This document shows, piece by piece, positions 1-64,000 of a stretch of DNA of 64,000 bases (the stretch's first letter is position 1; the number at the start of each line of letters is the position of its first letter). Source of the stretch: Flavobacteriales bacterium (GTDB lineage: Bacteria; Bacteroidota; Bacteroidia; Palsa-965); contig JBEIPA010000002.1 in the NCBI GenBank assembly GCA_040377305.1, forward strand, positions 96,001 to 160,000. The letters are read 5' to 3'. The notes under the pieces are model-generated. The model did no database searches, was not told the origin of the DNA, and was given only the letters and a program-made list of their open reading frames with translations. The translations under genes were made by a program, and so were the position numbers.

Positions 1-2508
1 CAGGAATCCGGAACCGATAATCCAGTTGAACTTCGCAGATGGCGTGTGATAGTAATAAGCGTTACTCGTTTCAACAGACTGCGTGTTGCGCGTAAGTACG
101 TAAGTCGAATTCCAACCGAGCGTGAAATCAAATATTTCGTTGATGTTGCTCGTCATTGCTGCTCCTGCACCGAATGTATTCGAGAATGCAATGTTCTTCA
201 CGCCGTTAATGACACCCGGAGATGAATTCAAGCCATACGACCAATTCAGGTTAAGATTACTTTTGAGTTTGTTAACGGGCGTACTCCAGGCACCGAACGT
301 GTTTAATGTATAATATCCCTGAAGATTCACAGGTTTTGTATACTGCCCGCCACGTGAGAGTGTAACACCGTTTCCAACCACGGTATCGCTCTGCGCAATG
401 AGCAATGAGGATCCAATATAATCGGAGATCATACTTCCGGAAACGAACAAGAAGAAACTGCTCGATGTTTCCAGATTGGTGAATGTATACCGCGAAAACA
501 TCATGTGCGTGTAGCTCTGCTTCAGGTATGGATTTCCCGATGACAAAAGCAAGGGATTTGTATTGTCAATCACAGATTGCAATTGTGTAACCGACGGAAC
601 GTTTGTTGAACTCCTGTATGTAACACGAATAGATGTGCTCTTCTTCTTTTTGATTTGCAGGGTGATAGACGGAAGAAGATTGTAGAATGTTTTGGATGTT
701 GTGAGGCTATCCGGAAAGAAATTCTGTCCGTCAAGATCCGTTCGGACTCCATCCAATCCTAAGTTCCAGGAAACGCCATCCTTGTTGATGCGGTATGATA
801 CTCCGGCTTTGTGAGCCATCACACGGTTCTCATAATTGCTGGTAACCGTTGAATCAACTTTGATGTAGTCTGTAGCGAGTGAATCGTATTCGAGAGTACG
901 CTTATTCGATGTGTTGAGCGACCAGCTGGGATTGTACGTGAAGGAAATAATTCCTGTTTTTCCGGCTTTTTCACTCCACGTAATTACCGGTGAAATCATC
1001 CAACTCAATCCAATAAGCGAAGAATTCTGGTTGATGTATTCAGAAGAATCTGTCACTCCATGCCACGTGTTTTGTGAACGCAGTTTTCCGGATCCTTCCT
1101 TGTCCGAGTAACTTCCATTGAGTTCTACCGAAACAGTACGTCCTGGTTTGGAGAATCGATGGCTATACGTTGCCGATCCACTCAATGCCCAGGATGTATT
1201 CAATGATGAATTGTTGCTGGATGTTGAGCTCAGTAAATTTCCATTCTCGGCATTCGCTGCCTGCACCACACTGGAGAAGTCGGTAAAATTGTAATTGAAC
1301 TTTGGCGCGAATACAAATTTGTTCAATGAATCGGCATTGTACTCGAAACGCAGATTTGCACGATGTGAAACGTTCTTCGCATTCGAAGAACTGTTCTGGA
1401 AGTACGTATTTCCTAAAGCAGGTGCATAATACGTGCGATTCAGAAACGACTCGTTCACATTATCCGTTGTGTTGAAGAAATAGCTTCCGCTCAACTGAGT
1501 CTTCGGATTAAACTTGTTCGTGTAGTTCAATCCGAATGAGCTCACGCCTGTAATTCCGTTTTGCTTTCCGATCGAAAAGCCGTTATCGCCTCCTCTTCCC
1601 CGTCCGCCTCCGCGACTACCTCCACTGTTCCCGGTTACGCCACTCAAGTCCGACTGAGAAAAGTTCACCTGATTGATGTTGTTGAAGTTCCCGAGAAAAG
1701 TAAATTTTTGCTGACCACGAAAATCGTTAACCACAAATCCGGACTGATAATGATCTTCGGTTCCATAACCGGCGTAAACTTTCCCGAACGTCGCATTCGA
1801 GTACTGATTCTTCGTGACGATATTCATCGCCTTCTTCGTATTTCCATCATCGACACCCGAGAAAACGGACTGGTCGCTTTTCTGATCGAAAATCTGAATC
1901 TTCTCCACCATATCGGCAGGCATATTCTTCAATACGGAAGTCGCGTCTTCACCAAAATATTCTTTCCCATCAACGAGAACCTTCTGAACCGTTTCACCTT
2001 GCGCTCTCACTTCACCATTCACCACCTGTATACCAGGCATCTTGGCTACAAGATCTTCAGCAGTTGCATCCGGATTGGTTTTGAAAGCAGCTGCATTCAT
2101 TTCAATCGTATCGTTCTTCGGAACTACGCGTACCATGTTCGTGCGAATGACAACCGTGTTTAGCAGATTCGAGTCGGCATACATGGGAATAACTCCCAGA
2201 TCAATCGAAGAATCACGCAACATGATGGTTTGAGTAATCGGAACAAAACTCGAATAACGAATCGTCATCCGGTATCGTCCGCGTTCAAGATTCTCGAATA
2301 CAAATTTCCCGGATGTATCAGCAACATTACCTCTTAACGCTGAATCTGGAAAGTGTCGCAACGTGATTACTGCGCCGTAAAGTGCAGCGGTATCGGTTGC
2401 ACTTACAAGCTGACCCTTGATCGATAATTGAGCGTGGAGACGGTTTCCCTGAACTGCAGTCAGAAGCAGCGCACACATCACAAAAAGAATCCGAACCGAT
2501 TTAATCAC
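1..2508 (-). CDS. Outer-membrane beta-barrel / TonB-dependent receptor-like protein with N-terminal carboxypeptidase-regulatory-like domain (3' end runs off the window)
   Basis: Absent from the ORF track because it has no stop in the window. Manual minus-strand translation from GTG 2508 gives a signal peptide (VIKSVRILFVMCALLLTAVQGNRLHAQ), then DTIEMNAAAFKTNPDATAEDLVAKMPGIQV...GETVQKVLVDGKEYFGED, typical of the Bacteroidota plug/OMP beta-barrel family. Confidence 0.85.
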   Translation of the reverse strand, partial: MIKSVRILFVMCALLLTAVQGNRLHAQLSIKGQLVSATDTAALYGAVITLRHFPDSALRGNVADTSGKFVFENLERGRYRMTIRYSSFVPITQTIMLRDSSIDLGVIPMYADSNLLNTVVIRTNMVRVVPKNDTIEMNAAAFKTNPDATAEDLVAKMPGIQVVNGEVRAQGETVQKVLVDGKEYFGEDATSVLKNMPADMVEKIQIFDQKSDQSVFSGVDDGNTKKAMNIVTKNQYSNATFGKVYAGYGTEDHYQSGFVVNDFRGQQKFTFLGNFNNINQVNFSQSDLSGVTGNSGGSRGGGRGRGGDNGFSIGKQNGITGVSSFGLNYTNKFNPKTQLSGSYFFNTTDNVNESFLNRTYYAPALGNTYFQNSSSNAKNVSHRANLRFEYNADSLNKFVFAPKFNYNFTDFSSVVQAANAENGNLLSSTSSNNSSLNTSWALSGSATYSHRFSKPGRTVSVELNGSYSDKEGSGKLRSQNTWHGVTDSSEYINQNSSLIGLSWMISPVITWSEKAGKTGIISFTYNPSWSLNTSNKRTLEYDSLATDYIKVDSTVTSNYENRVMAHKAGVSYRINKDGVSWNLGLDGVRTDLDGQNFFPDSLTTSKTFYNLLPSITLQIKKKKSTSIRVTYRSSTNVPSVTQLQSVIDNTNPLLLSSGNPYLKQSYTHMMFSRYTFTNLETSSSFFLFVSGSMISDYIGSSLLIAQSDTVVGNGVTLSRGGQYTKPVNLQGYYTLNTFGAWSTPVNKLKSNLNLNWSYGLNSSPGVINGVKNIAFSNTFGAGAAMTSNINEIFDFTLGWNSTYVLTRNTQSVETSNAYYYHTPSAKFNWIIGSGFL

Positions 2509-2526
2509 GTAGAATAATTAGCTTAG

Positions 2527-2534
2527 CAAAGATA
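2527..2534 (-). promoter_or_regulatory. Bacteroidota sigma-A -7 element (TATCTTTG) for the OM beta-barrel gene
   Basis: Matches the TAnnTTTG consensus, 18 nt upstream of the GTG start. Confidence 0.55.
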
Positions 2535-2693
2535 CGATTCACATTCCCAACGGTTTGACAAAAAGTGCTAATCGCGGCGAAACACGCACATTATCACCAG
2601 AAAGTGTTAGGAAAATTCGTGCCAGGCATCACCTTCATTTTGCAGAATGAAGTTGATATTTTACCTTTAGAAAACACATTAAACCCATTTACA

Positions 2694-3152
2694 ATGACGT
2701 TACAAGAAGTTACTCCTATGGTGGAGGCAAGTCTCGCAGGATTGAAAGTTGATCCGGCACTTTGTCGTGGTGAAAAACCAGGACAATGGTCGTACACAAT
2801 CAAAGGATCTGCAGTTTGGATCGACGTTTTCAGCTCTGAAGCGAATGCTGGAAAATGGTACATCCAGGTGATGAGTCCCATTTGTGAAGTTCCGGACAGA
2901 AAGACTGCTGAGTTTTATCAGGATCTTCTGGAGATCAATTACAATCTCTACGGATCATGGATCTGCAAAAAGAACAACTGGCTTTACATCACTTGCCTTC
3001 GCGAAACAGTAGGCATTGACCAAAGTGAAATTGATGCTACGCTGGACCGCATCGGGTTTTACGGAAGCGATTACAAAGCAAAACTTACGTTCAAGTACGA
3101 AGGTTCCTGGAATCCAAAAGTGGTTGAGCCGATTACTGGCGGAAGAGGATAG
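2694..3152 (+). CDS. YbjN / T3SS-chaperone-like (CesT-fold) domain protein
   Basis: WSYTIKGSAVWIDV...FYQDLLEINYNL pattern. The start was moved from 2565 to the ATG at 2694, which follows an A-rich leader. Confidence 0.65.
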   Translation: MTLQEVTPMVEASLAGLKVDPALCRGEKPGQWSYTIKGSAVWIDVFSSEANAGKWYIQVMSPICEVPDRKTAEFYQDLLEINYNLYGSWICKKNNWLYITCLRETVGIDQSEIDATLDRIGFYGSDYKAKLTFKYEGSWNPKVVEPITGGRG

Positions 3153-3177
3153 GTTCTCGTCCAGAAGAACATCGGGT

Positions 3178-3316
3178 TACGTGGACTGAAGTCCTCGGTT
3201 ATCATCTCTATTACAGACTATTTAATGTGCAAGAGCCCAGACAGATTCTCTGTCTGGGCTCTTGCACATCATGCACAATAAAAATGAAATGATAACCGTG
3301 GGCTTCAGCCCACGTA
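3178..3316. repeat. Nested inverted repeat (REPIN-like): two REP palindromes flanking a perfect 21-bp hairpin
   Basis: 3178-3205 and 3289-3316 are reverse complements with 3 mismatches in 28 nt. The inner arms 3225-3245 and 3249-3269 pair perfectly around a TTC loop. Confidence 0.85.
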
Positions 3317-3556
3317 TTCAAATCGTGGAACTAACTTCCCTTCCACAACAACATTTTCGGTGAACATACGGAGTGGTCTTACCCACAAAGTATGTTCACC
3401 TTTTTCGTTTGTGTTGTCAGGGTTTACTTCTGAAACCGGAGCAAGGGGGCGATAAACAACAAGTACTTCGAGTGTTTCACTGTGTTGGGCAAGATCAATT
3501 ACTTCGTAAAGATTGCCTTTGTAGTGACGATATTTTCCTTTGCGTAAATCCGGCAT
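3305..3556 (-). CDS. DUF1653 domain protein
   Basis: GKYRHYKGNLYEV...HSET...VVYRPL...LWVRPLRMF...PRFEY signature. Confidence 0.9.
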   Translation of the reverse strand: MPDLRKGKYRHYKGNLYEVIDLAQHSETLEVLVVYRPLAPVSEVNPDNTNEKGEHTLWVRPLRMFTENVVVEGKLVPRFEYVG

Positions 3557-3564
3557 GAACGAAC

Positions 3565-3948
3565 TTATTGTTTGAGAGTAATACCCTTACCAACCAATTC
3601 TTCGTGTGATAAGGTTGGAAATCCACCACCAGCCTTGAGCTTTTCTACCACGAGTTGTGCGATAATCCCTGCTTCGTCTTCGTTTACAAATCCAGCAGTG
3701 CCGGGCTCACCAGGAATATTTGTTTGATGGATGAGTTTCTTATCTCCATCGTATACGTCGTAACCATAACCATTTGGAGCGCCAGAACTATCGATATTCG
3801 CAAACACCTCGTAATGATAGAAGGTAGGCTGAACTTCAGCTGAAGTCGCAACCGGAACCGTTACCATGGAGGGTTCCTTTTCAGGAGACGTCCCGCACCC
3901 CTGCAGGATAAAAAAACATGAAATTGCCAGTGATAAAGTGCGTTGCAT
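3565..3948 (-). CDS. DUF4907-family lipoprotein
   Basis: Lipobox LQGC, and GYGYDVY..KLIHQTNIPGEPG..GF..EDEA..AQLVVEKL motif. Confidence 0.75.
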   Translation of the reverse strand: MQRTLSLAISCFFILQGCGTSPEKEPSMVTVPVATSAEVQPTFYHYEVFANIDSSGAPNGYGYDVYDGDKKLIHQTNIPGEPGTAGFVNEDEAGIIAQLVVEKLKAGGGFPTLSHEELVGKGITLKQ

Positions 3949-4199
3949 ACCTCAACAACTTTACGAATAATTAGTGGGAAAGCGAAAGAAATAAGGATTG
4001 ACCAGGGTGAATTACGCTCGTTCAGAGACATCTGTTCCCCGTATTCCGGAATCCAAATTCCCAAGTGTTAAAACGTGCAAATGTCAGTAACGATACGAAG
4101 TTTCCTGCGTCTCACACACGTTGATTCTCGCTCAAATGACCAGTTATCGTGCAATATGATTATTCCATCGCATTCTTACCCGCAGGCTTAAAGATTGTC

Positions 4200-4207
4200 T
4201 AATTTTG
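4200..4207 (+). promoter_or_regulatory. -7 promoter element TAATTTTG
   Basis: TAnnTTTG consensus 27 nt before ATG 4235. Confidence 0.55.
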
Positions 4208-4234
4208 CGGGCGCTTCGCTCTATACAAAACCCT

Positions 4235-6613
4235 ATGAAGCAATCTCGACATCTCGTTCTATTTCTTCTTTTCAGCTTGTTCGTTTTATCACTAAACGCA
4301 CAAGCTAACCGCTACACTATTTCCGGATACATACGCGACGCTTCAAACGGTGAAGCGCTCATCGGTGCAACTGTAATGCTCAAGTCTCCGCTTGCTGGTA
4401 CGGTGACAAACACATACGGATTCTTCTCGCTAACCGCAGATGCTGGTACGTACGAATTCTCGGTGGTGTACATCGGCATGGAAGCATACATCGACAGCCT
4501 AACGTTGTCGAAAGACACGTTCATGGAAGTCCGTTTGAAGACCCGCGAATTGAAAGAAGTTGTAATCACAGACGACAAAGCCGATCAGAATATCGATGAT
4601 GCACAAATGGGTACCGTTCGTCTCGAAATGAAAACCGTGAGTAAGCTCCCGGCCTTCATGGGAGAAGTTGATATTCTGAAAACCATTCAGCTACTACCCG
4701 GAGTTAAAGGTGGTGCAGAAGGCAATTCCGGCTTTTATGTTCGCGGCGGTGGTCCTGACCAAAACCTGATTCTGCTTGACGAAGCTACCGTGTACAATGC
4801 GGGCCACTTATTCGGATTCTTCTCTGTATTCAATGGAGATGCAGTGAAAGACATTAACCTCATCAAAGGTGGAATGCCTGCACAATATGGCGGACGACTT
4901 TCCTCTGTGTTGGACATCTCCATGAAAGAAGGAAATGATCAGCACTTCCAGGTAAACGGAGGAATTGGCGTCATTGCTTCACGCATCACCGTACAAGGAC
5001 CGATCAAAAAGGACACGGCGTCGTTCATTATTGCGGCCAGAAGAACCTACATCGATGTGTTGATGAAACCATTCGTGAAAGAATCATCTCCGTTCAAAGG
5101 CTCCGGATATTATTTCTACGATCTCAACACCAAAATAAACTGGCGTATCAACGACAAGAATCGTGTTTTCGCCAGCGGATATTTTGGTCGCGATGTATTC
5201 ACGTACAACAATGCAGAATCAGGTTTCAAAGTTGGAATTCCATGGGGAAACGCAACTACATCGATACGTTGGAACCATTTGTTCGGACCTCGTTTATTCC
5301 TGAACACAACTGCAGTCTTCAGCGATTACAAATTTGAATTCATTGCAGAGCAGGATGGATTTGAATTCAAACTCTTCTCCGGCATCCGCGATTTCAACGG
5401 CAAACTCGATTTTTATTTCCAGCCGAATAACAATCACAATATTCGCTTCGGCGGAAATTACACCTGGCACATTTTCACTCCGAACAACGTTTCTGCAAAA
5501 GCAGGTGAAACCGTTTTTGATCTTGGCGGATTGATTAAACAGTACGCACACGAAAGCGGAATTTATATCAACGACGATTGGGATATCACCGACCGATGGA
5601 GAGTTTCTTATGGAGTTCGTTATTCATACTTCATGCAGGTGGGACCGTTTGATCGCTACGTGAAAGATGTAACCGGACGCACGGTTGATACAATCAGCTA
5701 CAACAAATTCAAAAAGGTTGCTGACTATGGCGGAATCGAACCACGCATCAGTGTGCGATTCATGGTCGACGAAACTTCATCGATCAAAGCGGCATTCACA
5801 CGTAATCTGCAGTACGTACACCTTGCAACGATCTCTCCTATTTCCTTGCCAACCGATATTTGGGTTCCATGTTCGGATGTGGTAAAACCTCAGGATGGAT
5901 TCCAGATTGCCGCTGGTTACTTCAAAAATTTCCATGACAACGATTTTGAAACGTCAGTAGAAATTTACTACAAGAGCATGAAGAACCAGGTTGAGTTCAT
6001 TCCCGGTGCACTTCCGGAAGACAACGTGAATAACAACACCGACAATAATTTCACATTCGGTTCCGGTGAGTCGTACGGTGCTGAATTCTTCATTAAGAAA
6101 CGTACAGGAAAATTCAACGGCTGGATCGGTTATACACTTTCGTGGACAACACGTACGTTTCCCGGAATTGAAAACGGAAGAACGTATTACGCACGGTACG
6201 ACCGTCGTCACGATGTTTCGGTTGTTACCATTTACGAACTGAATGAGCGTTGGACATTCGGTGCAGTATTTGTGTACGGAACAGGAAATGCAATCACGCT
6301 CCCGGAATCACGCTACATCATCGAAGGACAAATTGTTCCGGAATATGGTCCGCGCAACAGTTACCGAATGGCACCATACCACCGTGCAGATGTAAGCGCT
6401 ACATACACCTGCAAAAAGAAAAAATTGTTCAACAGACTTCCTTATCAGAACTCGTGGAACTTTGCAGTGTATAATGTTTACAACCGCCACAATCCGTATT
6501 TCATTTACTTCGACAACGAAGGAAGCATAGACACCGGGGATCTGAGAGTTTCTGCCAAACAGGTTTCGCTTTTCCCCATCATTCCTTCAGTTACATGGAA
6601 CTTCAGCTTTTAA
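4235..6613 (+). CDS. TonB-dependent receptor
   Basis: Signal peptide, N-terminal ISGYIRDASNGEALIGATV domain, plug motif LLPGV..GFYVRGGGPDQNLILLD, and C-terminal Phe (WNFSF). Confidence 0.93.
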   Translation: MKQSRHLVLFLLFSLFVLSLNAQANRYTISGYIRDASNGEALIGATVMLKSPLAGTVTNTYGFFSLTADAGTYEFSVVYIGMEAYIDSLTLSKDTFMEVRLKTRELKEVVITDDKADQNIDDAQMGTVRLEMKTVSKLPAFMGEVDILKTIQLLPGVKGGAEGNSGFYVRGGGPDQNLILLDEATVYNAGHLFGFFSVFNGDAVKDINLIKGGMPAQYGGRLSSVLDISMKEGNDQHFQVNGGIGVIASRITVQGPIKKDTASFIIAARRTYIDVLMKPFVKESSPFKGSGYYFYDLNTKINWRINDKNRVFASGYFGRDVFTYNNAESGFKVGIPWGNATTSIRWNHLFGPRLFLNTTAVFSDYKFEFIAEQDGFEFKLFSGIRDFNGKLDFYFQPNNNHNIRFGGNYTWHIFTPNNVSAKAGETVFDLGGLIKQYAHESGIYINDDWDITDRWRVSYGVRYSYFMQVGPFDRYVKDVTGRTVDTISYNKFKKVADYGGIEPRISVRFMVDETSSIKAAFTRNLQYVHLATISPISLPTDIWVPCSDVVKPQDGFQIAAGYFKNFHDNDFETSVEIYYKSMKNQVEFIPGALPEDNVNNNTDNNFTFGSGESYGAEFFIKKRTGKFNGWIGYTLSWTTRTFPGIENGRTYYARYDRRHDVSVVTIYELNERWTFGAVFVYGTGNAITLPESRYIIEGQIVPEYGPRNSYRMAPYHRADVSATYTCKKKKLFNRLPYQNSWNFAVYNVYNRHNPYFIYFDNEGSIDTGDLRVSAKQVSLFPIIPSVTWNFSF

Positions 6614-6617
6614 GATC

Positions 6618-7481
6618 ATGAGAAAACTTCTTCCATATCTCTTCCTCGCTGTATTCGCTGTTTCATGCGAAAAGGAAATCGGCATTGTGTTGCCCGATCC
6701 AGAATCACTCATTGTTGTCGACGGCGGCATCACTACAGGTGAAGTTGCAAAAGTCACACTCACATGGAGTGCAGGTTACTTTGATCCGCTTGATTCTGCT
6801 TCCTTAATCAACTACGTGATCACCACGAACGCGCTGGTGACCGTAACCGATGGCATTACAACAGATACACTCGCAGTAACGATAGATTTCAATCGTCCGA
6901 TTCCCTTTGTATGGGTTGGCTCAGATGTAATTGGTCAGGTCGGAAGAACATACACACTCACCGTAGTCGCCGATGGTAAAACGGTAACGAGCACAACCAC
7001 AATTCCAACGCCTGTTCCACTCGACAGCGTGTGGTTCGAACCGGAAATTCCTGGTGACAGTCTCGGTTTTGCATGGGCGCATTTGACAGATCCTGTAGGC
7101 TACGGCAACGGTTATCGCTGGTTCACGATGCGTTTAGGTGAAGACGCAACGTTCCTTCCACCTTTCGGTTCTTCATTCGACGACAACTTCATCGAAGGTC
7201 AATCTTTCGATTTCGGATATAGTCGCCCGTCATCATCGAACTCACAGCTGCCTGAAGACAACGATTTCCGTCGCGGCTATTTCATCACCGGCGATTCTAT
7301 TGTCGTGAAGTTCTGCGCAATTGGAATAGCCGAAGCCGACTTCTTCCGCACCTACGAAATTGAAGTGAGCAACAACGGAAATCCGTTCGCATCACCGGGT
7401 GTCATTGAATCGAATGTGGACGGTGGACTCGGTGTATTCTGCGGTTACAGTCCAAGTTACGACACGATCATCTGTCAGTAA
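6618..7481 (+). CDS. DUF4249-family lipoprotein (TonB receptor partner)
   Basis: Lipobox AVSC, CEKEI, LDSVWF, C-terminal SNVDGGLGVFCGY; directly downstream of the receptor. Confidence 0.85.
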   Translation: MRKLLPYLFLAVFAVSCEKEIGIVLPDPESLIVVDGGITTGEVAKVTLTWSAGYFDPLDSASLINYVITTNALVTVTDGITTDTLAVTIDFNRPIPFVWVGSDVIGQVGRTYTLTVVADGKTVTSTTTIPTPVPLDSVWFEPEIPGDSLGFAWAHLTDPVGYGNGYRWFTMRLGEDATFLPPFGSSFDDNFIEGQSFDFGYSRPSSSNSQLPEDNDFRRGYFITGDSIVVKFCAIGIAEADFFRTYEIEVSNNGNPFASPGVIESNVDGGLGVFCGYSPSYDTIICQ

Positions 7482-7531
7482 AACGATTAGTTGATTGTCA
7501 ATCTCTAATTAGCTGAAAAAAGGTCTTATCA

Positions 7532-7599
7532 ATCGGCATATCGGCACATCAGCATATCGGCATATCGGCATATCGGCACATAAGCACATCGGCACATCG
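7532..7599. repeat. Tandem octamer array ATCGGCAY x8
   Basis: Eight contiguous units read directly, two of them variant. Confidence 0.95.
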
Positions 7600-7676
7600 A
7601 TTCGGTGTTAATATCTGAATAGCTTTTGTCAATAAGGTCATAGTTTTTGATGTTAGCATCAACCCCATTCCGGTGT

Positions 7677-7684
7677 TACTTTTG
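7677..7684 (+). promoter_or_regulatory. -7 element TACTTTTG upstream of trxB
   Basis: TAnnTTTG consensus about 30 nt before the ATG. Confidence 0.6.
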
Positions 7685-7713
7685 CGGACACACAAATTCA
7701 ATTTCACACACGT

Positions 7714-8664
7714 ATGAGTGCTACACCCGAGAAAGTAAGTTGCCTGATTGTAGGATCAGGTCCTGCAGGATATACCGCTGCTATTTACGCAGCACGCGCC
7801 GATCTGAAACCAATGATGTACATGGGACCAGAGCCAGGCGGACAATTAACCACGACTACCGAAGTTGAGAACTATCCCGGATTTCCGAAGGGAGTTCAGG
7901 GTCCTGAAATGATGGAGCTTTTCAAAGAACAGGCTGCTCGTTTCAATACCGATATTCGTTACGGGTGGGCTACAAAAGTTGATTTCACCGGTCCGGTTCA
8001 CAAAGTCTGGATGGACGATGGTAAAATTGAAATTCACGCCGACACGGTAATCATTGCAACAGGAGCTACAGCGAAATGGCTCGGACTTCCATCGGAGCAG
8101 AAGTATCGTTCTATCGGTGGAGTTTCTGCTTGCGCTGTTTGTGATGGATTCTTCTACCGCGGAAAAGATGTTGCTATTGTAGGTGCAGGAGACACAGCTG
8201 CAGAGGAAGCAACCTATCTCGCGAAGCTCTGCAAAAAAGTCTACATGATCATCCGTAAAGGAGAAATGCGCGCTTCAAAAGCCATGCAGCATCGCGTTCT
8301 GAATACAGCGAATATCGAAGTACTTTATCATACCGAAACGAAAGAGGTCCTCGGAAACGACATGGGTGTGACTGGTGCAATTGTTCACAATTCTGCAACC
8401 GGTGAAGATCGCACACTGGACATTTACGGCTTCTTCGTTGCAATCGGACACAAACCAAACACCGATATTTTTAAAGGCTGGCTCGACATGGATGAATCAG
8501 GTTATCTGAAAACAATTCCAGGCACGAGCAAAACCAATATCGACGGTGTTTTCGCTGTGGGTGACGCGCAGGACAAAGTTTATCGTCAGGCCGTAACAGC
8601 AGCCGGAAGCGGATGTATGGGTGCGCTTGATGCAGAGCGTTATCTCGCTGCAAAAGGACACTAA
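7714..8664 (+). CDS. trxB: Thioredoxin-disulfide reductase
   Basis: GSGPAG FAD motif, CAVC redox centre, GAGDTA, and RQAVTAAGSG. Confidence 0.97.
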   Translation: MSATPEKVSCLIVGSGPAGYTAAIYAARADLKPMMYMGPEPGGQLTTTTEVENYPGFPKGVQGPEMMELFKEQAARFNTDIRYGWATKVDFTGPVHKVWMDDGKIEIHADTVIIATGATAKWLGLPSEQKYRSIGGVSACAVCDGFFYRGKDVAIVGAGDTAAEEATYLAKLCKKVYMIIRKGEMRASKAMQHRVLNTANIEVLYHTETKEVLGNDMGVTGAIVHNSATGEDRTLDIYGFFVAIGHKPNTDIFKGWLDMDESGYLKTIPGTSKTNIDGVFAVGDAQDKVYRQAVTAAGSGCMGALDAERYLAAKGH

Positions 8665-8772
8665 AACAGTAAGCTAGTTTGCGGTGCGCAGTTCGCAGTG
8701 AAAAGCAGGTTCCTGCACACTGCGTACTGCGCATTTATTTTTGCTGCTAATTTTGTACTTTCACGACTGAGC

Positions 8773-9510
8773 ATGCGCTTTATCTGCACACTTCTTCTCT
8801 TTATACTGTTTTCCCCGCTGCACGCGCAGTTCGGGAAGCAGAAAGACACGCGTAAGTACTATGTCTTCGCTGAAGTGTATGATTCATCGTACGGCATCGC
8901 GACTTACGAAAATCTGAACCGCTTAATGGGTGGAGATTCTGTTCGCTACAATCTGAAAGGCTGCGCAGCGCAAGGATGGTGGGAAGACTATTACAAAACC
9001 GGCACCATCATGCATTCCGGCTACTATCAGGACGGAATGCTTACGACGTACAAGAACTATTACGAGAATGGTCAACTCGAACGCGAGTTCAAATCAATCG
9101 ACTACTTCCGATACCAGATGGTTTTGTATTGGCCAAATGGAAAAGTCCGTTCAGACATCACCTACTTCGAGGGCGCGGAAGAAATTACACATGAATACTA
9201 CGAGAACGGCAATGCGGAATTCATGGAAGAGTATGCCGACAAGTGTGACTATCTGAAGTTTCGCCAGTTCTATTACGAGAATGGGAACCTGCAAAGTGAC
9301 ATGCAATTACTCAACAAGAAAAAGATGGTCTACACCCACAAAGACTATCACGAAAACGGGAAAGTGGAAGCAGAAGGCACTATGCAGTACTACGAAGAAA
9401 TTGACAACTACATGAAAGAAGGTTCATGGAAAGTCTACGATGAAACGGGGAAGTTGATTTCGATCGAAGAATACGTGCGCGGGCAGATGGTGTCGGAGAA
9501 AAAACAATAA
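8773..9510 (+). CDS. Secreted MORN-variant repeat protein (YwqK-like)
   Basis: Signal peptide MRFICTLLLFILFSPLHAQ and repeated YYENGxL units. The start was moved to ATG 8773. Confidence 0.75.
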   Translation: MRFICTLLLFILFSPLHAQFGKQKDTRKYYVFAEVYDSSYGIATYENLNRLMGGDSVRYNLKGCAAQGWWEDYYKTGTIMHSGYYQDGMLTTYKNYYENGQLEREFKSIDYFRYQMVLYWPNGKVRSDITYFEGAEEITHEYYENGNAEFMEEYADKCDYLKFRQFYYENGNLQSDMQLLNKKKMVYTHKDYHENGKVEAEGTMQYYEEIDNYMKEGSWKVYDETGKLISIEEYVRGQMVSEKKQ

Positions 9511-9580
9511 GTTCTAAGTTCACCGTTCAAAGTTCACCGTTATCGTGTTATAAATTCCGGATTTTTCCGGGAGTGGTAGA

Positions 9581-10174
9581 CTACCTCTTGTGACGAGCAG
9601 CCAGGACTTTTTCAACGTCACTTAGCGAATACCCCTTCGCAGATAAAAGCACGACATAGTGAAACAACAAATCAGCTGCTTCACCAAGAAACTTTTTCTC
9701 GTCATTGTCCTTCGATTCAATCACCAACTCAACAGCCTCCTCGCCTACTTTCTGCGCAATTTTATTAATCCCGGCAGCATAGAGTTGAGCTGTGTAGGAT
9801 GAAGATGGATCCGCACCTTTTCTTTTCTGGATAACTTCTTCCATCAAGGATAGAAAATTTCCTGTGTTTGATTCGCCCCAACACGTGTCTGTCCCCTTGT
9901 GACAAACCGGCCCGTTTGTCGTTGCTGTGATGAGAAGCGTATCGTTGTCGCAATCGAGTTTGATGGAAACAACATCCAGAAAATGTCCGCTCTCTTCACC
10001 TTTTGTCCACAAACGCTTTTTCGACCGCGAATAGAATGTGACACGATTACTCGCTTGTGTTGCCGCCAATGATTCAGCGTTCATATAACCAAGCATGAGA
10101 ACGTTATTGGTCACTGCATCCTGAATCACTGCAGGAATTAGTCCATCAGCATTTTTTGAGAAATCCGGATTCAT
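9581..10174 (-). CDS. hisIE: Bifunctional phosphoribosyl-AMP cyclohydrolase / phosphoribosyl-ATP diphosphatase
   Basis: [45 protein letters not shown]. Confidence 0.96.
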
Positions 10175-10926
10175 AATCTTATAGGTATTTCATTCATTCG
10201 TAAATACTTCTTCAGCGCCGGTATTTCAATCTCACCAAAGTGAAAAATACTTGCAGCTAATGCTGCGTCTGCCTTTCCATGGGTAAACACCTCCGAAAAA
10301 TGTTCGATAGTACCAGCTCCACCAGAAGCGATGATGGGCACATTCACCGATTCCGCAATTTCGCGTGTAAGTTCAATTGCAAAACCATTTTTTGTTCCAT
10401 CGTGATTCATAGATGTCAAAAGAATTTCTCCGGCACCGCGATCTACCGCTTCACGAATCCAATCCTGCGCCTTCCGACCAGAAGAAATTCTTCCACCATT
10501 CAGGAACACCGACCATTCTCCTACCTCAAACTTCACATCGACTGCCAACACAACACACTGACTCCCGAATTCCTTAGCCAACTCCGTAATTAATTCCGGA
10601 TTTCTTACCGCTGCAGAATTAACCGAAACTTTATCGGCACCATTCATCAACACGGCGCGCACATCATCTACAGATCCAATGCCTCCTCCAACAGTGAAAG
10701 GAATATTAATTGACGAAGCAACATTTCGCACTAACTCGGTCAACGTCTTCCTCTTCTCCTCCGTTGCAGTGATATCGAGAAACACAAGTTCATCCGCGCC
10801 TTGCTCTGCATAACGAACTCCTAACTCAATAGCGTCCCCGGCATCGCGGAGTCCTACGAAGTTCACGCCCTTCACGGTGCGACCATCCTTCACATCTAAA
10901 CAGGGAATGATTCTCTTCGTGAGCAT
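10171..10926 (-). CDS. hisF: Imidazole glycerol phosphate synthase, cyclase subunit
   Basis: [41 protein letters not shown]. Confidence 0.97.
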
Positions 10927-11657
10927 TACGTGTTTCGTGAATTAAACTGTTCCAATTGCTTGATCGATATCCGGTTCTCATAAATCGCCTTACCCACAAT
11001 TACACCTTCGCAACCAATTTCTTCAAGGCGGATAATGTCATCAATAGATGTCACTCCACCACTCGCAACCAGACGCAAGCCCGGACAACGCGCAATGAGC
11101 TTTCGATATAAATCTTCTGAGGGTCCCTCGAGTTTGCCATCCTTAGAAATATCCGTGCAGAAGAAATAATGGACGCGGTTACTCATCTGTTGCTGGATGA
11201 ATGAAACCACATCAATGTCGGTTTGTTCTGTCCATCCGTTAACTGCTATCTTTTCATCCCGGACATCAGCCCCAATGAAAAAACGTTCGGCTCCATACGT
11301 CGAAATCCATTCCCGAAATATTTTGGGCTCTTGCACTGCCAGACTACCTACAGTAGCATAAGCTGCCCCCGCATTCAAAACACTTTTCAGTTCAGTTTCC
11401 GTTTTGATACCTCCACCAAAATCAACCAACAAATCGGTATGCAGTGAAATTTCCTCCAGGATGTGAATATTTTTAACTGTGCCCGCTTTCGCACCATCCA
11501 AATCAACAACGTGCAATCGCTTTACACCTGCAGCTTCAAATTCTTTGGCTACATCCAGTGGTGCATCACTATAAACCACTTTGCGCGAATAGTCTCCTTC
11601 CGTAAGTCGCACGCATCTTCCATCAATAATGTCAATGGCAGGAATAATCTCAATCAT
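10926..11657 (-). CDS. hisA: ProFAR isomerase
   Basis: [36 protein letters not shown]. Confidence 0.97.
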
Positions 11658-12250
11658 AGGTCTAAAAAGTTTCGGATGATCGTTTCACCAACTACTCCAC
11701 TCTTCTCCGGGTGAAACTGCACGCCATAAAAATTGTTCTTCTCCAATCCTGCACTGAACGGACGAACATACGTTGTAATTGAATTTGTCTGTTCACACAC
11801 ATCCGCGCAAAATCCATGCACGTAATATACGAAGGCATTATCGCTGACACCTGTGTATAATTTGCTTTTGAGATGAGAGATATCATTCCATCCCACGTGC
11901 GGAATTTTACCTTCAAACACGCGAACACCCGAATCAAACCGTCGAACAGTTGTAGCGAATACCCCAAGCGCTTTTGTGTTGCCTTCTTCGCTGTAATCAC
12001 ACAACAATTGCATGCCAAGACACACGCCTAAAACCGGCTGCTCTAATCCGGTAATGACCTGATGCAATCCCGCATGCGTCAACGCACGCATCGCAGATGA
12101 AGCTTCTCCTACACCGGGAAATATCACTTTGTCTGCTGACATAATTACGGAAGCATCATCACTCACAATTGCGTCCACACCCAATCGATTCAGAGCAAAC
12201 TGAACAGAAGCTACATTTCCTGCGTTGTATTTTATGATAACTACTTTCAT
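11654..12250 (-). CDS. hisH: Imidazole glycerol phosphate synthase, glutaminase subunit
   Basis: AGNVASV, FPGVG, LGVCLGMQ, IPHVGWN, QFHPEKS. Confidence 0.96.
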   Translation of the reverse strand: MKVVIIKYNAGNVASVQFALNRLGVDAIVSDDASVIMSADKVIFPGVGEASSAMRALTHAGLHQVITGLEQPVLGVCLGMQLLCDYSEEGNTKALGVFATTVRRFDSGVRVFEGKIPHVGWNDISHLKSKLYTGVSDNAFVYYVHGFCADVCEQTNSITTYVRPFSAGLEKNNFYGVQFHPEKSGVVGETIIRNFLDL

Positions 12251-12819
12251 GCATTCAAAAAGTTAAGCATGATCTGTTCACCGTATTCCGTCATGATGGA
12301 TTCCGGATGAAACTGTACGGCAAAAATCTTTTGTGCCGCATCTTCAATAGCCATCACCTGATTTTGAGAATCGCGCACGGTCACTTTATAATTATTCGGT
12401 AATGTCATCTCGTCTATCACCCAGGAGTGATATCGTCCCGCGTTGAATCCTGATTTTACATTCGCAAAAAGCACCGAACCTTCATTCACTTGCATGGGAG
12501 TCGCCACACCATGATAAACTTTGTCGAGGTTGATGAGCTTTCCTCCTTCAGCAATACAAATGGCCTGCTGACCGAGGCACACCCCAAGAATTGGTTTCTT
12601 GCCTTTATACATTTTGATCAGAGCAAGAAGATCTCCGGCTTCTTCAGGAATTCCTGGTCCGGGAGAAAGTATAATGCGATCGTAAGTCGCTGCATGCTCC
12701 AATTGCAATTCGTTATTTCGCACAACTTCCACTTTCACATCCGGAGCAACTTTCTCCACGAGGTGAACGAGGTTGTAGGTGAACGAATCGTAATTGTCGA
12801 ATACCAATATCTTTTCCAT
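12247..12819 (-). CDS. trpG: Anthranilate / aminodeoxychorismate synthase component II (TrpG/PabA class I glutamine amidotransferase)
   Basis: DNYDSFTYNL, SPGPG, LGVCLGQQ, GRYHS, QFHPES. Its stop overlaps the hisH start (ATGA). Confidence 0.88.
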   Translation of the reverse strand: MEKILVFDNYDSFTYNLVHLVEKVAPDVKVEVVRNNELQLEHAATYDRIILSPGPGIPEEAGDLLALIKMYKGKKPILGVCLGQQAICIAEGGKLINLDKVYHGVATPMQVNEGSVLFANVKSGFNAGRYHSWVIDEMTLPNNYKVTVRDSQNQVMAIEDAAQKIFAVQFHPESIMTEYGEQIMLNFLNA

Positions 12820-12839
12820 CACTCAGTGTCTCTGGTTAC

Positions 12840-12868
12840 AAAAAAAGTCCGCTGTGTGAGCGGACTTT
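12840..12868 (-). terminator. Attenuator terminator upstream of trpG-hisHAF-IE
   Basis: mRNA AAAGUCCGCU-CACAC-AGCGGACUUU followed by a U run, about 20 nt before the trpG start. Confidence 0.85.
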
Positions 12869-12891
12869 GTTATAGTTACAACAACCACGAT

Positions 12892-12951
12892 TCACACGGT
12901 CCGGGATTCCGAAATATGTGCACAGTGTTTGTTGATTGTGATCTTGTTCAT
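12892..12951 (-). CDS. Putative leader peptide MNKITINKHCAHISESRTV
   Basis: The ATG lies 7 nt after a -7 element. The ORF ends in GTGTGA, which is complementary to TCACAC in the terminator (antiterminator pairing). Confidence 0.65.
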   Translation of the reverse strand: MNKITINKHCAHISESRTV

Positions 12952-12958
12952 TGCGATG

Positions 12959-12991
12959 CAAATATAATGTAGGAATTTCCACAAAACCAAA
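12959..12991 (-). promoter_or_regulatory. Bacteroidota promoter (-33 TTTG, 21-nt spacer, -7 TATATTTG)
   Basis: Forward-strand caaatata at 12959-12966 and caaa at 12988-12991. Confidence 0.7.
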
Positions 12992-13116
12992 TCAAAGGAG
13001 GAAACGGGATCCAGGAATTTGGGAATAGGGTATTCGGGCTATATGAATTACGTTAAACTCAGCCCAAAACCCCTTTTCCCTTATTTCCCTAATCCCTATT
13101 TCCCTACCTTTCTTGA

Positions 13117-14196
13117 ATGAGGATTTTCCTTCTCGCTGCAACTATTTGTCTAAGCATTGTCATCAACGCACGTCAAATCCAACCGGGTTTCGACAGCCAG
13201 GAATTTCGTAAAATGTTTCAGATAAGTGCGCATCAAACCGACACACCCTGGGTGAAACTTAAATTCCCGTATCCCGGCGGATACAACATGGTGTATCGCT
13301 CACCGGTTGGCGGTCTCGACAATCGTTGGGACATGTGGATGAGTCCGGACTCGGTTGCGGTGATCAGTATTCGCGGCACAACGGGAACGAACGAATCGTG
13401 GTTGGAGAATTTTTATGCCGGTATGATTCCCGCTGAAGGAACGTTGAACATGGGTAACGGAAAGTTGTTCGACTACAAACTTGCAGAAGATTCACTCGCT
13501 TATGTGCATATCGGCTGGACAATCGGAATGGCAAGCATGGCTCCTGAAATTGTTACGCAAATGAATCTGCAATACAACAAAGGCATTCGCGACTTCATCA
13601 TCATGGGACACAGTCAGGGAGGTGCAATTGCGCTCTTGTTGCATTCCTACCTGCACTACTTACCCGATTCAATTTTGCCGAATGACATTCGCGTAAAAAC
13701 GTATGGAAGTGCAGCACCGAAAGTTGGGAATCAGAAATTCTCTTACGATTTCGATTTCATTTCACGTGGCGGTTGGGCATTTCGGATTGTGAATTCAGTC
13801 GACTGGGTACCTGAATGTCCGTTCACCGTACAAACTACTAATGATCTCAGTCACGGAAATCCATTCGCAGAACCAGAACGCGCCGGATTAACAGGTCCCG
13901 CGAAAGTAATTGCGAATCACGTCATTCGTAAAATGAACCGGAAAGCAAAACGTGCGGAGAAACGATTCCGGAAATATCTCGCCATCAAAACAGGAAAGTT
14001 TGTACGCAAGAAAATTCCCGGCATGCCTAAACAGGAATACGTGAAAAGTATGGCATACGTAAGTTGTGGTTCGCCCATTGTACTTGTTCCGGATAAACAC
14101 TACTACGATCTGTATCCCGACAGAGGTGGAATTTTCACGAATCACTATTTCGGCCCGTATTACTATTTGTTGAACGTGTATTATCCGGTGAAGTAA
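13117..14196 (+). CDS. Lipase class 3 family protein (secreted)
   Basis: Signal peptide, ISIRGT, nucleophile elbow GHSQGG, and DWVP. Confidence 0.88.
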   Translation: MRIFLLAATICLSIVINARQIQPGFDSQEFRKMFQISAHQTDTPWVKLKFPYPGGYNMVYRSPVGGLDNRWDMWMSPDSVAVISIRGTTGTNESWLENFYAGMIPAEGTLNMGNGKLFDYKLAEDSLAYVHIGWTIGMASMAPEIVTQMNLQYNKGIRDFIIMGHSQGGAIALLLHSYLHYLPDSILPNDIRVKTYGSAAPKVGNQKFSYDFDFISRGGWAFRIVNSVDWVPECPFTVQTTNDLSHGNPFAEPERAGLTGPAKVIANHVIRKMNRKAKRAEKRFRKYLAIKTGKFVRKKIPGMPKQEYVKSMAYVSCGSPIVLVPDKHYYDLYPDRGGIFTNHYFGPYYYLLNVYYPVK

Positions 14197-15830
14197 TGAC
14201 GACAAAATTCAAATCAAACCGAATCTTGAAACTACTCACGGCAGTGCTTATTGTCGCTGCAATGATGTGGTTCACTCAAAATGAATCACAAGCGAATACA
14301 GAAAGTGAATTTGTCGCGGGTGAACTGATCGTTCAGGTAAAAGAAGTACTACCCGATAATTTATCTGCGCTCGGCATACATAGCGTTCAACAAATCTGCA
14401 AAGACAAAAATGGACAGAGCAAAATTTATGTTCTGCATTTTGATGAATCAGAAGATGTTGTCGCTAAGAAAGAAGACCTTTTACAAACCGGAAGTTTCAT
14501 TTGGGCAGAACCAAACGGCTTTATGAAAGGCTGTGTGACTCCGAACGACTCGATGTTCTTTCGGCAGTACGGATTGGAGAATCTCGGTTCATTCAATCTC
14601 ACATTCTCCACCGCAGATTCTGATTCTGATTTACCGGAAGCCTGGAACATCGAACAAGGCGACACGAATGTCGTTGTTGCAGTTCTCGACGGAGGAATTG
14701 CCTTGGCGCATCCTGAATTTGCAGGAAGGATTTGGCAGAACTACACCGAGAATCCCATCAATAATATTGACGACGATGGCAACGGCTACATCGACGATTA
14801 TCAAGGGTGGAATTTCGCTTATGATACAAATTCTCCCGCCGATGATCTCGGACACGGCACTTCTGTAGCTGGTGTCATTGGTGCAAACGCCAACAACGCA
14901 ATTGGTCTCGCCGGCGTTGACTGGAACTGTAAGCTCATGGTCTGCAAAGTTCTCGATGGAAGTAATTTCGGAACGTACGCCGATATCGCTGACGCCATTT
15001 ACTACGCAACGAACAACGGTGCAGATATCATCAACATGTCATTCTCTGGTGGAGCGTCGAGCACCATCACGAACGCGGTACAATACGCATGGAACAACAA
15101 CGTGGTGATGTGCGCTGCTTCCGGAAATGGAAATACATCTACTCCATCTTTTCCCGCAGCAGATTCATTGGTACTCGCAGTCGGTGGGAGCAATGCCTGG
15201 GATGTCCGCTACCAATTCAGTAATTACGGTCCTCACATCGATGTAGTCGCAGCCGGTGACTACGTGTACATTCTGGATTACGCCAACTTCTCCAACTACG
15301 GAACTTATTCAGGAGGAACCTCACTTGCTTCTCCTTTCGTTGCAGGAGTTGCTGCATTGCTCAAAGCACAGGACACCGCACGCACAAATTCAGAAATCTA
15401 CAACATCATTCGCGCAACCGCCGAAGACACCGTTGACGTTTTCACCGGAGAAGATGTTGTTGGCTGGGATCAGTATTTTGGTTTTGGAAGAGTGAATGCG
15501 CATTATGCGTTGTTGTATGATAGTTTGAGTTTGGCGACGCCAGATTTGTCACCCTTCGGCTCCGCTCAGTCTGACAAAACCAATCAAATGTCAATTTATC
15601 CGAATCCGTTTTCTGAACAGGCGACGATTTATTCGAGTGTGGAGTTGAATGATGCGACGGCGGAGATTTATGATGCGAGTGGGAAGTTGGTGAGGGAAAC
15701 CCGAAATGTTTTAGGAAATACGATTCCGTTGGTGAGAGGTGAATTGGCAAATGGGACGTATTTGGTTGTGGTCACTGAAGATGGGATAGTGATTGAGAGA
15801 ATAAGGTTTGTTATATCCAATCCGAATTGA
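14196..15830 (+). CDS. S8 subtilisin-like serine peptidase with T9SS type A sorting domain
   Basis: VAVLDGG (Asp), GHGTSVAG (His), GTSLASP (Ser), and C-terminal IYPNPF...IYDASGKLV...GTYLV. Confidence 0.92.
   Translation: MTTKFKSNRILKLLTAVLIVAAMMWFTQNESQANTESEFVAGELIVQVKEVLPDNLSALGIHSVQQICKDKNGQSKIYVLHFDESEDVVAKKEDLLQTGSFIWAEPNGFMKGCVTPNDSMFFRQYGLENLGSFNLTFSTADSDSDLPEAWNIEQGDTNVVVAVLDGGIALAHPEFAGRIWQNYTENPINNIDDDGNGYIDDYQGWNFAYDTNSPADDLGHGTSVAGVIGANANNAIGLAGVDWNCKLMVCKVLDGSNFGTYADIADAIYYATNNGADIINMSFSGGASSTITNAVQYAWNNNVVMCAASGNGNTSTPSFPAADSLVLAVGGSNAWDVRYQFSNYGPHIDVVAAGDYVYILDYANFSNYGTYSGGTSLASPFVAGVAALLKAQDTARTNSEIYNIIRATAEDTVDVFTGEDVVGWDQYFGFGRVNAHYALLYDSLSLATPDLSPFGSAQSDKTNQMSIYPNPFSEQATIYSSVELNDATAEIYDASGKLVRETRNVLGNTIPLVRGELANGTYLVVVTEDGIVIERIRFVISNPN
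15546..15577 (+). repeat. 32-nt palindromic REP-like element inside the S8 peptidase CDS
   Basis: TTGTCACCCTTCGGCTCCGCTCAGTCTGACAA, 29/32 identical to the copy in hisC. Confidence 0.85.
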
Positions 15831-15843
15831 ACAAAATCAAGCC

Positions 15844-16179
15844 ATGAGTTTTGGAAAACATACCATCAGTGCAATTAAAGTTCAAATCACTAGTTACACT
15901 AGTGATGATAATCCTGGATTCGTCGAGTGCAGATTTCATGACGCATGGAATAAGGAACACGTTATCCATGATAAAGTTCCCGTTGTAACATTAGAGAATC
16001 TCGATGCGAACAGTGCCTACCCTCGCCCCGGTGTTATTGGATGCACCGTAATCAAGGAATGGATGGATGAGAACGGACGTGAAATAATCTCGGTAACCAC
16101 TGAAAAACCGTGGGCAATTGATTCCACCGAGGGCAATTACGAATTCGATATATTGGCTAGTCAAATTACAGAAATATGA
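15844..16179 (+). CDS. Hypothetical protein
   Basis: ORF with probable ATG at 15844 (PGFVECRFHDAW..DKVPVV..KPW). Its stop overlaps the next start. Confidence 0.7.
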   Translation: MSFGKHTISAIKVQITSYTSDDNPGFVECRFHDAWNKEHVIHDKVPVVTLENLDANSAYPRPGVIGCTVIKEWMDENGREIISVTTEKPWAIDSTEGNYEFDILASQITEI

Positions 16180-16517
16180 ATCCTGTTATCCCCTTCCAAA
16201 CCACATCCTGGTCCTCCCTCCCTTCCACCGAACACAAAGGAGACACGGGCACCGCCTTCTGGAAAACCCTCGAGTTCCCCGGTCTCCGCATCCGCATGGT
16301 TGAATATTCTCCGAACTACCTCGCCGATCACTGGTGCGAAAAAGGTCACATCATTTATTGCATCGAAGGAGAAATGGATACTGAGTTGGCTGATGGAAGC
16401 ATTCATAAACTCTCTGTGGGAATGTCATATCAGGTTTCAGACGGCTTGAGCTCGCACCGAACGAGTTCGAAGAATGGTGTGAAGCTGTTTATTGTGGATG
16501 GGAATTTTTTGAAATAA
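16176..16517 (+). CDS. DHCW-motif cupin-fold protein
   Basis: RMVEYSPNYLADHWCEKGH, SYQVSD..SSHR, KLFIVD. Confidence 0.88.
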   Translation: MNPVIPFQTTSWSSLPSTEHKGDTGTAFWKTLEFPGLRIRMVEYSPNYLADHWCEKGHIIYCIEGEMDTELADGSIHKLSVGMSYQVSDGLSSHRTSSKNGVKLFIVDGNFLK

Positions 16518-16539
16518 GTTCAATTAATACAATGGTATC

Positions 16540-16884
16540 ATGACCTCTCGAGACTTTGCCAAAGCATTTCATTACGAAAAGGAAAATCTTCTTGACCTTT
16601 ACTTTGAACGTAAGCAAACTCCAAACAACCACCGCGCAGAAGTAAGTATATTAATAGACCGATTGCACCTTGACTCCGATCAAAAAGAAACACTTCACAA
16701 AATGGTTGATAGTGTAATTACAGATGTGATGTACGCCATTCTGCTTGGTTTAGATGGTAGTGGTACAATTGGTAATCTTAGACAACAAGATTATAACATT
16801 ACTGATGAAGAAGGAAACACTGTGACTGACGGAGAATTGGGCGATGCTGCATACGATATTTTTCATGGAGATCAATCTGTGTAA
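16540..16884 (+). CDS. Hypothetical acidic protein
   Basis: 114-aa ORF containing ILLGLDG; the sequence is visibly more AT-rich than its neighbours. Confidence 0.7.
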   Translation: MTSRDFAKAFHYEKENLLDLYFERKQTPNNHRAEVSILIDRLHLDSDQKETLHKMVDSVITDVMYAILLGLDGSGTIGNLRQQDYNITDEEGNTVTDGELGDAAYDIFHGDQSV

Positions 16885-16928
16885 TCTGTCCCGACAGTAA
16901 ACGTCGGGACGGCAAAAGAAAACCACTC

Positions 16929-18083
16929 ATGATGAAACTGAAACTTCTTTATACAATCGTCTCTCTCCTCTTAGTTTCGACAACCGAGATCTTTGGAGCC
17001 TCAGACCCCTGCGACTCTGTAACCCTCACAAAACTGCCCGGACCAACACCAGCCTTCAACGCGGACAGTTCACTCTACCTCATCAACAAACTCGATAGAA
17101 CCGGAAAGAAAGGCGTCTACCAGATTTACATCGGCAAACGCGGCGATAAAGATTCCGTGCTCACCTGCATTTCGCTCAATGGTCCTGCCAACCGCCCTGA
17201 TTCCGAAGTCGGACGAGGCAAAAAACGTCCCTTCAAAAAACTCCACAAGATGCAAGTGCAATGGCACGCGTCCGGAAAGTTTATCATCTGCGCTGTCGAG
17301 TGGGATGATTATAACGAACTGCACTACACACCTTACAAAACACGACTCGGACTTCTTCAGTGCGGAATCTGGATGGACATTTACGCCGTTACGCCCGATG
17401 GAAAAACCTGGACGCGACTCGTAAAAACTGTTCGCGGATTCACCGGTCCTGCATTCACAGTTGATGGCAGCAAATGCTCCTGGGCAGAAGGACAAGACAG
17501 CGCTGATCTTCGCAAAGACAAATTCGGAAAATGGAAACTGAAGTTCGCCGAGTTTCAGGTCAACAACGGTGTTCCGTCGCTCACCAACATCAAAGACATC
17601 ACACCGAAAAATACAAACTGGGTAGAGCCCGGAAATTTTCATCCCGACGGACAACGTTTGCTCATCACTGCAGATTGCGGAATGACAGACGCACGCGGAC
17701 AAGATCAATTCATCATCAATGTCTACACCGGAGAACTCATCAATCTCAACAACACACCAAACGTCTGGGATGAACACGGACTCTTCTCCGCCGACGGATC
17801 AAAAATTGTGTGGATGAGTTCCTATCCCTATCGCAGCGATCCGAATTCCTATCGCATCATCAGCATCAAAACCGAATTCATGATCATGAACACTGATGGC
17901 TCCGATCAGCGTCAACTCACGCACTTCTGCGAAAAAGGCTATCCCGAATATGGTGCAGGCATAGCAGCTGTCGGCTGGTTCGAACCGGATGGATATTCCA
18001 TTACCGGATACACACTCCTTTTTCCGTACTACAATTTTTTCAGCATCCAATTCAACGGTCCCTGCGGCAAGGCTCAAAAATAA
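16929..18083 (+). CDS. TolB-like / PD40 beta-propeller secreted protein
   Basis: Signal peptide and repeated WHASGK, TPDGK, FHPDGQ, FSADGSKIV, MNTDGSDQRQLT units. Confidence 0.78.
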   Translation: MMKLKLLYTIVSLLLVSTTEIFGASDPCDSVTLTKLPGPTPAFNADSSLYLINKLDRTGKKGVYQIYIGKRGDKDSVLTCISLNGPANRPDSEVGRGKKRPFKKLHKMQVQWHASGKFIICAVEWDDYNELHYTPYKTRLGLLQCGIWMDIYAVTPDGKTWTRLVKTVRGFTGPAFTVDGSKCSWAEGQDSADLRKDKFGKWKLKFAEFQVNNGVPSLTNIKDITPKNTNWVEPGNFHPDGQRLLITADCGMTDARGQDQFIINVYTGELINLNNTPNVWDEHGLFSADGSKIVWMSSYPYRSDPNSYRIISIKTEFMIMNTDGSDQRQLTHFCEKGYPEYGAGIAAVGWFEPDGYSITGYTLLFPYYNFFSIQFNGPCGKAQK

Positions 18084-18148
18084 AATTTGCGCAATCTGAG
18101 AAATCTGCGAATCTGTGGCAAAGCGCGCTTGCGCGCAATGAGAAACGC

Positions 18149-19258
18149 TTATAGTACACCTTTCGTTGTCGGTAAAGAGTTATCTCCTGTATTTCTCTTC
18201 ACCGCCATCTTCACCGCTTTCGCAAACGCCTTAAACACACTCTCAATTTTGTGGTGCTCATTCTCTCCTTCCGCCTTGATGTTGAGATTACACTTCGCTG
18301 CATCACTAAACGACTTGAAGAAGTGAAAAAACATTTCCGTCGGAACATCACCAATCTTCTCCCGCTTAAATTCCGTCTCCCATTCTATCCACGGACGACC
18401 ACCAAAATCAATCGCAACCTGCGCCAAACAATCATCCATCGGTAACAGAAATCCGTAGCGTTCAATTCCGCGTTTATCGCCAAGCGCTTTTGCAAAACAT
18501 TCGCCGAGTGCAATTCCCGTATCTTCAATCGTGTGATGCTCATCAATATGCAAATCACCTTTCGCATCTATATTCAAGTCAATCGCGCCGTGCTTCGCAA
18601 TCTGCTCCAGCATGTGATCGAAGAAATTCAATCCGGTTTTGATTTCTGCCTTTCCCGTTCCGTCAAGATTGAGCTGAATCTGAATATCCGTTTCATTCGT
18701 CTTCCGAACTACAGACGCAACGCGCGATGGCTTCCGAAGAAATTCGTAAATCTCTTTCCATCCATCACAGATCAACGTAATCTTGTCTTCCCAACCATCG
18801 GCCTTGTCGTAATTGCGAATGAGAATTGATTTACAACCGAGATTCTGTGCAAGCTTAACGTCCGTAATCCGATCACCAATCACAAATGAATTTGCAAGAT
18901 CGTATTCGCCGGTCATGTACTTCGTGAGCATTCCCGTTCCAGGTTTACGCGTCGGAAGATTTTCTTCAGGATAACTTTTGTCAATGCACACTTCCGAAAA
19001 ATGAACGCTCTCATTCTCCAAACTCTCCATCACAAAATTCTGCACAGGCCAAAACGTTTCTTCCGGATACTTCTCCGTTCCCAACCCATCCTGATTCGTT
19101 ACCATCACCAATTCGAATTTACACTCCTCCGCAATCTTGCGCAGGTATGTAAACATTCCCGGCAGAAATTTCAGCTTAGAGAAACTATCAATCTGAAACG
19201 TATCCGGTGGCTCCCAGATCAACGTTCCATCGCGATCAATAAAAAGTACCTTTTTCAT
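18149..19258 (-). CDS. hisB: Bifunctional histidinol-phosphatase / imidazoleglycerol-phosphate dehydratase
   Basis: FIDRDGT HAD motif, [31 protein letters not shown]. Confidence 0.97.
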
Positions 19259-19271
19259 ATACTACCTTTTT

Positions 19272-19335
19272 TTGACCACTAAGCGCACAAAGACACAAAG
19301 CAATTTCTTTGTGTCTTCGTGAACTTCGTGGTCAA
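19272..19335. repeat. Imperfect inverted repeat between hisC and hisB
   Basis: TTGACCAC..AAGACACAAAG pairs with CTTTGTGTCTT..GTGGTCAA; the repeat contains the hisC stop. Confidence 0.75.
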
Positions 19336-20429
19336 TTTTTTATTTGTTCGAGCCTTGTAACAAGTTGAATGTTTTCTTCTGGTGTCCCTACAGTAATTCT
19401 AAGGCATCCTTCACACATCTCCACCTTCGATCTATCCCGCACCACAATCCCATTCTCCGCCAGAAAATCATACACACCTTTCGCATCATCCACTTTCACC
19501 AGCACAAAATTCGCATCACTCCCATAAATCTTCCTCACAAAAGCCAACTGCCCGAGCGCCTTCACCAACTTCTCTCTCTCCGCAACTGTTTCCTTAATCC
19601 ACGCATTCACCTGCTCAATATTCCCTAGCGCGTTCAACACTATTTCCTGCGCCGGACTTCCAATATTGTACGGAGGTTTAATTTTATTCATGATCTCCAC
19701 TATCGCTTCCGAAGCAAACAACATTCCCACTCTCACTCCCGCCAATCCCCACGCCTTCGAAAACGTTTGTAACACCACCAGATTCGGATACTCCGTCAGT
19801 TCAGAAATCATGGGCCGTTGCCGCGAATAATTCACATACGCTTCGTCCACTACAACCAATCCCTCGAAATTATTCAGGATAATTTCAATGTCTTCCCGAT
19901 TCATACTATTCCCCGTCGGATTATTCGGAGAACAAATCCAAATGATTTTCGTTTGATCGTCAACCGCCTCAGATATCTTCTCCACATCAAGCTGAAATTC
20001 CGCAGTGAGATTCACCTTGCGAACTTCAACATCATTAATATTCGCACTCACTTCGTACATACCATACGTCGGTGGAACAATGATCACATTGTCCTTCCCC
20101 GGATTACAAAACGCCCGATACAACAGATCAATCGCTTCATCACTGCCATTCCCAAGAAAAATGTTGTGAGCAGGAACACCTTTGATAAATGATATTTTCC
20201 CCTTCAACTCTTCCTGCAGCGGATCGGGATAACGGTTGTAGTTCGACTTGTCAGACTGAGCGGAGTCGAAGGCGGACAATGTCGTACCGAAGACTGGCAC
20301 CGGACTACCGAAACCATTCTCGTTCGCATCCAAATACACTTTCGCTTCTCCCGTAAACTCATGTCTCGCGGACGAGTATGGCTTCAGGTCTCGGATATTT
20401 TCTCTAACTATTTTATTTACGTCGAACAT
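19332..20429 (-). CDS. hisC: Histidinol-phosphate aminotransferase
   Basis: LDANEN, NRYPDP, GNGSDEAI, CSPNNPTG, DEAY, TFSKAWGLAGVRVG. Confidence 0.97.
   Translation of the reverse strand: MFDVNKIVRENIRDLKPYSSARHEFTGEAKVYLDANENGFGSPVPVFGTTLSAFDSAQSDKSNYNRYPDPLQEELKGKISFIKGVPAHNIFLGNGSDEAIDLLYRAFCNPGKDNVIIVPPTYGMYEVSANINDVEVRKVNLTAEFQLDVEKISEAVDDQTKIIWICSPNNPTGNSMNREDIEIILNNFEGLVVVDEAYVNYSRQRPMISELTEYPNLVVLQTFSKAWGLAGVRVGMLFASEAIVEIMNKIKPPYNIGSPAQEIVLNALGNIEQVNAWIKETVAEREKLVKALGQLAFVRKIYGSDANFVLVKVDDAKGVYDFLAENGIVVRDRSKVEMCEGCLRITVGTPEENIQLVTRLEQIKN
20248..20279 (-). repeat. 32-nt palindromic REP-like element inside hisC
   Basis: Coding-sense TTGTCCGCCTTCGACTCCGCTCAGTCTGACAA, encoding LSAFDSAQSDK. 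Confidence 0.85.
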
Positions 20430-20501
20430 ATTCCTTGAACATTGAACATCGTGCGTTGAACATTGAGCGTTTCATTCGAGTGCCCACCCACACCACCCTC
20501 C

Positions 20502-20528
20502 ATCGGCATATCGGCATATTGGCACATC
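20502..20528. repeat. ATCGGCAY octamer array x3
   Basis: Same unit as the arrays at 7532 and 27886, here in the hisD-hisC spacer. Confidence 0.8.
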
Positions 20529-20533
20529 ACTTC

Positions 20534-21814
20534 CTACTGTTGTTTCATCCGTATCGAGACCGCATTTCGGTGCGCCAGTAACCCTTCCGCCTCCGCCATC
20601 ACCTCCACAGTCCTCGCAATTTGCGAAAGTCCTTCTCTCGTCAGCTTTTGAAACGTAATCTTTTTCACAAACGAATCTACGGAAACTCCGCTCCATCCTT
20701 TTGCATTTCCACTGGTTGGCAGTGTGTGATTTGTTCCTGTAGCGTAGTCCCCAGCACTCTCGGGCGACCATTCTCCAATGAAAACACTGCCCGCATTCAC
20801 AACACGTGTACTCAAGAGCTCCGCGCGATCACACGCAAGAATCAAGTGCTCCGGTGCGTATTCGTTCAGCAATTCAATTCCTTGTTCAGCAGTTTGTACA
20901 AGAATCGCAAGACTGTTCTCGAGCGACTTCGTGGCAAATTCATTCCTAAGCAACCCTGACAGCTGAAATTCAATTTGCGCGCGCACATCTTCAATCACCT
21001 TTTTGCTTGTGCTCACCAACACAACCTGACTATCCGCACCGTGCTCGCATTGTGAAAGCAAATCAGCAGCAACAAAAGCCGGATTCACACGCTCATCTGC
21101 AAACACCGCAAGTTCAGAAGGACCTGCAGGCATATCAATCGGAAATCCATCCTTCGCAATCAACTGCTTCGCCATCGTAACCCACGAATTTCCCGGACCA
21201 AATATTTTGTACACCGGAGAAATAGTTTGTGTTCCATAACGCATTGCTGCAATGGCCTGCGCTCCTCCGATTTTGTAAATTTCTGTTACACCACACTCAC
21301 TCGCTGCATATAAAATGGCAGGATTAATATTTCCATTTTTATCTGGCGGTGTACACAAGATAATTCGTTTACAGCCGGCTATCGATGCAGGAATCGCGAG
21401 CATGAGCACCGTAGAAAACAATGGCGCAGTTCCGCCCGGAATATAAAGTCCTACTGATTCTATGGGAACACTTTTTCTCCACACACGAATGCCAGGCATT
21501 GTCTCCATCGAGTCTTCAGGACAAATCACAAACTTGTGAAACTTGCGAATGTTCTCCGATGCAATCTTAATTGCCAGTTTCAACTCCGGTTTAATCTGCG
21601 CCCTTGCAGCTTCAATCTCCGCTGTTGAAACACGAATGGAATCCAGATTTACTTTATCTATTTGGGAAGTTAGTTCGGCAACCGCTACATCACCTCTCTG
21701 AGCCACATCGTTGAGGATACGCAACACCTGTTCTTCTGTTGCCGAAGAAGCCGTTTTCGGACGAACAAATAATTCTCTCCAGCTTGTTCGCTCTGGAAAT
21801 TCTACATATTTCAT
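20534..21814 (-). CDS. hisD: Histidinol dehydrogenase
   Basis: GLYIPGG, KIFGPGN, IDMPAGPSE, DLLSQCEH, APEHL, GDYATGTNHTLPT. Confidence 0.97.
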   Translation of the reverse strand: MKYVEFPERTSWRELFVRPKTASSATEEQVLRILNDVAQRGDVAVAELTSQIDKVNLDSIRVSTAEIEAARAQIKPELKLAIKIASENIRKFHKFVICPEDSMETMPGIRVWRKSVPIESVGLYIPGGTAPLFSTVLMLAIPASIAGCKRIILCTPPDKNGNINPAILYAASECGVTEIYKIGGAQAIAAMRYGTQTISPVYKIFGPGNSWVTMAKQLIAKDGFPIDMPAGPSELAVFADERVNPAFVAADLLSQCEHGADSQVVLVSTSKKVIEDVRAQIEFQLSGLLRNEFATKSLENSLAILVQTAEQGIELLNEYAPEHLILACDRAELLSTRVVNAGSVFIGEWSPESAGDYATGTNHTLPTSGNAKGWSGVSVDSFVKKITFQKLTREGLSQIARTVEVMAEAEGLLAHRNAVSIRMKQQ

Positions 21815-22665
21815 ATCACCATCTTTTCAATCGGTACAACCAAAATTCCTTGCGCACCTTCATCGCGAAGGTTTTCGATAATTTCCCAAAACTGATTTTC
21901 TTCAATCACCGAGTGGACAGAGCTCCAGCCTTCCTCCGCCAGCGGCAAGATTGTCGGACTCTTCATTCCGGGAATCAAGGAACAGATTTTCTCCAGCTTA
22001 TCATTCGGCGCATTCAATAAAACATACTTGTTGCTTTTCGCTTTTCGTACAGCGCGCATGCGAAACAACAAACGATCAATAATCTTGTTCGCCTCTGCAT
22101 CACATTTTCCGCTGATCAATACAGCCTGAGAATGCATCACCGTTTCCACTTCCTTCAATCCATTCGAGAAAAGTGTACTTCCGCTACTCACGATGTCACA
22201 AATAGCATCTGCCAATCCAATGCCCGGTGCTATTTCTACTGAACCACTAATCGGTGTGATCTGTGCATTCACGAACTTCTCGTCCAAAAACTTCTGCAAC
22301 ACGTTGCTGTAAGTTGTTGCAATTCTTGACCCGGAAAGATCATTCACACCAGTATAGTTCTTCTCCTTCGGTACAGCAATACTCAACCTGCACTTGCCAA
22401 AGCCAAGCTTCTCCGTAATAGTCACATCCGCCGTCGATTCAACAAGGACGTTCTCCCCAACTATTCCAATATCTGCAACGCCCTGTTCCACATACTTCGG
22501 AATATCATCATCACGCAGAAACAAAACCTCCATCGGGAAATTAATCGCCGCCGATTTCAGTTTATTCATTCCGTTTTCGAATTCAACTCCACATTCCTTC
22601 AGCAATCGAATCGACTCTTCATTAAGCCGACCTGATTTCTGTATTGCTATTCTGATTTTTTTCAT
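21811..22665 (-). CDS. hisG: ATP phosphoribosyltransferase (long form)
   Basis: IAIQKSGRL, RDDDIP, GSVEIAPGIGLADAICD, and the C-terminal regulatory domain PGMKSPT. Confidence 0.97.
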   Translation of the reverse strand: MKKIRIAIQKSGRLNEESIRLLKECGVEFENGMNKLKSAAINFPMEVLFLRDDDIPKYVEQGVADIGIVGENVLVESTADVTITEKLGFGKCRLSIAVPKEKNYTGVNDLSGSRIATTYSNVLQKFLDEKFVNAQITPISGSVEIAPGIGLADAICDIVSSGSTLFSNGLKEVETVMHSQAVLISGKCDAEANKIIDRLLFRMRAVRKAKSNKYVLLNAPNDKLEKICSLIPGMKSPTILPLAEEGWSSVHSVIEENQFWEIIENLRDEGAQGILVVPIEKMVI

Positions 22666-22717
22666 CTTATTATAGATTTGCTCTGCGTCGCCGCGTCGCC
22701 GCGCCGCTGCGGTAAAC

Positions 22718-22746
22718 GAAAAAGGGCCTGCAAAACTGCAAGCCCT
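22718..22746 (-). terminator. his attenuator terminator
   Basis: mRNA AGGGCUUGCA-GUUU-UGCAGGCCCUUUUU. The 5' arm GCUUGCAG can instead pair with CUGCAAGC at the end of the leader. Confidence 0.88.
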
Positions 22747-22771
22747 CGAGTATAGTCATAGACACAATTCC

Positions 22772-22828
22772 TCAAAGCTTGCAGTGATGCAGCATATGAT
22801 GATGGAAAGTTGTCTTGTTCATGTTCAT
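22772..22828 (-). CDS. his operon leader peptide MNMNKTTFHHHMLHHCKL
   Basis: 18 codons including 5 His, between a consensus promoter and the terminator upstream of hisG. Confidence 0.9.
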   Translation of the reverse strand: MNMNKTTFHHHMLHHCKL

Positions 22829-22833
22829 GATGG

Positions 22834-22866
22834 CAAATGTATAAAAGTTTTAGTACGTCACACAAA
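22834..22866 (-). promoter_or_regulatory. his promoter (-33 TTTG, 21-nt spacer, -7 TACATTTG)
   Basis: Forward-strand caaatgta at 22834-22841 and caaa at 22863-22866. Confidence 0.75.
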
Positions 22867-22932
22867 TTTTATGACTGCGATCATGTGTCAGTGTATTGTC
22901 TGAGCGTATATTTACCCTACAAAATCGCTGAA

Positions 22933-23820
22933 ATGAACAAAATCTACATCCTCGCACTCGTCGCTATAACTGCATTCTCATTCAAAGGAGAAGACAAACC
23001 TGCTTACCAGCTCTTCACTGCTGATGGAAAGAAAACCTCTTATTCAGCTCTTCTTGCTGAAGCACAAAAGGCCGACATCGTTCTCTTCGGTGAACTGCAC
23101 GACAATCCGATTGCGCATTGGCTGGAACTGGAACTCACGAAAGATCTTCACAAAACCTGGGGCGCTACCACTGTGATGGGAGCTGAAATGTTTGAAGCTG
23201 ATAATCAAACCGGCCTCAACATGTACCTCGAAGGAAAAATTGCAGACACTTCATTACGCAAAGTGGTTCGTCTCTGGCCGAATTACGAAACAGATTATCG
23301 TCCACTCGTTGATTTCGCGAAAGAGAATAAGATTCCGTTTATCGCTACGAACACGCCGCGTAAATATGCGAGCAAAGTTTACATGGGAGGGTTCGAAGCG
23401 CTCGAACCACTTGATGATTCGGTAAAACGTTGGTTCGCACCGCTACCAATTCCTTACGATAGCAACGAACGTGCGTACAAAGAAATTTTCGCGAATAGCG
23501 GTGGTCACAACGGACAGAATCTTCCGAAGTCACAGGCACTGAAAGACGCAACAATGGGTTGGTTCATTTCGAAGAACTGGTCGCCAGGAAAACACTTCAT
23601 TCATTTCCACGGATCATACCATAGCGACAACCGTTCAGCAATTACATGGTATTTGCGGAAGTACATCATAAACATTGCGATGAAAGCATCTGATATTCGC
23701 CCTCGCGTATTGGTGATTTCAACCGTACTGCAAAGTGAACTGGGAACACTGAACGCCGAAGAGAAAGGCAAAGGAGATTTTGTTCTGTGCATTCCGGAAT
23801 CGATGACGAGAACGTATTGA
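22933..23820 (+). CDS. ChaN-family (haem-binding uptake / Tiki superfamily) protein
   Basis: DIVLFGELHD, GAEMFE, LWPNYETDYRPL, QALKDATMG, HGSYHSD. The start was moved to ATG 22933 to give a signal peptide. Confidence 0.85.
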   Translation: MNKIYILALVAITAFSFKGEDKPAYQLFTADGKKTSYSALLAEAQKADIVLFGELHDNPIAHWLELELTKDLHKTWGATTVMGAEMFEADNQTGLNMYLEGKIADTSLRKVVRLWPNYETDYRPLVDFAKENKIPFIATNTPRKYASKVYMGGFEALEPLDDSVKRWFAPLPIPYDSNERAYKEIFANSGGHNGQNLPKSQALKDATMGWFISKNWSPGKHFIHFHGSYHSDNRSAITWYLRKYIINIAMKASDIRPRVLVISTVLQSELGTLNAEEKGKGDFVLCIPESMTRTY

Positions 23821-23824
23821 GTGG

Positions 23825-23862
23825 TCAGACCTTAAAGGTTTCAAAATACCTTTAAGGTCTGA
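23825..23862. repeat. REP-like palindrome / bidirectional terminator between convergent genes
   Basis: TCAGACCTTAAAGGT-ttcaaaat-ACCTTTAAGGTCTGA, a perfect 15-bp stem. Confidence 0.8.
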
Positions 23863-23865
23863 ATA

Positions 23866-25794
23866 CTATAACCCATCGAGCTCGCCCTGGATATCTTCCC
23901 AACGTTTCATCTCTTCCTCAAGATCAACTTTCAGCTTTTCGTATTGCTGATACTTGGCCTTGTCATTCACCAGCTCGTTATAACGATTCGGATCACCAAG
24001 TATCGCGTCGAATTCTGCAATCTTCCTTTCAAGTTCAGTAACTTTCTTCTCGCAATTTACAAGTTGCGTTTTAAGCGTACGCTGCTTGTGTTCCTTCTCT
24101 TTCTTCTCCGCCTCAGATGCTGAAACAGGAACTTGTGCTTTAGGAGTAGGAATCGTTGGATTCGCTTTTTCAATTGTCCGGAAATCCTCTGCTTTTTTCG
24201 CAAGCAGGAATTCCTGTACATCACCAATGTACGGTTTCACATTTCCGTCTTTGAACTCGAATGTTTTGTTGGTGAGTCCGGCAAGAAAATCACGATCGTG
24301 AGAAACAATAATCAATGTTCCATCGAAATTCATCAACGCTTGTTTCAATACGTCTTTCGAACGTAAGTCAAGGTGATTCGTTGGCTCATCGAGAATCAGA
24401 AGATTGCGCGGCTTCAGAAGCAGGCGACACAATGCAAGTCGTGTACGCTCTCCACCGGAAAGCACTTTCACTTTCTTATCAATAGAATCTCCGGAGAATA
24501 GAAACGATCCGAGAATTCCACGAACCTGTTTACGAACATCACCCACTGCCTGCTCATCAATCGTTTCGAAAACCGTTTTGTTCCCGTCCAGATTGTCTGC
24601 ATCATCCTGCGCGAAGTATCCTACTTCAACACTGAATCCGGGTTTTGCTATGCCCGAAGAGGTTTTCTCGCCCATGATCATACGCACCATGGTCGATTTT
24701 CCTTCTCCGTTCTTTCCTACGAATGCAACTTTGTCCTCACGTTCAATGTGAAAACTCACATTCCTCAGAATAGATTTTCCGTCGTAGTCTTTGTAACACT
24801 GATCTGCTTCTACAACTACTTTACCTGAACGAGGAGCTGGCGGAAAACGGAAACGCAAAGCCATGGTATCTTCATCATCTACTTCGATAATGTCCATGCG
24901 ATCGAGTTTCTTTATCAACGACTGTGCAAAGGAAGCCTTGCTCGCCTTCGCACGGAACTGATCAATCAACTTCTCTGTTTTCTCGATTTCACGCTGCTGG
25001 TTTTTCGCAGCCGCTATTTGCGTATCGCGACGCTCTTTGCGAAGCTCCAGGTATTTTGAATAATTCGCTTTGTAATCGTGCAGCTTCCCGAGAGAAATTT
25101 CACACGTGCGATTCGTAATGTTATCCAGAAACTGTCTGTCGTGCGATACAAGTACAACACAACCTTCGTACGTCTTCAGAAATTCCTCCAACCACATAAT
25201 CGACTCAATGTCGAGGTGGTTCGTAGGCTCATCCAGCAACAACACATCCGGGCGACGCAAAACAAGTTTGGCAAGTTCAACACGCATTCTCCATCCACCG
25301 CTGAATTCATCCATCAAACGATGAAGATCCCCGTGCTTGAAGCCAAGACCTCGCAGTACTTGCTCAATCTGTCCTTCCAAAGAAGTTCCGCCCAACATGT
25401 TGATGCGCTCACTTGCTTCAGTAAGTCTCGTAATGAGATCCATGTACGAATCAGTTTCGTAATCCGTACGTGTCTCGAGCTCTTTCGTGATGTCAACTAC
25501 ACGTTTCTCCATCTCACGTAATTCCGCAAACGCAGAAGCCGCTTCATCATACACAGTCTTACCCATGTTGTGTTGCATATCCTGCGCGAGATAACCGATC
25601 GTGCAACCATTCGGCATTCCGATGTCGCACGTATCTGCTTTCTGCAAGCCTGCAATAATTTTGAGCAGCGTAGATTTACCCGCTCCGTTCTTTCCAGCCA
25701 AACCAATCCGATCTCTCTGATTGATCATGAATGAAATACCGTCGTACAGCGTAAACCCGCCGAATGTTACTGTTAAGTTGCTTACCGAAATCAC
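23866..25794 (-). CDS. ABC-F family ATP-binding protein
   Basis: Two ABC domains (GKNGAGKS/FSGGW/LDEPTNHLD and GKNGEGKS/LSGGE), no TM segments, C-terminal coiled coil. Confidence 0.95.
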   Translation of the reverse strand: MISVSNLTVTFGGFTLYDGISFMINQRDRIGLAGKNGAGKSTLLKIIAGLQKADTCDIGMPNGCTIGYLAQDMQHNMGKTVYDEAASAFAELREMEKRVVDITKELETRTDYETDSYMDLITRLTEASERINMLGGTSLEGQIEQVLRGLGFKHGDLHRLMDEFSGGWRMRVELAKLVLRRPDVLLLDEPTNHLDIESIMWLEEFLKTYEGCVVLVSHDRQFLDNITNRTCEISLGKLHDYKANYSKYLELRKERRDTQIAAAKNQQREIEKTEKLIDQFRAKASKASFAQSLIKKLDRMDIIEVDDEDTMALRFRFPPAPRSGKVVVEADQCYKDYDGKSILRNVSFHIEREDKVAFVGKNGEGKSTMVRMIMGEKTSSGIAKPGFSVEVGYFAQDDADNLDGNKTVFETIDEQAVGDVRKQVRGILGSFLFSGDSIDKKVKVLSGGERTRLALCRLLLKPRNLLILDEPTNHLDLRSKDVLKQALMNFDGTLIIVSHDRDFLAGLTNKTFEFKDGNVKPYIGDVQEFLLAKKAEDFRTIEKANPTIPTPKAQVPVSASEAEKKEKEHKQRTLKTQLVNCEKKVTELERKIAEFDAILGDPNRYNELVNDKAKYQQYEKLKVDLEEEMKRWEDIQGELDGL

Positions 25795-25939
25795 GGCGCA
25801 AAAGTACTAAAAACAGTAGGCAGTCCGGCAGTAGTGTAGTAGACAGTATCGTCAGAAAGCATAGATTTCCCGACGAAATTCACGCTTTTGGGTTAAAGGA
25901 CTTAGAACCCAGAACTTAGAACCGTTAACTTAGCGTTCC

Positions 25940-27082
25940 GTGCTCAAAAAACCCAACATCTGGTGGATTCTATTAGGCGTTCTCGCCTTCCTCACCCTGG
26001 CCTATTTCATCCGCGGGATTTTGTTGTACATCATCATTGCAGCTATCCTCACAATGATTCTGCGTCCGCTGGATAAAAAACTGGAGCGGGTTCGGATTGG
26101 CAAATGGGGAAAACTGCCTCGCGCCGTCCGGGCAATTACGTGTCTGCTGGTGGTTTACGTTATCGTCGTGTTGTTCATCTCGATCTTCATACCGCTAATC
26201 GTAAATGAAATCAACATCATTTCCAACGTAGATAATGCTCAGTTGACGAAAGCACTGCATGAACCAATTGCACAACTCGAACAGCTCTTCGCGAACTTCC
26301 AGCAGAACCAGGCTCAACAGGTAACGCTCGAGCAATACACCCAAACTTATCTCACCGAGCTTCTGAACGTAACGCAGGTTTCTTCGCTTGCGAATGGCGT
26401 TGTTTCTATCATCGGCAGTCTGCTCATTGCATTCTTCGCAATTTCATTTTTCACCTTCTTCTTCATTAAGGATGGTGAAGTAATCATGCACATGCTGTTG
26501 CTTCTCATTCCGCAGAACAAAGTGAAAAGCATCCGGAATATTATTCGCGATACGCAAACAATGCTCACCAAATATTTCACCGGGGTGCTAATCGATGTCG
26601 TTTTCGTTTCTGCATTCGTAAGTATTGGAATGGCAATCCTCGGTGTCCAAAACGCGCTCATCATCGGCCTCTTCGCCGGTGTAATGAACATCATTCCGTA
26701 CGTTGGACCATTGATTGGCGGTACGTTTGCGATCATTGTTGGAATTTCCACCAACCTTACGCTCGATTTCTACGACGGCATGCTTCCGCTCGCGATAAAA
26801 ATATTCCTGGTGTTTGTAGCCATGAATTTGACCGACGGATTTCTGGTGCAACCATACATTTTCAGTAAACGGGTGCGCGCACATCCGCTCGAAATTTTCA
26901 CGGTGATTCTCATCGCAGGTTCACTCGCCGGAATTGGCGGAATGGTCGCAGCTGTTCCGGTGTACACGGTATTACGGATTATTCTTCGGGAGTATCTCAC
27001 CAACTCCCGCTTCGTACAAAAACTCACGGATGAAATGGACGATGCAACTCCTGATCATCCGGAATCCAATGCACAGCTATGA
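25940..27082 (+). CDS. AI-2E family transporter
   Basis: Multi-pass membrane protein with NIIPYVGP, QPYIFS, HPL, GGMVAAVP. Confidence 0.92.
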   Translation: MLKKPNIWWILLGVLAFLTLAYFIRGILLYIIIAAILTMILRPLDKKLERVRIGKWGKLPRAVRAITCLLVVYVIVVLFISIFIPLIVNEINIISNVDNAQLTKALHEPIAQLEQLFANFQQNQAQQVTLEQYTQTYLTELLNVTQVSSLANGVVSIIGSLLIAFFAISFFTFFFIKDGEVIMHMLLLLIPQNKVKSIRNIIRDTQTMLTKYFTGVLIDVVFVSAFVSIGMAILGVQNALIIGLFAGVMNIIPYVGPLIGGTFAIIVGISTNLTLDFYDGMLPLAIKIFLVFVAMNLTDGFLVQPYIFSKRVRAHPLEIFTVILIAGSLAGIGGMVAAVPVYTVLRIILREYLTNSRFVQKLTDEMDDATPDHPESNAQL

Positions 27083-27741
27083 TTCAGAAGTCTACACTCG
27101 ATTTTCTCCGCGCACTGAAGAAGAACAATAACCGCGACTGGTTTGAAAAGAACCGTGCGAAATACGAAGCTGCTAAAGACGATGTACAGAAGAACGTAGA
27201 ACAGATTCTGGTTGCAGTTCGTTCCTTCGACAAACGCATTCCTGCCGACATGGAAGCACGGAAATGTATGTTCCGCATCTACCGCGATGTTCGTTTTTCG
27301 AAAGACAAGCGTCCTTATAAGAACAACATCGGTGCACACATTCAGCCCGGCGGAAAGAAAGAATTCGGTTGTGGTTACTATACGCACATCGAAGCCGGCG
27401 GAGCATTTCTCGCTGGAGGAATCTGGCAACCACCGGCACCCGAACTCGCGAAAATTCGTCAGGAAATCGATTACAACTTTGATGAATTTAAAAAGATCAT
27501 CAACGCGAAAGAATTCAAGAAGTATTTCAAAACCTTAGATCAGGCCGACAAACTCGTCACTGCACCGAAAGGTTATCCGAAAGATCATCCTGCAATCGAA
27601 TTTCTCAAACTGAAAACGTTCGTGTGTGTTGCGGAACTTTCCGACAAAGACGTTACTTCGAAAACGTATCAGAAGAAAGTCAAAGAAATTTTCAAGGCGA
27701 TGTTGCCGTTGAATTTATTTCTGCAGAGAGCGCTGGATTAG
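27079..27741 (+). CDS. DUF2461 family protein
   Basis: FLRALKKNNNRDWF, FRIYRDVRFSKDKRPYK, PKGYPKDHP. Confidence 0.93.
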   Translation: MIQKSTLDFLRALKKNNNRDWFEKNRAKYEAAKDDVQKNVEQILVAVRSFDKRIPADMEARKCMFRIYRDVRFSKDKRPYKNNIGAHIQPGGKKEFGCGYYTHIEAGGAFLAGGIWQPPAPELAKIRQEIDYNFDEFKKIINAKEFKKYFKTLDQADKLVTAPKGYPKDHPAIEFLKLKTFVCVAELSDKDVTSKTYQKKVKEIFKAMLPLNLFLQRALD

Positions 27742-27885
27742 ATCGGAGTTGGGAGATCGGAGACGGGAGTAAAATCCGGATCAGCGCGGAGACTGGAAGA
27801 ACGAGCTAGTAACGAAGGGAAATTTAACGTCCTATTCTCATCCTTCCCTACTCCGCTCTGATGGCTACTGCTAACACCAAACACA

Positions 27886-27938
27886 ATCGGCATATCGGCA
27901 CATCGGCACATCGGCATATCGGCATATCGGCACATCAG
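27886..27938. repeat. Tandem octamer array ATCGGCAY x6
   Basis: Six contiguous units read directly. Confidence 0.95.
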
Positions 27939-28016
27939 TTCCCGGTCTTAAGCGATACGTGCTTTTATGTGCTCACCGAAATCAAGCGAACAACAACCCG
28001 CTTCAGTTGATGCAAA

Positions 28017-28964
28017 CTAGTAGTGCCACAAATCATGCTCCGTATTCATAATATCTTCTTTGATTGCTTCCGACTCCAGCAGTGCATCAAGTCCGCCGGT
28101 ATAGGCATTGATCGGACGATCGTACACATTCGTTTCCTTGTGAATGTAACTGCCGAAAAATCGCTTCTGAAACATATCGTCGTAAGTCAAACGTTGTGCA
28201 TTGTTTTGACCGATATAAACTTCGTGACGCACCAACAGCGGACGTATTTGCGGAAAGTAAATCCAGAACAGCGGCATGAATCCAAGTACTTCACCTGTTG
28301 ATGGATCTGTTTTTTCTTTCAGCGGACACAATCCGATAATGCGAACATCCATCACCGAGCGTTGTTTGTCGAAGAACCAATCTTCTTTCACCCAGTAGGC
28401 TTTGATATGTGTGCTCTCAATTGGATTCTCAATCGTATCCGTAATCCATGTGCCGGGATTGTTCGGATCTTCCACCTGAATAATTTCGAACGGAAGCAAC
28501 AGTTCTTTCACTGCAGGAATGCTCATCGGCACTTTGAATTCATCATCCATCGTCGGATTGTCGAATGCGGTGATACAACCATAGAGAATTCCTCCTTTGA
28601 TGATATCGAACAAACTCGCGAGTCCTCCGTGCGGTGTTTCCGGATAGTAGTACGGATGATTCATCTTCTCGCGCAAATCAATCGTGCGCCAGATTCGTTT
28701 CGACCACATCACATCGGCTTCACGCAGATACGGATATGGAATCACACGACGATCATCGCTCGCACGTGGTCCGGATGGTGCACCCGGATCGAGAATCGTT
28801 CCTTCTTTCGGTGGACAGGGATTGTAGGGTTGTGCACACACCCGCGTAAATGCGAAGAGTGCACCGAAGAACATGAGCAGCTTGAAGAACACACTGATTT
28901 CATGAATCAGGAATTCGTAGAAGCTGTTTGTACGCGGGCGGTGTTTCTGGACAGGTGGGTACAT
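28017..28964 (-). CDS. gldN: Gliding motility GldN/PorN paralog 3
   Basis: [47 protein letters not shown]. Confidence 0.9.
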
Positions 28965-29144
28965 AAGATACTCCTCTCGTTTTTTAGATTGTTACTTGAC
29001 CGCGTAACGTTTTGCATGATTCAGTTTTTTGGAACCTGTATAAACAAACGCGTGCTACCCGCGCTTTAGTATGCTCACTCTAAAAACAAGAGGAGAAACA
29101 ACCCATGCTGCTTCTCGCTCCTGTCCGCAAAAACACGACTTACC

Positions 29145-30011
29145 TTAGAAATGCCACACGTCGTGTTCGTAATTTGAAATGTCGCTTTTGATTCTGTCTG
29201 CCTCGAGAAGTGCATCAATACCGGTTGCGTAATTGTTGATGCTTCTGTCGTACACGTTCGATTCTTTGTGCTCAAAGCTTGCGAACATGCGCTTCATGAA
29301 AATGTCATCTGCAGAGCAACGTTGTGCATCATTCTTCGTGTTGAATACTTCACTGTTCGCGAAGATCTGACGGCACTCAGGGAAATACACCCAGAACAAA
29401 GCTTTGTATCCAACCACTACACCATTCACCGACTTCTCCTGCAATGGACACAATCCGATTATGCGCACATCCATCACAGAACGCTGTTTGTCAAAGAACC
29501 AATCTTCTTTCATCCAGTACTGTTTTACTTCACGCGATTCAAGATCAACTCTCACCCCAACTCGTTTATAGGTTCCGGGGAAATTCGGATCCTCTACATC
29601 CATTGAATCGATTTGTACAAACAATGAATCAATCGATCCTTTGCTCATCTTCACTTTAAACTCGTCGTCAAACACAGGATTATCGAAGGCGTGAATCGCA
29701 CCACTCATCAAACCGTTCTTGATAATATCGAACAAGCTTTTGCGGTCGTTGATCGGACTCTCCGGAAAGTAAAGCGGGTGATTAAATTTCTCGCGAAGAT
29801 CCAAAGTACGCCACACGCGCTTTGACCACATGATATCCGTTTCACGCTCGTGTACATAAGGTGTAGCGCGACGATTACGTGTATTCTCCTTCACGTACGG
29901 ATACTGCGCAACCTGTGCATTCAAACGTGCAGGCATGATTCCTTCGATGCAGAGCTGCACGAGCAGCACCAGGACGAAGTTTCTGAGGGTTTTGATGGCG
30001 TTGTGTGTCAT
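29145..30011 (-). CDS. gldN: Gliding motility GldN/PorN paralog 2
   Basis: [41 protein letters not shown]. Confidence 0.9.
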   Translation of the reverse strand: MTHNAIKTLRNFVLVLLVQLCIEGIMPARLNAQVAQYPYVKENTRNRRATPYVHERETDIMWSKRVWRTLDLREKFNHPLYFPESPINDRKSLFDIIKNGLMSGAIHAFDNPVFDDEFKVKMSKGSIDSLFVQIDSMDVEDPNFPGTYKRVGVRVDLESREVKQYWMKEDWFFDKQRSVMDVRIIGLCPLQEKSVNGVVVGYKALFWVYFPECRQIFANSEVFNTKNDAQRCSADDIFMKRMFASFEHKESNVYDRSINNYATGIDALLEADRIKSDISNYEHDVWHF

Positions 30012-30087
30012 AATTTATGCTCCTTTCTAATTGCTTGTTTGAAGGCATAAAACACGGGAAGAGGAAAAGTCACAAAGTTTTTTTGTA

Positions 30088-30250
30088 ATCCAGTAGGAGT
30101 TGAGCGCTGCCAGGGTTTTTCAGGATGCCTCGACCGACACCCTGCAGGAGTTAAACGCTTGCAGGGTTAGGAAGTGGATACCCTTCAAGGGCTTAACCCT
30201 TGAAGCCTTGAATCGTAGACACCCTGCAGGAGTTAAACGCTTGCAGGGTT
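30088..30250. repeat. Array of about four REP-like palindromes
   Basis: Exact 33-nt direct repeat GACACCCTGCAGGAGTTAAACGCTTGCAGGGTT at 30136 and 30218, plus variants near 30088 and 30180. Confidence 0.85.
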
Positions 30251-30256
30251 TATCTC

Positions 30257-30293
30257 AAAAAAAATCCCCCGGGTATTAGCCGAGGGATCTTTT
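30257..30293 (-). terminator. Rho-independent terminator after gldKLMN
   Basis: Minus-strand ATCCCTCGG-ctaatac-CCGGGGGAT followed by T8. Confidence 0.7.
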
Positions 30294-30308
30294 ATGCGTT
30301 AGCACCGT

Positions 30309-31169
30309 TTAAAAGTGCCACAAATCGTGTTCGTAAACGAAGATATCGCCTTTGATGCGTTCTGATTCCAGGAGCGCGTCCAGACCCGTGTAATACGACT
30401 GAATGTTACGGTCGTAAACGTTGGTTTCTTTGTGGACGTAGCTCTGGAACATACGCTTCCAGAAAATATCATCGATGGAGCGACGCTCAGCATCCGTTTT
30501 GAGGTTATACACCTCAGCCTGCGCAAACGTTTGTCTGCACTGCGGGAAATACACCCAGAACAGCGGCAGGTAACCAACAACCTCACCGGTCGACGGATCT
30601 TGCTTTTCTTTCATTGGGCAAAGTCCCAGGATACGAACGTCCATAACAGAACGTTGTTTGTCGAAGAACCAGTCTTCCTTCATCCAATACGCTTTCACGT
30701 TGTTTGTAAGAAGCTCGGTTTTGATCGGCGCGAGGATATACGTTCCAGGGTTATTCGGATCTTCTACCTGATTGGTAGAATCCCACTGTACGAAGAGGCC
30801 TTCAATTGCCGCCTTCGACATTTTAACCTTGAACTCGTCGTCCATTGCAGGATTATCGAAAGCAGTAATTGTTCCTGCCATCAATGCATCCTTCAATACG
30901 TCGAACAAGCTACGACGGTCTTGAATTCTTGATTCAGGATAGTACAACGGATGGTTGAACTTTTCCCTCATATCCAGCGTACGCCATACGCGCTTTGACC
31001 ACATAACGTCTGCTTCACGCAGGTACGTGTACGGAATCGGGCGACGTGTACGGGTGTTTTCCTTCAGGTAAATCTGATCAGGAAAATTCGGATCGAGAAT
31101 CTGCGCATCGGATGAACCGAACGACAGGATCACGACAACCGCTACCAGTAAGAATCTGAACCTTTTCAT
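30309..31169 (-). CDS. gldN: Gliding motility protein GldN (operonic copy)
   Basis: Follows gldM; signal peptide; [21 protein letters not shown]. Confidence 0.93.
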   Translation of the reverse strand: MKRFRFLLVAVVVILSFGSSDAQILDPNFPDQIYLKENTRTRRPIPYTYLREADVMWSKRVWRTLDMREKFNHPLYYPESRIQDRRSLFDVLKDALMAGTITAFDNPAMDDEFKVKMSKAAIEGLFVQWDSTNQVEDPNNPGTYILAPIKTELLTNNVKAYWMKEDWFFDKQRSVMDVRILGLCPMKEKQDPSTGEVVGYLPLFWVYFPQCRQTFAQAEVYNLKTDAERRSIDDIFWKRMFQSYVHKETNVYDRNIQSYYTGLDALLESERIKGDIFVYEHDLWHF

Positions 31170-31201
31170 GTTTTGTTACCTCCCTTAGAGTTTGTTGGTG
31201 T

Positions 31202-32836
31202 TTATTTCACCTTAATGTTTACGCCAGGAATTTTACGTAAAGTTCCGTCAGGACCTTTTACCGTTACTTGCTCGAAGAAGACTTTGTTTCCAGGCTTAGC
31301 TCCTCCAAGTAGTGTTTTCATTTCCGCCGTAATAGCAGGACCATTCGCTTTTTTCTCAACGAATACCCCGTTCACGTTCATAGACATCACAAATGATACC
31401 ACAGAGAACGATAAGTCAAAGTCGAAGTTTTCCATACGTGCGAAAACACCACTTGCACTCGTCAGTTCACCCTTAGTCATCTGTCCGTCACCTTTGATAG
31501 ATCCTACATAAGCAACCGGATCCGGTACACGCTTGATACGGAATTCAAAAGTCCCCATGGATTTCTGAACGCCATTCAATTTTGCACCAACGTTGATCGT
31601 TGCTTTAGTTCCGCTAGACACCGATACAATGTACGAGCCTGGTTTTCCACCCGGACGCATCGTTCCACCTGTAAGAGATGGTTGAAGATCGCCAGGAGCA
31701 ACACCTGCTGCAGAAATTGTAATAGGATTGTCGACACCGATGTAGAACACGTTCATCTTCTCGAGGAATACCGCTGCAGACGGTGCTGCTACGATGTACT
31801 CCGATTTGAACGGATAGCTCTCGTACGAGTTGTCAGGCTTCTTCACGCGGATCAATCCAGACCATGTCTGAAGACCAACAGAACCAGCTGCAACTTCATA
31901 GGTACCAATCCCGCGGCTAACTTTCACCGTTGTAGAATCGATATTGCCTTTAGGCTGCTTGGTAACTGAATCATAGTCGCACAGCCAGATCTCAGGATCT
32001 TGTGTTGTAGAGAATGCAGCTACGAACAAGTTCGCAACGTACTTATCTCCTGAAAGAACGTAAGATGTTGGAGCTACTACTTTCGCAGCGAGTGTATCGA
32101 ACTTAAAGTCGTTCTTAGATACAGAGCTCAAAAGTTCGTTTACTACTTCACCTTCTGCGTTCTTGATATCAACCTGCATACGCGTGAGGTTAGCCAACAT
32201 TGCAACGATCGGCATGTGATAGAAGTTATACCACTCCCAACTCACATACTTTTCTTCGCTCTGGTGATACTGATCACCACAAGAAAATGCTTCAAGCTGA
32301 TTCTTCAATTCCGACTGTTGCTCAGGGCTCATCTGTGCATTGAGGAACTTCTTGTAATCAAGAAGTTTCGTTTTCAATTCAGCGGCTTTCCCTGTAACGT
32401 TTGACGGATCTGATCCGATCATGTAGTTCGTTGGAACATCATAATCATCCGGTTTAGAAATGAGGACAGAACGAAGCGTGTCGCCTACTTTCTTCTCTGC
32501 TTCACCCGCGCCAACGCCAAATTCAACCTGAGTTTTCAGTTCGCCTTTGAGAGTCTGGATGTAATCAGAGAGTTTCTTAGACTCTGCTTTCACTAACTGA
32601 GCCTTGTCAAATAAAGGCTTAGTCTTCTTTTCATCATTCAACATTGCAAGGTCGAACTGTGTATAAAGAATACCGTTCTTGTTGTCAATGCCCTTGGTAG
32701 TCTCAATCAAGCCCGTTTCGATTACGACGAAGGACAAGATGATCTCCTTAGATATGTTCAGGGCCAGAAGTGCGGTGAGTACGAGGTACATCATACCGAT
32801 CATCTTCTGCCTTGGTGACTGTTTTCCACCTGCCAT
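31202..32836 (-). CDS. gldM: Gliding motility / T9SS motor protein GldM/PorM
   Basis: MAGGKQSPRQKMIGMMYLVLTALLALN, KMNVFYIGVDNPI, FRIKRVPDP. Confidence 0.96.
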   Translation of the reverse strand: MAGGKQSPRQKMIGMMYLVLTALLALNISKEIILSFVVIETGLIETTKGIDNKNGILYTQFDLAMLNDEKKTKPLFDKAQLVKAESKKLSDYIQTLKGELKTQVEFGVGAGEAEKKVGDTLRSVLISKPDDYDVPTNYMIGSDPSNVTGKAAELKTKLLDYKKFLNAQMSPEQQSELKNQLEAFSCGDQYHQSEEKYVSWEWYNFYHMPIVAMLANLTRMQVDIKNAEGEVVNELLSSVSKNDFKFDTLAAKVVAPTSYVLSGDKYVANLFVAAFSTTQDPEIWLCDYDSVTKQPKGNIDSTTVKVSRGIGTYEVAAGSVGLQTWSGLIRVKKPDNSYESYPFKSEYIVAAPSAAVFLEKMNVFYIGVDNPITISAAGVAPGDLQPSLTGGTMRPGGKPGSYIVSVSSGTKATINVGAKLNGVQKSMGTFEFRIKRVPDPVAYVGSIKGDGQMTKGELTSASGVFARMENFDFDLSFSVVSFVMSMNVNGVFVEKKANGPAITAEMKTLLGGAKPGNKVFFEQVTVKGPDGTLRKIPGVNIKVK

Positions 32837-32878
32837 TTAGAGTATCCTCCTTATGTTATTGTTAGGCAATACTGTTAA

Positions 32879-33742
32879 TTAACGGCGAACGTTCATCGCA
32901 GTGAGCATGTTGCCATACACTGTGTTGAGTTGTTCGAGGTTAGAAGCGAGGTTGTTGATCTCACTGCGGTAGCGACGAGTATCATCCATAGATTCATTGA
33001 GGTTACCAAGAATGCTCTGGATTCCTTCGTACAACGTGTTCGTAGCTTTGAGGTGTTCGTTAGACCCCTGCAATTGCAACTCGTAAGCTGCGTTAAGTGC
33101 AGAAAGGTTTTTCGAAACTTTTCCAAGCTGTTCACTGTAGTTAGAAGCTTCATCGTTTGCAACTGAGAAAGACTCGAGCGTTTTCGAAGCGCGCGTGTAT
33201 GCAGTAGCCAACTGGTCAACGGAAGAACTAACGCTTTCGTTCGCACGATCGTAAGCCTGCGCAAGACGATCAACAGTTCCTGATGCTTTGTTCATGTTTG
33301 CAGAAAACTCCTGCGACGCAACACTAGCATCAGTAAGCTCACCGATCTTGGTTACGCTGTCGCTGAGGTTACGCATTCCCTGACCAAGACTTTCCAGAAG
33401 ATCCGGACCAATCTTAGCCTCTTCAAGCATCTTGTCGAGCTGGTTTGTCAACGGATCTCCGCTAACTCCACCTACAAGCTCCTTCGCTTTGTTCTCGTCA
33501 TTCATTCCCGCAAGTTCCGGGTACACCAAAGTCCAGTCGTACTCTTCATGAATCGGTTCGAAGGCCGAGAAAATAAAGATAACCGCCTCTGTTCCGAGAC
33601 CTACAATCAACATAAGACCTGCTCCAGGCCAGTGTTGAATTTTAAAGAGTGCGCCGACGATTACGACTGCTGCACCGAAGCCATATAGCTTCGCCATGAA
33701 GCCCTTCCACTTCTTACTTGCAAAAAAACTGTTACCGCTCAT
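32879..33742 (-). CDS. gldL: Gliding motility / T9SS motor protein GldL/PorL
   Basis: YGFGAAVVIVGALFKIQHWPG, GLGTEAVIF, DWTLVYPEL, LNTVYGNMLTAM. Confidence 0.96.
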   Translation of the reverse strand: MSGNSFFASKKWKGFMAKLYGFGAAVVIVGALFKIQHWPGAGLMLIVGLGTEAVIFIFSAFEPIHEEYDWTLVYPELAGMNDENKAKELVGGVSGDPLTNQLDKMLEEAKIGPDLLESLGQGMRNLSDSVTKIGELTDASVASQEFSANMNKASGTVDRLAQAYDRANESVSSSVDQLATAYTRASKTLESFSVANDEASNYSEQLGKVSKNLSALNAAYELQLQGSNEHLKATNTLYEGIQSILGNLNESMDDTRRYRSEINNLASNLEQLNTVYGNMLTAMNVRR

Positions 33743-33808
33743 TGTTTGTGCTTGTTTGGTTGGTTAAGGAAACAGAAAAAAAATTATTGTGATTCTGGGA
33801 TTACGGTT

Positions 33809-35245
33809 CTATAGGTCATCATCCTTCGAACGACCTAAGAAGGTCATTACACAGCGGAATCCAACGTAACACTTAGCAGTATCCTGGTACTCGTAAGTAC
33901 GTGATGAATTCTGAAGATAGAATCCAACGTCTTTCCAAGAACCACCACGGATAACCTTACGGCAAAGCACAGGGATTTGCTCGTCGGCTACAGTAGTTTC
34001 ATACTGATAGTCAGGGTTGAGGTCATGCATGAAATCGTATGCAGACTCATCGAACGCGTTGTTTGTCCACTCAGCTGCGTTACCAGCCATACAGTAGAAG
34101 CCCCAGTCGTTCGGGTTGTAAGAGAAAATCTTTACCGTGTGGAATCCACCGTCATCGATGTACGAACCGCGCATTGGTTTGAAGTTTCCTAAGAAACAAC
34201 CACGTGCGTTACGGATGTATGGACCGCCCCAAGGGAATGGGTTCAGTTGCAGACCACCGCGAGCAGCATATTCCCACTCAGATTCAGTTGGAAGACGGAA
34301 ATCCTGAACCGTTACTTCATCGTTAGAACGAAGGAAGTTATTCAGAAGAAGCGTTCTCCAGATTGTGAATGCACGAGCCTGTTTCCATGTTACACCTACC
34401 ACCGGATAGTCATCGTATGCCGGGTGCCAGAAGTACATGTTTGTCATTGGCTCGTTGAATGAATACGTAAAATCATGGATCCACGCGAGCGTATCCGGAT
34501 AAACGTTGATGACATCTTTGATGATAAACACAGAACGGTTAACGCCATTAACCTGTCTGTTACGTTTAGTAACATCATAAGATCCTTGCTCACGGGTTGG
34601 GAATACACGTCCGTCAGCGTCTGGTTTTTCAGTCTTCGGCTTGTAACGGTTCGACTTGGAAGCAGCGAGCTTCATATCGATGCGGTAGTACTCATAAATG
34701 AGCTTACGTGCATCTACATCCTTACGGCTGTAGAAACGTTCTTCGATAGGAATGTACAGGTCGTTCAGAGCAGCCTTGTAGTCAGGATCTGTTTCATCCC
34801 AACGAATCTTTTCCAGCCAGTTGAGTGGACGGTACGGATCCTGAGGATAATCCTCGTCGATGTACAAAGGACCATTGTCCTCGTAGCCGATCCAGTCCTC
34901 TTCAGCAATTAGGTACTCTTCTTCAAACTCACTTGACAGCAAACGGCGAGCGATCGAATCGCGCACATAATACACGAACTGACGATACTCGTTGTTCGAG
35001 ATCTCCGTCTGGTCCATGTAGAATGCCTGTACCGATACAGTCTTTGATTTGGTTGTGTGGGCATACGGAATATCCTCGTCTGACGGTCCCATATTGTAGC
35101 TGCCCATAGGACAGTACAGCATTCCGAACGGATCAAACGGATACCATGCCGGGCGGTTCTGCACACCAATCAACTGTCCATTCTCCGTAGAACACGAAGT
35201 GAACAATACCATGGCGAGAACGCCTGCGAACAACAGTCTTTTCAT
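33809..35245 (-). CDS. gldK: Gliding motility lipoprotein GldK/PorK
   Basis: Lipobox FTSC and FGE-sulfatase-like motifs YPDTLAW, HPAYDDYPVVGV, RLPTESEWEYAARGG, GFRCV. Confidence 0.95.
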   Translation of the reverse strand: MKRLLFAGVLAMVLFTSCSTENGQLIGVQNRPAWYPFDPFGMLYCPMGSYNMGPSDEDIPYAHTTKSKTVSVQAFYMDQTEISNNEYRQFVYYVRDSIARRLLSSEFEEEYLIAEEDWIGYEDNGPLYIDEDYPQDPYRPLNWLEKIRWDETDPDYKAALNDLYIPIEERFYSRKDVDARKLIYEYYRIDMKLAASKSNRYKPKTEKPDADGRVFPTREQGSYDVTKRNRQVNGVNRSVFIIKDVINVYPDTLAWIHDFTYSFNEPMTNMYFWHPAYDDYPVVGVTWKQARAFTIWRTLLLNNFLRSNDEVTVQDFRLPTESEWEYAARGGLQLNPFPWGGPYIRNARGCFLGNFKPMRGSYIDDGGFHTVKIFSYNPNDWGFYCMAGNAAEWTNNAFDESAYDFMHDLNPDYQYETTVADEQIPVLCRKVIRGGSWKDVGFYLQNSSRTYEYQDTAKCYVGFRCVMTFLGRSKDDDL

Positions 35246-35348
35246 TTTTGCCTCCTTTGGTTTCCCTTAGTAGTTGTATTAGTTGTTTTCCTTGCCAGGT
35301 AGACTAATAACGGAACAATCTTTCCCGAAATTGTTCCTTGTCGAATAA

Positions 35349-35374
35349 AATCACTGCAATTTCCGGCAGTGATT
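35349..35374 (-). terminator. Hairpin / possible terminator between porP and gldK
   Basis: Minus-strand AATCACTGC-cggaaatt-GCAGTGATT followed by TTATT. Confidence 0.5.
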
Positions 35375-35440
35375 CAAACAACAATGTTTTTAGCGTTAAC
35401 TGGGCTTTTCCTTAGTTGTTAAGCGTAATGATTATCTGGT

Positions 35441-36421
35441 CTAGTCAAAAATTCGTACGTCACCGTGACGCTCTGTCTTCGTCGGAAACTTGATCGGATG
35501 ACAGTAGTTGAGGAACAACTCGAATGATCCATTGTTGTAATCACCGAGGTTAGATGTAGTGTAGTCGTAAGCGAATCCAACTTTCAGACCGCCGTTTTCA
35601 CCAATGATATCATCAGGCATCTGGAAACCTACCATCGGGCAGATCGCATCCTGGAAACGGTAAGAAGCACCGAACCAGAACTGTTGGTTAAACATTGCAA
35701 TAACGTTCACGTCAAATGATGTAACTGTTGCATCAGACTTCACGAGGAATGATGGGCGAATTTCCCAGGTATTTCCTTGCATAAGTGTAACTCCACCAGT
35801 GATCCAGTAGTGACGTGCCATTTGATAAATCAAGGTGTGGTTCACTGGTCCTACAGGTGTAGTGCCATCATCAACAGTTGAAGCACTTAAGTGCGTTGAT
35901 GAAATTCCGAACCACATGTTCTGACGCTGATACCAAAGGCCGAAACCTACGTCGAATACAGTTTTCTTAAGCTGTGGTGGAACTGAAGGATCGTTCTGCC
36001 AGTTGGTAGTAGCTACCCAAGACTGTGTTCCTGTTGGTCCAAGTGTCTTAGAAGATGCACCAAGCTCAACACCGATTCCCAGTGTTCCGCCGCCAATATT
36101 ATTCAGGTGGAACGAGTATGCAAGGCGGTAAGCCATTGTTTGCTCGAATCCGAGTTTATCATACATAATGTTAAGACCAACACCACCACGAAGCTGCGGC
36201 GTGAAAGCATCGACTGAAAGAACACCACTCTGAGGTGAGCCATCGAAACCAGACCACTGCTGGCGCGCAATTAGAGTTCCGCACAATGCCTGACGCATGC
36301 CTGCGTATGCAGGGTTCATGAACATTTTGTTGTGCATGTACTGCGAAAACTGCGGATCCTGCTGAGCAAAAGCTGCGGATGTCCCCAGTGCAAATGCAAT
36401 AATCGTAAGGGTTCTTTTCAT
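35441..36421 (-). CDS. T9SS membrane protein PorP/SprF family
   Basis: QQDPQFSQYM..NPAYAG, RQQWSG, GFAYDYT.S.L, GSFEL; immediately upstream of gldK. Confidence 0.92.
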   Translation of the reverse strand: MKRTLTIIAFALGTSAAFAQQDPQFSQYMHNKMFMNPAYAGMRQALCGTLIARQQWSGFDGSPQSGVLSVDAFTPQLRGGVGLNIMYDKLGFEQTMAYRLAYSFHLNNIGGGTLGIGVELGASSKTLGPTGTQSWVATTNWQNDPSVPPQLKKTVFDVGFGLWYQRQNMWFGISSTHLSASTVDDGTTPVGPVNHTLIYQMARHYWITGGVTLMQGNTWEIRPSFLVKSDATVTSFDVNVIAMFNQQFWFGASYRFQDAICPMVGFQMPDDIIGENGGLKVGFAYDYTTSNLGDYNNGSFELFLNYCHPIKFPTKTERHGDVRIFD

Positions 36422-36743
36422 AGTTATATAGCTATTAACCCAATCGTCTTCCTCAAAACGGTCGGTTCACTAGGTCGCTAAGATATGTAAACATTTTCTA
36501 TCCACAAATCTTTTTTAACCCCATCCTGTTCACAACCTCGCACCTGGCATCGGCGAAATTGGTTCAGAATGGGGTTTTTGAACTGTTTCCTAGGTATATA
36601 ACCATGAACCGGACAAAAGATACCTCGCACAATGCACGAAAGTCAAATTGTTGATTTTCAGCCGATTAATCTGACGAAATAAATGAGGTTTTCGTCGTAA
36701 AATCTGCGAAATCTGAGTTTAAACCGTGGTGTCAGGAACCCTA

Positions 36744-37787
36744 TTATTCAAAAAGCCGAACGTCTCCTCCTCCACCAATCGGTTTCGACCAGGGAATGCA
36801 ATAATTCACGAAGAGTTCGAACGTGCCGTTGTTGTATGCATTGAGATTAGAAATCGTGTAATCGTATGCGAAGCCTACGCGTAGCATTTGAGTTTTAATT
36901 CGTCCGCCACCTGCACCTAAGCGTCCATCGTAAGAGTCCTTACCGTTAGCGCCGCTGGTATTTTTTTCACTGATCCAATTGAAACCAATCATCGGACAGA
37001 TTGCATCTTCGTGACGATACGATGCACCGAACCAGATTTTATCATTGTAAAGCGCAGTGAAATTTAAATCAAATGACGTTACTGTTGCATCGGATTTCAC
37101 AAGGAAAGATGGTTGCAACTTCCAGTTTCGCATTGGGTGATTGTATCCGCCGGTGATGAAGTAATGATGTGCAGCCTGGTACAACATTGGGTGCGGCGTG
37201 TTATTCACAAATGCAATTCCTCCGTTGAATTGCTGTGCAGATAAATGCGTCGAAGAAATTCCGAACCACATATTTTCGCGCTCATACCACAGGCCAGCAC
37301 CAAAATCTATTTTACTTGCTTTTAGTTGCGGTGGAACTGATGGATCAGTTGTCCAGTTGGTAGTGGATACCCACGATTGCGATCCTGTTGGTCCGATCGT
37401 TTTCGTCATACCTCCGCCTTCAATACCGATTCCGAGTGTTCCACCGAGAACATCTTCGATGTGAAAAGAATAGTTGATGCGGTATGCAAGATTCTTTTCA
37501 AAGCCAAGCTGATCGTAAAGGAAATTGACACCTACACCGCCGCGCAAACTTTCTGCATACCAATCGCCGGAGAAAACTCCCGAGCGTGGTGAACCATCGA
37601 AGCCTGCCCATTGCTGACGCATGATACCGGTGAAGCAGATTGCATGTTTCATTCCGGCATAACCGGGATTCATAAAAAGCTTGTTGTACATGTACTGCGA
37701 GAAATGCGGATCCTGTTGTGCGTTCAATCCAACAGTTGCAGTTCCGAAAAGGCATAGGAATGCCAGGTGAGTGAAAATGTGTTTCAT
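36744..37787 (-). CDS. T9SS membrane protein PorP/SprF family (tandem paralog)
   Basis: QQDPHFSQYM..NPGYAG; shares GPTG.QSWV.TTNW..DPSVPPQLK and PSFLVKSDATVTSFD with the adjacent copy. Confidence 0.92.
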   Translation of the reverse strand: MKHIFTHLAFLCLFGTATVGLNAQQDPHFSQYMYNKLFMNPGYAGMKHAICFTGIMRQQWAGFDGSPRSGVFSGDWYAESLRGGVGVNFLYDQLGFEKNLAYRINYSFHIEDVLGGTLGIGIEGGGMTKTIGPTGSQSWVSTTNWTTDPSVPPQLKASKIDFGAGLWYERENMWFGISSTHLSAQQFNGGIAFVNNTPHPMLYQAAHHYFITGGYNHPMRNWKLQPSFLVKSDATVTSFDLNFTALYNDKIWFGASYRHEDAICPMIGFNWISEKNTSGANGKDSYDGRLGAGGGRIKTQMLRVGFAYDYTISNLNAYNNGTFELFVNYCIPWSKPIGGGGDVRLFE

Positions 37788-37969
37788 CGCGAAGTGAGTT
37801 TAGTATGTAACCGATATTGCCTGACCGGTTTTGCATTTATAACACATGTCGCGCAAAAAGATACACGAGAACAATTCCGAAATTTCGTATTCCGAAATTC
37901 TGGTGTTGTTAGTCAGAATGTTGTTGCAAAGATTAGTAATCGCGGAATTCGAAATCCGGAATCACGGAA

Positions 37970-39160
37970 TCAGGAAAGCTTCTGGAAAGTCTGCCACCAC
38001 TTGTCCGGCATTTCTTCTTCGCAGGCGAGTTGGTAATCGTCGTAGGTGCAAGGGACGAGTGCGTGACGTTCGAAACGGGTTTTCTGGGAAGTCGGATAAG
38101 GGACTTCCATCCACCAGCGGTCGCTGCGATTGCTTTTGAAGAAAATGATTTCGTGCTTGTGGTCCTTAAGGAAAACACGGTAGCGCGTGTAGTTGCTTGT
38201 ATCGCTGAACGGAAAATCTTTTTTGCGATTGTAGAAACCGTCGACGAAACACCAGATCATTTGTGCGGCGAGTTCGGAAGTCGTTCCGTTGTGATCAATG
38301 ACCGGATTCAATTCGTAAATGCCGAATGAAGAACACTTGTCGCTGATGCCCGCGTAACGCGCGAGCTGACAGGCTTCATCGCCGGTGAAACCATTGGCGG
38401 AAGAGAAACCACAGCCGGGTGCATCGGAGCGACGGACTGCGGACATATCGAAGCTGAAAAGATCGGCGTTGCGAATAATTGGTTCAACGTTCGCGAGATT
38501 TTCACGGCACACTCCGAGACGGTGCACATCGAAATTCAATTTGCCCATGAGCTCAATTGCAGATTGCTCGACGAAGTAAGTCTGATAGCCGATCGCAGAA
38601 AAGTTGAACAGAAAATTCGGTTGGTGCAGAATGATTTTATTGAGCCATGCCTGGGAATTGTATTCATCGGAACCAATACCAAGATCGAAACGCGGATCGA
38701 CACTCACGAGGTTTATGGTTTGTTCAATTGATTCGTAACCGAGATACTGCGCGTATGTGAGATTGTGTCCGCCACCGATAACGATTGGGATAATATTCGC
38801 ACGCAACAATGAACCGATCACCGTTTTAATTGCGAAGTCCGTATCCTTCGGTGTTTCTCCCATGAAAATATTTCCGAGGTCGGCGAACTTCACATTCCAG
38901 TCGCCCTGATACAAGCGATAAAACTGTTTGCGGATTTCATCGGGGCATTTTGCACAACCCAAATTGCCGACAGCGAGTCGATCTTCCTGCACGCCGATCA
39001 ATGCGAAGTGACAATCGGAAATATCAGGCCAACCCCGATCCATTCGATTTGCAACGACGGCACTGCCCATCTGCGAACTCGCGTAAGGGCGACCTTCGGA
39101 TATTTCTGTTACATCGATTGATCTGAAAAAGTCTGTAAAGTCGAGATTCACTTCTGCCAT
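37970..39160 (-). CDS. Arginase-fold protein (formimidoylglutamase-like, degenerate metal site)
   Basis: DLGN, IGGGH, GYQTY, ANGF.G, YELNP, AAQMIW, and C-terminal FFKSNRSDRWW. Confidence 0.82.
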   Translation of the reverse strand: MAEVNLDFTDFFRSIDVTEISEGRPYASSQMGSAVVANRMDRGWPDISDCHFALIGVQEDRLAVGNLGCAKCPDEIRKQFYRLYQGDWNVKFADLGNIFMGETPKDTDFAIKTVIGSLLRANIIPIVIGGGHNLTYAQYLGYESIEQTINLVSVDPRFDLGIGSDEYNSQAWLNKIILHQPNFLFNFSAIGYQTYFVEQSAIELMGKLNFDVHRLGVCRENLANVEPIIRNADLFSFDMSAVRRSDAPGCGFSSANGFTGDEACQLARYAGISDKCSSFGIYELNPVIDHNGTTSELAAQMIWCFVDGFYNRKKDFPFSDTSNYTRYRVFLKDHKHEIIFFKSNRSDRWWMEVPYPTSQKTRFERHALVPCTYDDYQLACEEEMPDKWWQTFQKLS

Positions 39161-39351
39161 TGTTTGACGGTTTGTTCAAAGATGGGATACATGAGCGTTA
39201 CATCCTTTTTGCTAATCGAAAGTTGTCAACGATTGACCGTTCACAGTTCCAGGTTCTAAGTTCTAGGTAAAAAAATGAGTGGCGCGTTGGCACTAAAAAA
39301 GTTCACCGTTCCGGAAATCCGAAACGGTGATATACTACACAACATTAAACG

Positions 39352-42021
39352 TTATCGCTTTTTAGCTGCCTTTGCTTTTTTCGAAGCGCCTTTCCGTACA
39401 ACCGTCTTTGTTCCCACCGATGGTGCTTTTAATTTGGCAGGGAATGATCGTTTTGCGGCAGCCTTTTTCGCTGGTGCTTTTGCTCCTTTTTTCGCAGCTC
39501 CTTTTTTCGCGACACCTTTCTTCGCTCCTTTTTTGTCGAACGCTCCAGGCTTCTGATCCACGATCATCTTTTTCACTTCTTCCAGAGAAAGTTCTGCAAC
39601 GTCCTCCGGTGTGAATCTATCCCCTTTTGCAGTGCGGCCAAGTTTCAGCATGTCTTTGCCAAAGCGGATAAAAGGACCCCAGCGACCATTTTCAAGTGCA
39701 ATTTTCTCCTCCGGCCATTGTTGGATAAAGCGATTTGCTTCCTTCTCGAGCTTCTTGTCGATGAGTTCGCCGATGTCCTTCTGAGAAAGATTATCGTAAT
39801 CGTATGCCTTCGGGATATTGATGAAAAGTTCGTTGTACTTGATGAACGGACCGAAACGACCCTTGCCTTTTGTTACGGGCAAACCTTTGTATTCCGCTAT
39901 CGGAGCATCTGCAACTTCTTTCAGCTGCACAAGTTCAATGGCCCGCTCCGGAGTTATTTTCATTGGATCTTCACCGCGCGGAATGGAAATATATTGTTCG
40001 CCCCACTTCACATACGGACCGAAGCGACCGATGCCGATAATCATTTCTTTCTCTTTGTAATTTCCTACGGCGCGCGGAAGCTTGAAGAGTTCCATTGCAT
40101 CTTCGAACGTAATTGTTTCGAGACGCATGTCTTTACGCAAGCTTGCGAATTTCTTCTCGGGATCTTCGCTATCGCCAATCTGTACAAGCGGACCGAATCG
40201 TCCGATGCGCACGAATACGCGCTTGCCGGTTACGGGATCAACTCCGAGTTCACGCTCGCCACTTGCACGCTCTGAAGATTCTGTCTTCTCCACATCGCTG
40301 TGAAAAGGACGATAGAACGACTCGAGCATCTTTTTCCAGTTCACTTTTCCTTCAGCAATTTCATCGAACTCCTCCTCTACTGATGCAGTGAAGTGATAGT
40401 CCATGATTTTCGGAAAATGTTCCTGTAGAAAATCGGTCACAACCATTCCGATATCACTCGGAAACAATTTATTTTTTTCCGCACCTGTATTTTCAGTACG
40501 CACTTCTTCGTTGATTTTTCCACCAGCGAGTGTGAGTACGTCGTAATTTCTTGGTTTGCCTTCACGCTCTTCCTTCACCACGTATCCACGATCCTGAACT
40601 GTAGAAATCGTTGGAGCATACGTTGATGGTCGGCCGATACCCAGTTCTTCCAGCTTTTTCACAAGCGCAGCTTCCGTGTAACGTGCCGGGTGATGTGTGT
40701 AACGCTGAGTGGCTGTGATAGAATGTGAAGTCAATGCTTGTCCTGTTTTCAACGCAGGCAACATTGCTTCCGAATTTTCTTTTCCATCATCGGCCATATC
40801 TTCATCATCCGAAGATTCCATGTACACCGCGAGAAAACCATCGAACTTGATTACTTCACCTTGCGCCACGAAAGTTTCAGATGCACCGGATACAGCGATA
40901 ACCGCAGTTGTTTTTTCCAACTCGGCTTCTGCCATCTGAGAAGCCACTGTGCGTTTCCAGATGAGATCGTACAAACGTTGTTCGTCACGTTCACCATCAA
41001 CAGAATTTTGCTCGAGATACGTAGGTCGAATTGCTTCGTGGGCCTCTTGTGCACCTTTACTCTTGGTCTTGTAGTGACGGATATTCACATACTTCGCGCC
41101 GTACATTTTGGTTACGACTTCCTTCGCTTTTTCGAGTGCGATTTCAGAAAGGTTTACGGAATCGGTACGCATGTAAGTGATCTTTCCGCTTTCGTACAAA
41201 CGTTGCGCTACCACCATCGTACGCTTCGGAGAGAATCCAAGTTTACGTGATGCATCCTGCTGTAAAGTCGAAGTCGTAAACGGAGCTGAAGGAGATTTAC
41301 GCGCAGGTTTTGTTTCGAGAGAAGTAACACTGAACGTCGATTTCGAACATGCCTGAAGGAATGCACGAGCTTCTTCAATCGTTTTGAAATTCGAACGCAA
41401 TTCCGCTTTGAACTTCTGTCCACCACTCACGAAAATTGCAGAGACTTTATACGACGAAGTTGATTTGAACGACATCACTTCGCGTTCACGTTCAACAATC
41501 AATCGCACGGTAACACTTTGTACACGTCCTGCAGACAGTGAAGGTTTCACTTTCTTCCACAGAATTGGTGACAATTCGAAACCAACCAGTCGGTCGAGAA
41601 TGCGTCGCGCTTGTTGTGCATCAACCAGGTGTTTATCAATCTTTCTTGGTGAATCAATTGCCTTCAGGATTGCCGGTTTTGTGATCTCGTGGAACACAAT
41701 ACGACGCGTTTTTTTCTCGTCAAGATTCAATGCTTCCGAGAGGTGCCATGAAATAGCTTCTCCCTCCCGGTCCTCGTCCGTCGCGAGCCAGACAATGTCT
41801 GCTGCCTTCGCGAGTTTTTTGAGTTCGGCAATGACTCTTTCTTTATCAGGAGAAATCTCGTAAACAGGTGCAAATCCTTTGTCCGTATCCACCGCCATAC
41901 CCTTCTTCACAAGGTCACGTACATGACCAAAACTCGACTTTACGGTAAAGTCTTTTCCAAGGAAATTTTCAATCGTTTTTGCCTTTGCAGGCGACTCCAC
42001 AATCACTAGATTTTTAGCCAT
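39352..42021 (-). CDS. topA: DNA topoisomerase I (type IA)
   Basis: LVIVESPAKAKTI, ATDEDREGE, SAGRVQS, ITYMRTDS, C-terminal GRFGP repeats and a Lys/Ala-rich tail. Confidence 0.97.
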   Translation of the reverse strand: MAKNLVIVESPAKAKTIENFLGKDFTVKSSFGHVRDLVKKGMAVDTDKGFAPVYEISPDKERVIAELKKLAKAADIVWLATDEDREGEAISWHLSEALNLDEKKTRRIVFHEITKPAILKAIDSPRKIDKHLVDAQQARRILDRLVGFELSPILWKKVKPSLSAGRVQSVTVRLIVEREREVMSFKSTSSYKVSAIFVSGGQKFKAELRSNFKTIEEARAFLQACSKSTFSVTSLETKPARKSPSAPFTTSTLQQDASRKLGFSPKRTMVVAQRLYESGKITYMRTDSVNLSEIALEKAKEVVTKMYGAKYVNIRHYKTKSKGAQEAHEAIRPTYLEQNSVDGERDEQRLYDLIWKRTVASQMAEAELEKTTAVIAVSGASETFVAQGEVIKFDGFLAVYMESSDDEDMADDGKENSEAMLPALKTGQALTSHSITATQRYTHHPARYTEAALVKKLEELGIGRPSTYAPTISTVQDRGYVVKEEREGKPRNYDVLTLAGGKINEEVRTENTGAEKNKLFPSDIGMVVTDFLQEHFPKIMDYHFTASVEEEFDEIAEGKVNWKKMLESFYRPFHSDVEKTESSERASGERELGVDPVTGKRVFVRIGRFGPLVQIGDSEDPEKKFASLRKDMRLETITFEDAMELFKLPRAVGNYKEKEMIIGIGRFGPYVKWGEQYISIPRGEDPMKITPERAIELVQLKEVADAPIAEYKGLPVTKGKGRFGPFIKYNELFINIPKAYDYDNLSQKDIGELIDKKLEKEANRFIQQWPEEKIALENGRWGPFIRFGKDMLKLGRTAKGDRFTPEDVAELSLEEVKKMIVDQKPGAFDKKGAKKGVAKKGAAKKGAKAPAKKAAAKRSFPAKLKAPSVGTKTVVRKGASKKAKAAKKR

Positions 42022-42181
42022 CAGCTCAATGCGTATTAGAATTCATGAAATTCAGCCGGATTTTCAAGACCGGAGGGTGCAAAGAAAACGCACTGGAACT
42101 CATTTTTCCAAATCCGACCTGCCTCAGACCCCCTATACCTATATACATATAGGTATGTTTTTTCGGTTATAAATCTGTCAA

Positions 42182-42212
42182 TTTGTCAGGCCCAGTGTTT
42201 TTGGTAACTTTG
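42182..42212 (+). promoter_or_regulatory. miaB operon promoter (-33 TTTG, 19-nt spacer, -7 TAACTTTG)
   Basis: Both consensus elements at canonical spacing, 37 nt before the ATG. Confidence 0.7.
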
Positions 42213-42249
42213 TTGTCCTTTTTGAGAACATTTTGGGAAAAACGGACCG

Positions 42250-43677
42250 ATGGAAGAAAAAGTAATCGATGAAAGCCGACAAGGTGAAGCGCTGATGGTG
42301 GATGCGCCCGTACAGAGTACGCGCAAGTTGTACCTGGAGAGTTATGGCTGTGCGATGAATTTTTCCGACAGTGAAATCGTTGCTTCTATTCTGAAGAATG
42401 AAGGATTTTCAACCACAAAAGATTTCAAAGAGGCCGATGTAATTTTCGTTAATACCTGTGCAATTCGTGAGGGTGCTGAACAGAAAGTTCGCTTTCGTCT
42501 GAACGAATTCAAGCAATCGAAAAGAAGAAATCCGGGATTGATCGTTGGCGTTCTTGGTTGCATGGCTGAACGTTTGAAAGAACAATTTCTTGACCAGGAA
42601 AAAATCGTTGACATCGTTGTTGGCCCGGATGCATATCGTGATTTACCGAACCTGATTGCGAAAGTAGAAGGCGGACAAAAAGCAGTGAATGTTCTTCTGT
42701 CGAAAGAAGAAACTTACGCAGATATAACACCAGTTCGTCTCGACTCCAATGGAGTTAGCGGATTCATCAGCATCATGCGCGGATGCGACAACATGTGTTC
42801 GTTCTGCGTAGTCCCATTTACTCGTGGGCGTGAACGTTCACGCGATCCGGAAAGCATTGTGAAAGAAGCGAAAGAGCTATTTGAAATGGGTTATCGCGAA
42901 GTCACATTGCTTGGACAAAATGTTGATTCGTACATCTACGCTGGTGGCGGACTTAAGAAGGAAATTCTCACCGAAGAACAGCGGGCGAATGCAACTTCCT
43001 TTGCACAATTGCTCGAAATGGTTGCCAATGTTCATCCTGATTTACGTGTTCGCTACAGCACATCTAATCCTCGTGATATGACGGATGATGTGTTGCACGT
43101 GATGGCGAAGTATGATAACATCTGCAAGTACGTTCACCTGCCTGTGCAGTGCGGAAGTTCGCGCGTGCTCGGAGTAATGAATCGTGGATACACGCGTGAA
43201 GAATACATGGACCGTGTGAATGCGATCAAGCGTATTATTCCTGATTGTGGAATTTCTTCGGATATTATTACCGGTTTCTGTACAGAGACGGAAGAAGATC
43301 ACCAGGAAACTTTGTCGCTTATGGAATGGGTTGGCTTTGATTTCTCGTACATGTACGCGTATTCAGAGCGCCCGAAAACATACGCGGAAAGAAATTTGAC
43401 CGATGATGTTCCGGAAGAAGTGAAACACCGTAGACTGAGAGAAGTAATTGCGGTGCAACAGAATCTCACGAAGGAAAAAATAAAATCGGGTGTTGGAAAA
43501 GTACATCGCGTTCTGATAGAACATGAGTCGAAAAAATCGGCGGACATGTGGACAGGAAGAAATTCGCAGAACAATGTTGTTGTGTTTCCGAAAGGGAATT
43601 ACAAGAAAGGTGAATATGCGAATGTCCTGGCGGAGAGTTGCACGATAACGACTTTGATTGGAAAAGCGATTGGTTAA
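42250..43677 (+). CDS. miaB: tRNA-i6A37 methylthiotransferase
   Basis: [18 protein letters not shown], radical [11 protein letters not shown], and C-terminal TRAM domain. Confidence 0.96.
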
Positions 43678-43745
43678 TTTCGGACTAGTTGTTGACCGAG
43701 GCTTGAAATTAGTAGTGTGCGAATTAGTTAATTAGTTGATTCTAG

Positions 43746-45017
43746 ATGACCATACAAGACATAAAACAACGCTTCGGCATTATCGGTACAACACCGCAAC
43801 TGGATCGTGCGATTGATATTGCTGTGCAGGTTGCTCCAACGGATCTGGCCGTGCTGATCACAGGTGAAAGCGGAACGGGCAAAGAAGTTTTTCCGCAAAT
43901 CATTCACCAGAATTCGGCGAAGAAGCATGGGCAATATATTGCTGTAAACTGCGGTGCTATTCCGGAAGGAACGATTGATTCGGAATTATTCGGTCACGAA
44001 AAGGGATCGTTTACCGGTGCGAATGAAGCGCGTAAAGGATATTTCGAAGTTGCAGATGGCGGAACTATTTTCCTGGATGAAATTGCGGAAATGCCCATGG
44101 CCACTCAGGCGCGACTGCTTCGTGTATTGGAATCGGGTGAGTTCATTCGCGTTGGTTCTTCGAAAGTTCAGAAGACCAGTGTGCGCATTGTTGCTGCTAC
44201 GAATGTTAATATTCCTGAAGCAATTGGAAGAGGCAAGTTTCGTGAGGATCTTTACTATCGCTTGAATACCGTTCCGATTTCGTTGCCGCCATTGCGCGAT
44301 CGAAGACAAGACATTCACATGTTGTTTCGCAAATTCGCTGCGGACTTCGCTTCGAAATACAGAATGCCTGTGATCAAACTTACTACTGATGCCGAGCGAA
44401 TTCTTACCGGTTATTACTGGCATGGTAATATTCGCCAGCTGAAAAATGTAACGGAGCAGGTTTCCATCATTGAGAAAGCAAGAGAGATTGATGCTGAAAC
44501 GCTGAAGAAATATTTGCCGGATGTAGACAAAGCAATGTCCGGCGTACCAATGCTGGCACGTAATGCGCATACGGGTAATGAGGCACAGGAAAGAGATTTT
44601 CTATTCCAGCTTTTGCAACAGATGCGGACTGAGCTGAACGATGTTAAGGCGTTGACCATGTCCTTGATTCAGAATGGTGGAAGGATTACTCCGGAGATGG
44701 TGTCTCAAAACAGCGGTGTTCTTCAGAAACACTTTGCCGGCTATGGCGATTCGGGAACAAGAAATGAGGAACGAACTGTGGGGAACGGGGAAGACGCAAT
44801 TGTCATCCACAATCCGACCTGGCAGAATGGAAACGAAGAAATTGTTCAGCCCGAAGAAGTGACAGAAGATTCGTTGAGTTTAATGGACAAAGAAATTGAG
44901 CTGATCACGAAAGCGCTTGACAAACATCGCGGCAAAAGAAAAAATGCTGCGAAAGAACTCGGTATTTCGGAACGAACATTGTACAGAAAGATCAACGAAT
45001 ACAACATCAAAGGATGA
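43746..45017 (+). CDS. Sigma-54-interacting Fis-family transcriptional regulator (no receiver domain)
   Basis: GESGTGKE, SELFGHEKGSFTGA, FLDEI, FREDLYYRL, C-terminal HTH AAKELGISERTLYRK. Confidence 0.93.
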   Translation: MTIQDIKQRFGIIGTTPQLDRAIDIAVQVAPTDLAVLITGESGTGKEVFPQIIHQNSAKKHGQYIAVNCGAIPEGTIDSELFGHEKGSFTGANEARKGYFEVADGGTIFLDEIAEMPMATQARLLRVLESGEFIRVGSSKVQKTSVRIVAATNVNIPEAIGRGKFREDLYYRLNTVPISLPPLRDRRQDIHMLFRKFAADFASKYRMPVIKLTTDAERILTGYYWHGNIRQLKNVTEQVSIIEKAREIDAETLKKYLPDVDKAMSGVPMLARNAHTGNEAQERDFLFQLLQQMRTELNDVKALTMSLIQNGGRITPEMVSQNSGVLQKHFAGYGDSGTRNEERTVGNGEDAIVIHNPTWQNGNEEIVQPEEVTEDSLSLMDKEIELITKALDKHRGKRKNAAKELGISERTLYRKINEYNIKG

Positions 45018-45547
45018 GCCGTTCGATAACCCTGAAGCTGCTATTGTTTGCGATTCCTATTCTGTTGATTTTACAATCGAGCAGATGCAAGGTGTCGTAT
45101 GGTCATTCTCCAGGTGAAAAAACGCTACCGGACAGTGCAACAATCATGGTGTCGCAGTTCACGAACTCAGCACCGCTAGCGAAACCCACAATCACGCAAA
45201 CGATGACAGAGTCGCTTCGTGATTTTATTCAGCGTCAGACCAACTACTCCTTGGTAACAGATGAAGCCGATGTAATTTTCGAAGGAGAAATTGTTGCTTA
45301 TGCCGTTACGCCAGTTTCGATTGTGGCAGGAACCACTGATCAGGCTGCATTAAACCGATTAACAATCACGGTAAAAGTGAAGTATACCAATTCATTCAAT
45401 GAACTCCAGAATTTCGAATCGAATTTCTCTCGCTTTGCAGATTTTCCAAGTACACAGGATATTTCAGCTGTTGAAGATGCTTTGATTAAGGAGATTTCTG
45501 ATCAGATCACACAAGACATCATCAATAAGTCTATTTTCGCCTGGTAG
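45014..45547 (+). CDS. LptE-family protein
   Basis: Follows the regulator; FTNSAPL, EGEIVAY, NRLTITVKVKY, C-terminal W. Confidence 0.72.
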   Translation: MSRSITLKLLLFAIPILLILQSSRCKVSYGHSPGEKTLPDSATIMVSQFTNSAPLAKPTITQTMTESLRDFIQRQTNYSLVTDEADVIFEGEIVAYAVTPVSIVAGTTDQAALNRLTITVKVKYTNSFNELQNFESNFSRFADFPSTQDISAVEDALIKEISDQITQDIINKSIFAW

Positions 45548-45548
45548 A

Positions 45549-46790
45549 ATGAACGCTCAGCAATTTCTTACATGGATGCGGAATCCGGGAACCACTTCCC
45601 GCGAAGAGAGTGCGCAATTAGATGCGTTGCTTGATTCGTTTCCGTATTTCCAGTCGGGACATTTGCTGTACATCAAGAACCTTCATAATCAGGGAAGCTT
45701 TCTTTACAACAATCAGTTAAAGACAGCGGCTGCTTATGCGGTGAATAGGAAAGTGTTGTACAACTTGATCACTCTCAAGTCGACAGACGACAGACGACAG
45801 ACGGGAGTTGAGATGAAAGCTGTAGAAGTAAAAGTTGAAGAAGTAACCAAGCCGGAAGAACAGATTTCTATTCCTCCGAAGTTTCCTACGAAGCGGTTTA
45901 CGAGTAATCCGGATGAATGGGAAGCGGGAATGCTGAGGCAGTTGCAGTTGTTGCATCATTGGCAAAAGGCGACAGACGAAAGACGGGAGACGGGAGAAAA
46001 CAGTGCGCAGTTGCCAGTGCATAATACGCCGGTACAGAAAGAAGAAGTTAAGTTGGAGGAAACTCAAACTCCTAAACTTCCTGATGCGAAGGAAGAGATC
46101 AATACTTTGCTTTATGTTCTAGTTGAGCCTGGACAATCGGAAGATTTGAGTGAAGAAACAACGGAAGAAATTTCTTCTGAAGTGGTGAGTGAAGAAAGCG
46201 AAAGTACACAGTGGGAAGTTTCTTCCTTGACCGATGAAACGGAAGAAACATTAGCTCCGATTGCTGTGCCGACGGATTTAGTACAACAGGAAATTATGGT
46301 GGAAGCGATTCATTCCTCTTTCGAATTGGAAGTGGATGATAAGATTCCGTCTGTTGAAGAAATGAAGCCATTCCGTTTGGATCCGATTGAGGAAACCACA
46401 ACAACTTCAGAAGAGAAATCGAAGGAAGAAGTTGTAGTTACGGGAATGGAGATGTCGTTCTCACAGTGGGTACAGGAGGTGAACAAAAAAGTTCCTTCTG
46501 TGTTGCCTAAAACTGCGCTTTCGACAGACTCGTTGGTGGAGCAATTTATCAAGGATGAGCCCCGCCTGAACGTCAAAAAATCGGGCTTCTACAACCCGGT
46601 GAACATGGCCAAGAAGTCCGTTCAGGAGTCGGACGAGTTCGTAACTGAAACATTAGCAAGGATTTACGCAAAGCAAGGGAATCATTTCAAGGCGATCCGT
46701 GCTTACCAGAAGTTAAGTTTGAAATTCCCGGAAAAAACCGCTTACTTTGCAGCCCTCATTGAGGAATTGAAAAGAACACCGAATAAATAG
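45549..46790 (+). CDS. Hypothetical protein with conserved ends, acidic disordered middle and C-terminal TPR
   Basis: FPYFQ..AAAY..NRKVLY at the N-terminus; [29 protein letters not shown] at the C-terminus. Confidence 0.8.
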
Positions 46791-46798
46791 ATATTCAA

Positions 46799-47155
46799 AT
46801 GGTTGCGATTATTTCTATCCTGATTTTTATTTCCTGCTGCCTGCTTGTACTGGCGGTATTGATTCAGAACCCTAAAGGTGGCGGACTTGCATCCGGCTTT
46901 CAAGCGGGATCACAAGTGATGGGCGTACGCCGCACTGCAGATTTCCTTGAGAAAGCTACGTGGACACTCGCAGTAGCTATCCTTGTTCTCAGCGTAGTTT
47001 CTACTACTTTGAGTAAGAGCCAAGGGACCGGCACAGAAACTGAATCGTCTGCAACAAAAGATAAAGCAACTGATATGGAGCCAACCAACAACGCGGTTCC
47101 TGCACCAGGTGTTACACCTCCTCCGACAGCTCAACCTGCTCCGGGCGGAAACTAA
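46799..47155 (+). CDS. secG: Preprotein translocase subunit SecG
   Basis: [11 protein letters not shown] and FLEKATW, with two TM helices. Confidence 0.93.
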
Positions 47156-47178
47156 CTGAAATTGACTACGCAAGAAAT

Positions 47179-47209
47179 GTCAGGATGTCACAACAATCCT
47201 GACTTTTTT
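47179..47209 (+). terminator. Terminator after secG
   Basis: GTCAGGAT-N9-ATCCTGAC followed by T6. Confidence 0.75.
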
Positions 47210-47254
47210 GTTTGGGAGCATTGGAAAACTGAAAATTTGTCTCTCTCTTTTCAT

Positions 47255-47269
47255 TGGCAAACTTCTTGA
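47255..47269 (+). promoter_or_regulatory. Putative sigma-54 -24/-12 promoter for groESL
   Basis: TGGCAAACTTCTTGA = GG-N10-GA. No TAnnTTTG or CIRCE was seen in this spacer. Confidence 0.45.
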
Positions 47270-47318
47270 GCAGTAGTAGCGACACGTAATTACGTCTAAT
47301 CACACAAATAATAGAACA

Positions 47319-47597
47319 ATGGGCAAAGTGAACATTACACCTCTCGCAGATCGCGTAGTTGTTGAAGCAGCTGCAGCGGAAGAAAAAACGGCAGGAGGAA
47401 TTATTATTCCCGATACTGCTAAAGAAAAGCCACAGCGCGGTAAAGTTGTCGCAGCTGGTCCTGGCAAAAAAGATGAGCCTACAACCGTGAAAGTAGGTGA
47501 TACAATTCTTTACGGAAAGTATGCCGGCACTGAAATTCAGGTTGACGGAAAAGATTACCTCATCATGAGAGAGTCTGATATTTTCGCAATTATTTAA
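47319..47597 (+). CDS. groES: Co-chaperonin GroES
   Basis: [34 protein letters not shown]. Confidence 0.98.
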
Positions 47598-47607
47598 TTC
47601 ACATTAA

Positions 47608-49248
<1,641 letters not shown>

Positions 49249-49313
49249 CAGTCAGTAGGCGATAGTAAATAGGCGATAGTATTAGCCGATCTCCGTTCGC
49301 TTAAATAATCACG

Positions 49314-49347
49314 ATAGTCCCGATTTTCAACAGAAGATCGGGACTAT
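49314..49347 (+). terminator. Hairpin downstream of groEL (GTCCCGA..TCGGGAC family)
   Basis: ATAGTCCCGAT-N12-ATCGGGACTAT. Confidence 0.6.
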
Positions 49348-49415
49348 TCCATTTTATTGCCACAATGGCTTATTTACTATCCCCACCGGACTATGTGTTA
49401 TCTTTACGCCGCCAC

Positions 49416-49598
49416 ATGTCAAAGCTTCGTAAGATTTCGCTCATTGGAATCGCTGTTGTTGTTCTTGCAACCATCGGTTTGAAAATCGCGGGAATATATC
49501 CCGGGATTGTTGCAGTGCACGCTCTACCGTTTTGCATGATGTTGATTATCGACCTCACCCGCAAAAAGGAGAAGAAGAATGAGAAGCCGCAGGAATAA
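49416..49598 (+). CDS. Small two-TM hypothetical protein
   Basis: MSKLRKISLIGIAVVVLATIG...; two hydrophobic segments and a charged tail; overlaps the next ORF. Confidence 0.5.
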   Translation: MSKLRKISLIGIAVVVLATIGLKIAGIYPGIVAVHALPFCMMLIIDLTRKKEKKNEKPQE

Positions 49599-50448
49599 AA
49601 TTATTTTGATATTAATCCTGATTTCGGGAGCATCATTCGCACAAAGTGATTCATCGAACGTGCGAGGTTACAGAGGCGGTTGTAAGCCCGTTGTGAGTAA
49701 AGGTTCGTTCTATTTTGCGTTCGGTTACAACAAAGATTGGTATTCAACTTCTGATTTGCGCATTCATGATGAGTCGGGAGATTACGATTTTACAATTCAT
49801 GATATGAAGGCGTATGATCGTCCGCACTTCAATGAGCTTTTCAAAGTCGCACTATCTATTCCGCAGTATGGTTACCGAATTGGTTATTGGTTTCCGAATT
49901 CTCACTTCGGTGCAGAGATTAAGTTCGATCACGCAAAATACATTGTGGCACCTGATCAGTATGCACGTGTCGAAGGCAAGATCAACGACTCGTATGTTGA
50001 TACGCAAATGGTGATCACTCATGATTTTCTTCACCTCGAACATACTGATGGGGCGAATTTCTTAATGATGAATGGAATGTACCGTTCGCTACTGAGAAAG
50101 CCCGGAAGATTTTTCTCATTCTACGGTGAGGCGAAAATCGGATTCGGCATGGTCGTTCCGCGCTCAGATGTTACGTTATTCGGACAACGCTGGAATCATT
50201 GTTTTCACGTTGCAGGATGGATTGCGGGTGTGGAAACTGGCGTACGAATTGAAATACTCAAGTACTTTTTTATAGAGCCATCTATTAAAGGATGTTATGC
50301 GAACTTCAAAAATGTACTTGCAGTTGATGACGTTTTGATCAGCCATCGTTTCTGGACTGGAATGGTGCTACTTGATGCTGGATTCCAGTTTCCGCTTGGT
50401 AAGGGTCGAAACAAACAACCGCGTGTGACTGCTCAACCAGGCTGGTAG
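49579..50448 (+). CDS. Hypothetical outer-membrane beta-barrel protein
   Basis: Signal peptide and alternating aromatic strands (FYFAFGYN, IPQYGYRIGYW, FDHAKY, LEHTDGAN, VPRSDV). Confidence 0.7.
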   Translation: MRSRRNKIILILILISGASFAQSDSSNVRGYRGGCKPVVSKGSFYFAFGYNKDWYSTSDLRIHDESGDYDFTIHDMKAYDRPHFNELFKVALSIPQYGYRIGYWFPNSHFGAEIKFDHAKYIVAPDQYARVEGKINDSYVDTQMVITHDFLHLEHTDGANFLMMNGMYRSLLRKPGRFFSFYGEAKIGFGMVVPRSDVTLFGQRWNHCFHVAGWIAGVETGVRIEILKYFFIEPSIKGCYANFKNVLAVDDVLISHRFWTGMVLLDAGFQFPLGKGRNKQPRVTAQPGW

Positions 50449-50510
50449 ATAATATAATACCTCACTTTCGCGTTTCAAAATAAACCGTATTTTTAAGAAA
50501 GTTCGCGCCA

Positions 50511-50825
50511 ATGAAGATATTAGTGATAGACAAGATTCTCCCGACAGCTACCGAGGAGAATATCCGCGGAGTAGTAATCCGTGACGCAATGCATACCTGG
50601 GTTTTGTACACGAAAGATGTGGTGCGCGAGATTTATTTCCGAAAAGACCGTCCGGGCGTAGTGATGGTTCTGGAATGCCCGTCAGTTGAAGATGCTAAAA
50701 CACTACTCAAAACCTTTCCAATGGTGAAAGCGGGAGTGGTTGACTTTGATATTATCCCTTTGGGACACTTCGTTCCGTTCGGCACCCTGCTCGATCAGTC
50801 ATTATTAACTTCCATGGCTGAATAA
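50511..50825 (+). CDS. Muconolactone-isomerase / YciI-like dimeric alpha-beta barrel protein
   Basis: VREIYFRKDRPGVVMVLEC.S.EDA...FPMVKAGVVDFDIIPL. Confidence 0.6.
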   Translation: MKILVIDKILPTATEENIRGVVIRDAMHTWVLYTKDVVREIYFRKDRPGVVMVLECPSVEDAKTLLKTFPMVKAGVVDFDIIPLGHFVPFGTLLDQSLLTSMAE

Positions 50826-50912
50826 TGAACGGGTAAGAATCAGGATAAGCGGATTTGATTTCACACAAATCCGATTTATTTTTACTTACAATTCTAACTT
50901 AAACAAAACCAA

Positions 50913-51509
50913 ATGAAAAAACTCTACACGACAATTATTTGCTTGCTCGGTATGTCTGCGATCGGATTCGCGCAGTGCACTATCACTTCAACTACAATTA
51001 CTCCAAACGGTTTGACGATCAACGTTACCGGAACCGGCACTGGTGCTGTATTCCCTGGCTACGGCTGGGATTGGGGTGATGCAACAGCGTTCGGCTTACA
51101 ACAGACTACCTCACATACGTATGCGTCAGCGGGAACTTATAACGTTTGTATGTATTATGTAGATATTACAGACACCTCATGCCAGGATATCGATTGCCAG
51201 AGCGTAACTGTTGCAGCTGTTGGAATCAACGAAGCAAACGGTGGTGTGAGCACCATCTCCGCTGCACCAAATCCATTCGGTGCTACAACAACTTTCAATG
51301 TTAGCCTTGCAAAAAATGCCGACGTAGAAATTACTGTGTACGACGTAACAGGACAGAAAGTTGAAACTGTGAAAGACGAACAAATGAGCGCGGGCGACCA
51401 CGCGATTGTTTGGACACCTGCAACGCTTGCTGACGGAGTTTACTTCGTGCAGATGGTGATTGACGGAAACACAACTACGAAGCGTATCGTTCACACTACA
51501 GGGAAGTAA
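50913..51509 (+). CDS. PKD-domain protein with T9SS type A sorting domain
   Basis: Signal peptide, WDWGD...HTYASAGTYNVC, then PNPF..VYDVTGQKV..GVYFV. Confidence 0.85.
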   Translation: MKKLYTTIICLLGMSAIGFAQCTITSTTITPNGLTINVTGTGTGAVFPGYGWDWGDATAFGLQQTTSHTYASAGTYNVCMYYVDITDTSCQDIDCQSVTVAAVGINEANGGVSTISAAPNPFGATTTFNVSLAKNADVEITVYDVTGQKVETVKDEQMSAGDHAIVWTPATLADGVYFVQMVIDGNTTTKRIVHTTGK

Positions 51510-51522
51510 TAATTAGTTATTG

Positions 51523-51561
51523 AAAAGGAAATCCCGTAGCGAGAGCTGCGGGATTTTTTTT
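51523..51561 (+). terminator. Bidirectional-type terminator after the PKD gene
   Basis: AAATCCCGTAGC-GAGA-GCTGCGGGATTT followed by a T run. Confidence 0.8.
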
Positions 51562-51609
51562 GTTCGTCGGTATAAAGAGGCCCATAAGTTTATTAAGTGT
51601 GTTCCGATC

Positions 51610-51719
51610 AAACTAATCCTGACGACTTTGCGGCAAAGCAAAGTGTCAGGATTAGTTTTTATATATGCGCAATGCGCATATATAAAAACTAAGCGTCCGG
51701 CCACACACCGGCCGGACGC
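51610..51719. repeat. Cluster of three overlapping or adjacent hairpins, including a perfect 20-bp palindrome
   Basis: Stems at 51610-51658, 51652-51692 and 51693-51719. Confidence 0.85.
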
Positions 51720-51746
51720 AACACACAAACACAATTTACAACACAC

Positions 51747-52193
51747 TTAACCCTTGCTAAGCAAGTCCTTCACTATCGCGGAGATAATCTTGCCATCAGC
51801 TTTTCCAGCAAATTTTTTCGTTGCGGCGCCCATTACTTTTCCCATGTCGGCAGCGGATGTTGCTCCTAATTCGCTGATCAGATTCTGAACTTCAGTTCTG
51901 ATCTCTGCTTCATCCATCTGCTTCGGGAGGTACGCTTCAATTACACCTGCCTGGAACAATTCTACATCGGCCAGATCTTTACGATTCTGTGTTACGTAAA
52001 TTTCAGCCGATTCTTTTCTCTTCTTTACTTCCTTCTGCAACGCTTTCATTGCAGAATCTTCAGTTAATCCTTCCGGTGAAGTTTTTAAAAGCAACACCGC
52101 AGATTTTATCGCGCGAATTGCTTCCAGCCTTGGTTGGTCTTTCGCCAACATTGCTGTCTTCATATCGCTGTTTATTTTTTCTTCGATTCCCAT
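51747..52193 (-). CDS. GatB/YqeY domain protein
   Basis: DMKTAMLAKD..AIRAIKS, KKRKESA, YLPKQM, DMGKVMG, GKADG. Confidence 0.93.
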   Translation of the reverse strand: MGIEEKINSDMKTAMLAKDQPRLEAIRAIKSAVLLLKTSPEGLTEDSAMKALQKEVKKRKESAEIYVTQNRKDLADVELFQAGVIEAYLPKQMDEAEIRTEVQNLISELGATSAADMGKVMGAATKKFAGKADGKIISAIVKDLLSKG

Positions 52194-52199
52194 TACCGA

Positions 52200-55100
52200 C
52201 TAATCAACGTTGTCGTGAAGAAATGAATTGTTCGGACGAATCTCGATTTTCTTCTCCTCGTTCTCAGTCAGAGTGAAACGTGATACCTGCGATTCAGATG
52301 AGTGAGGAACATTCTCGAGGTTAACGTTGCGGCGTTTGTAAGCTGGTTCGTTTTCCATTTCGTTCAACACTTGCGGGCTCTTCAATTTCAGGCTGATGTC
52401 GCGCAGTTTCTGGATGCGCTCATTCGCACGACGCTGGATATCTTCCTGCTCCGCTTTCTTAGCAGCTTCTTGCGGATCCATTTCCGCTTTCACTTCTTCC
52501 TTGAGGATGAGTGTTGGTTCAGCAACTTCTTCAACAAATGATTCTTCGATCGATGAAGTGATCTCGCTCATTGATGGAGTTTCCGTAAACTCTTCTGAAC
52601 TGAGTTCGCTGATTGGCTCGACAATTTCCTGAGACGTACTTACGATTTCAAACTCCACGCTTGTTGTTGAAGTCCACTCCGACTTCGTTTCAGCAACCGG
52701 CTCTATCGATTTAGATACGAGGAACGGCTCCAGCGGATTCACTTCTGTTTCTGCTACAGGAGGTGTGGTTGTTTCTGCTTTCGGTGCTTCAATAACTGTT
52801 CTCTCTTCGAGCTGACGAACAACTTTTTCAGGCTGTGATTTCGGAGCGTACTCGTAGTTCACAGGATTTGTTTGCTGGAATCCGGTTGCGATGATGGTCA
52901 CGCTCACTGAATCGCCAAGTGAAGTATCAACTCCGTATCCTTTGATTATTTCTGCAGTCTGACCAGCAGCTTCCTGGATGAAGTCGGTGATTTCACCAAG
53001 CTCGTCCATTGTGATTTCTTCAGAACCGGAGATGATATTCAGCAACACATAACGCGCGCCGATAATGTTGTTGTCGTTAAGGAGCGGAGAGTTCAGTGAC
53101 ATTTCCACTGCGCGTACTGCACGGTTCTCACCCGAAGCCACTGCCGATCCCATGATTGCCACACCGCTGTTGCGCATTACTGTGCAGATATCGGCGAAGT
53201 CAACGTTGATCTGTTGTGTGATGCTGATAATTTCTGCAATGCTCTTCGCAGCTGTTGTGAGTACATCGTCAGCGTGAGCAAACGCGTCGCTCAACTTCAG
53301 GTTGCCGTACATTTCACGAAGCTTGTCGTTGCGGATAACGAGAAGCGTGTCAACGTTCTGCTTCAGCAATTCGATTCCTTCTTCAGCATACTGGCGGCGT
53401 TTCTTTCCTTCGTGTGCGAATGGAACAGTAACGATACCAACGGTAAGGATTCCCAGTTCGCGTGCAACACCAGCAATTACCGGAGCTGCACCCGTTCCAG
53501 TTCCTCCACCCATACCAGCGGTGATGAACACCATTTTGGTATTGTTGGAAAGAATTGTGCGGAGATCTTCTATGTTTTCGATTGCGGCGTTGCGACCAAC
53601 TTCAGGAATTGATCCTGCACCACGTCCTTCGGTCAAAGTAGTTCCGAGAACCACTTTGTGAGGAACAGGGCTAAGGTCGAGTGCCTGTTTATCAGTATTG
53701 CATACAAGGAAATCAACACCCTTGATGCCGAGTTTGTACATGTGATTTACAGCGTTACTGCCGCCGCCGCCAACACCAATTACCTTGATGATAGACGAGT
53801 ATTCCGGAAGTTCGAATTTCATGGCTTCTTCGGATTTGAGATTAGTATGTGTGTGTGTTTCAATTTCGAATGTTGTTGTTTCAATAGTTTCACCTTCAAA
53901 CAACGGAAGCTCGCCAGGAAGCGAAGCATTGAAGCTTGCCTCTTCAGCGATGTCTTCGAACTCTGCTACTGGTTCAACTGCGTACATCCACGAGTGTTCT
54001 ACATTTACGAACACCGGTGTTGGAGTTTCAGCTACTGGATTTGCTTCTCCTGCTAGCTCGATAGGCTGGAATTCTTCGTTGAATATTGTGTTGTGTGACT
54101 CTGACATATTATGGTTTGCTGCTTCTGTGTTGGTAACGTTGCTTATCTCCCAGCCCATCTCAGTCGTACCGGTAGGCATTATCGTATCTTCTACGGTATC
54201 GGCAACGGGTGACATATTTATTTCAAAGGCCGGTTCAAGTCCGATTGCTTCGAGTGTTTCACTGATTACTTCCGGTGTAAATTCCGCGATCGGCATTTGA
54301 ACCGAATGTTCTTCGACCAGCGAAGCAAAATCAACATCTGCAACCGGATCGGCAGTCCATTCAGCTACCGGATCAGGGGTCCATTCTGCAACAGGATCAG
54401 CTACCACTTCAATTGATCCGGCAATTTCAACTTCTGAACTAATTTCTGAAATCAATTCTATTTCAGATTCAACTTTCCCAAGCGGCTCCATACTTATTTC
54501 CGCAAGCACGTCTTCGGATACTTCTGCAACGATCTCTTCAATCTCAACTGGAGCCAATTCTTCAACAACAGCAACAGTTGTTTCTTCAACAACCGCTTCA
54601 ACTGGCGAAACTGCTTCGATATCTGAAGTCACTACAACTTCCCCAACAACTTCAACTTCGCTTGTAATTTCTGCAACCGGAATAATTTCCAGTTCCTCTA
54701 CTGGTTCTACCTCATGATTAGCCTCGGCAGCAGATATAATATCACTGATCGGTTCTGAAACAATTTCAGATACCGGAACATTATGTGTTTCAACAATTGC
54801 AGCTTTCACTTCTTCATTGTTGTAATCGAATTCTTCATCATTCTCACCACCGATGTTTCCGAATCCCTTCATGATATCAGCAACGGAGCGAAACTTTGGC
54901 AATTCAACTTTTGGTTTCGCCTCAACCGGAACTTCTTCTTTCATTTCAGCATTCGCACCAATCTGATTCTCCAGGATGAACTTTGACGTTGTTTCTGACT
55001 CTTCTTTGGCCATCATCTCTGCCCATTCTTTGTCGAACTCCGCATCCCCAGTAGATTCTGCGACCGGACTAACCGGTGTAATTTTATTCACAGTTTCGTC

Positions 55101-55238
55101 CTGCTTCACAGCATCTTTGAAATTCCAGCGCTTTGGAAAACCATCGTTCGAAATCGGAGACGTGTTGTTCATTGACTGAGTGTTTGCCTTCTCCTCGTTC
55201 GATCCCATCTGATTGTTTGAAATTTCATTGAAATCCAT
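52200..55238 (-). CDS. ftsZ: Cell division protein FtsZ with long acidic N-terminal extension
   Basis: IKVIGVGGGGSNAV begins near residue 484; also NTD, GMGGGTGTG, NVDFAD, and the Bacteroidota C-terminus EPAYKR...NNSFLHDNVD. Confidence 0.95.
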   Translation of the reverse strand: MDFNEISNNQMGSNEEKANTQSMNNTSPISNDGFPKRWNFKDAVKQDETVNKITPVSPVAESTGDAEFDKEWAEMMAKEESETTSKFILENQIGANAEMKEEVPVEAKPKVELPKFRSVADIMKGFGNIGGENDEEFDYNNEEVKAAIVETHNVPVSEIVSEPISDIISAAEANHEVEPVEELEIIPVAEITSEVEVVGEVVVTSDIEAVSPVEAVVEETTVAVVEELAPVEIEEIVAEVSEDVLAEISMEPLGKVESEIELISEISSEVEIAGSIEVVADPVAEWTPDPVAEWTADPVADVDFASLVEEHSVQMPIAEFTPEVISETLEAIGLEPAFEINMSPVADTVEDTIMPTGTTEMGWEISNVTNTEAANHNMSESHNTIFNEEFQPIELAGEANPVAETPTPVFVNVEHSWMYAVEPVAEFEDIAEEASFNASLPGELPLFEGETIETTTFEIETHTHTNLKSEEAMKFELPEYSSIIKVIGVGGGGSNAVNHMYKLGIKGVDFLVCNTDKQALDLSPVPHKVVLGTTLTEGRGAGSIPEVGRNAAIENIEDLRTILSNNTKMVFITAGMGGGTGTGAAPVIAGVARELGILTVGIVTVPFAHEGKKRRQYAEEGIELLKQNVDTLLVIRNDKLREMYGNLKLSDAFAHADDVLTTAAKSIAEIISITQQINVDFADICTVMRNSGVAIMGSAVASGENRAVRAVEMSLNSPLLNDNNIIGARYVLLNIISGSEEITMDELGEITDFIQEAAGQTAEIIKGYGVDTSLGDSVSVTIIATGFQQTNPVNYEYAPKSQPEKVVRQLEERTVIEAPKAETTTPPVAETEVNPLEPFLVSKSIEPVAETKSEWTSTTSVEFEIVSTSQEIVEPISELSSEEFTETPSMSEITSSIEESFVEEVAEPTLILKEEVKAEMDPQEAAKKAEQEDIQRRANERIQKLRDISLKLKSPQVLNEMENEPAYKRRNVNLENVPHSSESQVSRFTLTENEEKKIEIRPNNSFLHDNVD

Positions 55239-55390
55239 AGGATACAGTTTGGATAAAAACTGATGAAAATTACTTTACATCTGCGCAAGCAAAACTTTAT
55301 GTAGGGATAACTTGTTAACGCTTAAATGTTGATAGCTCAACGAATTGCACATCGCAAAATCAAGCGTGGAACATTTCCGTGTAACAAGAA

Positions 55391-56668
55391 CTACCCATTA
55401 GGATCTTCCTCGAACCATTGTTTTCCCTTCGTGAATATCTGATCGAACCATCCGCCGCGCTTTTTAGTGTCGGAATGACCCGTTACGATGTTGGTTTTCT
55501 CTTCATTCGGCTTCTGCTTTGCATAAGCAACCAGCCCACGCATCACTAAACCAACACCGGTTGCATACATCGGACTCGTTACATCCTCCGAACTATTCGC
55601 CAGATGTTCGTTTGGATAACCAACACGCGTATCCATGCCAGTCACGTACTCCATCAATTGGGTAATGTGTTTAAGCTGCGATCCACCACCAGTAACTACG
55701 ATCCCTGCGATCAGCTTTTTCTCATACCCCGAATTCTTGATTTCGTAGTACACATGTTCCACGATTTCTTCCATACGCGCCTGAATAATGTGCGCCAGAT
55801 TTTTCACTGAAATTTCCTTGTGTGGGCGTCCGCGCAACCCAGGAATTGAAACAATCTCGTTCTCCTGATTCTCTGAAGCTAATGCAGAACCGAACTTCAC
55901 TTTTAAAAGCTCTGCCTGCGTTTTGATTATACTGCAACCTTCTTTAATATCTTCCGTGATGATGTTTCCACCGAATGGAATTACTGCAGTATGTCGAATG
56001 ATGCCGTCGTGGAATATTGCTACATCGGTTGTACCACCACCGATGTCAACTAGTACTACACCCGCCTCTTTTTCTTCGTCACTCAAAACTGCATCTGCAG
56101 ACGCCAGTGGTTCCAAAGTCAGGTCCGCCACTTCAAGTCCTGCTTTGTTTACACACTTGTAAATATTACGGGCCGCCGCAACCTGTCCTGTAATGATGTG
56201 GAAGTTCGCTTCGAGGCGCGTTCCTGCCATTCCAATCGGGTTCTTGATTCCGATTTCGCTATCCACAATGTACTCTTGCGGAATCACGTGAATAATTTCT
56301 TCGCCCGGTGACATCACCAAGCGGTACATATCTTCGATGAGCTCGTCAATATCTTTCTGACTGATTTCGTCGTCAAGACTGCGGCGGGTTTTCATACCAC
56401 GATGCTGCAGACTCTTGATGTGTTGTCCGGCAATTCCCACGTTGACAACTTTAATGTCAACACCGGATTTATTGCTGGCTTCTTCCAACGCCATCTTGAT
56501 TGCCTTTACGGTCTCGTCGATGTTCAAAACCACTCCACGGGCAACACCGAGTGATTCAGCTTTACCCATACCGAGGATTTCAATTTTTCCATGCTCAGTA
56601 CGTCGTCCCACCAGTGCGGCGATTTTAGTGGTTCCGATGTCAAGACCGACTACGATTTCAGATTCCAT
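55391..56668 (-). CDS. ftsA: Cell division protein FtsA
   Basis: VGLDIGTTKI, VDIGGGTTD, VVTGGGS, YATGVGL. Confidence 0.97.
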   Translation of the reverse strand: MESEIVVGLDIGTTKIAALVGRRTEHGKIEILGMGKAESLGVARGVVLNIDETVKAIKMALEEASNKSGVDIKVVNVGIAGQHIKSLQHRGMKTRRSLDDEISQKDIDELIEDMYRLVMSPGEEIIHVIPQEYIVDSEIGIKNPIGMAGTRLEANFHIITGQVAAARNIYKCVNKAGLEVADLTLEPLASADAVLSDEEKEAGVVLVDIGGGTTDVAIFHDGIIRHTAVIPFGGNIITEDIKEGCSIIKTQAELLKVKFGSALASENQENEIVSIPGLRGRPHKEISVKNLAHIIQARMEEIVEHVYYEIKNSGYEKKLIAGIVVTGGGSQLKHITQLMEYVTGMDTRVGYPNEHLANSSEDVTSPMYATGVGLVMRGLVAYAKQKPNEEKTNIVTGHSDTKKRGGWFDQIFTKGKQWFEEDPNG

Positions 56669-57473
56669 TTGTGATTGGCTTTTTGGTACAAACTATTTGA
56701 TTTTTATAGCGCAGATCAATTGCACTATACTCTGTCCATCGGCCCGTTGTATTAAGGCCATGGATGTAAAAAAGATTTAGCTTTTTAAATTTTGCATCGA
56801 TATTCTGAACATCACCGAAGACGATTTTGTGATCGCCCACCCGTGGGATTAATTCGAATCCATTATCCGGTGATAAGTACAACTGAACCATCTGAACGCG
56901 CAGGAATGAATCAGCATCAATTGCCTTCACTACATTCCAGATGTTATCGAGTGCCGTTGCGGTCTTCATTGCAGAATCAGCATCGATAAGACTGAAATCC
57001 TTGTTCTTCATATCTGCATACGTCTCAATGAAATTTCCATTTACGATGATTACCGGAGCAGTGTATTGTTCAGACCACGGCATGAGCTTACCATTTTCAT
57101 CCATGTAATAGGATTCTCCCGACAAATTTGTGAGACGCGCTATTGGTCGGCGCTGTTGAACTCTGAGTAATACTTTTCCTTCGACAGTAATACACGCCTC
57201 ACAAGTTTGAACAGAGGGATTAGACAACACCAGCTGTTCAATTACCGGAATATCAATTTCAGAAATCGCCTGTCGATCTGCACTGAAACCATTACTGATG
57301 AGCAAGGTGTTCAGTGTTTCCTCCGGAATAAATTCGTGTTGACCGATTGGCTCGATCACAATGTCAACCCCCATTGCAACGCGCTTCTCGTGCTGATGCA
57401 TCGCGAATCCGGTAAGGAAAATTATTGCAATGCCACAGAGAACCCAGGCAGATATAATGAGAATCCGTTTCAT
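56658..57473 (-). CDS. ftsQ: Cell division protein FtsQ/DivIB
   Basis: Between murC and ftsA; N-terminal TM; QRRPIAR, LIPRVGDH, IDLRYKNQIVC. Confidence 0.85.
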   Translation of the reverse strand: MKRILIISAWVLCGIAIIFLTGFAMHQHEKRVAMGVDIVIEPIGQHEFIPEETLNTLLISNGFSADRQAISEIDIPVIEQLVLSNPSVQTCEACITVEGKVLLRVQQRRPIARLTNLSGESYYMDENGKLMPWSEQYTAPVIIVNGNFIETYADMKNKDFSLIDADSAMKTATALDNIWNVVKAIDADSFLRVQMVQLYLSPDNGFELIPRVGDHKIVFGDVQNIDAKFKKLNLFYIHGLNTTGRWTEYSAIDLRYKNQIVCTKKPITNGI

Positions 57474-58840
57474 GAGTGACCTCCCTTCAATTTCAACACA
57501 TTTGCTACCGGTTTCACCAAACGGTCAATATCTCCTGCACCCAACATCAAAGTCACTTCCGGATTATTCTTTTCTATGAGTGACACTAATTCTTCCTTCG
57601 CGCATAGAAATTTATCGGGACCACTAATTTTTTCCAGAAGCATTGAGGAAGTGACTCCCGCGATAGGCAATTCACGTGCAGGATAAATCTCGAGTAGAAT
57701 TACGATATCGAGCATTTCCAGACTGCGTGCGAATTGATCAGCAAAATCGCGGGTCCGTGAAAACAAATGTGGTTGAAACACTCCGGTAATTTTCTTATCC
57801 GGATATAATTCACGCGCGGCAGAAATTGCAGCTTTCAGTTCTTCAGGATGGTGCGCGTAATCGTCTATAACAATATGCGTCTCTGTTCTCAGTGCAAATT
57901 CGAACCGACGGTGAACTCCGCGGAAATCGTTTATGCCTTTCCGGATGCCTTCAGCTGTTGCACCGAATTCAAGAGCCAGCGTTATCGCAGCAGTTGCATT
58001 TTCCACGTTGTGACGACCCGGTACAGAAAGATGCAAATCTGAAATGGTCTCGCGTTCTCCTTTATAGTCAAAAACGAACGCTCCATTGATAACGCGCACA
58101 TTTGATGCACTGTTCAACGATGCGTTAATTCCATAATTGCGTATGCGAACATCGGTACGATAATTTTCGCTCTCGTTCAGATCCAATCCGCTCTTCAGGA
58201 CAAGAGTTCCATCTTTCTTTACGCGCTCTGCGAATGATCTGTAGCTGTCTGTTACCTGCGAATGATCCCCATAAATGTCGAGATGATCTGCATCCATAGA
58301 TGTGATGATCGCACCAGCTGGAGATAAATGCAGGAAAGAACGATCGTACTCATCTGCTTCAACAACGACCAGTTTTGGATCGCCGAAAACGTAATTCGTT
58401 AAGTAGTTGGCAGAGATTCCTCCGAGAAACGCCGTGCAATTCACTCCAGAGCTTTTCAGCAAGTGAGTAAGCATTGTAGTTGTAGTAGTCTTACCGTGCG
58501 TTCCTGCTACCGCCAGACAAACTGAATCAGCACTAATCATTCCCAAAACTTCAGCTCGTTTTTTTATTGGAAGTCCGCGCTGTCTTAAGTGTATCCATTC
58601 TTTATGATCCGCAGGAATCGCGGGGGTAAGAACTACCAGGTCAACATCAGTTGGAATTAATTCAACGTTGTCTTCAAAGTGAATTCTCATTCCGGAAGCT
58701 ATCATTTCATCCGTGATTTCACTTGACGTTTTATCGTAACCCGAAATGCGAATTCCGCGTCCATGAAAATATTTCGCAAGCGCACTCATACCGATTCCGC
58801 CGATACCCAAAAAGTAAATATGTCGTACTTGTTCGAACAT
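57470..58840 (-). CDS. murC: UDP-N-acetylmuramate--L-alanine ligase
   Basis: GIGGIGMS, AGTHGKTTT, EADEYD, DDYAHHP, FQPH, GAGDI. Confidence 0.97.
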   Translation of the reverse strand: MFEQVRHIYFLGIGGIGMSALAKYFHGRGIRISGYDKTSSEITDEMIASGMRIHFEDNVELIPTDVDLVVLTPAIPADHKEWIHLRQRGLPIKKRAEVLGMISADSVCLAVAGTHGKTTTTTMLTHLLKSSGVNCTAFLGGISANYLTNYVFGDPKLVVVEADEYDRSFLHLSPAGAIITSMDADHLDIYGDHSQVTDSYRSFAERVKKDGTLVLKSGLDLNESENYRTDVRIRNYGINASLNSASNVRVINGAFVFDYKGERETISDLHLSVPGRHNVENATAAITLALEFGATAEGIRKGINDFRGVHRRFEFALRTETHIVIDDYAHHPEELKAAISAARELYPDKKITGVFQPHLFSRTRDFADQFARSLEMLDIVILLEIYPARELPIAGVTSSMLLEKISGPDKFLCAKEELVSLIEKNNPEVTLMLGAGDIDRLVKPVANVLKLKGGHS

Positions 58841-59946
58841 TATTTCTTTTGTGCTTGTATGAGGGTTAATATTTCACCAGCTATGAGATCGGCTGCATTC
58901 GGTGTGGCCATCTGACCAATCTTAACTTCCAATTCGGTTCGCATTGTCTCATCCGCGAAAAGCTCAAGAATCTTCTTCGTAAGTTTTGAAGTTGCTTCTA
59001 CATCCTTTACCAACACTGCAGCACCTTTATTCACCAACGCCATTGCATTTTTCGTTTGGTGATCTTCTGCAACGTTCGGTGAAGGAACGAGAATGGACGC
59101 TTTCGCAACCAGACACAATTCAGAAACCGAACTTGCGCCAGCCCTCGAGACTACCAAGTCAGCTGCCGCGTATGCTAAATCCATTTTTGTAATAAAGTCG
59201 TTTACGAATACTCCTTCTAAACCTTCGGTGACTTTTTTTGCTTCCGGCAGAAATGCCTTTCCGGTCTGCCAAATTACCTGATAACCCGCAGAAGTGATTT
59301 CTTTGATTCCAGCAGCCATGCTCTGATTTAGCGTTCGCGCGCCGAGGCTTCCTCCAATCACCAGCAACGTTTTCTTATCTGCACTTAATGAGAAAAACTC
59401 CATTGCCCGCGGATGCTTTCCTTGCAGATTCAAAATATCCTGTCGTACCGGGTTTCCTGTAAAAATGATTTTCTCCTGAGGGAAATATTTCTCCATTCCC
59501 TGATACGCCACACAAATACGACTCACACGTGCCGACAAAACACGATTTGTAATTCCGGGAAACGAATTTTGCTCCTGAATCAGAGTTGGAACACCTGCTT
59601 TTGATGCAACGCGTAACATGGGACCGCTCGCGTATCCACCTGTGCCAATTACTGCATTCGGTTTGAAATCACGCATAATCTTTTTTGCGCGCATCAAGCT
59701 ACTTAATACTTTGAACGGAAATGAAAGATTTGCAAACGTTAGTTTGCGCTGGAGACCGCTAATCCACAATCCAACAATTTTGTATCCAGCTGCAGGAACT
59801 TTTTCCATTTCCATTCTACCTTCTGCACCAACGAATAAAAATTCAGCATCAGGTACGCGCTGCTTTAACGCATTCGCAATTGCAATTGCCGGAAAGATGT
59901 GTCCACCCGTCCCTCCTCCACTCACGATGAACTTAAGCGGCTGCAA
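58840..59946 (-). CDS. murG: Lipid II GlcNAc transferase
   Basis: GGGTGGH, GGYAS, EQN, GNPVR, GGSLGA, SRAGA. Probable TTG start at 59946, 5 nt after AAGGAGG. Confidence 0.96.
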   Translation of the reverse strand: MQPLKFIVSGGGTGGHIFPAIAIANALKQRVPDAEFLFVGAEGRMEMEKVPAAGYKIVGLWISGLQRKLTFANLSFPFKVLSSLMRAKKIMRDFKPNAVIGTGGYASGPMLRVASKAGVPTLIQEQNSFPGITNRVLSARVSRICVAYQGMEKYFPQEKIIFTGNPVRQDILNLQGKHPRAMEFFSLSADKKTLLVIGGSLGARTLNQSMAAGIKEITSAGYQVIWQTGKAFLPEAKKVTEGLEGVFVNDFITKMDLAYAAADLVVSRAGASSVSELCLVAKASILVPSPNVAEDHQTKNAMALVNKGAAVLVKDVEATSKLTKKILELFADETMRTELEVKIGQMATPNAADLIAGEILTLIQAQKK

Positions 59947-61105
59947 CCTTGCCTCCTTCCGAAACGCCATCAGCGCCTTCACCATTTTCGCGACTCACAC
60001 TCAGAATTATTCCGACTGCTATGCTTGAGAATAAAAGTGATGTTCCACCCATGCTTATGAATGGCAATGTTTGTCCGGTAACAGGAAACAGGCTTACGTC
60101 AACCGCCATGTGAATCAGTGCCTGAAAGACGACACTGAATGCTAAACCAATTGCGAGCAAGGATCCGAATGTCTTATCTGATTGTGTCGAGACTCGCACT
60201 CCCCGGAAGAGCAAGATGAGAAAAAGAAGTGCAATGAATGCTCCTCCGATCAATCCGTATTCTTCAATTATACTTGCGTAAATGAAATCGGAATAAGGAT
60301 GCGGGAGAGAATTTCTCTGTGTGCTGTTACCTGCACCTTTCCCTATGATTCCTCCCGTTGCAATTGCAATTTTAGCCTGATCCGACTGCAATCGTTTATC
60401 CGGATCGAGTTCAGCATCGCTGGTGAAATTTACAATACGTGACTTCCACGTGTTCACTCGCGGAAGTGCATCTTCCCAAACGGTTGCAATTCCGAGAAGT
60501 AAAACAAAACCAAGAACACCTATTCCCAGAACTCCTGCAATATATTTGAGTTTCACCCGTCCGATAAACATCAGGATGAGACAGGTTGTGAAGAGAAGAG
60601 CTGCCGTAGAAAAATTCGCCGGAAGGATTAGTCCACAGATTAGCGCTACGGGAATCATTATATGAATGAGTACGACCTTAAAGTCGTTTATCTCATCTTG
60701 TTTTTGTGTGAGTACCCTTGCGAGATACATGATGAGTGCTAGTTTCGCAAAATCGGAAGGTTGGAATGTCAAACCGGTTCCTGGAATTGGAATCCATCGA
60801 TTTGCATCATTCAGATTTGTCCCGCTTAATAAAGTATACAACAACAGAGGAACAGCTGCAAACAACATCAGTTGAGAAATACGCGAGTAGTACGTGTACT
60901 TGATCCGATGAGTAATGAACATGAGAACCAGACCGAGTAAGATTGTACGTAAGTGACGAAACAAATAATACTCCGTATCGCCATCATGATGTTTGTAAGC
61001 CAAAGTCACAATGGTAGAATAAACCGCAGCCAGCGACAACAATGAAAGTAACACGACGATCATCCAGATCACCCTATCACCTTTGAAATAGCCGAATACG
61101 TTCAT
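59933..61105 (-). CDS. ftsW: SEDS-family cell division protein FtsW
   Basis: RWI..FQPSDFAK, GGIIGKG, DFIYASIIEEYG, PVTGQTLPFISMGG. Confidence 0.95.
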   Translation of the reverse strand: MNVFGYFKGDRVIWMIVVLLSLLSLAAVYSTIVTLAYKHHDGDTEYYLFRHLRTILLGLVLMFITHRIKYTYYSRISQLMLFAAVPLLLYTLLSGTNLNDANRWIPIPGTGLTFQPSDFAKLALIMYLARVLTQKQDEINDFKVVLIHIMIPVALICGLILPANFSTAALLFTTCLILMFIGRVKLKYIAGVLGIGVLGFVLLLGIATVWEDALPRVNTWKSRIVNFTSDAELDPDKRLQSDQAKIAIATGGIIGKGAGNSTQRNSLPHPYSDFIYASIIEEYGLIGGAFIALLFLILLFRGVRVSTQSDKTFGSLLAIGLAFSVVFQALIHMAVDVSLFPVTGQTLPFISMGGTSLLFSSIAVGIILSVSRENGEGADGVSEGGKVAAA

Positions 61106-61129
61106 CCTACAATTGTGATTTGATAATTA

Positions 61130-61639
61130 TCATTTCGTATATAATTCTGTCCTAACCGCGTCGCGGAAACTATTTCCACGATTGCGATAATTGTCAAACG
61201 CGTCATAACTCGGACAACCCGGTGCGAACAAAACCGACTTCGCATTGTTCCTGCTCAGTGTGTGTGCAGTTTTCACTGCTTCCTGGATATAAGTTGCACG
61301 GACAATAAGGTGAGCGCTCCCGCTAAAAGCCTCTACATATTTCCATGGCGTTGTTCCTAAACAAACAACTGCTGCAACCTTCTCCTTTATTAAACCACTG
61401 AGCTTGTACTGATCGCTTGCACGATCTGTACCGCCAATTATCAGCACCACCGGACCTTGTACATCGCGTAGTGCCAACCAGGCGAGATCAGTTGTCGTTG
61501 CCATAGAATGATTGATCCATGCAACTCCATCCTTCTCACACACCGTTTCAAAACAGTGCGATTCGTCGCCCTGCATTTTGAGACGTGCATTGATCAGCTC
61601 TTGCTGTTGTGAAAGTGTTTGATCGGTGGTTAAGTACAT
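61130..61639 (-). CDS. Stand-alone MurD C-terminal-domain paralog
   Basis: Aligns by eye to the last ~150 aa of the adjacent MurD (WINHSMAT, LIIGGTDR, VLFAPGCPSYDAFDNYRNRGNSF). Confidence 0.8.
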   Translation of the reverse strand: MYLTTDQTLSQQQELINARLKMQGDESHCFETVCEKDGVAWINHSMATTTDLAWLALRDVQGPVVLIIGGTDRASDQYKLSGLIKEKVAAVVCLGTTPWKYVEAFSGSAHLIVRATYIQEAVKTAHTLSRNNAKSVLFAPGCPSYDAFDNYRNRGNSFRDAVRTELYTK

Positions 61640-61658
61640 ACCGCTCTAATTTTTCTGA

Positions 61659-62993
61659 TTAAAGTGAACGAACTGCATTCTTAAACTGACGCCCGCGATC
61701 TTCATAATTTTCAAAAAGGTCGAAACTTGCGCAAGCGGGTGACAACAATACAGTGTCGCCCTTTTTCGCAAGTCGATACGAGAGGTTCACAGCTTCCTGA
61801 GCAGATCCCGCTTCGACGATGTTCTCAACTTTATCTCCAAACGCGGCAATGATCTTTGAATTGTCTGTGCCAAGGCAAACGATAGCATGCACTTTCGTCT
61901 GAACAAGTTCAAACAACTGACTGTAGTCGTTCCCTTTGTCGACACCGCCAACAATCCAAACAATGGATCCATTAACGCTTTCAAGTGCGTACCATGTAGA
62001 ATTTACATTAGTAGCCTTTGAATCATTTACCCAATCAATGTTATTGATACGGCCAACTGGTTCGAGGCGATGTTCAACACTCTGAAAGTCGGAAAGACTT
62101 TCACGTATTGCCTCTTTGCGCACTTCAACAAGACGTGCAGCGATGCCTGCTGCCATTGAATTGTATGCGTTGTGCCTTCCTTGTAATGCGAGTTCTTCGA
62201 TGTTCATAGTTAGCGGGTTGTTATTAGCGTTAATTGTTATCTGATTATTGGATATGTATGCGCCTGGATTAGGTTCTTTTAGGAGCGAGAATGGAAACTG
62301 CTTTGCGATGATGGTGCGTGACTGAATTTCTTTAGCAGAAACTTCATCATCGAGACACCAGATCAATGCATCGTCGGAAGTCTGATTCTGAATGATGCGC
62401 AATTTCGATGCAGCATAGTTTTCCATTTTGTATTCGTAGCGGTCGAGGTGATCAGGAGTAATATTTGTGATCACTGCAACATGGGCACGAAACGTAAACA
62501 TGTCGTCGAGCTGATAGCTGCTGAGTTCAAGTACAAAATATTCGTACTTGTTCTCTGAAACGAGCTGTGCAAAACTGTGTCCTACGTTTCCACCCAATGC
62601 CACATTATACCCTGCTTTGTGCAGGATGTGGTGAATGAGTGTTGCGGTAGTTGTTTTGCCATTGCTGCCTGTTACACAAATCATTTTTGCGTTTGTGTAA
62701 CGACCTGCGAACTCAATTTCAGATATCACCGGAATTCCTTTTGCTTTGATTTTTTGAATCATCGCAACTGTGGGTGGAATTCCCGGACTCTTAACAACTT
62801 CATCGGCATTCAGAATGAGATCTTCAGTATGCTGAAGCTCTTCCCATTCAATTCCAAGATTTAAAAGAACGTCTTTGTACTTCTGTTTAATTGCACTTTT
62901 ATCTGAAACAAATACTTCGTATCCCTTTTGCTTCGCCAGCACTGCGGTTCCGGTACCACTCTCTCCTGCTCCAAGGATCACCAACCGCTTCAT
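61659..62993 (-). CDS. murD: UDP-N-acetylmuramoyl-L-alanine--D-glutamate ligase
   Basis: KSPG, TGSNGKTT, ELSSYQL, DHLDRY, HRLE, NDSKATN, LSPACASFD. Confidence 0.97.
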   Translation of the reverse strand: MKRLVILGAGESGTGTAVLAKQKGYEVFVSDKSAIKQKYKDVLLNLGIEWEELQHTEDLILNADEVVKSPGIPPTVAMIQKIKAKGIPVISEIEFAGRYTNAKMICVTGSNGKTTTATLIHHILHKAGYNVALGGNVGHSFAQLVSENKYEYFVLELSSYQLDDMFTFRAHVAVITNITPDHLDRYEYKMENYAASKLRIIQNQTSDDALIWCLDDEVSAKEIQSRTIIAKQFPFSLLKEPNPGAYISNNQITINANNNPLTMNIEELALQGRHNAYNSMAAGIAARLVEVRKEAIRESLSDFQSVEHRLEPVGRINNIDWVNDSKATNVNSTWYALESVNGSIVWIVGGVDKGNDYSQLFELVQTKVHAIVCLGTDNSKIIAAFGDKVENIVEAGSAQEAVNLSYRLAKKGDTVLLSPACASFDLFENYEDRGRQFKNAVRSL

Positions 62994-62996
62994 GTG

Positions 62997-64000
62997 CTAT
63001 CGCAGTTTTAACGTGACAATCGCCAATACACCAAGCATGATTCCGATAATCCAAAAGCGGTTTACAATTTTTGATTCGTGGTAACCCTTTTTCTGGTAAT
63101 GGTGGTGAAGTGGTGACATCAAAAACAACCTGTTTGCTTTCGCGTAGTCCGCACCAAATTTTTTCTTGCGATACTTAAACACCGCAACCTGGAGCACCAC
63201 AGAAACATTCTCCACGAGGAATACACCACAGATAATCGGGATGAGTAATTCTTTTCTGATTGCAATTGCAAACACTGCGATGATTCCACCCAATGCAAGG
63301 CTCCCGGTATCTCCCATGAACACCTGCGCCGGATAAGAGTTGTACCACAGGAATCCAACACATGCACCAATGAATGCAGCGATGAAGATTACCAACTCTC
63401 CCGTATCAGGGATATACATGATGTTGAGGTAATCAGAGAAAATGGTGTTGCCTGATACATACGCGAGTATCCCCAGAATTACTCCGATGATTGCCGATGT
63501 TCCTGCAGCCAGTCCATCAATTCCATCTGTGACATTCGCACCATTAGAAACAGCAGTGATTATGAAGATCACGATCGGAATAAAAATAATCCACGACCAT
63601 TCACACGCTTTCTCACCAAACACACACATAATTTGTGCGTAGTCGAATTCATTATTCTTTACAAATGGAATTGTCGTAACCAGAGAATGTTTTTCCTCGG
63701 TATACTGTGCGGGAGTTATCACGGTGGAAGTTATTCCCGAATCCAAATTCATTTTGAACTGATCCGTTGAAGCAGGAGCAATCTTCTCCTTCACCACAAC
63801 AGCATCATTGAAGTACAGTGTGCATCCTACGATTAGTCCAAGGACGATTTGTCCCAATACTTTGAATTTTCCGTGTAGACCCTTTTTGTCCTTCTTGAAA
63901 ACTTTGATGTAGTCATCGAGAAATCCGATCATACCTAGCCAAATCGTGGTGATGATCATGAGGATGATGTAAACGTTTTCGAGTCGTGCAAAAAGAAGAG
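62997..64000 (-). CDS. mraY: Phospho-N-acetylmuramoyl-pentapeptide transferase (5' part outside the window)
   Basis: [32 protein letters not shown]. Confidence 0.96.

Follow-up and report, generated by a model that had tools for sequence, protein, structure and literature searches.

In the DNA analyzed here, a 64,000-nucleotide stretch of a Flavobacteriales contig (the window), the genes hisH, hisA, hisF, and hisIE lie behind a trpG that has no trpE beside it and behind a leader frame that holds His codons but no Trp codons. The locus raises the question of how a leader of this type came to stand before the second half of the his genes and what it may sense. A preliminary description proposed that a trp operon lost trpE and its distal genes and captured hisHAF-IE and that its attenuator either decayed or was re-coded from Trp to His sensing. 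We compared the locus with related genomes and folded the leader RNA with a ribosome mask.

Organization of the locus

Table 1. Features of the locus, in window coordinates
Feature	Position	Strand	Evidence or remarks
hisIE	9581..10174	-	NCBIfam
hisF	10171..10926	-	NCBIfam
hisA	10926..11657	-	NCBIfam
hisH	11654..12250	-	NCBIfam; overlaps trpG stop
trpG/pabA glutamine amidotransferase	12247..12822	-	TIGR00566, 178.6 bits versus cutoff of 121; Cys/His/Glu motifs
Putative trpE 3'-end scar	12825..12834	-	10 nt equal to last trpE codons of sister locus L075, in the 17-nt pre-trpG spacer
Intrinsic terminator	12840..12868	-	10-pair stem (12868-12844) and 7-U tract
Predicted antiterminator	12854..12897	-	GUGUGA and UCACAC around the terminator 5' arm; ViennaRNA with ribosome mask
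Leader frame	12892..12951	-	ATG at 12951, 19 codons (MNKITINKHCAHISESRTV), TGA ending at 12892; 2 His, 0 Trp; ortholog of the genus trp leader
Control region His9-Cys10-Ala11-His12	12916..12927	-	His-Trp-Trp-His in relatives; former Trp codons 12924-12919
Predicted Bacteroidota-type promoter	12959..12991	-	TTTG 12991-12988, TATATTTG 12966-12959, 21-nt spacer
Six opposite-strand ORFs	13117..18083	+	Putative lipase, S8 protease with T9SS tail, four others
hisG-hisD-hisC-hisB, first his-cluster half	18149..22665	-	NCBIfam; 5 kb upstream
Separate ordinary His attenuator before hisG	22722..22841	-	Promoter box 22841-22834, terminator 22747-22722

As first described, a promoter is followed by a leader with two His and no Trp codons, and trpG, for which a start about 20 nt past the terminator and no trpE had been noted, begins 17 to 20 nt after the U tract (Table 1). 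The ATGA coupling given for the whole gene block applies to three junctions, which overlap by 4 nt, and not to hisA/hisF, which overlap by 1 nt. Because the six opposite-strand ORFs part hisB from the leader, the distal block must have a promoter of its own. The predicted promoter is of the Bacteroidota type, and a TAnnTTTG box also precedes the orthologous leaders of relatives. The label of the putative lipase derives from a GHSQG motif, that ORF having no NCBIfam match. The DNA separating the promoter from the start of this gene contains a long imperfect inverted repeat (12990 to 13118), which gave rise to spurious plant miRNA matches in the Rfam scan. Elsewhere in the window, three tandem, mutually similar ORFs (28017 to 31169, minus strand) beside a putative GldM-like ORF resemble gliding-motility GldN paralogs. 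An assembly artifact was considered for the locus and rejected, since this region is spanned by one 10.5-kb contig of a possible source run and the trpG-hisH junction is crossed by contigs from two other studies.

The leader before hisG has 18 codons from 22828, five of them His, and the hisG leaders read across the genus hold runs of three to four His. The trpG leader is without the adjacent-His run typical of a hisL-like leader, its two His codons standing three codons apart.

The preliminary description had also called for a search of the genome for trpE/D/C/F/B/A and pabB. The genome (99.99% complete) was without trpD, trpC, trpF, trpB, and trpA by family search and tblastn, and the organism is therefore a predicted Trp auxotroph. 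trpE was likewise absent, the single chorismate-binding gene in the genome being PabB-like (best match PabB, 312 bits, just under the cutoff of 328), and folP was present. The 10-nt scar in the spacer before trpG is likely, from its match to the sister locus, a remnant of the trpE 3' end, and hisH begins at an ATGA overlap where trpD begins in the sisters. trpG is the sole member of its family in the genome, and the 26 of 27 genus genomes in which TrpG was matched each have one copy, in one case divided between two contigs. A single copy fits one amidotransferase for both Trp and folate synthesis, which would explain why trpG was retained, and these gene contents suggest that the retained trpG is likely PabA, serving PabB in folate synthesis. 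Bacillus subtilis TrpG/PabA is amphibolic, one amidotransferase serving TrpE and PabB. The genus genomes with a match are alike in having a single amidotransferase, with or without a trp operon; the window enzyme differs in that it can keep the folate role only, in a predicted pairing with PabB, with trpG cotranscribed with hisH.

Descent of the leader and of the gene order

Thirteen intact trp leaders from relatives, two close sisters among them and the window excluded, served to build a covariance model (R1); one of the 13 rows, here and in the counts below, is the unpublished genome G012, on which no conclusion rests. R1 scored the window leader at 78.4 bits (E of about 8e-15 under a rough calibration), and the window's own hisG leader was absent from its matches at E of ≤1. 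The position of the leader, between the lipase-like gene and trpE or trpG, is common to the window and its relatives. Judged by this score and by synteny, the leader is the ortholog of the genus trp attenuator.

Scoring with the Rfam Bacteroid-trp model (RF01692; gathering threshold, 49 bits), which had been suggested as a check of descent, gave no match in the window, and the Rfam scans as a whole yielded nothing that reached threshold. The same model matched 0 of 27 genus genomes, intact Trp-Trp leaders included, and its miss therefore says little on descent. The window leader has Cys-Ala where Bacteroid-trp leaders carry Trp codons, and the one trp biosynthesis gene behind it is trpG. The Rfam Trp_leader model (RF00513) gave a weak match, 22 bits against a cutoff of 41. 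A strict genome-wide scan for promoter-leader-terminator units returned three units but was insensitive, the hisG leader being missed; a scan of genome contigs returned four loci only, and a pattern scan of metagenomes found trp leaders at 4 of 120 loci, the rest being mostly generic terminators.

The order found in relatives is hisGDCB-[leader]-trpEGDCFBA-aroF-hisHAF-IE. trpE precedes trpG in 11 of the 25 other trpG-bearing genomes of the genus; the trp-aroF block runs into hisH in nine of these 11, and the other two break at contig ends. Both genomes of the sister genus g19 are nested as well. The remaining 14 of the 25 (six of them <90% complete) are without trpA, and trpG is followed by hisH in 11 of them. 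In genus g18 the his operon is contiguous and separate from trp (4/4 genomes seen). In another Bacteroidota order, represented by 201 genomes, the matches listed (7 trpG matches being unlisted) included no case of trpG beside hisH, and a leftover leader was found in 0 of 20 hisH upstream regions of that order.

From this comparison of gene orders we conclude that hisHAF-IE was not captured; rather, trpE and the genes from trpD to aroF were deleted around trpG. The proposal that the attenuator was left by a trp operon that lost trpE and its distal genes therefore stands on homology, gene order, and the genome search, while the proposed capture fails because the nested order is already present in nine of the 11 trpE-bearing relatives. 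That a free-standing trp operon captured hisHAF-IE and had its Trp codons converted to His is suggested by a leader with two His and no Trp, but we regard it as very improbable: nesting is the ancestral arrangement both of the genus and of g19, and the alignments refute the conversion, the His codons flanking Trp positions that are now Cys-Ala.

Trees of TrpG and HisH join the window to trp-bearing sisters (98/88, 99/98, and 100/99), and the branches involved are short. These branches suggest that its trp loss was recent and apart from those of G010/G014, G004-G006, and G021/G042. At three further loci (L041, L045, and L046, of G023, G008, and G001) hisH stands right behind trpG, though the locus has none of hisG, D, B, A, F, and IE, and this hisH is an orphan amidotransferase with no HisF nearby. 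At four of seven loci scanned, a tRNA-Trp lies between the trp attenuator and trpE (L035:10330-10401, L040:10635-10706, L179:10085-10156, and L180:10139-10210), where it would be under Trp attenuation. Locus L187 has two tandem Trp-Trp leader-terminator units before trpE.

Control codons and predicted folds of the leader

Every readable leader from the trp-bearing g1 and g19 genomes (13 in all) contains Trp-Trp-(Trp)-His, and a His also stands before the Trp codons in 12 of the 13. At the nearest sister locus, L155, the leader reads MKITINKHWWHVSNPRTV. The H-W-W-H of the intact leaders is H-C-A-H in the window, and the alignment indicates that the window's two His codons are inherited and not replacements of Trp. 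Re-coding from Trp to His is thereby contradicted, as the His codons flank the Trp positions, which read Cys-Ala. A shift to His sensing did not come about by a gain of His codons, but it is still plausible by loss of the Trp input. A decayed attenuator, the other option first put forward, fits poorly with changes that are concentrated in the Trp codons while the switch is intact.

In comparison with three sisters, window-specific changes affect four of six bases in the Trp codons versus three of 54 elsewhere (Fisher p=0.001). The start, the stop, the length, and 31 terminator bases are unaltered relative to the sisters, and one hairpin pair is altered on both sides. At the four-fold sites of trpG, 49 of 73 differ from the trp-bearing sister L075, in a count that leaves out the G015 rows, which are out of frame. 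A gapped alternative, in which a two-base gain offsets two single-base losses, fits equally, and the frame is likewise kept. The coverage of run X2 excludes the leader, and a contig from another study (X3; depth about 3) spans 12888 to 13072 with three other letters and no gaps. None of the differences listed for X3 falls on the former Trp codons, where reverting both to Trp would take four. Just past the leader stop, the loose end of this contig (12879 to 12888) diverges and resembles the relatives, so that the extra antiterminator pairs of the window may be strain specific.

In the trp leaders of g18, a His stands before the Trp pair in 0 of 5 and after it in 1 of 5, a contrast that amounts to one evolutionary event. 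In an outside sample of hand-picked trp loci, mostly of one other order and with some non-nested loci possibly once nested, the Trp run was followed by His in 9 of 26 non-nested versus 8 of 10 nested leaders (p=0.025, with kin that are not independent) and preceded by His in 1 of 26 versus 1 of 10. This sample dropped 7 of 43 trp loci, three without trpE in the stretch and four without a Trp-Trp leader.

Folding of the nascent RNA bore out the pairing of UCACAC with GUGUGA in the preliminary description (12859-12854 with 12897-12892). Under the ribosome mask in ViennaRNA, the antiterminator had −15.5 kcal/mol with the A site at His12 and −18.9 kcal/mol at His9, and both His codons fell inside the stall window permitting it. 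With the ribosome at the stop codon, the terminator alone was predicted to remain (−14.2 kcal/mol), and the untranslated RNA was predicted to fold as protector plus terminator. The predicted folds thus have the architecture of a ribosome-mediated attenuator, in which a short leader frame overlaps an antiterminator and a terminator that exclude each other. In the protector hairpin, all 13 aligned leaders have His12 paired with the end of the leader, and His9 is unpaired in the consensus fold. The terminator is identical over 31 nt in four trp-bearing sisters, and covariation in it is present among relatives. The predicted antiterminator of the window (−15.5 kcal/mol) compares with −12.5 and −12.7 kcal/mol in sisters.

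In the mechanism that we propose, ribosome stalling at His9 or His12 would leave GUGUGA unpaired, the antiterminator formed by the freed GUGUGA would take the terminator 5' arm, and transcription would proceed; a ribosome at the stop codon, or an absence of translation, would allow the terminator to form. In the nested ancestor, the flanking His codons would have been used since half of the His pathway sat behind the switch and would have been off unless His starvation opened it. Removal of Trp-Trp would then leave His as the sole input. Sensing of Cys by the window leader was considered and rejected, as there is a single codon and no tie to the downstream genes.

Fates of the leader after trp loss

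Other relatives that have lost trp genes show different leaders at this position. G004 and G006 have no trpA, yet on a long branch they keep Trp-Trp before trpG-hisH, G006 having lost His12; loss of the Trp codons is thus not obligatory. In G010 a leader before trpG-hisH has four His, three of them in a run (L049:11167-11272), and in G014 such a leader has Trp-Asn-His-His, with two adjacent His (L044:4746-4852); both have a different antiterminator. R1 gave these second leaders 25.3 and 22.2 bits, and the hisG leaders of the same genomes scored higher (32.0 and 36.8 bits), so that it is the position of the second leaders that suggests a possible descent from trp leaders. No leader was found in 7 of 11 trpG-hisH relatives. 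At L056 (G005), deletion has removed both attenuators: trpG directly follows the trp promoter and the beginning of its leader, and hisG is leaderless.

We favor, with a probability of roughly 0.55, the reading that a leader likely responsive to His as well as Trp lost its Trp input and would now be a weak His-only attenuator of trpG(pabA)-hisHAF-IE. The homology to trp leaders and the retention of the frame, the hairpins, and the two inherited His codons argue for it, as do the position of both His codons in the stall window, the keeping of His9 although it is unpaired in the consensus, and the absence of a His codon ahead of Trp-Trp in g18, whose his operon is apart from trp. Engineering two Ser codons into the Salmonella his leader gives it an additional response to serine starvation (PMC4046918). 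Few, separated control codons give low sensitivity (PMC1183508), however, and two separated His codons should on that account respond weakly. Moreover, the pairing of His12 means that RNA structure alone could preserve it, His after Trp is frequent without downstream his genes, the Trp-Trp kept by G004 and G006 speaks against strong selection, and most trpG-hisH relatives are those without a detected leader. The last points, except that of G004 and G006, also favor the main rival, in which a translation-coupled dampener or general starvation sensor sets basal expression of pabA and hisHAF-IE, the Trp codons having been lost to uncouple it from Trp supply and His being kept mainly for base pairing. 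PabA needs no His control, and an antiterminator predicted to be stronger than those of the sisters would lift basal read-through, although its extra pairs may belong to the strain (X3 contig). We hold such a dampener to be possible but distinctly less probable than His-only attenuation, as His9 is kept though unpaired in the consensus and is missing from g18 leaders and as His runs arose at this position in a second lineage.

That the leader is a dead relic, its Trp codons merely the first to mutate, appears unlikely. The short TrpG branch indicates a recent trp loss, unconstrained Trp codons change without positive selection, and synonymous divergence from the sisters is near saturation, all of which would suit neutral decay. 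At the rate of the Trp codons, however, the few changes elsewhere and the absence of any among the 31 terminator bases are improbable; a dead leader with an intact terminator would throttle needed his genes, and the gapped alignment implies that the frame was restored.

The window leader is like Bacteroid-trp (RF01692; Weinberg 2010, PMC2864571), which stands before trp genes, in being a Bacteroidota leader peptide with a terminator, and the Bacteroid-trp alignment file records both UGG and CAY codons (PMC2864571); it differs in that it has no Trp codons and no trp gene other than trpG, with his genes following. A trp operon nested in the his operon has been described, without expression data, in Thermoflavifilum thermophilum and Filimonas lacunae (Del Duca 2021, PMC8305728), in the same nested order as in the relatives of the window. 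The main text of that paper does not contain the word "leader" or describe the state after trp loss, of which the window is a derived example. With enterobacterial trpL and hisL (Trp_leader, RF00513) the locus has in common a leader frame, protector, antiterminator, and terminator, here predicted, but it has just two nonadjacent His codons in a trp-descended leader before his genes. PMC2965389 describes swaps between sensing systems and not a trp-less leader state, for which we found no description in the open-access literature, a search that may miss older comparative surveys of attenuators. The window leader is a lineage-specific form of a known attenuator in which a trp leader has lost its Trp codons and retained its switch.

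For the family as a whole, we tentatively suggest, with somewhat less than even confidence, that the H-W-W-H leader senses two amino acids for the nested trp/his operon and that repeated trp losses were resolved differently: by keeping Trp (G004 and G006), by erasing Trp and keeping His (the window, the youngest), by His runs (G010 and G014), or by deleting the leader (G005, G021, and G042). If true, this would be a natural series in which attenuator specificity shifts by subtraction from a dual sensor. A change of attenuator specificity is usually inferred across distant phyla; here a single genus offers a state like the ancestral one, a derivative recently formed in one step, and further outcomes, a few bases apart in a 110-nt element. 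It thereby becomes testable whether His codons on both sides of the Trp codons make such a leader a dual sensor and whether dropping two codons suffices to re-aim the switch.

Follow-up and report, generated by a model that had tools for sequence, protein, structure and literature searches.

A dispersed hairpin repeat carried in frame in loops and linkers of Flavobacteriales proteins, with a repeat-flanked GIY-YIG nuclease as candidate partner

The window, a stretch of 64,000 nucleotides from a Flavobacteriales genome (G000), contains an S8 peptidase gene and, on the opposite strand, an intact hisC gene. Both carry a copy of the same repeat (Table 1). The original prediction of a 32-nt element in two unrelated genes is borne out in its coordinates, in the 29/32 identity of the copies, and in both translations. 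In the peptidase, the insert lies in the linker between the two domains (Pfam 157-431 and 467-530), and the conserved tag end TTGTC and a GC-GNA-GY mini-hairpin are read on the minus strand. The orthologue of the congener G013 has no insert, and the window's protein is a net 8 aa longer. The HisC insertion had been taken to be the 11-aa peptide itself. Alignment of HisC orthologues instead gives 16 aa, with 35 aa between DANE and RYP in the filled protein and 19 aa in the empty one. In a HisC model with a mean pLDDT of 87, residues 47-60 are the sole segment below 50. No strain-level empty site emerged: in contigs of four runs aligned to window positions 13000-22700, no junction bypasses either copy, and X2-X4 are fragmentary.

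Table 1. Repeat copies and host genes in the window
Feature	Position	Strand	Detail
S8 peptidase with T9SS C-terminal domain	14196..15830	+	Pfam Peptidase_S8 and Por_Secre_tail
Hairpin repeat copy, S8 peptidase gene	15546..15577	+	Sense frame LSPFGSAQSDK
hisC, histidinol-phosphate aminotransferase, frame intact	19332..20429	-	Pfam Aminotran_1_2; top PDB matches are HisC
Hairpin repeat copy in hisC	20248..20279	-	LSAFDSAQSDK, residues 51-61
Remainder of enlarged HisC loop	20280..20300	-	VPVFGTT, residues 44-50

Within the window alone, the two matches at three or fewer mismatches are a weak signal, as 12 of 100 shuffles also reach two, although both matches are exact. A PWM scan of G000 (score >=18) finds 81 copies and none in the reversed genome, which confirms that further copies exist, as had been expected. 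Their dispersal and patchy occurrence among lineages agree with the predicted mobile REP-like family. The exact motif is present in 8 of 27 congeners, with 1-126 copies each, and in 34 of 401 genomes of the class, mostly with 1-9 copies; G013 has 92 copies in an assembly that is 82% complete. When 48 sites of the congener G015 are compared with G000, 25 are empty, 15 filled, and 8 unpaired.

The conserved end of the repeat is TTGTCA on the hairpin strand, with PWM columns that are 94-98% conserved, partly through the choice of seed. The element has an irregular, mismatched stem, a variable 3-nt loop position, and a far end that pairs with the tag. Stem pair 10/23 covaries: it is T-A in 53 copies, C-G in 14, and broken in 3, and is therefore compensatory in 67 of 70. 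This covariation upholds the palindrome that had been proposed, whereas by folding energy the element is only weakly palindromic (z -0.56 and +0.66), and standard folding energies do not single it out from shuffles. We infer a structure with a G.A mismatch and a GNA triloop. Sixteen close pairs occur in G000, 12 with tags inside, 2 with tags outside, and 2 in tandem. In G013 the hairpin cores of pairs are conserved, whereas ten pair spacers are 49% identical on average. A MITE with target-site duplication was rejected, as direct repeats of 3, 4, and 5 nt at the ends of 70 copies are at chance level.

The element shares many properties with the CGTC-tagged REPs, which include RPE-4 and RPE-6 of R. 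conorii (Di Nocera et al. 2013, PMC3733652). Those repeats are likewise short TGTC-tagged hairpins, mostly intergenic, that occur as singlets and dimers with no linked transposase. In-frame copies, in more than one reading frame, are reported from genes for tRNA synthetases, UvrA/UvrD, and further housekeeping functions, and dimers whose tags face inward also occur there, with variable spacers of comparable length. Two features of the type, a terminal CGTC/TGTC tag and a stem-loop (here supported by the covariation), are found in the present family. However, the tags-inside pairs that predominate in G000 (12/16) are called rare for CGTC repeats, whose dimers are mostly tags-outside (HH). The 8-9 bp stem, 4-5 nt loop, and 3-nt unpaired tail given for CGTC families 1-4 differ from the element, whose far end folds back to pair with the tag, leaving no 3-nt tail; this separation follows the published description and not the Figure 2 consensuses (PMC3733652). 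The intragenic table S3 of that paper lists no peptide of the hairpin family.

Genes are depleted of copies. A tabulation of coding and intergenic copies, which the original prediction had proposed, places 26 of 81 wholly within ORFs of at least 190 aa, though such ORFs make up 82.5% of the genome. Eighteen copies in 15 genes are judged to be truly coding. The other eight were dropped by eye rather than by a Pfam check: five lie no further in than codon 16 and thus likely precede the true start, and three lie in two apparent shadow ORFs. The 18 copies occupy four frames (9/4/4/1), and two coding copies share a frame about 31% of the time because one always-open sense frame dominates. That frame, SAFDSAQSD, is the commonest in G000 (9/18) and in relatives (10/21); CQTERSRRR, an antisense frame that is likewise always open, occurs in 0/18 and 1/21.

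Such a bias could mean that the element is kept in genes as a functional peptide tag, and inserts in UvrA and RsmF that are common to G000 and G015 point the same way. Tolerance of small polar residues also accounts for the bias, however, and the hosts, some cytoplasmic and some secreted, are unrelated to one another. Some congeners carry the element in these loops in a different frame or in reverse orientation, or carry an unrelated repeat, and in most congeners the loops are empty. HisC largely refutes a tag: G007 has this DNA in the corresponding loop but translates it in a different frame, as PASTPLGLT, and in G002 the loop is occupied by an unrelated repeat. A tag function is therefore extremely improbable. 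Of the proposal that a recurrent tag is added to tolerant loops, including one in a housekeeping enzyme, the tolerant loops and empty orthologues stand and the recurrent tag falls. The use of several frames makes the shared peptide a likely by-product; it is likely near-neutral, and selection seems to bear on the frame and on how well the loop tolerates an insert.

For 11 genes, which together hold 13 copies, one or more congeners have an empty loop, and the host genes are intact. Loops in HisC, LeuRS, AroE, Alr-MurF, and the MutS tail show repeated inserts, in other frames or from other repeats, and in S8, NadE, MetRS, and UvrA the element inserts between Pfam domains. The intragenic unit of ~30 nt often replaces host codons, with a net gain of 2 to 16 aa. 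With relatives at only 70-93% protein identity, most junctions are not readable to the base, and shared sites may represent one old insertion rather than several. Matches of a loose motif pattern in conserved coding DNA (for example LeuRS column 546 and MetRS column 83) arose by chance and were ignored.

RPE-1, reportedly described by Ogata et al. in 2000, comprises mobile palindromes that are read in frame as part of housekeeping proteins. The RPEs of Rickettsia likewise occupy tolerant loops of housekeeping enzymes, and absence from orthologues is a further mark of RPE-like palindromes that the in-frame copies here share. RPE-1 is a longer insertion (PMC3733652), in contrast to the ~30-nt unit here, which often replaces host codons and is invertible in place.

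The original prediction also proposed a search for a RAYT/IS200-like transposase flanked by the motif. G000 has 10 Y1_Tnp matches and no cognate GIY-YIG gene, and REP singlets and doublets are known RAYT products (PMC3733652), which would suit a REP of the classical kind, mobilised by an HUH transposase of the RAYT/IS200 type, with any GIY-YIG link secondary. Yet none of the 10 matches has a copy within 1.3 kb, the nearest being 1325 bp away, and a RAYT partner flanked by the element was accordingly rejected. The tag is TGTC and not GTAG, Table 1 of PMC3733652 lists CGTC-type repeats as unassociated with transposase genes, and the flanking of GIY-YIG genes recurs across phyla. Spread by RAYT is thus very unlikely.

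The alternative partner is a GIY-YIG nuclease. Among 30 GIY-YIG loci of five element-bearing congeners, five have an exact core within ~200 bp, and the five genes belong to four congeners (G007, G010, G014, and G015). These nucleases form one clade (support 96/94) set apart from SsnA-like proteins (support 100/100), with invariant Tyr31, Tyr41, Gly43, Arg51, His55, and Glu89, and the tags of their innermost repeats mostly face the gene. The nearest solved structures are of the UPF0213/YazA type: 1zg2 (BH0048, E 2e-12) and 1ywl (EF2693, E 7e-12), both deposited as hypothetical proteins; an SsnA-like control reaches only 2e-3. As to cd10448 membership, the tree and PDB matches point to UPF0213, the SsnA-like comparators being classed independently of Neisseria SsnA itself, on motifs that we take to be characteristic. 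No NCBIfam family exceeds its cut-off for ten nucleases, and an AlphaFold model from five sequences (pLDDT 42) was set aside.

Nineteen of the 27 congeners possess cassettes of the UPF0213 type. Family-like hairpins lie on at least one side of 25 of the 28 UPF0213-type loci of the genus and on both sides of 15, against 14 and 0 of 45 housekeeping control loci; the hairpin patterns were written after the flanks were seen and are loose, matching 14/45 and 7/34 housekeeping loci. Similar cores also adjoin 15 of 44 SsnA-like loci, so the pairing of repeat and nuclease is not exclusive. The G000 assembly has no gene of the core-flanked clade: none of its eight GIY-YIG matches has the element adjoining, and the C56 gene is SsnA-like, frameshifted, and adjoined by another repeat. 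The copies of G000 are therefore likely orphans now. G013, with its 92 copies and 82% complete assembly, has no exact-core-flanked nuclease, and a search of four runs for the G015 cassette at 80% identity left the nuclease gene uncovered and is uninformative.

This layout, in which the repeat flanks a small GIY-YIG gene that encodes a single domain, is present at five loci outside G000 and resembles that of the Ssn nucleases with their NTS/SRM repeats, in which a gene of ~100-140 aa is likewise bracketed by dispersed tagged hairpins (Chenal et al. 2025, PMC11893778). The Tyr, Tyr, Glu spacing is equivalent, and the flanked nuclease is 41% identical to the SsnA-like protein of a congener. Ssn is limited to cd10448 in that description, whereas the nuclease here stands apart from SsnA-like proteins and nearest to UPF0213. 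NTS are 2% intragenic (PMC11893778), in contrast to 18/81 copies here. The published SRM pattern matches 0/70 copies at two or fewer mismatches, a weak test that also missed the flanks of three SsnA-like loci. Literature searches returned no link from the UPF0213/YazA branch to repeats, and a term search of PMC1564403 gave no mention of YazA or repeats. By analogy with Ssn, a small UPF0213-type nuclease likely recognises and spreads the element, its activity being predicted.

SsnA modulates transformation (PMC11893778), and the repeat and nuclease could instead be a host-domesticated system, for example one that restricts incoming ssDNA like NTS/SsnA in Neisseria, or acts as RNA hairpins, with coding copies as spill-over. 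The conserved cores beside diverged pair spacers in G013 and the 19 congeners with cassettes would fit such a role, but the exact motif is patchy in genus and class, and G000 lacks the nuclease gene. Domestication is unlikely. This reading is compatible with the best explanation.

The variable flanks of the element are complementary in three of four genomes. In G000, pairing at outward positions 3-8 totals 162 against 101±8.5 expected, which 0 of 2000 shuffles reach. Pairing at positions 3-6 is replicated in G015 and G007 (0 of 1000 shuffles each); G013 gives no replication (61 against 56, 201 of 1000 shuffles). The excess ends after outward position 6 (0.60, 0.57, 0.37, 0.39, then 0.13). At one orthologous site, L196, the element has clearly inverted in place: both genomes have the same ends and an interior of 20 nt, each has its own matched arms, and the interior agrees at 15/20 positions as reverse complement and 6/20 directly. 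Together with the frequent replacement of host DNA at element sites, the complementary flanks and this inversion fit template switching. Template switching at short inverted repeats likewise homogenises the arms and inverts the spacer, altering several codons together, although the substrate there is the inverted repeats of yeast genes themselves and here a mobile repeat (PMC8604942).

The flanks might alternatively be made at insertion, by synthesis on a folded-back strand that runs as far as a nick lying 4-6 nt from the tag, with opposite orientations at one site as separate insertions. The excess ends near the cut distance of SsnA, which cuts 3 nt before NTS (PMC11893778, section 8), and at site L187 both complementary flanks lie within the inserted DNA. 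The inverted interior of L196, between unchanged ends and with arms matched separately in each genome, has the pattern of PMC8604942 and argues against this order of events, which is somewhat unlikely.

The best explanation, which is probable, is that an ~80-copy, mostly intergenic hairpin family persists within genes at loops and linkers whose reading frame it leaves intact, is likely selfish, and is likely spread by the UPF0213-type nuclease that the repeat brackets in relatives. By analogy with SsnA, the nuclease would bind the GTC-tagged strand as single-stranded DNA and nick it a few bases 5' of the tag. Host repair at the break would copy the hairpin unit, or a tags-inward pair, into a new site, often replacing host bases. 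Polymerase template switching between the TTGTC/GACAA arms would then perfect the flanks and could flip the interior, swapping the encoded peptide. A bolder extension, which we hold tentatively and as rather less than even in probability, is that the repeat-flanked UPF0213/YazA subclade represents a second family of single-strand nucleases specific for hairpins, in which nuclease subclades match repeat variants and which mobilises a 30-nt element with neither a transposase nor target duplication. The in-frame element would then be an invertible micro-cassette that flips a loop between SAFDSAQSD and VRLSGVEGD.

CGTC-type repeats are described without a dedicated transposase (PMC3733652), and mobility of the repeats is raised merely as a hypothesis in PMC11893778. 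The question addressed here is by what means CGTC-type repeats that lack a transposase, and coding palindromes of the RPE kind, are spread. In-frame REPs and RPEs are already published; the nuclease branch, the tags-inward pairs, and the in-place flips are new. The nucleases of loci L034, L036, and L035, each with its own flanks, are candidate enzyme-substrate pairs with a predicted cut position, and they offer a likely, predicted function for a "hypothetical" structural-genomics family (UPF0213). New sequence-specific ssDNA nucleases would also serve as tools, and repeatedly filled loops map insertion-tolerant sites of essential enzymes. In HisC itself, the remainder of the enlarged loop contains the stretch CTTCGGTACG, which resembles the left half of element variants and is likely an older element remnant; similar half-motifs are seen at other sites too.

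The element is a genome-wide family of hairpin repeats of about 30 nt, and the family is real and well supported. Two 32-mers, one in an S8 peptidase with a T9SS tail and one in HisC, are 29/32 identical and occupy the same sense frame of their own genes; Pfam and the PDB bear out both host identities. The further genomic copies that the original prediction called for are present: a weight matrix (score at least 18) finds 81 in this genome (G000, 5.18 Mb) and 0 in the reversed genome. The fixed end of the element is …CAGTCTGACAA in the orientation first described, and the opposite end differs between copies in its sequence and, by a single base, in its length. On the opposite strand it reads TTGTC-AGA-CTGAGC-GNA-GYCGAAG-nn-GAC, in which TTGTC is the conserved tag. 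Positions 10 and 23 covary (T-A 53, C-G 14, broken 3; n = 70), and the sequence suggests a stem interrupted by tandem G.A mismatches and capped by a GNA triloop, a structure that standard folding energies do not capture.

Close pairs in G000 carry their tags inward in 12 of 16 cases, with spacers of 21-25 nt in 9 of those 12. Ten longer pairs in congener G013, hand-picked from its list for spacing of about 100 bp, have 77-79 nt spacers with a mean identity of only 49% (shuffled 29%); in ten G007 pairs the spacers measure 66-77 nt and their identity is near chance. The tags-inward G013 pairs L421-L430 (77-79 nt spacers) carry end motifs that also occur in the inner flanks of a G007 cassette, a small GIY-YIG nuclease gene bracketed by the element, and look as if they were gene-less cassettes. 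Nested copies also occur, in which one element has another, of opposite orientation, inside its loop. Several copies contain an inserted perfect palindrome, CCCGATAGCTATCGGG, which has 30 matches in G000 on the two strands together and 0 in the control. Elsewhere, the variable half precedes the full element in partial tandem copies, as if synthesis had restarted within the hairpin.

ORFs of at least 190 aa, which make up 82.5% of G000, hold 26 of the 81 copies; 8 were discarded by eye, leaving 18 copies in 15 genes. HisC, the S8 peptidase, LeuRS, MetRS, NadE, an RfbB-like dehydratase, MutS, UvrA, Alr-MurF, and an S24 repressor carry one copy each, and AroE, a UvrD-like helicase, and RsmF carry two. 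Two further hosts lack a Pfam match at 1e-8, and one of them, judged visually, resembles a sigma factor. REPs of the CGTC type have already been described in frame within synthetase and repair genes (PMC3733652, accessible part). For 11 element-bearing genes, an empty loop is seen in some congener. Net length gains include +2 and +7 (AroE), +4 (LeuRS), +6 (MetRS), +7 (MutS), +8 (S8), +9 (RfbB), +12 (Alr), and +16 aa (HisC), which shows that the element often takes the place of host codons. The predicted HisC structure has a mean pLDDT of 87, falling below 50 only at residues 47-60.

The peptide encoded at shared loops is not conserved, and the proposal that the element adds a recurrent peptide tag is not supported. 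Coding copies in G000 are read in four frames (sense-0 9, sense-2 4, antisense-1 4, antisense-0 1), which gives a probability of 0.31 that two share a frame; the 21 copies in relatives, which are not independent, split 10/6/3/1/1. The HisC DANE-RYP loop is short in most orthologues, as an empty site would be (among 21 loci, 19 aa in 13 and 15 aa in 3; also short in G013 and G008). It is enlarged to 35 aa in G000, to 30 aa in G007 by the same element in another frame (PASTPLGLT), and to 29 aa in G002 by an unrelated repeat. In LeuRS, the loop carries the element antisense in G000, in sense orientation in G015, and as a pair in G007, and it is empty in G006 and G011. The first AroE loop contains the element family or variants in 7 of 23 orthologues compared; about 7 more have simple tandem repeats there, judged by eye. 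Each such loop may represent one old insertion, remodelled afterwards. Translated heptamer tandem repeats (e.g., KIQNPKSKI) occupy the same loops of AroE, RfbB, NadE, LeuRS, and MetRS (L099-L105, L108, L078, L086, L094; genomes G011, G034, G037, G038, G018, G008, G002). Several of these proteins far exceed their orthologues in length, and the LeuRS frame of G011 reaches 1194 aa.

The element turns over among relatives. Exact matches to its 22-mer are present in 8 of 27 congeners, at 1-126 copies each, and in 34 of 401 genomes across the class. Of 48 G015 loci compared with G000, most of the 68 G015 matches, 25 are empty, 15 filled, and 8 unpaired. Direct repeats at element ends are no more frequent than chance. 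The variable flanks are complementary at outward positions 3-6 (0.60, 0.57, 0.37, 0.39 vs ~0.26 expected), a pairing that was replicated in G015 and G007; G013 did not show it. At locus L196, position, ends, and a 20-nt interior are common to both genomes, and the interior is inverted (reverse complement 15/20 vs direct 6/20). Opposite orientations between genomes are also found at the sigma-like gene and LeuRS. Template switching is reported to cause arm homogenisation and spacer inversion (PMC8604942, accessible text).

A RAYT/IS200-like transposase had been named as a candidate partner; none of 10 Y1 transposase matches, and none of 8 GIY-YIG matches, is flanked by the element in G000. Across five element-bearing congeners, it flanks 5 of 30 GIY-YIG loci. 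These five nucleases group together in a single clade (96/94), separate (100/100) from three proteins labelled SsnA-like by their motifs, and match UPF0213 structures far better than an SsnA-like control does. They retain a Tyr, Tyr-x-Gly, Arg, His, Glu set, which we take to be the GIY-YIG active site. A profile search detects 28 UPF0213-type loci, distributed over 19 of the 27 congeners, and has no match in G000. With a hairpin pattern defined after the fact, family-like hairpins lie on at least one side of 25 of these loci and on both sides of 15; the corresponding figures for 45 housekeeping loci are 14 and 0. In GTDB, taking the best 80 of 485 loci, the core lies close by in 16/20 UPF0213-type loci (Bacteroidota, Nitrospirota, Nitrospinota, Ignavibacteria, Verrucomicrobia; one duplicates L036, a repeat-flanked nuclease locus) and 15/44 SsnA-like loci, compared with 7/34 housekeeping loci. 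Beyond this genus, the tag of the nearest upstream copy mostly points away from the nuclease gene. Congener G012 supplies 2 of the 28 nuclease loci, tree rows, and one row each of AroE, HisC, and Alr; the conclusions are independent of it.

Repeat-flanked GIY-YIG nucleases are already published for cd10448 (PMC11893778, accessible parts). Tree and PDB comparisons place the element-flanked nucleases nearest UPF0213, and neither UPF0213 nor cd10456 has a match in 12 of that paper's 14 supplements. No paper linking the UPF0213 branch to repeats was found in a search that covered subscription journals thinly. By analogy with SsnA, as described in the accessible parts of PMC11893778, the nuclease may recognise the single-stranded element and nick 5' of the tag. 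The element would then spread via host repair at nuclease-made breaks, template switching would later perfect the flanks and flip the interior, and in-gene copies would survive through frame and loop tolerance. This pairing of a UPF0213-type nuclease with a flipping element is a tentative reading, with somewhat less than an even chance of being correct. The G000 copies are probably orphans without a partner nuclease; the repeat-flanked gene could instead be absent merely from the assembly, which comprises 60 contigs, two ending in the element.

Other small GIY-YIG and Y1 genes of G000 have surroundings of their own. Four GIY-YIG genes lie beside apparent tRNA genes; by eye, three have an apparent tRNA-part duplicate on the opposite side and two look truncated. 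Of the 10 Y1 genes, several sit close to contig ends, and each of these is flanked by its own unrelated hairpins.

Coordinates of features in the window and on G000 contigs (C numbers)
Feature	Location	Remarks
Four small/unknown ORFs	window 15808-18083	123, 113, 114, 384 aa; no Pfam match; between S8 gene and his operon
Other intergenic repeat (7-8-nt tandem units or short palindromes)	window 18075-18126	contigs of sequencing run X1 heap up in number
Other intergenic repeat (same types)	window 19269-19338	contigs of run X1 heap up in number
Other intergenic repeat (same types)	window 20430-20533	
SsnA-like GIY-YIG gene	C56:71474-71800 (-)	frameshifted close to its start; a different repeat (GTCATYGCGAG type; 28 matches, control 3) lies on both sides, tags outward; intact, near-identical relative in G015 (L044)
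tRNA-adjacent GIY-YIG gene	C49:161895-162158	
tRNA-adjacent GIY-YIG gene	C21:114-386	
tRNA-adjacent GIY-YIG gene	C24:46695-46949	
tRNA-adjacent GIY-YIG gene	C47:16576-16761	
Y1 transposase gene	C19:335-676	
Y1 transposase gene	C1:655-993	
Y1 transposase gene	C46:1073-1417	
Y1 transposase gene	C3:436-702	
Nested copies	C7:92850-92900	
Nested copies	C14:17690-17740	
Nested copies	C51:13965-14020	
Nested copies	C51:23180-23225	
Palindrome in element	C19:56811	
Palindrome in element	C48:43960-44000	
Palindrome in element	C10 near 93250	
Partial tandem half-copies	C17:173292-174971	NadE
Partial tandem half-copies	C45:30840-30901	helicase
Partial tandem half-copies	C17:244313-244370	RfbB
Six element copies	C48:43198-44288	include a ~143-bp unit with a pair, tandemly duplicated

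Follow-up and report, generated by a model that had tools for sequence, protein, structure and literature searches.

The usual picture of FtsZ is of a single polypeptide that has a short N-terminal tail and varies in length at its C-terminal linker. In the 64,000-nucleotide stretch of a Flavobacteriales genome analysed here (the window), the frame encoding FtsZ opens 472 codons ahead of the usual start, which raises the questions of whether this acidic extension is a genuine part of the protein, and whether the gene yields one form of FtsZ or two.

An extended ftsZ frame

A sequence-only reading of the window had described one frame running from just after ftsA to the FtsZ C-terminus, and the locus is indeed organised in this way:

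55391–56668, minus strand: ftsA (425 aa), the adjoining dcw-cluster gene upstream; FtsA and SHS2_FTSA matches
52200–55238, minus strand: ftsZ, a single open frame of 1012 codons (1012 aa)
53823–55238, minus strand: acidic N-terminal extension (472 aa), predicted disordered, net charge −91
52875–53789, minus strand: FtsZ GTPase core (residues 484–788), from GGGTGTG, the T7-loop NVDFAD, Pfam and AlphaFold2
52476–52874, minus strand: acidic disordered C-terminal linker, from composition and AlphaFold2
52200–52475, minus strand: C-terminal helix, EPAYKRR (52329–52355), NNSFLHDNVD end (52203–52232) and stop, from conservation and AlphaFold2

The gene follows ftsA at the end of the dcw cluster and gives the only FtsZ match in this genome; 32 of 35 family genomes likewise hold one each. 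Both FtsZ signature motifs are present, GGGTGTG at residues 577–583 and the T7-loop N-x-D-F-A-D at residues 678–683; Pfam assigns Tubulin (PF00091, E 5e-44) to residues 484–644 and FtsZ_C (PF12327, E 2e-20) to residues 692–788, and the core is folded in the AlphaFold2 model. The protein thus shares with canonical Bacteroidota FtsZ (M-x-F-[DE]-[LI]-P start, long acidic linker, NNSFLHDNVD end) its core, its position after ftsA, its single match and its C-terminal peptides, EPAYKRR and NNSFLHDNVD being conserved behind a disordered linker as in FtsZ. Canonical FtsZ, however, has a short N-terminal peptide, which a short form would fit, whereas the long form carries 483 residues before the core.

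Positions 53823–55238 contain no stop in frame compared with 26 and 45 in the other two frames; shuffled extensions have a mean of 30 stops, and 0 of 200 shuffles were open. Together with conservation and a dN/dS below 1 (see below), this rules out a chance open frame. Assembly support was judged on contigs of two runs: run X1, from which this DNA may derive, gave one contig that covers the stretch with no difference, and contigs of run X2, from another study, cover 53687–53857 and 53839–54091 with 0 differences at depth 2.7, and bridge the extension/core junction with 35 bases on the extension side.

Distribution and selection

The extension is real, fused to FtsZ, conserved and under purifying selection. 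Comparison of the ftsA–ftsZ regions of relatives covered this genus and its sister genus (uncultured Bacteroidia); in 27 of 27 evaluable genomes the upstream frame is open and fused, as an in-frame acidic extension of 38–472 aa starting at a conserved MDxYxIF-type motif. A third genus has the extension in 0 of 4 genomes, and it is absent from 83 other Bacteroidota loci, where the first Met lies at most 50 residues, and in nearly all cases 11–23 residues, ahead of the core. Clade database proteins have extensions of 38–495 aa, and a metagenome pattern scan returned only four loci, all long-headed. The extension is probably of independent origin within one Bacteroidia family.

Extension dN/dS is 0.14–0.74 in 10 of 11 pairs (median ~0.24; one pair is saturated), and values of 0.23 and 0.11 were obtained between this genome and its relative G015; that of the FtsZ core is ~0.01. 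Aligned indels in the extension are multiples of 3 in 30 of 32 cases. In a close strain (contig depth 3.1; positions hand-counted), six of eight listed extension differences lie at codon positions 1–2, and since one pair also reaches a dN/dS of 0.74, the spacer parts are loosely constrained. A literature search with few subscription papers within reach found no description of this FtsZ head. The 4603-sequence FtsZ alignment of a recent preprint may include such proteins (bioRxiv 2025.11.25.690400).

Composition of the extension

Within the extension, the following elements can be distinguished:

55116–55142, minus strand: conserved island G-x-P-x-R-W-[DN]-F-K (residues 33–41), from sequence conservation
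54966–55043, minus strand: conserved island, EFDKEWAEMMAKEE region (residues 66–91), an AlphaFold2 block of pLDDT 63–84
54336–54398, minus strand: DPVAEWT repeats (residues 281–301), local copies of the P[VI][AS]E unit
53898–54074, minus strand: three islands near the core, FxPIELA, PVFVNVEHxWMYA and FNxSLPGELPLF, from conservation

The sequence-only reading had noted few basic residues after about residue 125 and a run of DPVAEWT-PDPVAEWT-ADPVAD repeats, and both descriptions hold. Residues 126–472 are 24% D/E with only three basic residues among 347 (K145, K255 and K468), and the extension holds the most negative 200-aa window in the genome (2878 called proteins of at least 200 aa). The repeats lie at residues 281–301; their exact text is limited to the species, the unit common to the lineage being P[VI][AS]E. 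A polyanion as nearly pure as this would more likely repel than condense by itself, and a role for the extension in tuning filament bundling is plausible.

As anticipated, the extension is predicted to be disordered: two AlphaFold2 models give pLDDT below 50, except, in this genome, in short stretches at residues 36–44 and 115–126 and in residues 66–91, its sole predicted helix, which is conserved within the long subclade. Several of its motif islands are near-invariant in the long clade. A Pfam search with residues 1–483 gave no match, no extension motif was docked on the FtsZ core in two AlphaFold2 models, and no stand-alone homolog was found among 7997 candidates of 259–826 aa, which is weak evidence given the low-complexity query. 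We rejected the idea that the extension is an array of extra Phe hooks, as [FW][DEN]-hydrophobic motifs are not enriched in it (67 vs 58 expected in shuffles; 71 proteins); among long heads, a single motif of this kind keeps its position.

The length of the head tends to vary inversely with that of the C-terminal linker. Extensions of at least 167 aa pair with linkers of 101–187 aa, and clade extensions of at most 95 aa with linkers of 227–387 aa; P[VI][AS]E units per protein (head/linker) average 3.6/1.7 in the long clade and 0.5/9.0 in the short clade. This trade-off represents two independent pairs (sign test p 0.5), and the summed length is not constant (231–517 aa). The weak profile similarity between long heads and short-clade linkers (19.3 bits vs 4.0 shuffled; the other eight head/linker comparisons at most 7.4) arises from the shared P[VI][AS]E units; an origin of the head by linker duplication is not established. 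The head could be a second polyanionic spacer, partly interchangeable with the C-terminal linker, a reading that we hold at slightly less than even confidence. Linker length alone is described as leaving ring geometry unchanged in vitro (bioRxiv 2025.11.25.690400).

The ftsA–ftsZ gap and the long form

Three elements precede or open the long frame:

55309–55334, minus strand: inverted box pair AAT[CG]AACA...GTT[AT][AG][CT]AAGTT, candidate transcription-factor site upstream of the long form
55265–55272, minus strand: TAATTTTC, a −7-like box one base off TAnnTTTG
55218–55238, minus strand: ATG1 and N-terminal motif, family consensus MDxYxIFD

The inverted boxes are gap-free and in fixed register in 26 of 26 extension-bearing genomes, with no match in 89 outgroup frames, and they probably bind a transcription factor at a promoter for the long form. 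In Bacteroidota promoters the −7 box has the consensus TAnnTTTG, and a box of the TAATTTTC type stands 47 nt after the start of the second inverted box and 25–36 nt before ATG1 in all 26 genomes; the genome-wide upstream-of-gene enrichment is 13-fold for TAnnTTTG and only 1.6-fold for TAnnTTTC. In our start model (cross-validated AUC 0.95), ATG1 scores at the 99.9th percentile when ranked among internal ATGs and at the 68th when ranked among true starts. The subclade of this genome has an eroded start motif, MDFNEIS, with Y4 and F7 lost and M-[DE]-F kept. Taken together, translation of the long form almost certainly begins at ATG1, and its transcription at a dedicated promoter in the ftsA–ftsZ gap that is probably controlled by a factor. 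With the upstream boxes considered as DnaA boxes, a genome scan found no box cluster, and a search for structured RNA gave one Rfam match (E 0.0018), far under the gathering score and outside the gene.

Met473 as a candidate internal start

53820–53822, minus strand: ATG2 (Met473), candidate start of a 540-aa short form
53823–53859, minus strand: G-poor, A/C-rich, weakly folded 37-mer before Met473, likely a retained translation-initiation region

The usual Bacteroidota FtsZ start had been placed only at Met473, and MKFELPEYSSIIKVIG does begin there (ATG 53822–53820). Met473 is homologous to the codon at which FtsZ starts in the sister genus and is the ancestral start. A Met occupies this position in 27 of 27 genomes and in 115 of 115 clade proteins with the extension, a set that includes ~38 near-identical strains and was collected with a profile that itself held that Met; outgroup proteins that do not initiate here carry I (31), Y (17), M (7), L (4), F (3) or A (1) instead of an initiator. 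An invariant Met473 is unsurprising in itself, because the core evolves at a dN/dS of ~0.01.

The proposed likeness of the leader before Met473 to those of groES, groEL and trxB stands in so far as all are A/C-rich, but the CACACA run is placed differently, directly before the ATG in those three genes and ~25–37 nt upstream of the Met473 ATG. At codons −14 to −4, CAA (29/29), ACA (67/87) and AAC (50/63) are used far more than in the rest of the extension (0.45, 0.38 and 0.39, respectively), and A is found at −14 in 27 of 27 genomes and at −13 in 26 of 27. In 18 of 19 hand-picked lineages, codons ending in A or C are more frequent than expected (152 vs 109 of 208); their peak is confined to ~20 codons before ATG2, and predicted unpairing exceeds the synonymous-shuffle mean in all 19, in one only marginally. 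These G-poor, A/C-rich synonymous sites fit a retained start site; initiation in Bacteroidia is reported to be driven by upstream adenines and low structure (PMC6847099).

In 20 of 27 genomes, the start model ranks ATG2 among internal ATGs at the 95th percentile or higher, a level that 10 of 479 other in-frame ATGs reach, and in this genome ATG2 outscores all 24 other internal ATGs. Among internal ATGs, 0.18% have a single G between −40 and −11, as do 4% of true starts. Scored on upstream sequence only, ATG2 reaches the 95th percentile in just 10 of 27 genomes, so the full score owes part of its height to the conserved coding start. In this genome, synonymous A/C before ATG2 number 7 vs 6.5 expected, unpairing has p ~0.3, and the upstream-only score lies at the 75th percentile when set against internal ATGs and at the 10th against true starts. 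ATG2 has G at −3 and at −6, where A is favoured, in 74% of genomes. We rejected a separate internal promoter for the short form, since TAnnTTTG was found in one of 26 extensions and is absent from the other 25. IF2 was taken as an internal-start control; infB of this genome shows no comparable signature, so the method has no positive control here. The data support an internal-start signature that is conserved across the lineage but weak in this genome, and on balance we favour the view that translation of the mRNA also begins at Met473, probably as the weaker of the two starts, giving two isoforms.

Alternative explanations

The main competitor, which we consider unlikely though it deserves weight, is that only long FtsZ is made, the head being a constitutive spacer or binding platform, and that something else preserves Met473 and the A/C stretch, such as a flexible junction rich in Thr, His and Asn, slippage of AC repeats, or a pause or RNA-processing site. 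The weak signal in this genome, the G at −3 and −6, the near-invariant core adjoining Met473 and the variable length of the ACAC run between genomes all speak for it. It accounts poorly, however, for a bias that sits at synonymous sites and takes in CAA and AAC codons, keeps strict register with ATG2 (the A at −14 falls in Gln, Lys and Asn codons alike) and does not occur in the remainder of the extension or in the linker, or for the replacement of Met in outgroups that start elsewhere; a simple leftover would be expected to have been lost, because synonymous sites in the extension are near-saturated between modest relatives. Proteolysis would dispense with a second start altogether, the long form being a precursor or store whose head blocks assembly until cut near the junction. 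That junction is predicted to be disordered and exposed, and the upstream element points to regulation of long-form production, but constraint at the junction falls more on nucleotides than on residues, the residue before Met varying (A, T, D, S, N, I) under a persistently low G content, and we regard this explanation as very improbable.

The head might instead be translated but mostly neutral, grown by repeat expansion, with the short form carrying out division and selection keeping only the frame, acidity (for solubility) and a few short motifs. Its range of 38–495 aa, the dN/dS of 0.74 in one pair, the eroded start motif in this subclade and the coming and going of P[VI][AS]E repeats speak for this; the rigidly conserved upstream element, the near-invariant islands of the long clade, the overall dN/dS of ~0.24 and the longer heads where linkers are shorter make it a poor account, with only a small chance of being right. 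To an artefact, whether a false join made in assembly or an open frame that lies before an ordinary ftsZ and is not translated, we give practically no weight: annotators do disagree, with P0295 and P0125 starting at the internal Met and their cluster mates long, but the fusion recurs in 27 genomes, 4 metagenome loci and >100 database proteins at dN/dS below 1, a contig from a second study bridges the junction, and conservation refutes this reading.

A possible two-form Z ring

Phe2 of FtsZ is the ZapA hook in Klebsiella (PMC12216130), and the N-terminal tail of E. coli FtsZ (residues 1–10) is a cis disassembly element (PMC12137876). ZapA is found in 32 of 35 family genomes, and Phe475 is, by analogy of position, the probable equivalent of the conserved hook Phe, which would be internal in the long form. 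The predicted complex of a ZapA tetramer with residues 1–130 of a relative's extension scored 0.08 against a mark of 0.32, controls not having been folded.

In the mechanism we propose, the dedicated, factor-controlled promoter in the ftsA–ftsZ gap would drive long FtsZ (1012 aa), while the ancestral start at Met473 would still initiate short FtsZ (540 aa), and the two would co-assemble. The short form would expose a free M-K-F end, the counterpart of the ZapA-capturing Phe2 hook; the long form would bury this Phe behind 472 acidic residues and add its own short motifs, with the head as a polyanionic spacer limiting filament bundling. How far ZapA cross-links the filaments of the Z ring, and how far apart they lie, would then be set by the long:short ratio. 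We consider the proposal as a whole, that is a head under purifying selection, use of both starts, and a spacer that limits bundling and masks the hook, to be evenly poised. More tentatively, and with the balance of our judgement against it, one gene may give a two-component Z ring of ratio-set spacing and cross-linking, in a clade where spacer mass has moved from the C- to the N-terminus more than once.

One-gene, two-start proteins include E. coli PBP1b (alpha/gamma), IF2 (alpha/beta) and CheA (long/short). There too, an in-frame internal start removes a partly disordered N-terminal segment; those starts were shown experimentally, whereas the one described here is deduced from sequence, and the protein is a polymerising cytoskeletal subunit. 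Among FtsZ proteins, one of the nearest likenesses is the cyanobacterial N-terminal peptide, likewise a lineage-specific addition, of 20 to >80 aa, with homologs only in Cyanobacteria and often mis-annotated (PMC6175996); in Anabaena PCC 7120 it alters filament bundling and SepF binding (Corrales-Guerrero 2018, PMC6175996). As far as the available part of that description goes, the present head differs in reaching 495 aa, in being polyanionic and in apparently retaining the old start; we found no mention there of a second start.

FtsZ N-terminal peptides are described as ranging from a few to ~200 aa (PMC6175996), and this clade places 38–495 acidic residues ahead of the N-terminal control point. 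If both forms are made, this would be a one-gene route to a mixed Z ring, with an effect comparable to that of the two-gene FtsZ pairs of plastids and archaea. The natural series of heads (0, 38, ~80, 170, 210, 320 and 470 aa) with reciprocal linkers makes the role of FtsZ's disordered tails directly testable in vitro, and spacer shifts between the termini, if true, would be a natural test of the interchangeability of FtsZ disordered tails.

The finding also flags inconsistent ftsZ start annotation among public records: P0295 (541 aa) and P0125 (716 aa) begin at an internal Met, and their cluster mates are long.

The ftsZ locus

The FtsZ encoded in the window is a real, conserved and new FtsZ variant, with an acidic N-terminal extension (the head, residues 1–472) ahead of the FtsZ core. 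The single open frame that the sequence-only reading had described, from after ftsA to the FtsZ C-terminus, was borne out.

55238–52200, minus strand: ftsZ frame, 1012 codons, open
55391–56668: ftsA, neighbour on one side of the ftsZ frame
51747–52193: YqeY-family gene, neighbour on the other side
within 55239–55390 (ftsA–ftsZ gap): two boxes in inverted orientation plus a −7-like box, with exact gap-free spacing, in extension-bearing genomes only

Pfam places the GTPase domain at residues 484–644 and the C-terminal domain at 692–788, with no domain match in residues 1–483; every sequence test agrees with FtsZ family membership, the expected short N terminus excepted. The genome (99.99% complete) holds a single ftsZ match. 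One contig of the likely source run spans the locus and contigs of a second study bridge the head–core junction, each with zero differences (contigs, not raw reads).

The net charge of the head is −91, and it holds the most negative 200-residue window among the genome's 2878 called proteins of 200 aa or more. As had been noted, basic residues are scarce after about position 125, where only three occur. The disorder prediction proposed earlier (AlphaFold2, 81-row alignment) gave pLDDT <50 for nearly the whole head, apart from a helix at 66–91. The start motif, MDxYxIFD, is conserved and is eroded to M-[DE]-F in the subclade of this genome; long heads have additional islands (RW[DN]FK, FDxEWAEM, FxPIxLA, PVFVNVEHxWMYA and SLPGELPLF) amid a variable acidic matrix. 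A 413-aa ORF with an acidic central region (45549–46790), preceding a secG-like gene, has the genome's seventh most negative 200-aa window.

Distribution and selection

The order comprises one family of three genera; of its 35 genomes, 32 gave an ftsZ match. Among the 26 matching genomes of the same genus (g1), one (G022) is cut at a contig end; the other 25, together with both genomes of the sister genus g19, have an in-frame acidic head of 38–472 aa, split over two contigs in G015. The four matching genomes of the third genus, g18, start with MMRFDLP and have an in-frame stop 16–27 codons ahead of the core. At 83 further Bacteroidota loci (7 + 76; L078 and L116 unparseable, L051 and L052 excluded as family-type) the first Met lies 11–23 residues ahead of the core, and 50 in one case. 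In a DNA tree built from ftsZ and ftsA, with g18 as the root, the head is gained on the branch leading to g1 and g19. Protein searches added more than 100 proteins from the clade, the longest of 1040 aa. The unpublished genome G012 contributes one row to the counts and two dN/dS pairs, and no conclusion hangs on it alone.

Public start annotations conflict (P0295, P0125 and P0126 versus their long cluster mates), and some entries begin at the internal Met, dropping the head. At the start of the core in locus L012 (G005) the GGGGSNAVNHMY motif appears as DLGGRRIIKNKN with the frame kept, probably through a pair of compensating sequence errors. The Prolixibacter locus L092 has two ftsZ frames.

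The head is very probably translated. Across 26 genomes its frame has no stop, against 216 and 442 in the other frames, and 30 of 32 aligned indels are multiples of three. By a simple counting method dN/dS is 0.14–0.74 in 10 of 11 pairs (median ~0.24), the remaining pair being saturated; this genome and its nearest relative give 0.23 and 0.11. In relatives the upstream frame is open and fused, with dN/dS below 1 in the unsaturated pairs, the outcome for which a check had been proposed. Values are ~0.01 for the core and 0.06–0.24 for the linker. The long-form start, ATG1 (55238), scores like a true start in the start model. Against full constraint, six of eight head differences from a close strain (shallow contig) fall at codon positions 1–2.

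Upstream of the head, three DNA elements keep exact spacings of 13 and 47 nt in 26/26 genomes, with no match in 89 outgroup frames. They look like the binding site of a factor together with a weak −7 promoter box, a candidate regulated promoter. The half-sites of the inverted boxes loosely resemble DnaA boxes. In L042 (G016) the gap is 1219 nt with tandem repeat-like sequence, and the promoter-like element beside ATG1 is intact.

A likely internal start at Met473

Met473 (ATG2, 53822–53820; putative 540-aa short form) occupies the g18 start position. It is kept in 115/115 headed clade proteins, a count in which ~38 rows come from near-identical strains, which was obtained with a profile favouring this Met, and which leaves out two non-clade rows and one FtsA–FtsZ fusion; where the equivalent residue is not the initiator in outgroups, it is Met in 7/63. 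Bacteroidia are described as lacking Shine-Dalgarno signals, initiation using upstream adenines (−3, −6, −12, −13) and low structure (PMC6847099; PMC13000457). Synonymous choice ahead of ATG2 is strongly A/C-ending (CAA 29/29, ACA 67/87, AAC 50/63), and positions −26 to −11 contain almost no G, with p-values that overstate significance because the genomes are related. The A/C-ending excess recurs in 18 of 19 hand-picked, more distant lineages, peaking only within the 20 codons preceding ATG2; in the present genome it is nil (7 vs 6.5). A logistic start model, fitted to 791 presumed starts from this genome, scores ATG2 no lower than the 95th percentile of internal ATGs in 20/27 genomes, versus 10/479 other in-frame ATGs. 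Against an internal start, an upstream-only model reaches that percentile in 10/27 genomes, G predominates at −3 and −6, the synonymous signal of this genome is nil as given above, and infB, taken as a positive control for the approach, showed no similar signature here. No canonical promoter was found inside the head in 25/26 genomes; therefore a short form would arise by internal initiation. On these sequence patterns we somewhat favour initiation at ATG2, probably as the weaker start; two isoforms are somewhat likelier than one.

The linker and a possible role for the head

Heads of at least 167 aa pair with C-terminal linkers of 101–187 aa, and clade heads of at most 95 aa with linkers of 227–387 aa (in the non-clade row P0137 the two are 31 and 158). 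Copies of the P[VI][AS]E unit move from the linker (9.0 per protein, short-head clade) to the head (3.6, long-head clade). Head and linker lengths change together twice on the tree, too few for significance (p 0.5), and their sum is not constant. In the near-identical G017-type strains (P0074–P0112) linker length runs in 13-residue steps (250, 276, 289, 302, 315, 328), which suggests an actively expanding repeat.

The N-terminal Phe of FtsZ is reported to hook ZapA (PMC12216130), the N-terminal tail to favour disassembly (PMC12137876), and Anabaena FtsZ minus its N-peptide to form thick bundles (PMC6175996). ZapA is present in 32/35 family genomes. Building on these points and the head–linker pattern, we propose that the head would act as a polyanionic spacer limiting lateral packing and would mask the hook at Phe475, near the ancestral start; its motif islands would bind partner proteins, and the short form would give back a free hook within a mixed filament. 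In vitro, ring size is reported to be unaffected by linker length alone and altered by charge pattern (bioRxiv 2025.11.25.690400); by analogy, the effect of the head may depend more on charge than on length. Two AlphaFold2 models gave no docking of head motifs on the core. A reading of the head as an array of additional hooks was rejected, as such motifs showed no enrichment when tested.

Comparison with known FtsZ

Published lengths of the FtsZ N-terminal peptide run from a few residues to some 200 (PMC6175996), whereas clade heads reach 495 aa. Bacteroidota FtsZ is noted for long linkers (peak ~295 aa in the survey of bioRxiv 2025.11.25.690400), not long heads. In a partial coverage of the literature we found no description of a long acidic Bacteroidota FtsZ head or of two FtsZ forms from one gene. 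In another lineage, P0018 (916 aa, one ENA contig) is a predicted FtsA–FtsZ fusion that may reflect a frameshift or assembly error. P0019 and P0020, also of another lineage, are FtsZs of 883–897 aa that start normally and whose acidic C-terminal region is very long.

Follow-up and report, generated by a model that had tools for sequence, protein, structure and literature searches.

A stand-alone MurD tail gene at the murD-ftsW junction of Bacteroidia and a predicted internal translation start in murD

Analysis of the window, i.e., the whole stretch of 64,000 nt under study, led to a small extra gene, P0001, between murD and ftsW (Table 1). It begins 19 nt after the murD stop codon and ends 24 nt before ftsW; an earlier note had called an intact ORF of 169 aa at this place, and the call is confirmed. 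BLASTP showed a 40% identity with the neighbouring MurD (55/137 residues, E-value = 2e-34), confined to MurD residues 308-443, and murD is the only other match to P0001 in its own genome. The sole Pfam match is Mur_ligase_C (PF02875), at 24.2 bits against a gathering cut-off of 28.4 (E-value = 6.6e-5); the precomputed Mur_ligase_C domain is present in many of its relatives. TIGR01087 was matched at profile positions 286-440 of 441 with 108.6 bits against a cut-off of 211.95, and the profile search found neither Mur_ligase_M nor MurD_N in P0001, which is consequently not a three-domain MurD ligase. The AlphaFold model (pLDDT 87) consists of one N-terminal helix (residues 5-23) and a domain-3 core, and all the best Foldseek matches of this model are MurD chains (E-value = 1e-9, TMq 0.72), so that the structure modelling proposed in the earlier note recovered the domain-3 fold of MurD. 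Taken together, profiles and model describe P0001 as the last helix of MurD domain 2 followed by domain 3, without a nucleotide-binding or UMA domain. The former description as domain 3 only overlooked the last domain-2 helix, which the TIGR01087 match from position 286 includes. R19 of the N-terminal helix is likely the counterpart of the Arg that opens the last domain-2 helix of MurD. The latter helix (V291-F303) is highly conserved in most of the sampled Bacteroidia MurDs and is retained by many stand-alone copies. Because domains 1-2 and the P-loop are absent, P0001 cannot ligate. A role as one half of a split enzyme is unlikely, since the neighbouring MurD is whole and no partner ligase without domain 3 is present there; all 8 Mur_ligase_M matches of the genome sit in frames of 434-874 aa. 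Elsewhere in the genome, G000:C55:25285-25917 and G000:C60:55843-56430 point to a frame of 874 aa bearing the middle domain of a Mur ligase and to a second racemase-like gene that scores below cut-off. A sigma-70 scan gave 4 promoter-like sites against 2.9 expected, and 3 terminator-like sites were found against 1.2 expected.

Table 1. Coordinates of the genes and features discussed, in positions of the window.
Feature	Position	Strand	Remarks
Stand-alone MurD-tail gene P0001	61130..61639	minus	169 aa, intact ORF
Intact murD (P0002), parent of the fragment	61659..62993	minus	444 aa
ftsW	59933..61105	minus	Neighbour kept by the stand-alone copy when apart from murD
ftsZ	52200..55238	minus	472-aa N-terminal extension
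N-terminal helix of P0001, residues 5-23, with R19	61571..61627	minus	R19 unchanged across 78 sequences of the own family
Last helix of MurD domain 2, V291-F303	62085..62123	minus	Sequence conservation
Internal in-frame ATG Met263 (62205-62207) with 30-nt leader	62205..62237	minus	G-poor, A-rich, unfolded; predicted translation start
Predicted 182-aa C-terminal MurD proteoform, Met263 to stop	61659..62207	minus	Inferred; start shared with the least-diverged stand-alone genes
Changed nucleotide-side residues C29 (E. coli MurD R302), H44 (D317), M46 (K319)	61502..61555	minus	Alignment
Span with D-Glu-site residues T48 (E. coli MurD T321), R73 (K348), S144 (S415), Y151 (F422)	61187..61498	minus	Alignment

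The gene belongs to a family. A protein search led to 97 relatives of 92-184 aa, and those source names that bear a taxon are Bacteroidia or Bacteroidota. The profile search for such junction genes in related genomes, which the earlier note had suggested, located a stand-alone gene between murD and ftsW in about 99 of 400 sampled Bacteroidia genomes, from 20 families. This count is a floor: 101 genomes had at least two matches to the family profile, of which 60 were re-searched (2 were a murD split over contigs) and 41 were read partly, and one genome scored negative held a 157-aa ORF in the murD-ftsW gap. Within the genus of the window a second match was present in 24/24 genomes, with a complete ORF in 22 and one cut by contig ends in 2. 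Overall, 92 primary copies were read (26 from the family of the window, 66 from others), plus 8 more degraded extra copies off the junction. The distribution is patchy in f21 (6/14 genomes) and f15 (4/12), and the junction lacks the gene in close relatives of carriers, namely four f21 genomes and one of f44. No copy was detected in 146 genomes of family f43, and the gene was found by profile A3 in 0/151 genomes from other classes of the phylum, where strongly diverged copies would escape; two double matches outside the class were dismissed as split murD. Current annotation names the genes of the family MurD, hypothetical protein or cyanophycin synthetase. The last name is also carried at NCBI by P0101 and P0102, two MurD tails of 182 aa. 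A search for phage homologues matched 12 records, among which H4 consists of host dcw DNA encoding a MurD of 444 aa and two are annotated murD; the short records of Listeria phages that match the C-terminal part of MurD (H6-H9) are probably host DNA.

A 157-aa version, here called Fluviicola-type, is homologous to the family (profile comparison probability 96%, E-value = 3e-9), and its model aligns with residues 292-446 of MurD 4BUC (Z 12.9, rmsd 5.0, 142 residues aligned). Every ligand motif has been lost in these copies and the fold has been kept; Pfam and Atlas returned no match for the protein. Its named records are mostly Crocinitomicaceae, including Fluviicola and Taishania, and Fluviicola chungangensis carries the stand-alone gene. 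Synteny is strong, with murD upstream and ftsW downstream in 75/80 loci. The Fluviicola-type gene of L243, a record titled Glaciecola amylolytica, is about 93% identical to that of L242, and several other titles also look mislabelled. An N-terminal helix with a hydrophobic-x-x-Arg pattern, which was written after viewing the sequences, occurs in 71/92 copies (shuffled mean 20) and in 80/80 Fluviicola-type ones, and is missing in 21/92 (mostly f42, f44, f10, most of f21 and four f39 rows). The fold and this helix are the most widely persisting features of the family.

Selection was assessed by pairwise dN/dS against orthologs, as the earlier note had proposed, and proved to be purifying, not neutral. 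In 24 pairs whose dS was usable, the stand-alone gene has a median of 0.075 and a maximum of 0.21, and the final 150 codons of MurD have a median of 0.024, so that the gene evolves at about three times the rate of MurD domain 3. Values are 0.075-0.174 in the family of the window (15 pairs), 0.062 as a median in the Fluviicola type (67 pairs) and 0.10-0.16 in the third copies of f4, which lie away from ftsW; these pairs are non-independent and saturated ones were dropped. With 97 relatives, complete ORFs in 22 same-genus genomes and own-family values in this range, the former reading of an old, selected and non-catalytic duplicate stands. A pseudogene was rejected, as neither stops nor frameshifts nor a dN/dS near 1 were found in the stand-alone gene. 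The three-fold difference from MurD, together with the absence of the gene from some close relatives of carriers, could suggest a tandem duplicate that is neutral and slowly decaying. However, no pair with measurable dS exceeds 0.21, frames of similar length persist in 20 families and the fold is kept; decay is next to impossible on these selection data, which refute it unless the pairwise estimates are wrong.

Concerning origin, a single branch set the tandem copies apart in each of two quick trees (SH-aLRT 91 and 90, unstarred in both), the second of which omitted most near-duplicates and 13 rows that were long or extra. We favour one old duplication followed by losses as the putative history, although long branches may group the tandem copies. 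The 182-aa P0101 and P0102, as well as the tail of L301, were placed elsewhere among the Bacteroidia MurDs and not with the tandem copies, which suggests separate truncations. The unpublished genome G012 is an own-family row in the alignments, trees and dN/dS pairs, and G112 and G188 enter the genome tallies only; no claim rests solely on these three. Extra, more degraded copies outside the dcw cluster occur in f4, f45 and f49 (L119-L122, L124, L126-L128), and those of f4 bear a 5-residue deletion in the C-terminal D-Glu loop. The f4 third copies keep 8-9 of the 13 helix residues, while their domain 3 has merely a 25-26% identity. In f39 it is the MurD that lacks both the helix motif and Met263 (6/6), and the stand-alone copy has both. 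This MurD (L067, L068, L105, L112, L113, L115) is fast-evolving and groups weakly with distant MurDs; it may be a foreign replacement.

All four motif changes listed by the earlier note between MurD and P0001 were found as given, and the neighbouring MurD also has a Tyr at the F422 position. The same note had given R302 and D317 as contacts of ATP, K319 as a contact of UMA, and T321, K348, S415 and F422 as contacts of D-Glu. In the accessible text of PMC9780078, ADP is contacted by R302 and D317, and D-Glu by T321, K348, S415 and F422, in agreement with those roles; the K319-UMA contact is missing from that text. By alignment with E. coli MurD, P0001 has lost R302 and D317 (C29, H44) and keeps the D-Glu residues, with a conservative Lys-to-Arg change. 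P0102 and P0001 share a Lys-to-Met change at the K319 position. Across 78 own-family sequences T48 and Y151 never vary and the conservation of R73 and S144 is at least 90%, and such conservation of all four is seen in this family only. Specifically, loss of the ATP contact with retention of all four D-Glu residues was found in 23/26 own-family copies vs 1/66 of the others, and the reverse pattern in 31/92 copies. All four D-Glu residues are kept in 32/92 copies (9/66 outside the own family), and both ADP contacts in 40/92, none of which belongs to the own family. The K348 position is Lys or Arg in 48/92 copies.

The conserved quartet of the own family would suit a sensor of D-Glu or a related amino acid, in which the free amino acid would occupy the old pocket and the domain would pass a signal on to proteins of the Mur pathway or the divisome, and the gamma-carboxylate positions are each kept in as many as 82/92 copies. 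Nevertheless, outside the own family the four residues survive together in only those 9/66 copies, K348 is kept by the majority in just 7/20 families, and the Fluviicola-type copies have lost all four. Moreover, the affinity of MurD for its later ligands depends on shape changes driven by earlier ligands, according to the accessible portion of PMC9780078, and such changes would be beyond a lone domain. We therefore consider a sensor quite unlikely, and retention of the D-Glu pocket as the function of the whole family, as derived from the earlier reading, could not be upheld with 1/66 copies showing the pattern elsewhere and a Fluviicola type devoid of ligand residues. Possibly a carboxylate pocket has been retained in the lineage of the window alone. 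A missing supply of D-Glu was ruled out, as a glutamate racemase is present in the own genome above cut-off.

The gap between the gene and ftsW has a median of 13 nt (66 of 88 measured) and that to murD a median of 17 nt (83 of 88 measured), and many Fluviicola-type loci have a stop/start overlap with ftsW. Three times independently the gene became separated from murD, and each time it remained next to ftsW. In f45 (L123, L125, L134 vs L132, L133) the two left the dcw cluster together, away from murD and murG; in G366 a 4.5-kb insert follows murD and the gene is still with ftsW; and L276, L278 and L279 show the same. Additionally, the order of L301 is mraY, a 182-aa tail, ftsW and murG, with no full murD in the slot, as read from a single contig of 2.7 kb. 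A whole genome in which the tail replaces murD was not found among the best 150 rows of the 400 class genomes, nor in further sets of 80, 24, 14 and 146 genomes. Counter-cases are L196, with a gap between the gene and ftsW, G082, with inserts on both sides, and the third copies away from ftsW. The predicted complex of MurD, FtsW (residues 1-376) and P0001 scored 0.00, in a three-chain job unlike the calibration of the tool and without control runs, and speaks neither for nor against a contact.

These loci also bear on a domain 3 acting in trans, which would dock on domains 1-2 of MurD and inhibit it or substitute for its own domain 3. Such an action would accord with the adjoining murD of most loci (the above median of 17 nt) and with the f39 copies, which keep nearly all catalytic-face residues and evolve slower than the adjoining MurD domain. 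On the other hand, the tail is kept in L301, where full murD left the slot, the gene leaves murD behind in the three separations, and in practically every genome read domain 3 of the neighbouring MurD is intact; an action in trans is accordingly distinctly improbable.

The FtsZ of the window harbors an N-terminal extension of 472 aa with 23% Asp/Glu and 4% Lys/Arg. The start context is strong at its first Met (7.43, top percentile) and weak at Met473 (0.07), which makes synthesis of the extension probable. In same-genus FtsZs the first Met and the GGGG motif are 96-271 residues apart, against a usual 18-23. Extensions shorter than that of the window are present in 5/5 same-genus loci and one sister genus, and in 0/13 other carrier loci; the tie between the stand-alone gene and the extended FtsZ drawn in the earlier note is not borne out, given these 13 carriers.

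The murD gene itself encodes an in-frame Met263 in 191/201 sequences, with or without the extra gene. Its leader is rich in A (frequencies of 0.48-0.84 at -15 to -11 and 0.72 at -3) and contains on average 0.9 G in its 30 nt. Over the ten codons preceding Met263 we counted 49 synonymous G vs 200 expected (188 genomes), the lowest region of murD; the 15 lowest of 390 scanned windows all overlap the leader (gene median 1.02), and synonymous G is below expectation there in 37/38 families, GC-rich ones included. The leader is also the least folded of 38 murD points (-0.6 vs -2.2 to -9.5 kcal/mol, 60 genomes). Scored with a weight matrix from 694 automatically chosen own-genome starts, which is noisy and circular for true starts, Met263 has a median of 4.15, compared with 1.46 and -0.74 for two other conserved Mets and -2.21 for 6,638 control internal ATGs, and 82% of the Met263 sites lie above the 95th percentile of these controls. 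Met263 of the window scores just 1.71 (96th percentile of internal ATGs) and Met280 scores 1.21. Start determinants in F. johnsoniae are an A at -3, -12 and -13 plus low structure, as stated in the accessible part of PMC6847099, and since its features match these, the Met263 leader resembles a Bacteroidia start. Hence, murD contains a conserved in-frame start codon with the signature of an initiation region.

The least-diverged stand-alone copies and the 182-aa remnants begin exactly at this codon. Like MurD, the copies of f4 (4/4), f39 (5/6) and f76, as well as P0101, P0102 and L301, have 45 residues from the first Met to the hinge His, and this distance is shorter in more diverged copies (23-31 in most own-family ones). 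In control genomes of other classes Met263 was present in 12/19 readable genomes without the signal (median about -3), and in further Bacteroidia in 9/18 with a weak one (median -0.8). Given these controls, the Met and the helix motif are partly structural, the predicted start evolved in a subset and the signal is not class-wide. As many as 131/138 carriers keep Met263 in murD, so the stand-alone copy is usually no replacement for the predicted short form. No conserved Bacteroidia promoter motif was found upstream of codon 263 (best position 8/189); the G-poor open stretch could possibly be an RNA processing site.

A start-like signal under nucleotide-level selection even in genomes without the gene would also be expected if the internal start and the stand-alone gene mainly loaded ribosomes upstream of ftsW-murG, the protein just folding harmlessly. 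The short gap to ftsW, the Fluviicola-type overlaps and ligand residues that are free to vary between lineages are consistent with such coupling. Yet dN/dS values of 0.06-0.17 and lineage-specific conserved Trp and Arg residues speak for a selected protein, the ftsW of the window has a strong start itself (6.04, top percentile), and the f4 third copies are still selected far from ftsW, so that translational coupling is an unlikely explanation.

We prefer a reading in which the murD of this Bacteroidia branch probably makes a second product of 182 aa from Met263. The 3' part of murD would have been duplicated from this predicted start, giving rise to the stand-alone tail gene. Any duplication or deletion keeping the 3' end of murD would yield an expressed gene at once, and this would explain the fixed breakpoint at Met263. 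The chances are even that P0001 is a freed copy of the short product with a docking or regulatory part in FtsW-dependent wall synthesis, and not a helper of the MurD reaction. It is an evenly balanced proposal, too, that the tail works on the side of FtsW by contacting other proteins with its last domain-2 helix and the surface of domain 3; the role at FtsW is a likely one judged from gene order. In the family of the window, a carboxylate ligand may still occupy the old D-Glu pocket and modulate the contact. The broadest version is more tentative, somewhat short of an even chance: murD would be a two-product gene in a large branch of Bacteroidia, whose Met263 tail regulates FtsW-dependent synthesis, is retained even where the ligase is lost and has given rise to genes of its own, P0001 among them.

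Compared with the MurD ligase (TIGR01087; PDB 1UAG-4UAG, 7U35, 4BUC), P0001 shares sequence (40%), fold, the D-Glu residues of its lineage and the place in dcw. It differs in lacking domains 1-2 and the P-loop, in the changed R302/D317/K319 and in being a separate gene beside an intact murD. The family separates the MurD tail from its chemistry, so that a non-catalytic role is testable alone, and, if the proposal is true, an essential and much-studied antibiotic target has an unrecognised second function. Two-product bacterial genes with an internal in-frame start include infB, cheA and clpB. As in these, the internal start of murD is conserved, and it is predicted to yield a protein that is shortened at the N-terminus and lacks the catalytic parts. 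Unlike them, its short form also exists as separate genes, its signal is of the A-rich, G-poor Bacteroidia type and its product is predicted. A literature search, largely without subscription journals, led to no report of a two-product Mur ligase gene, a stand-alone MurD tail or an internal murD start. MurT/GatD, the C-terminal domains of FolC and the plastid RNA polymerase chain 8R5O_Q also harbor the Mur-ligase C-terminal fold outside the classical stem-peptide ligases, but they are parts of larger proteins, far more distant than MurD, with no evidence of a shared function. Finally, natural MurD-FtsW fusions exist in Proteobacteria and Actinobacteria according to the accessible text of PMC10214165, which treats a physical link by Mur ligases between precursor synthesis and the division machinery as an open question. 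Like the tail genes, the fusions described there link FtsW with the C-terminal end of MurD at this junction, whereas in the present loci the tail has become a free protein.
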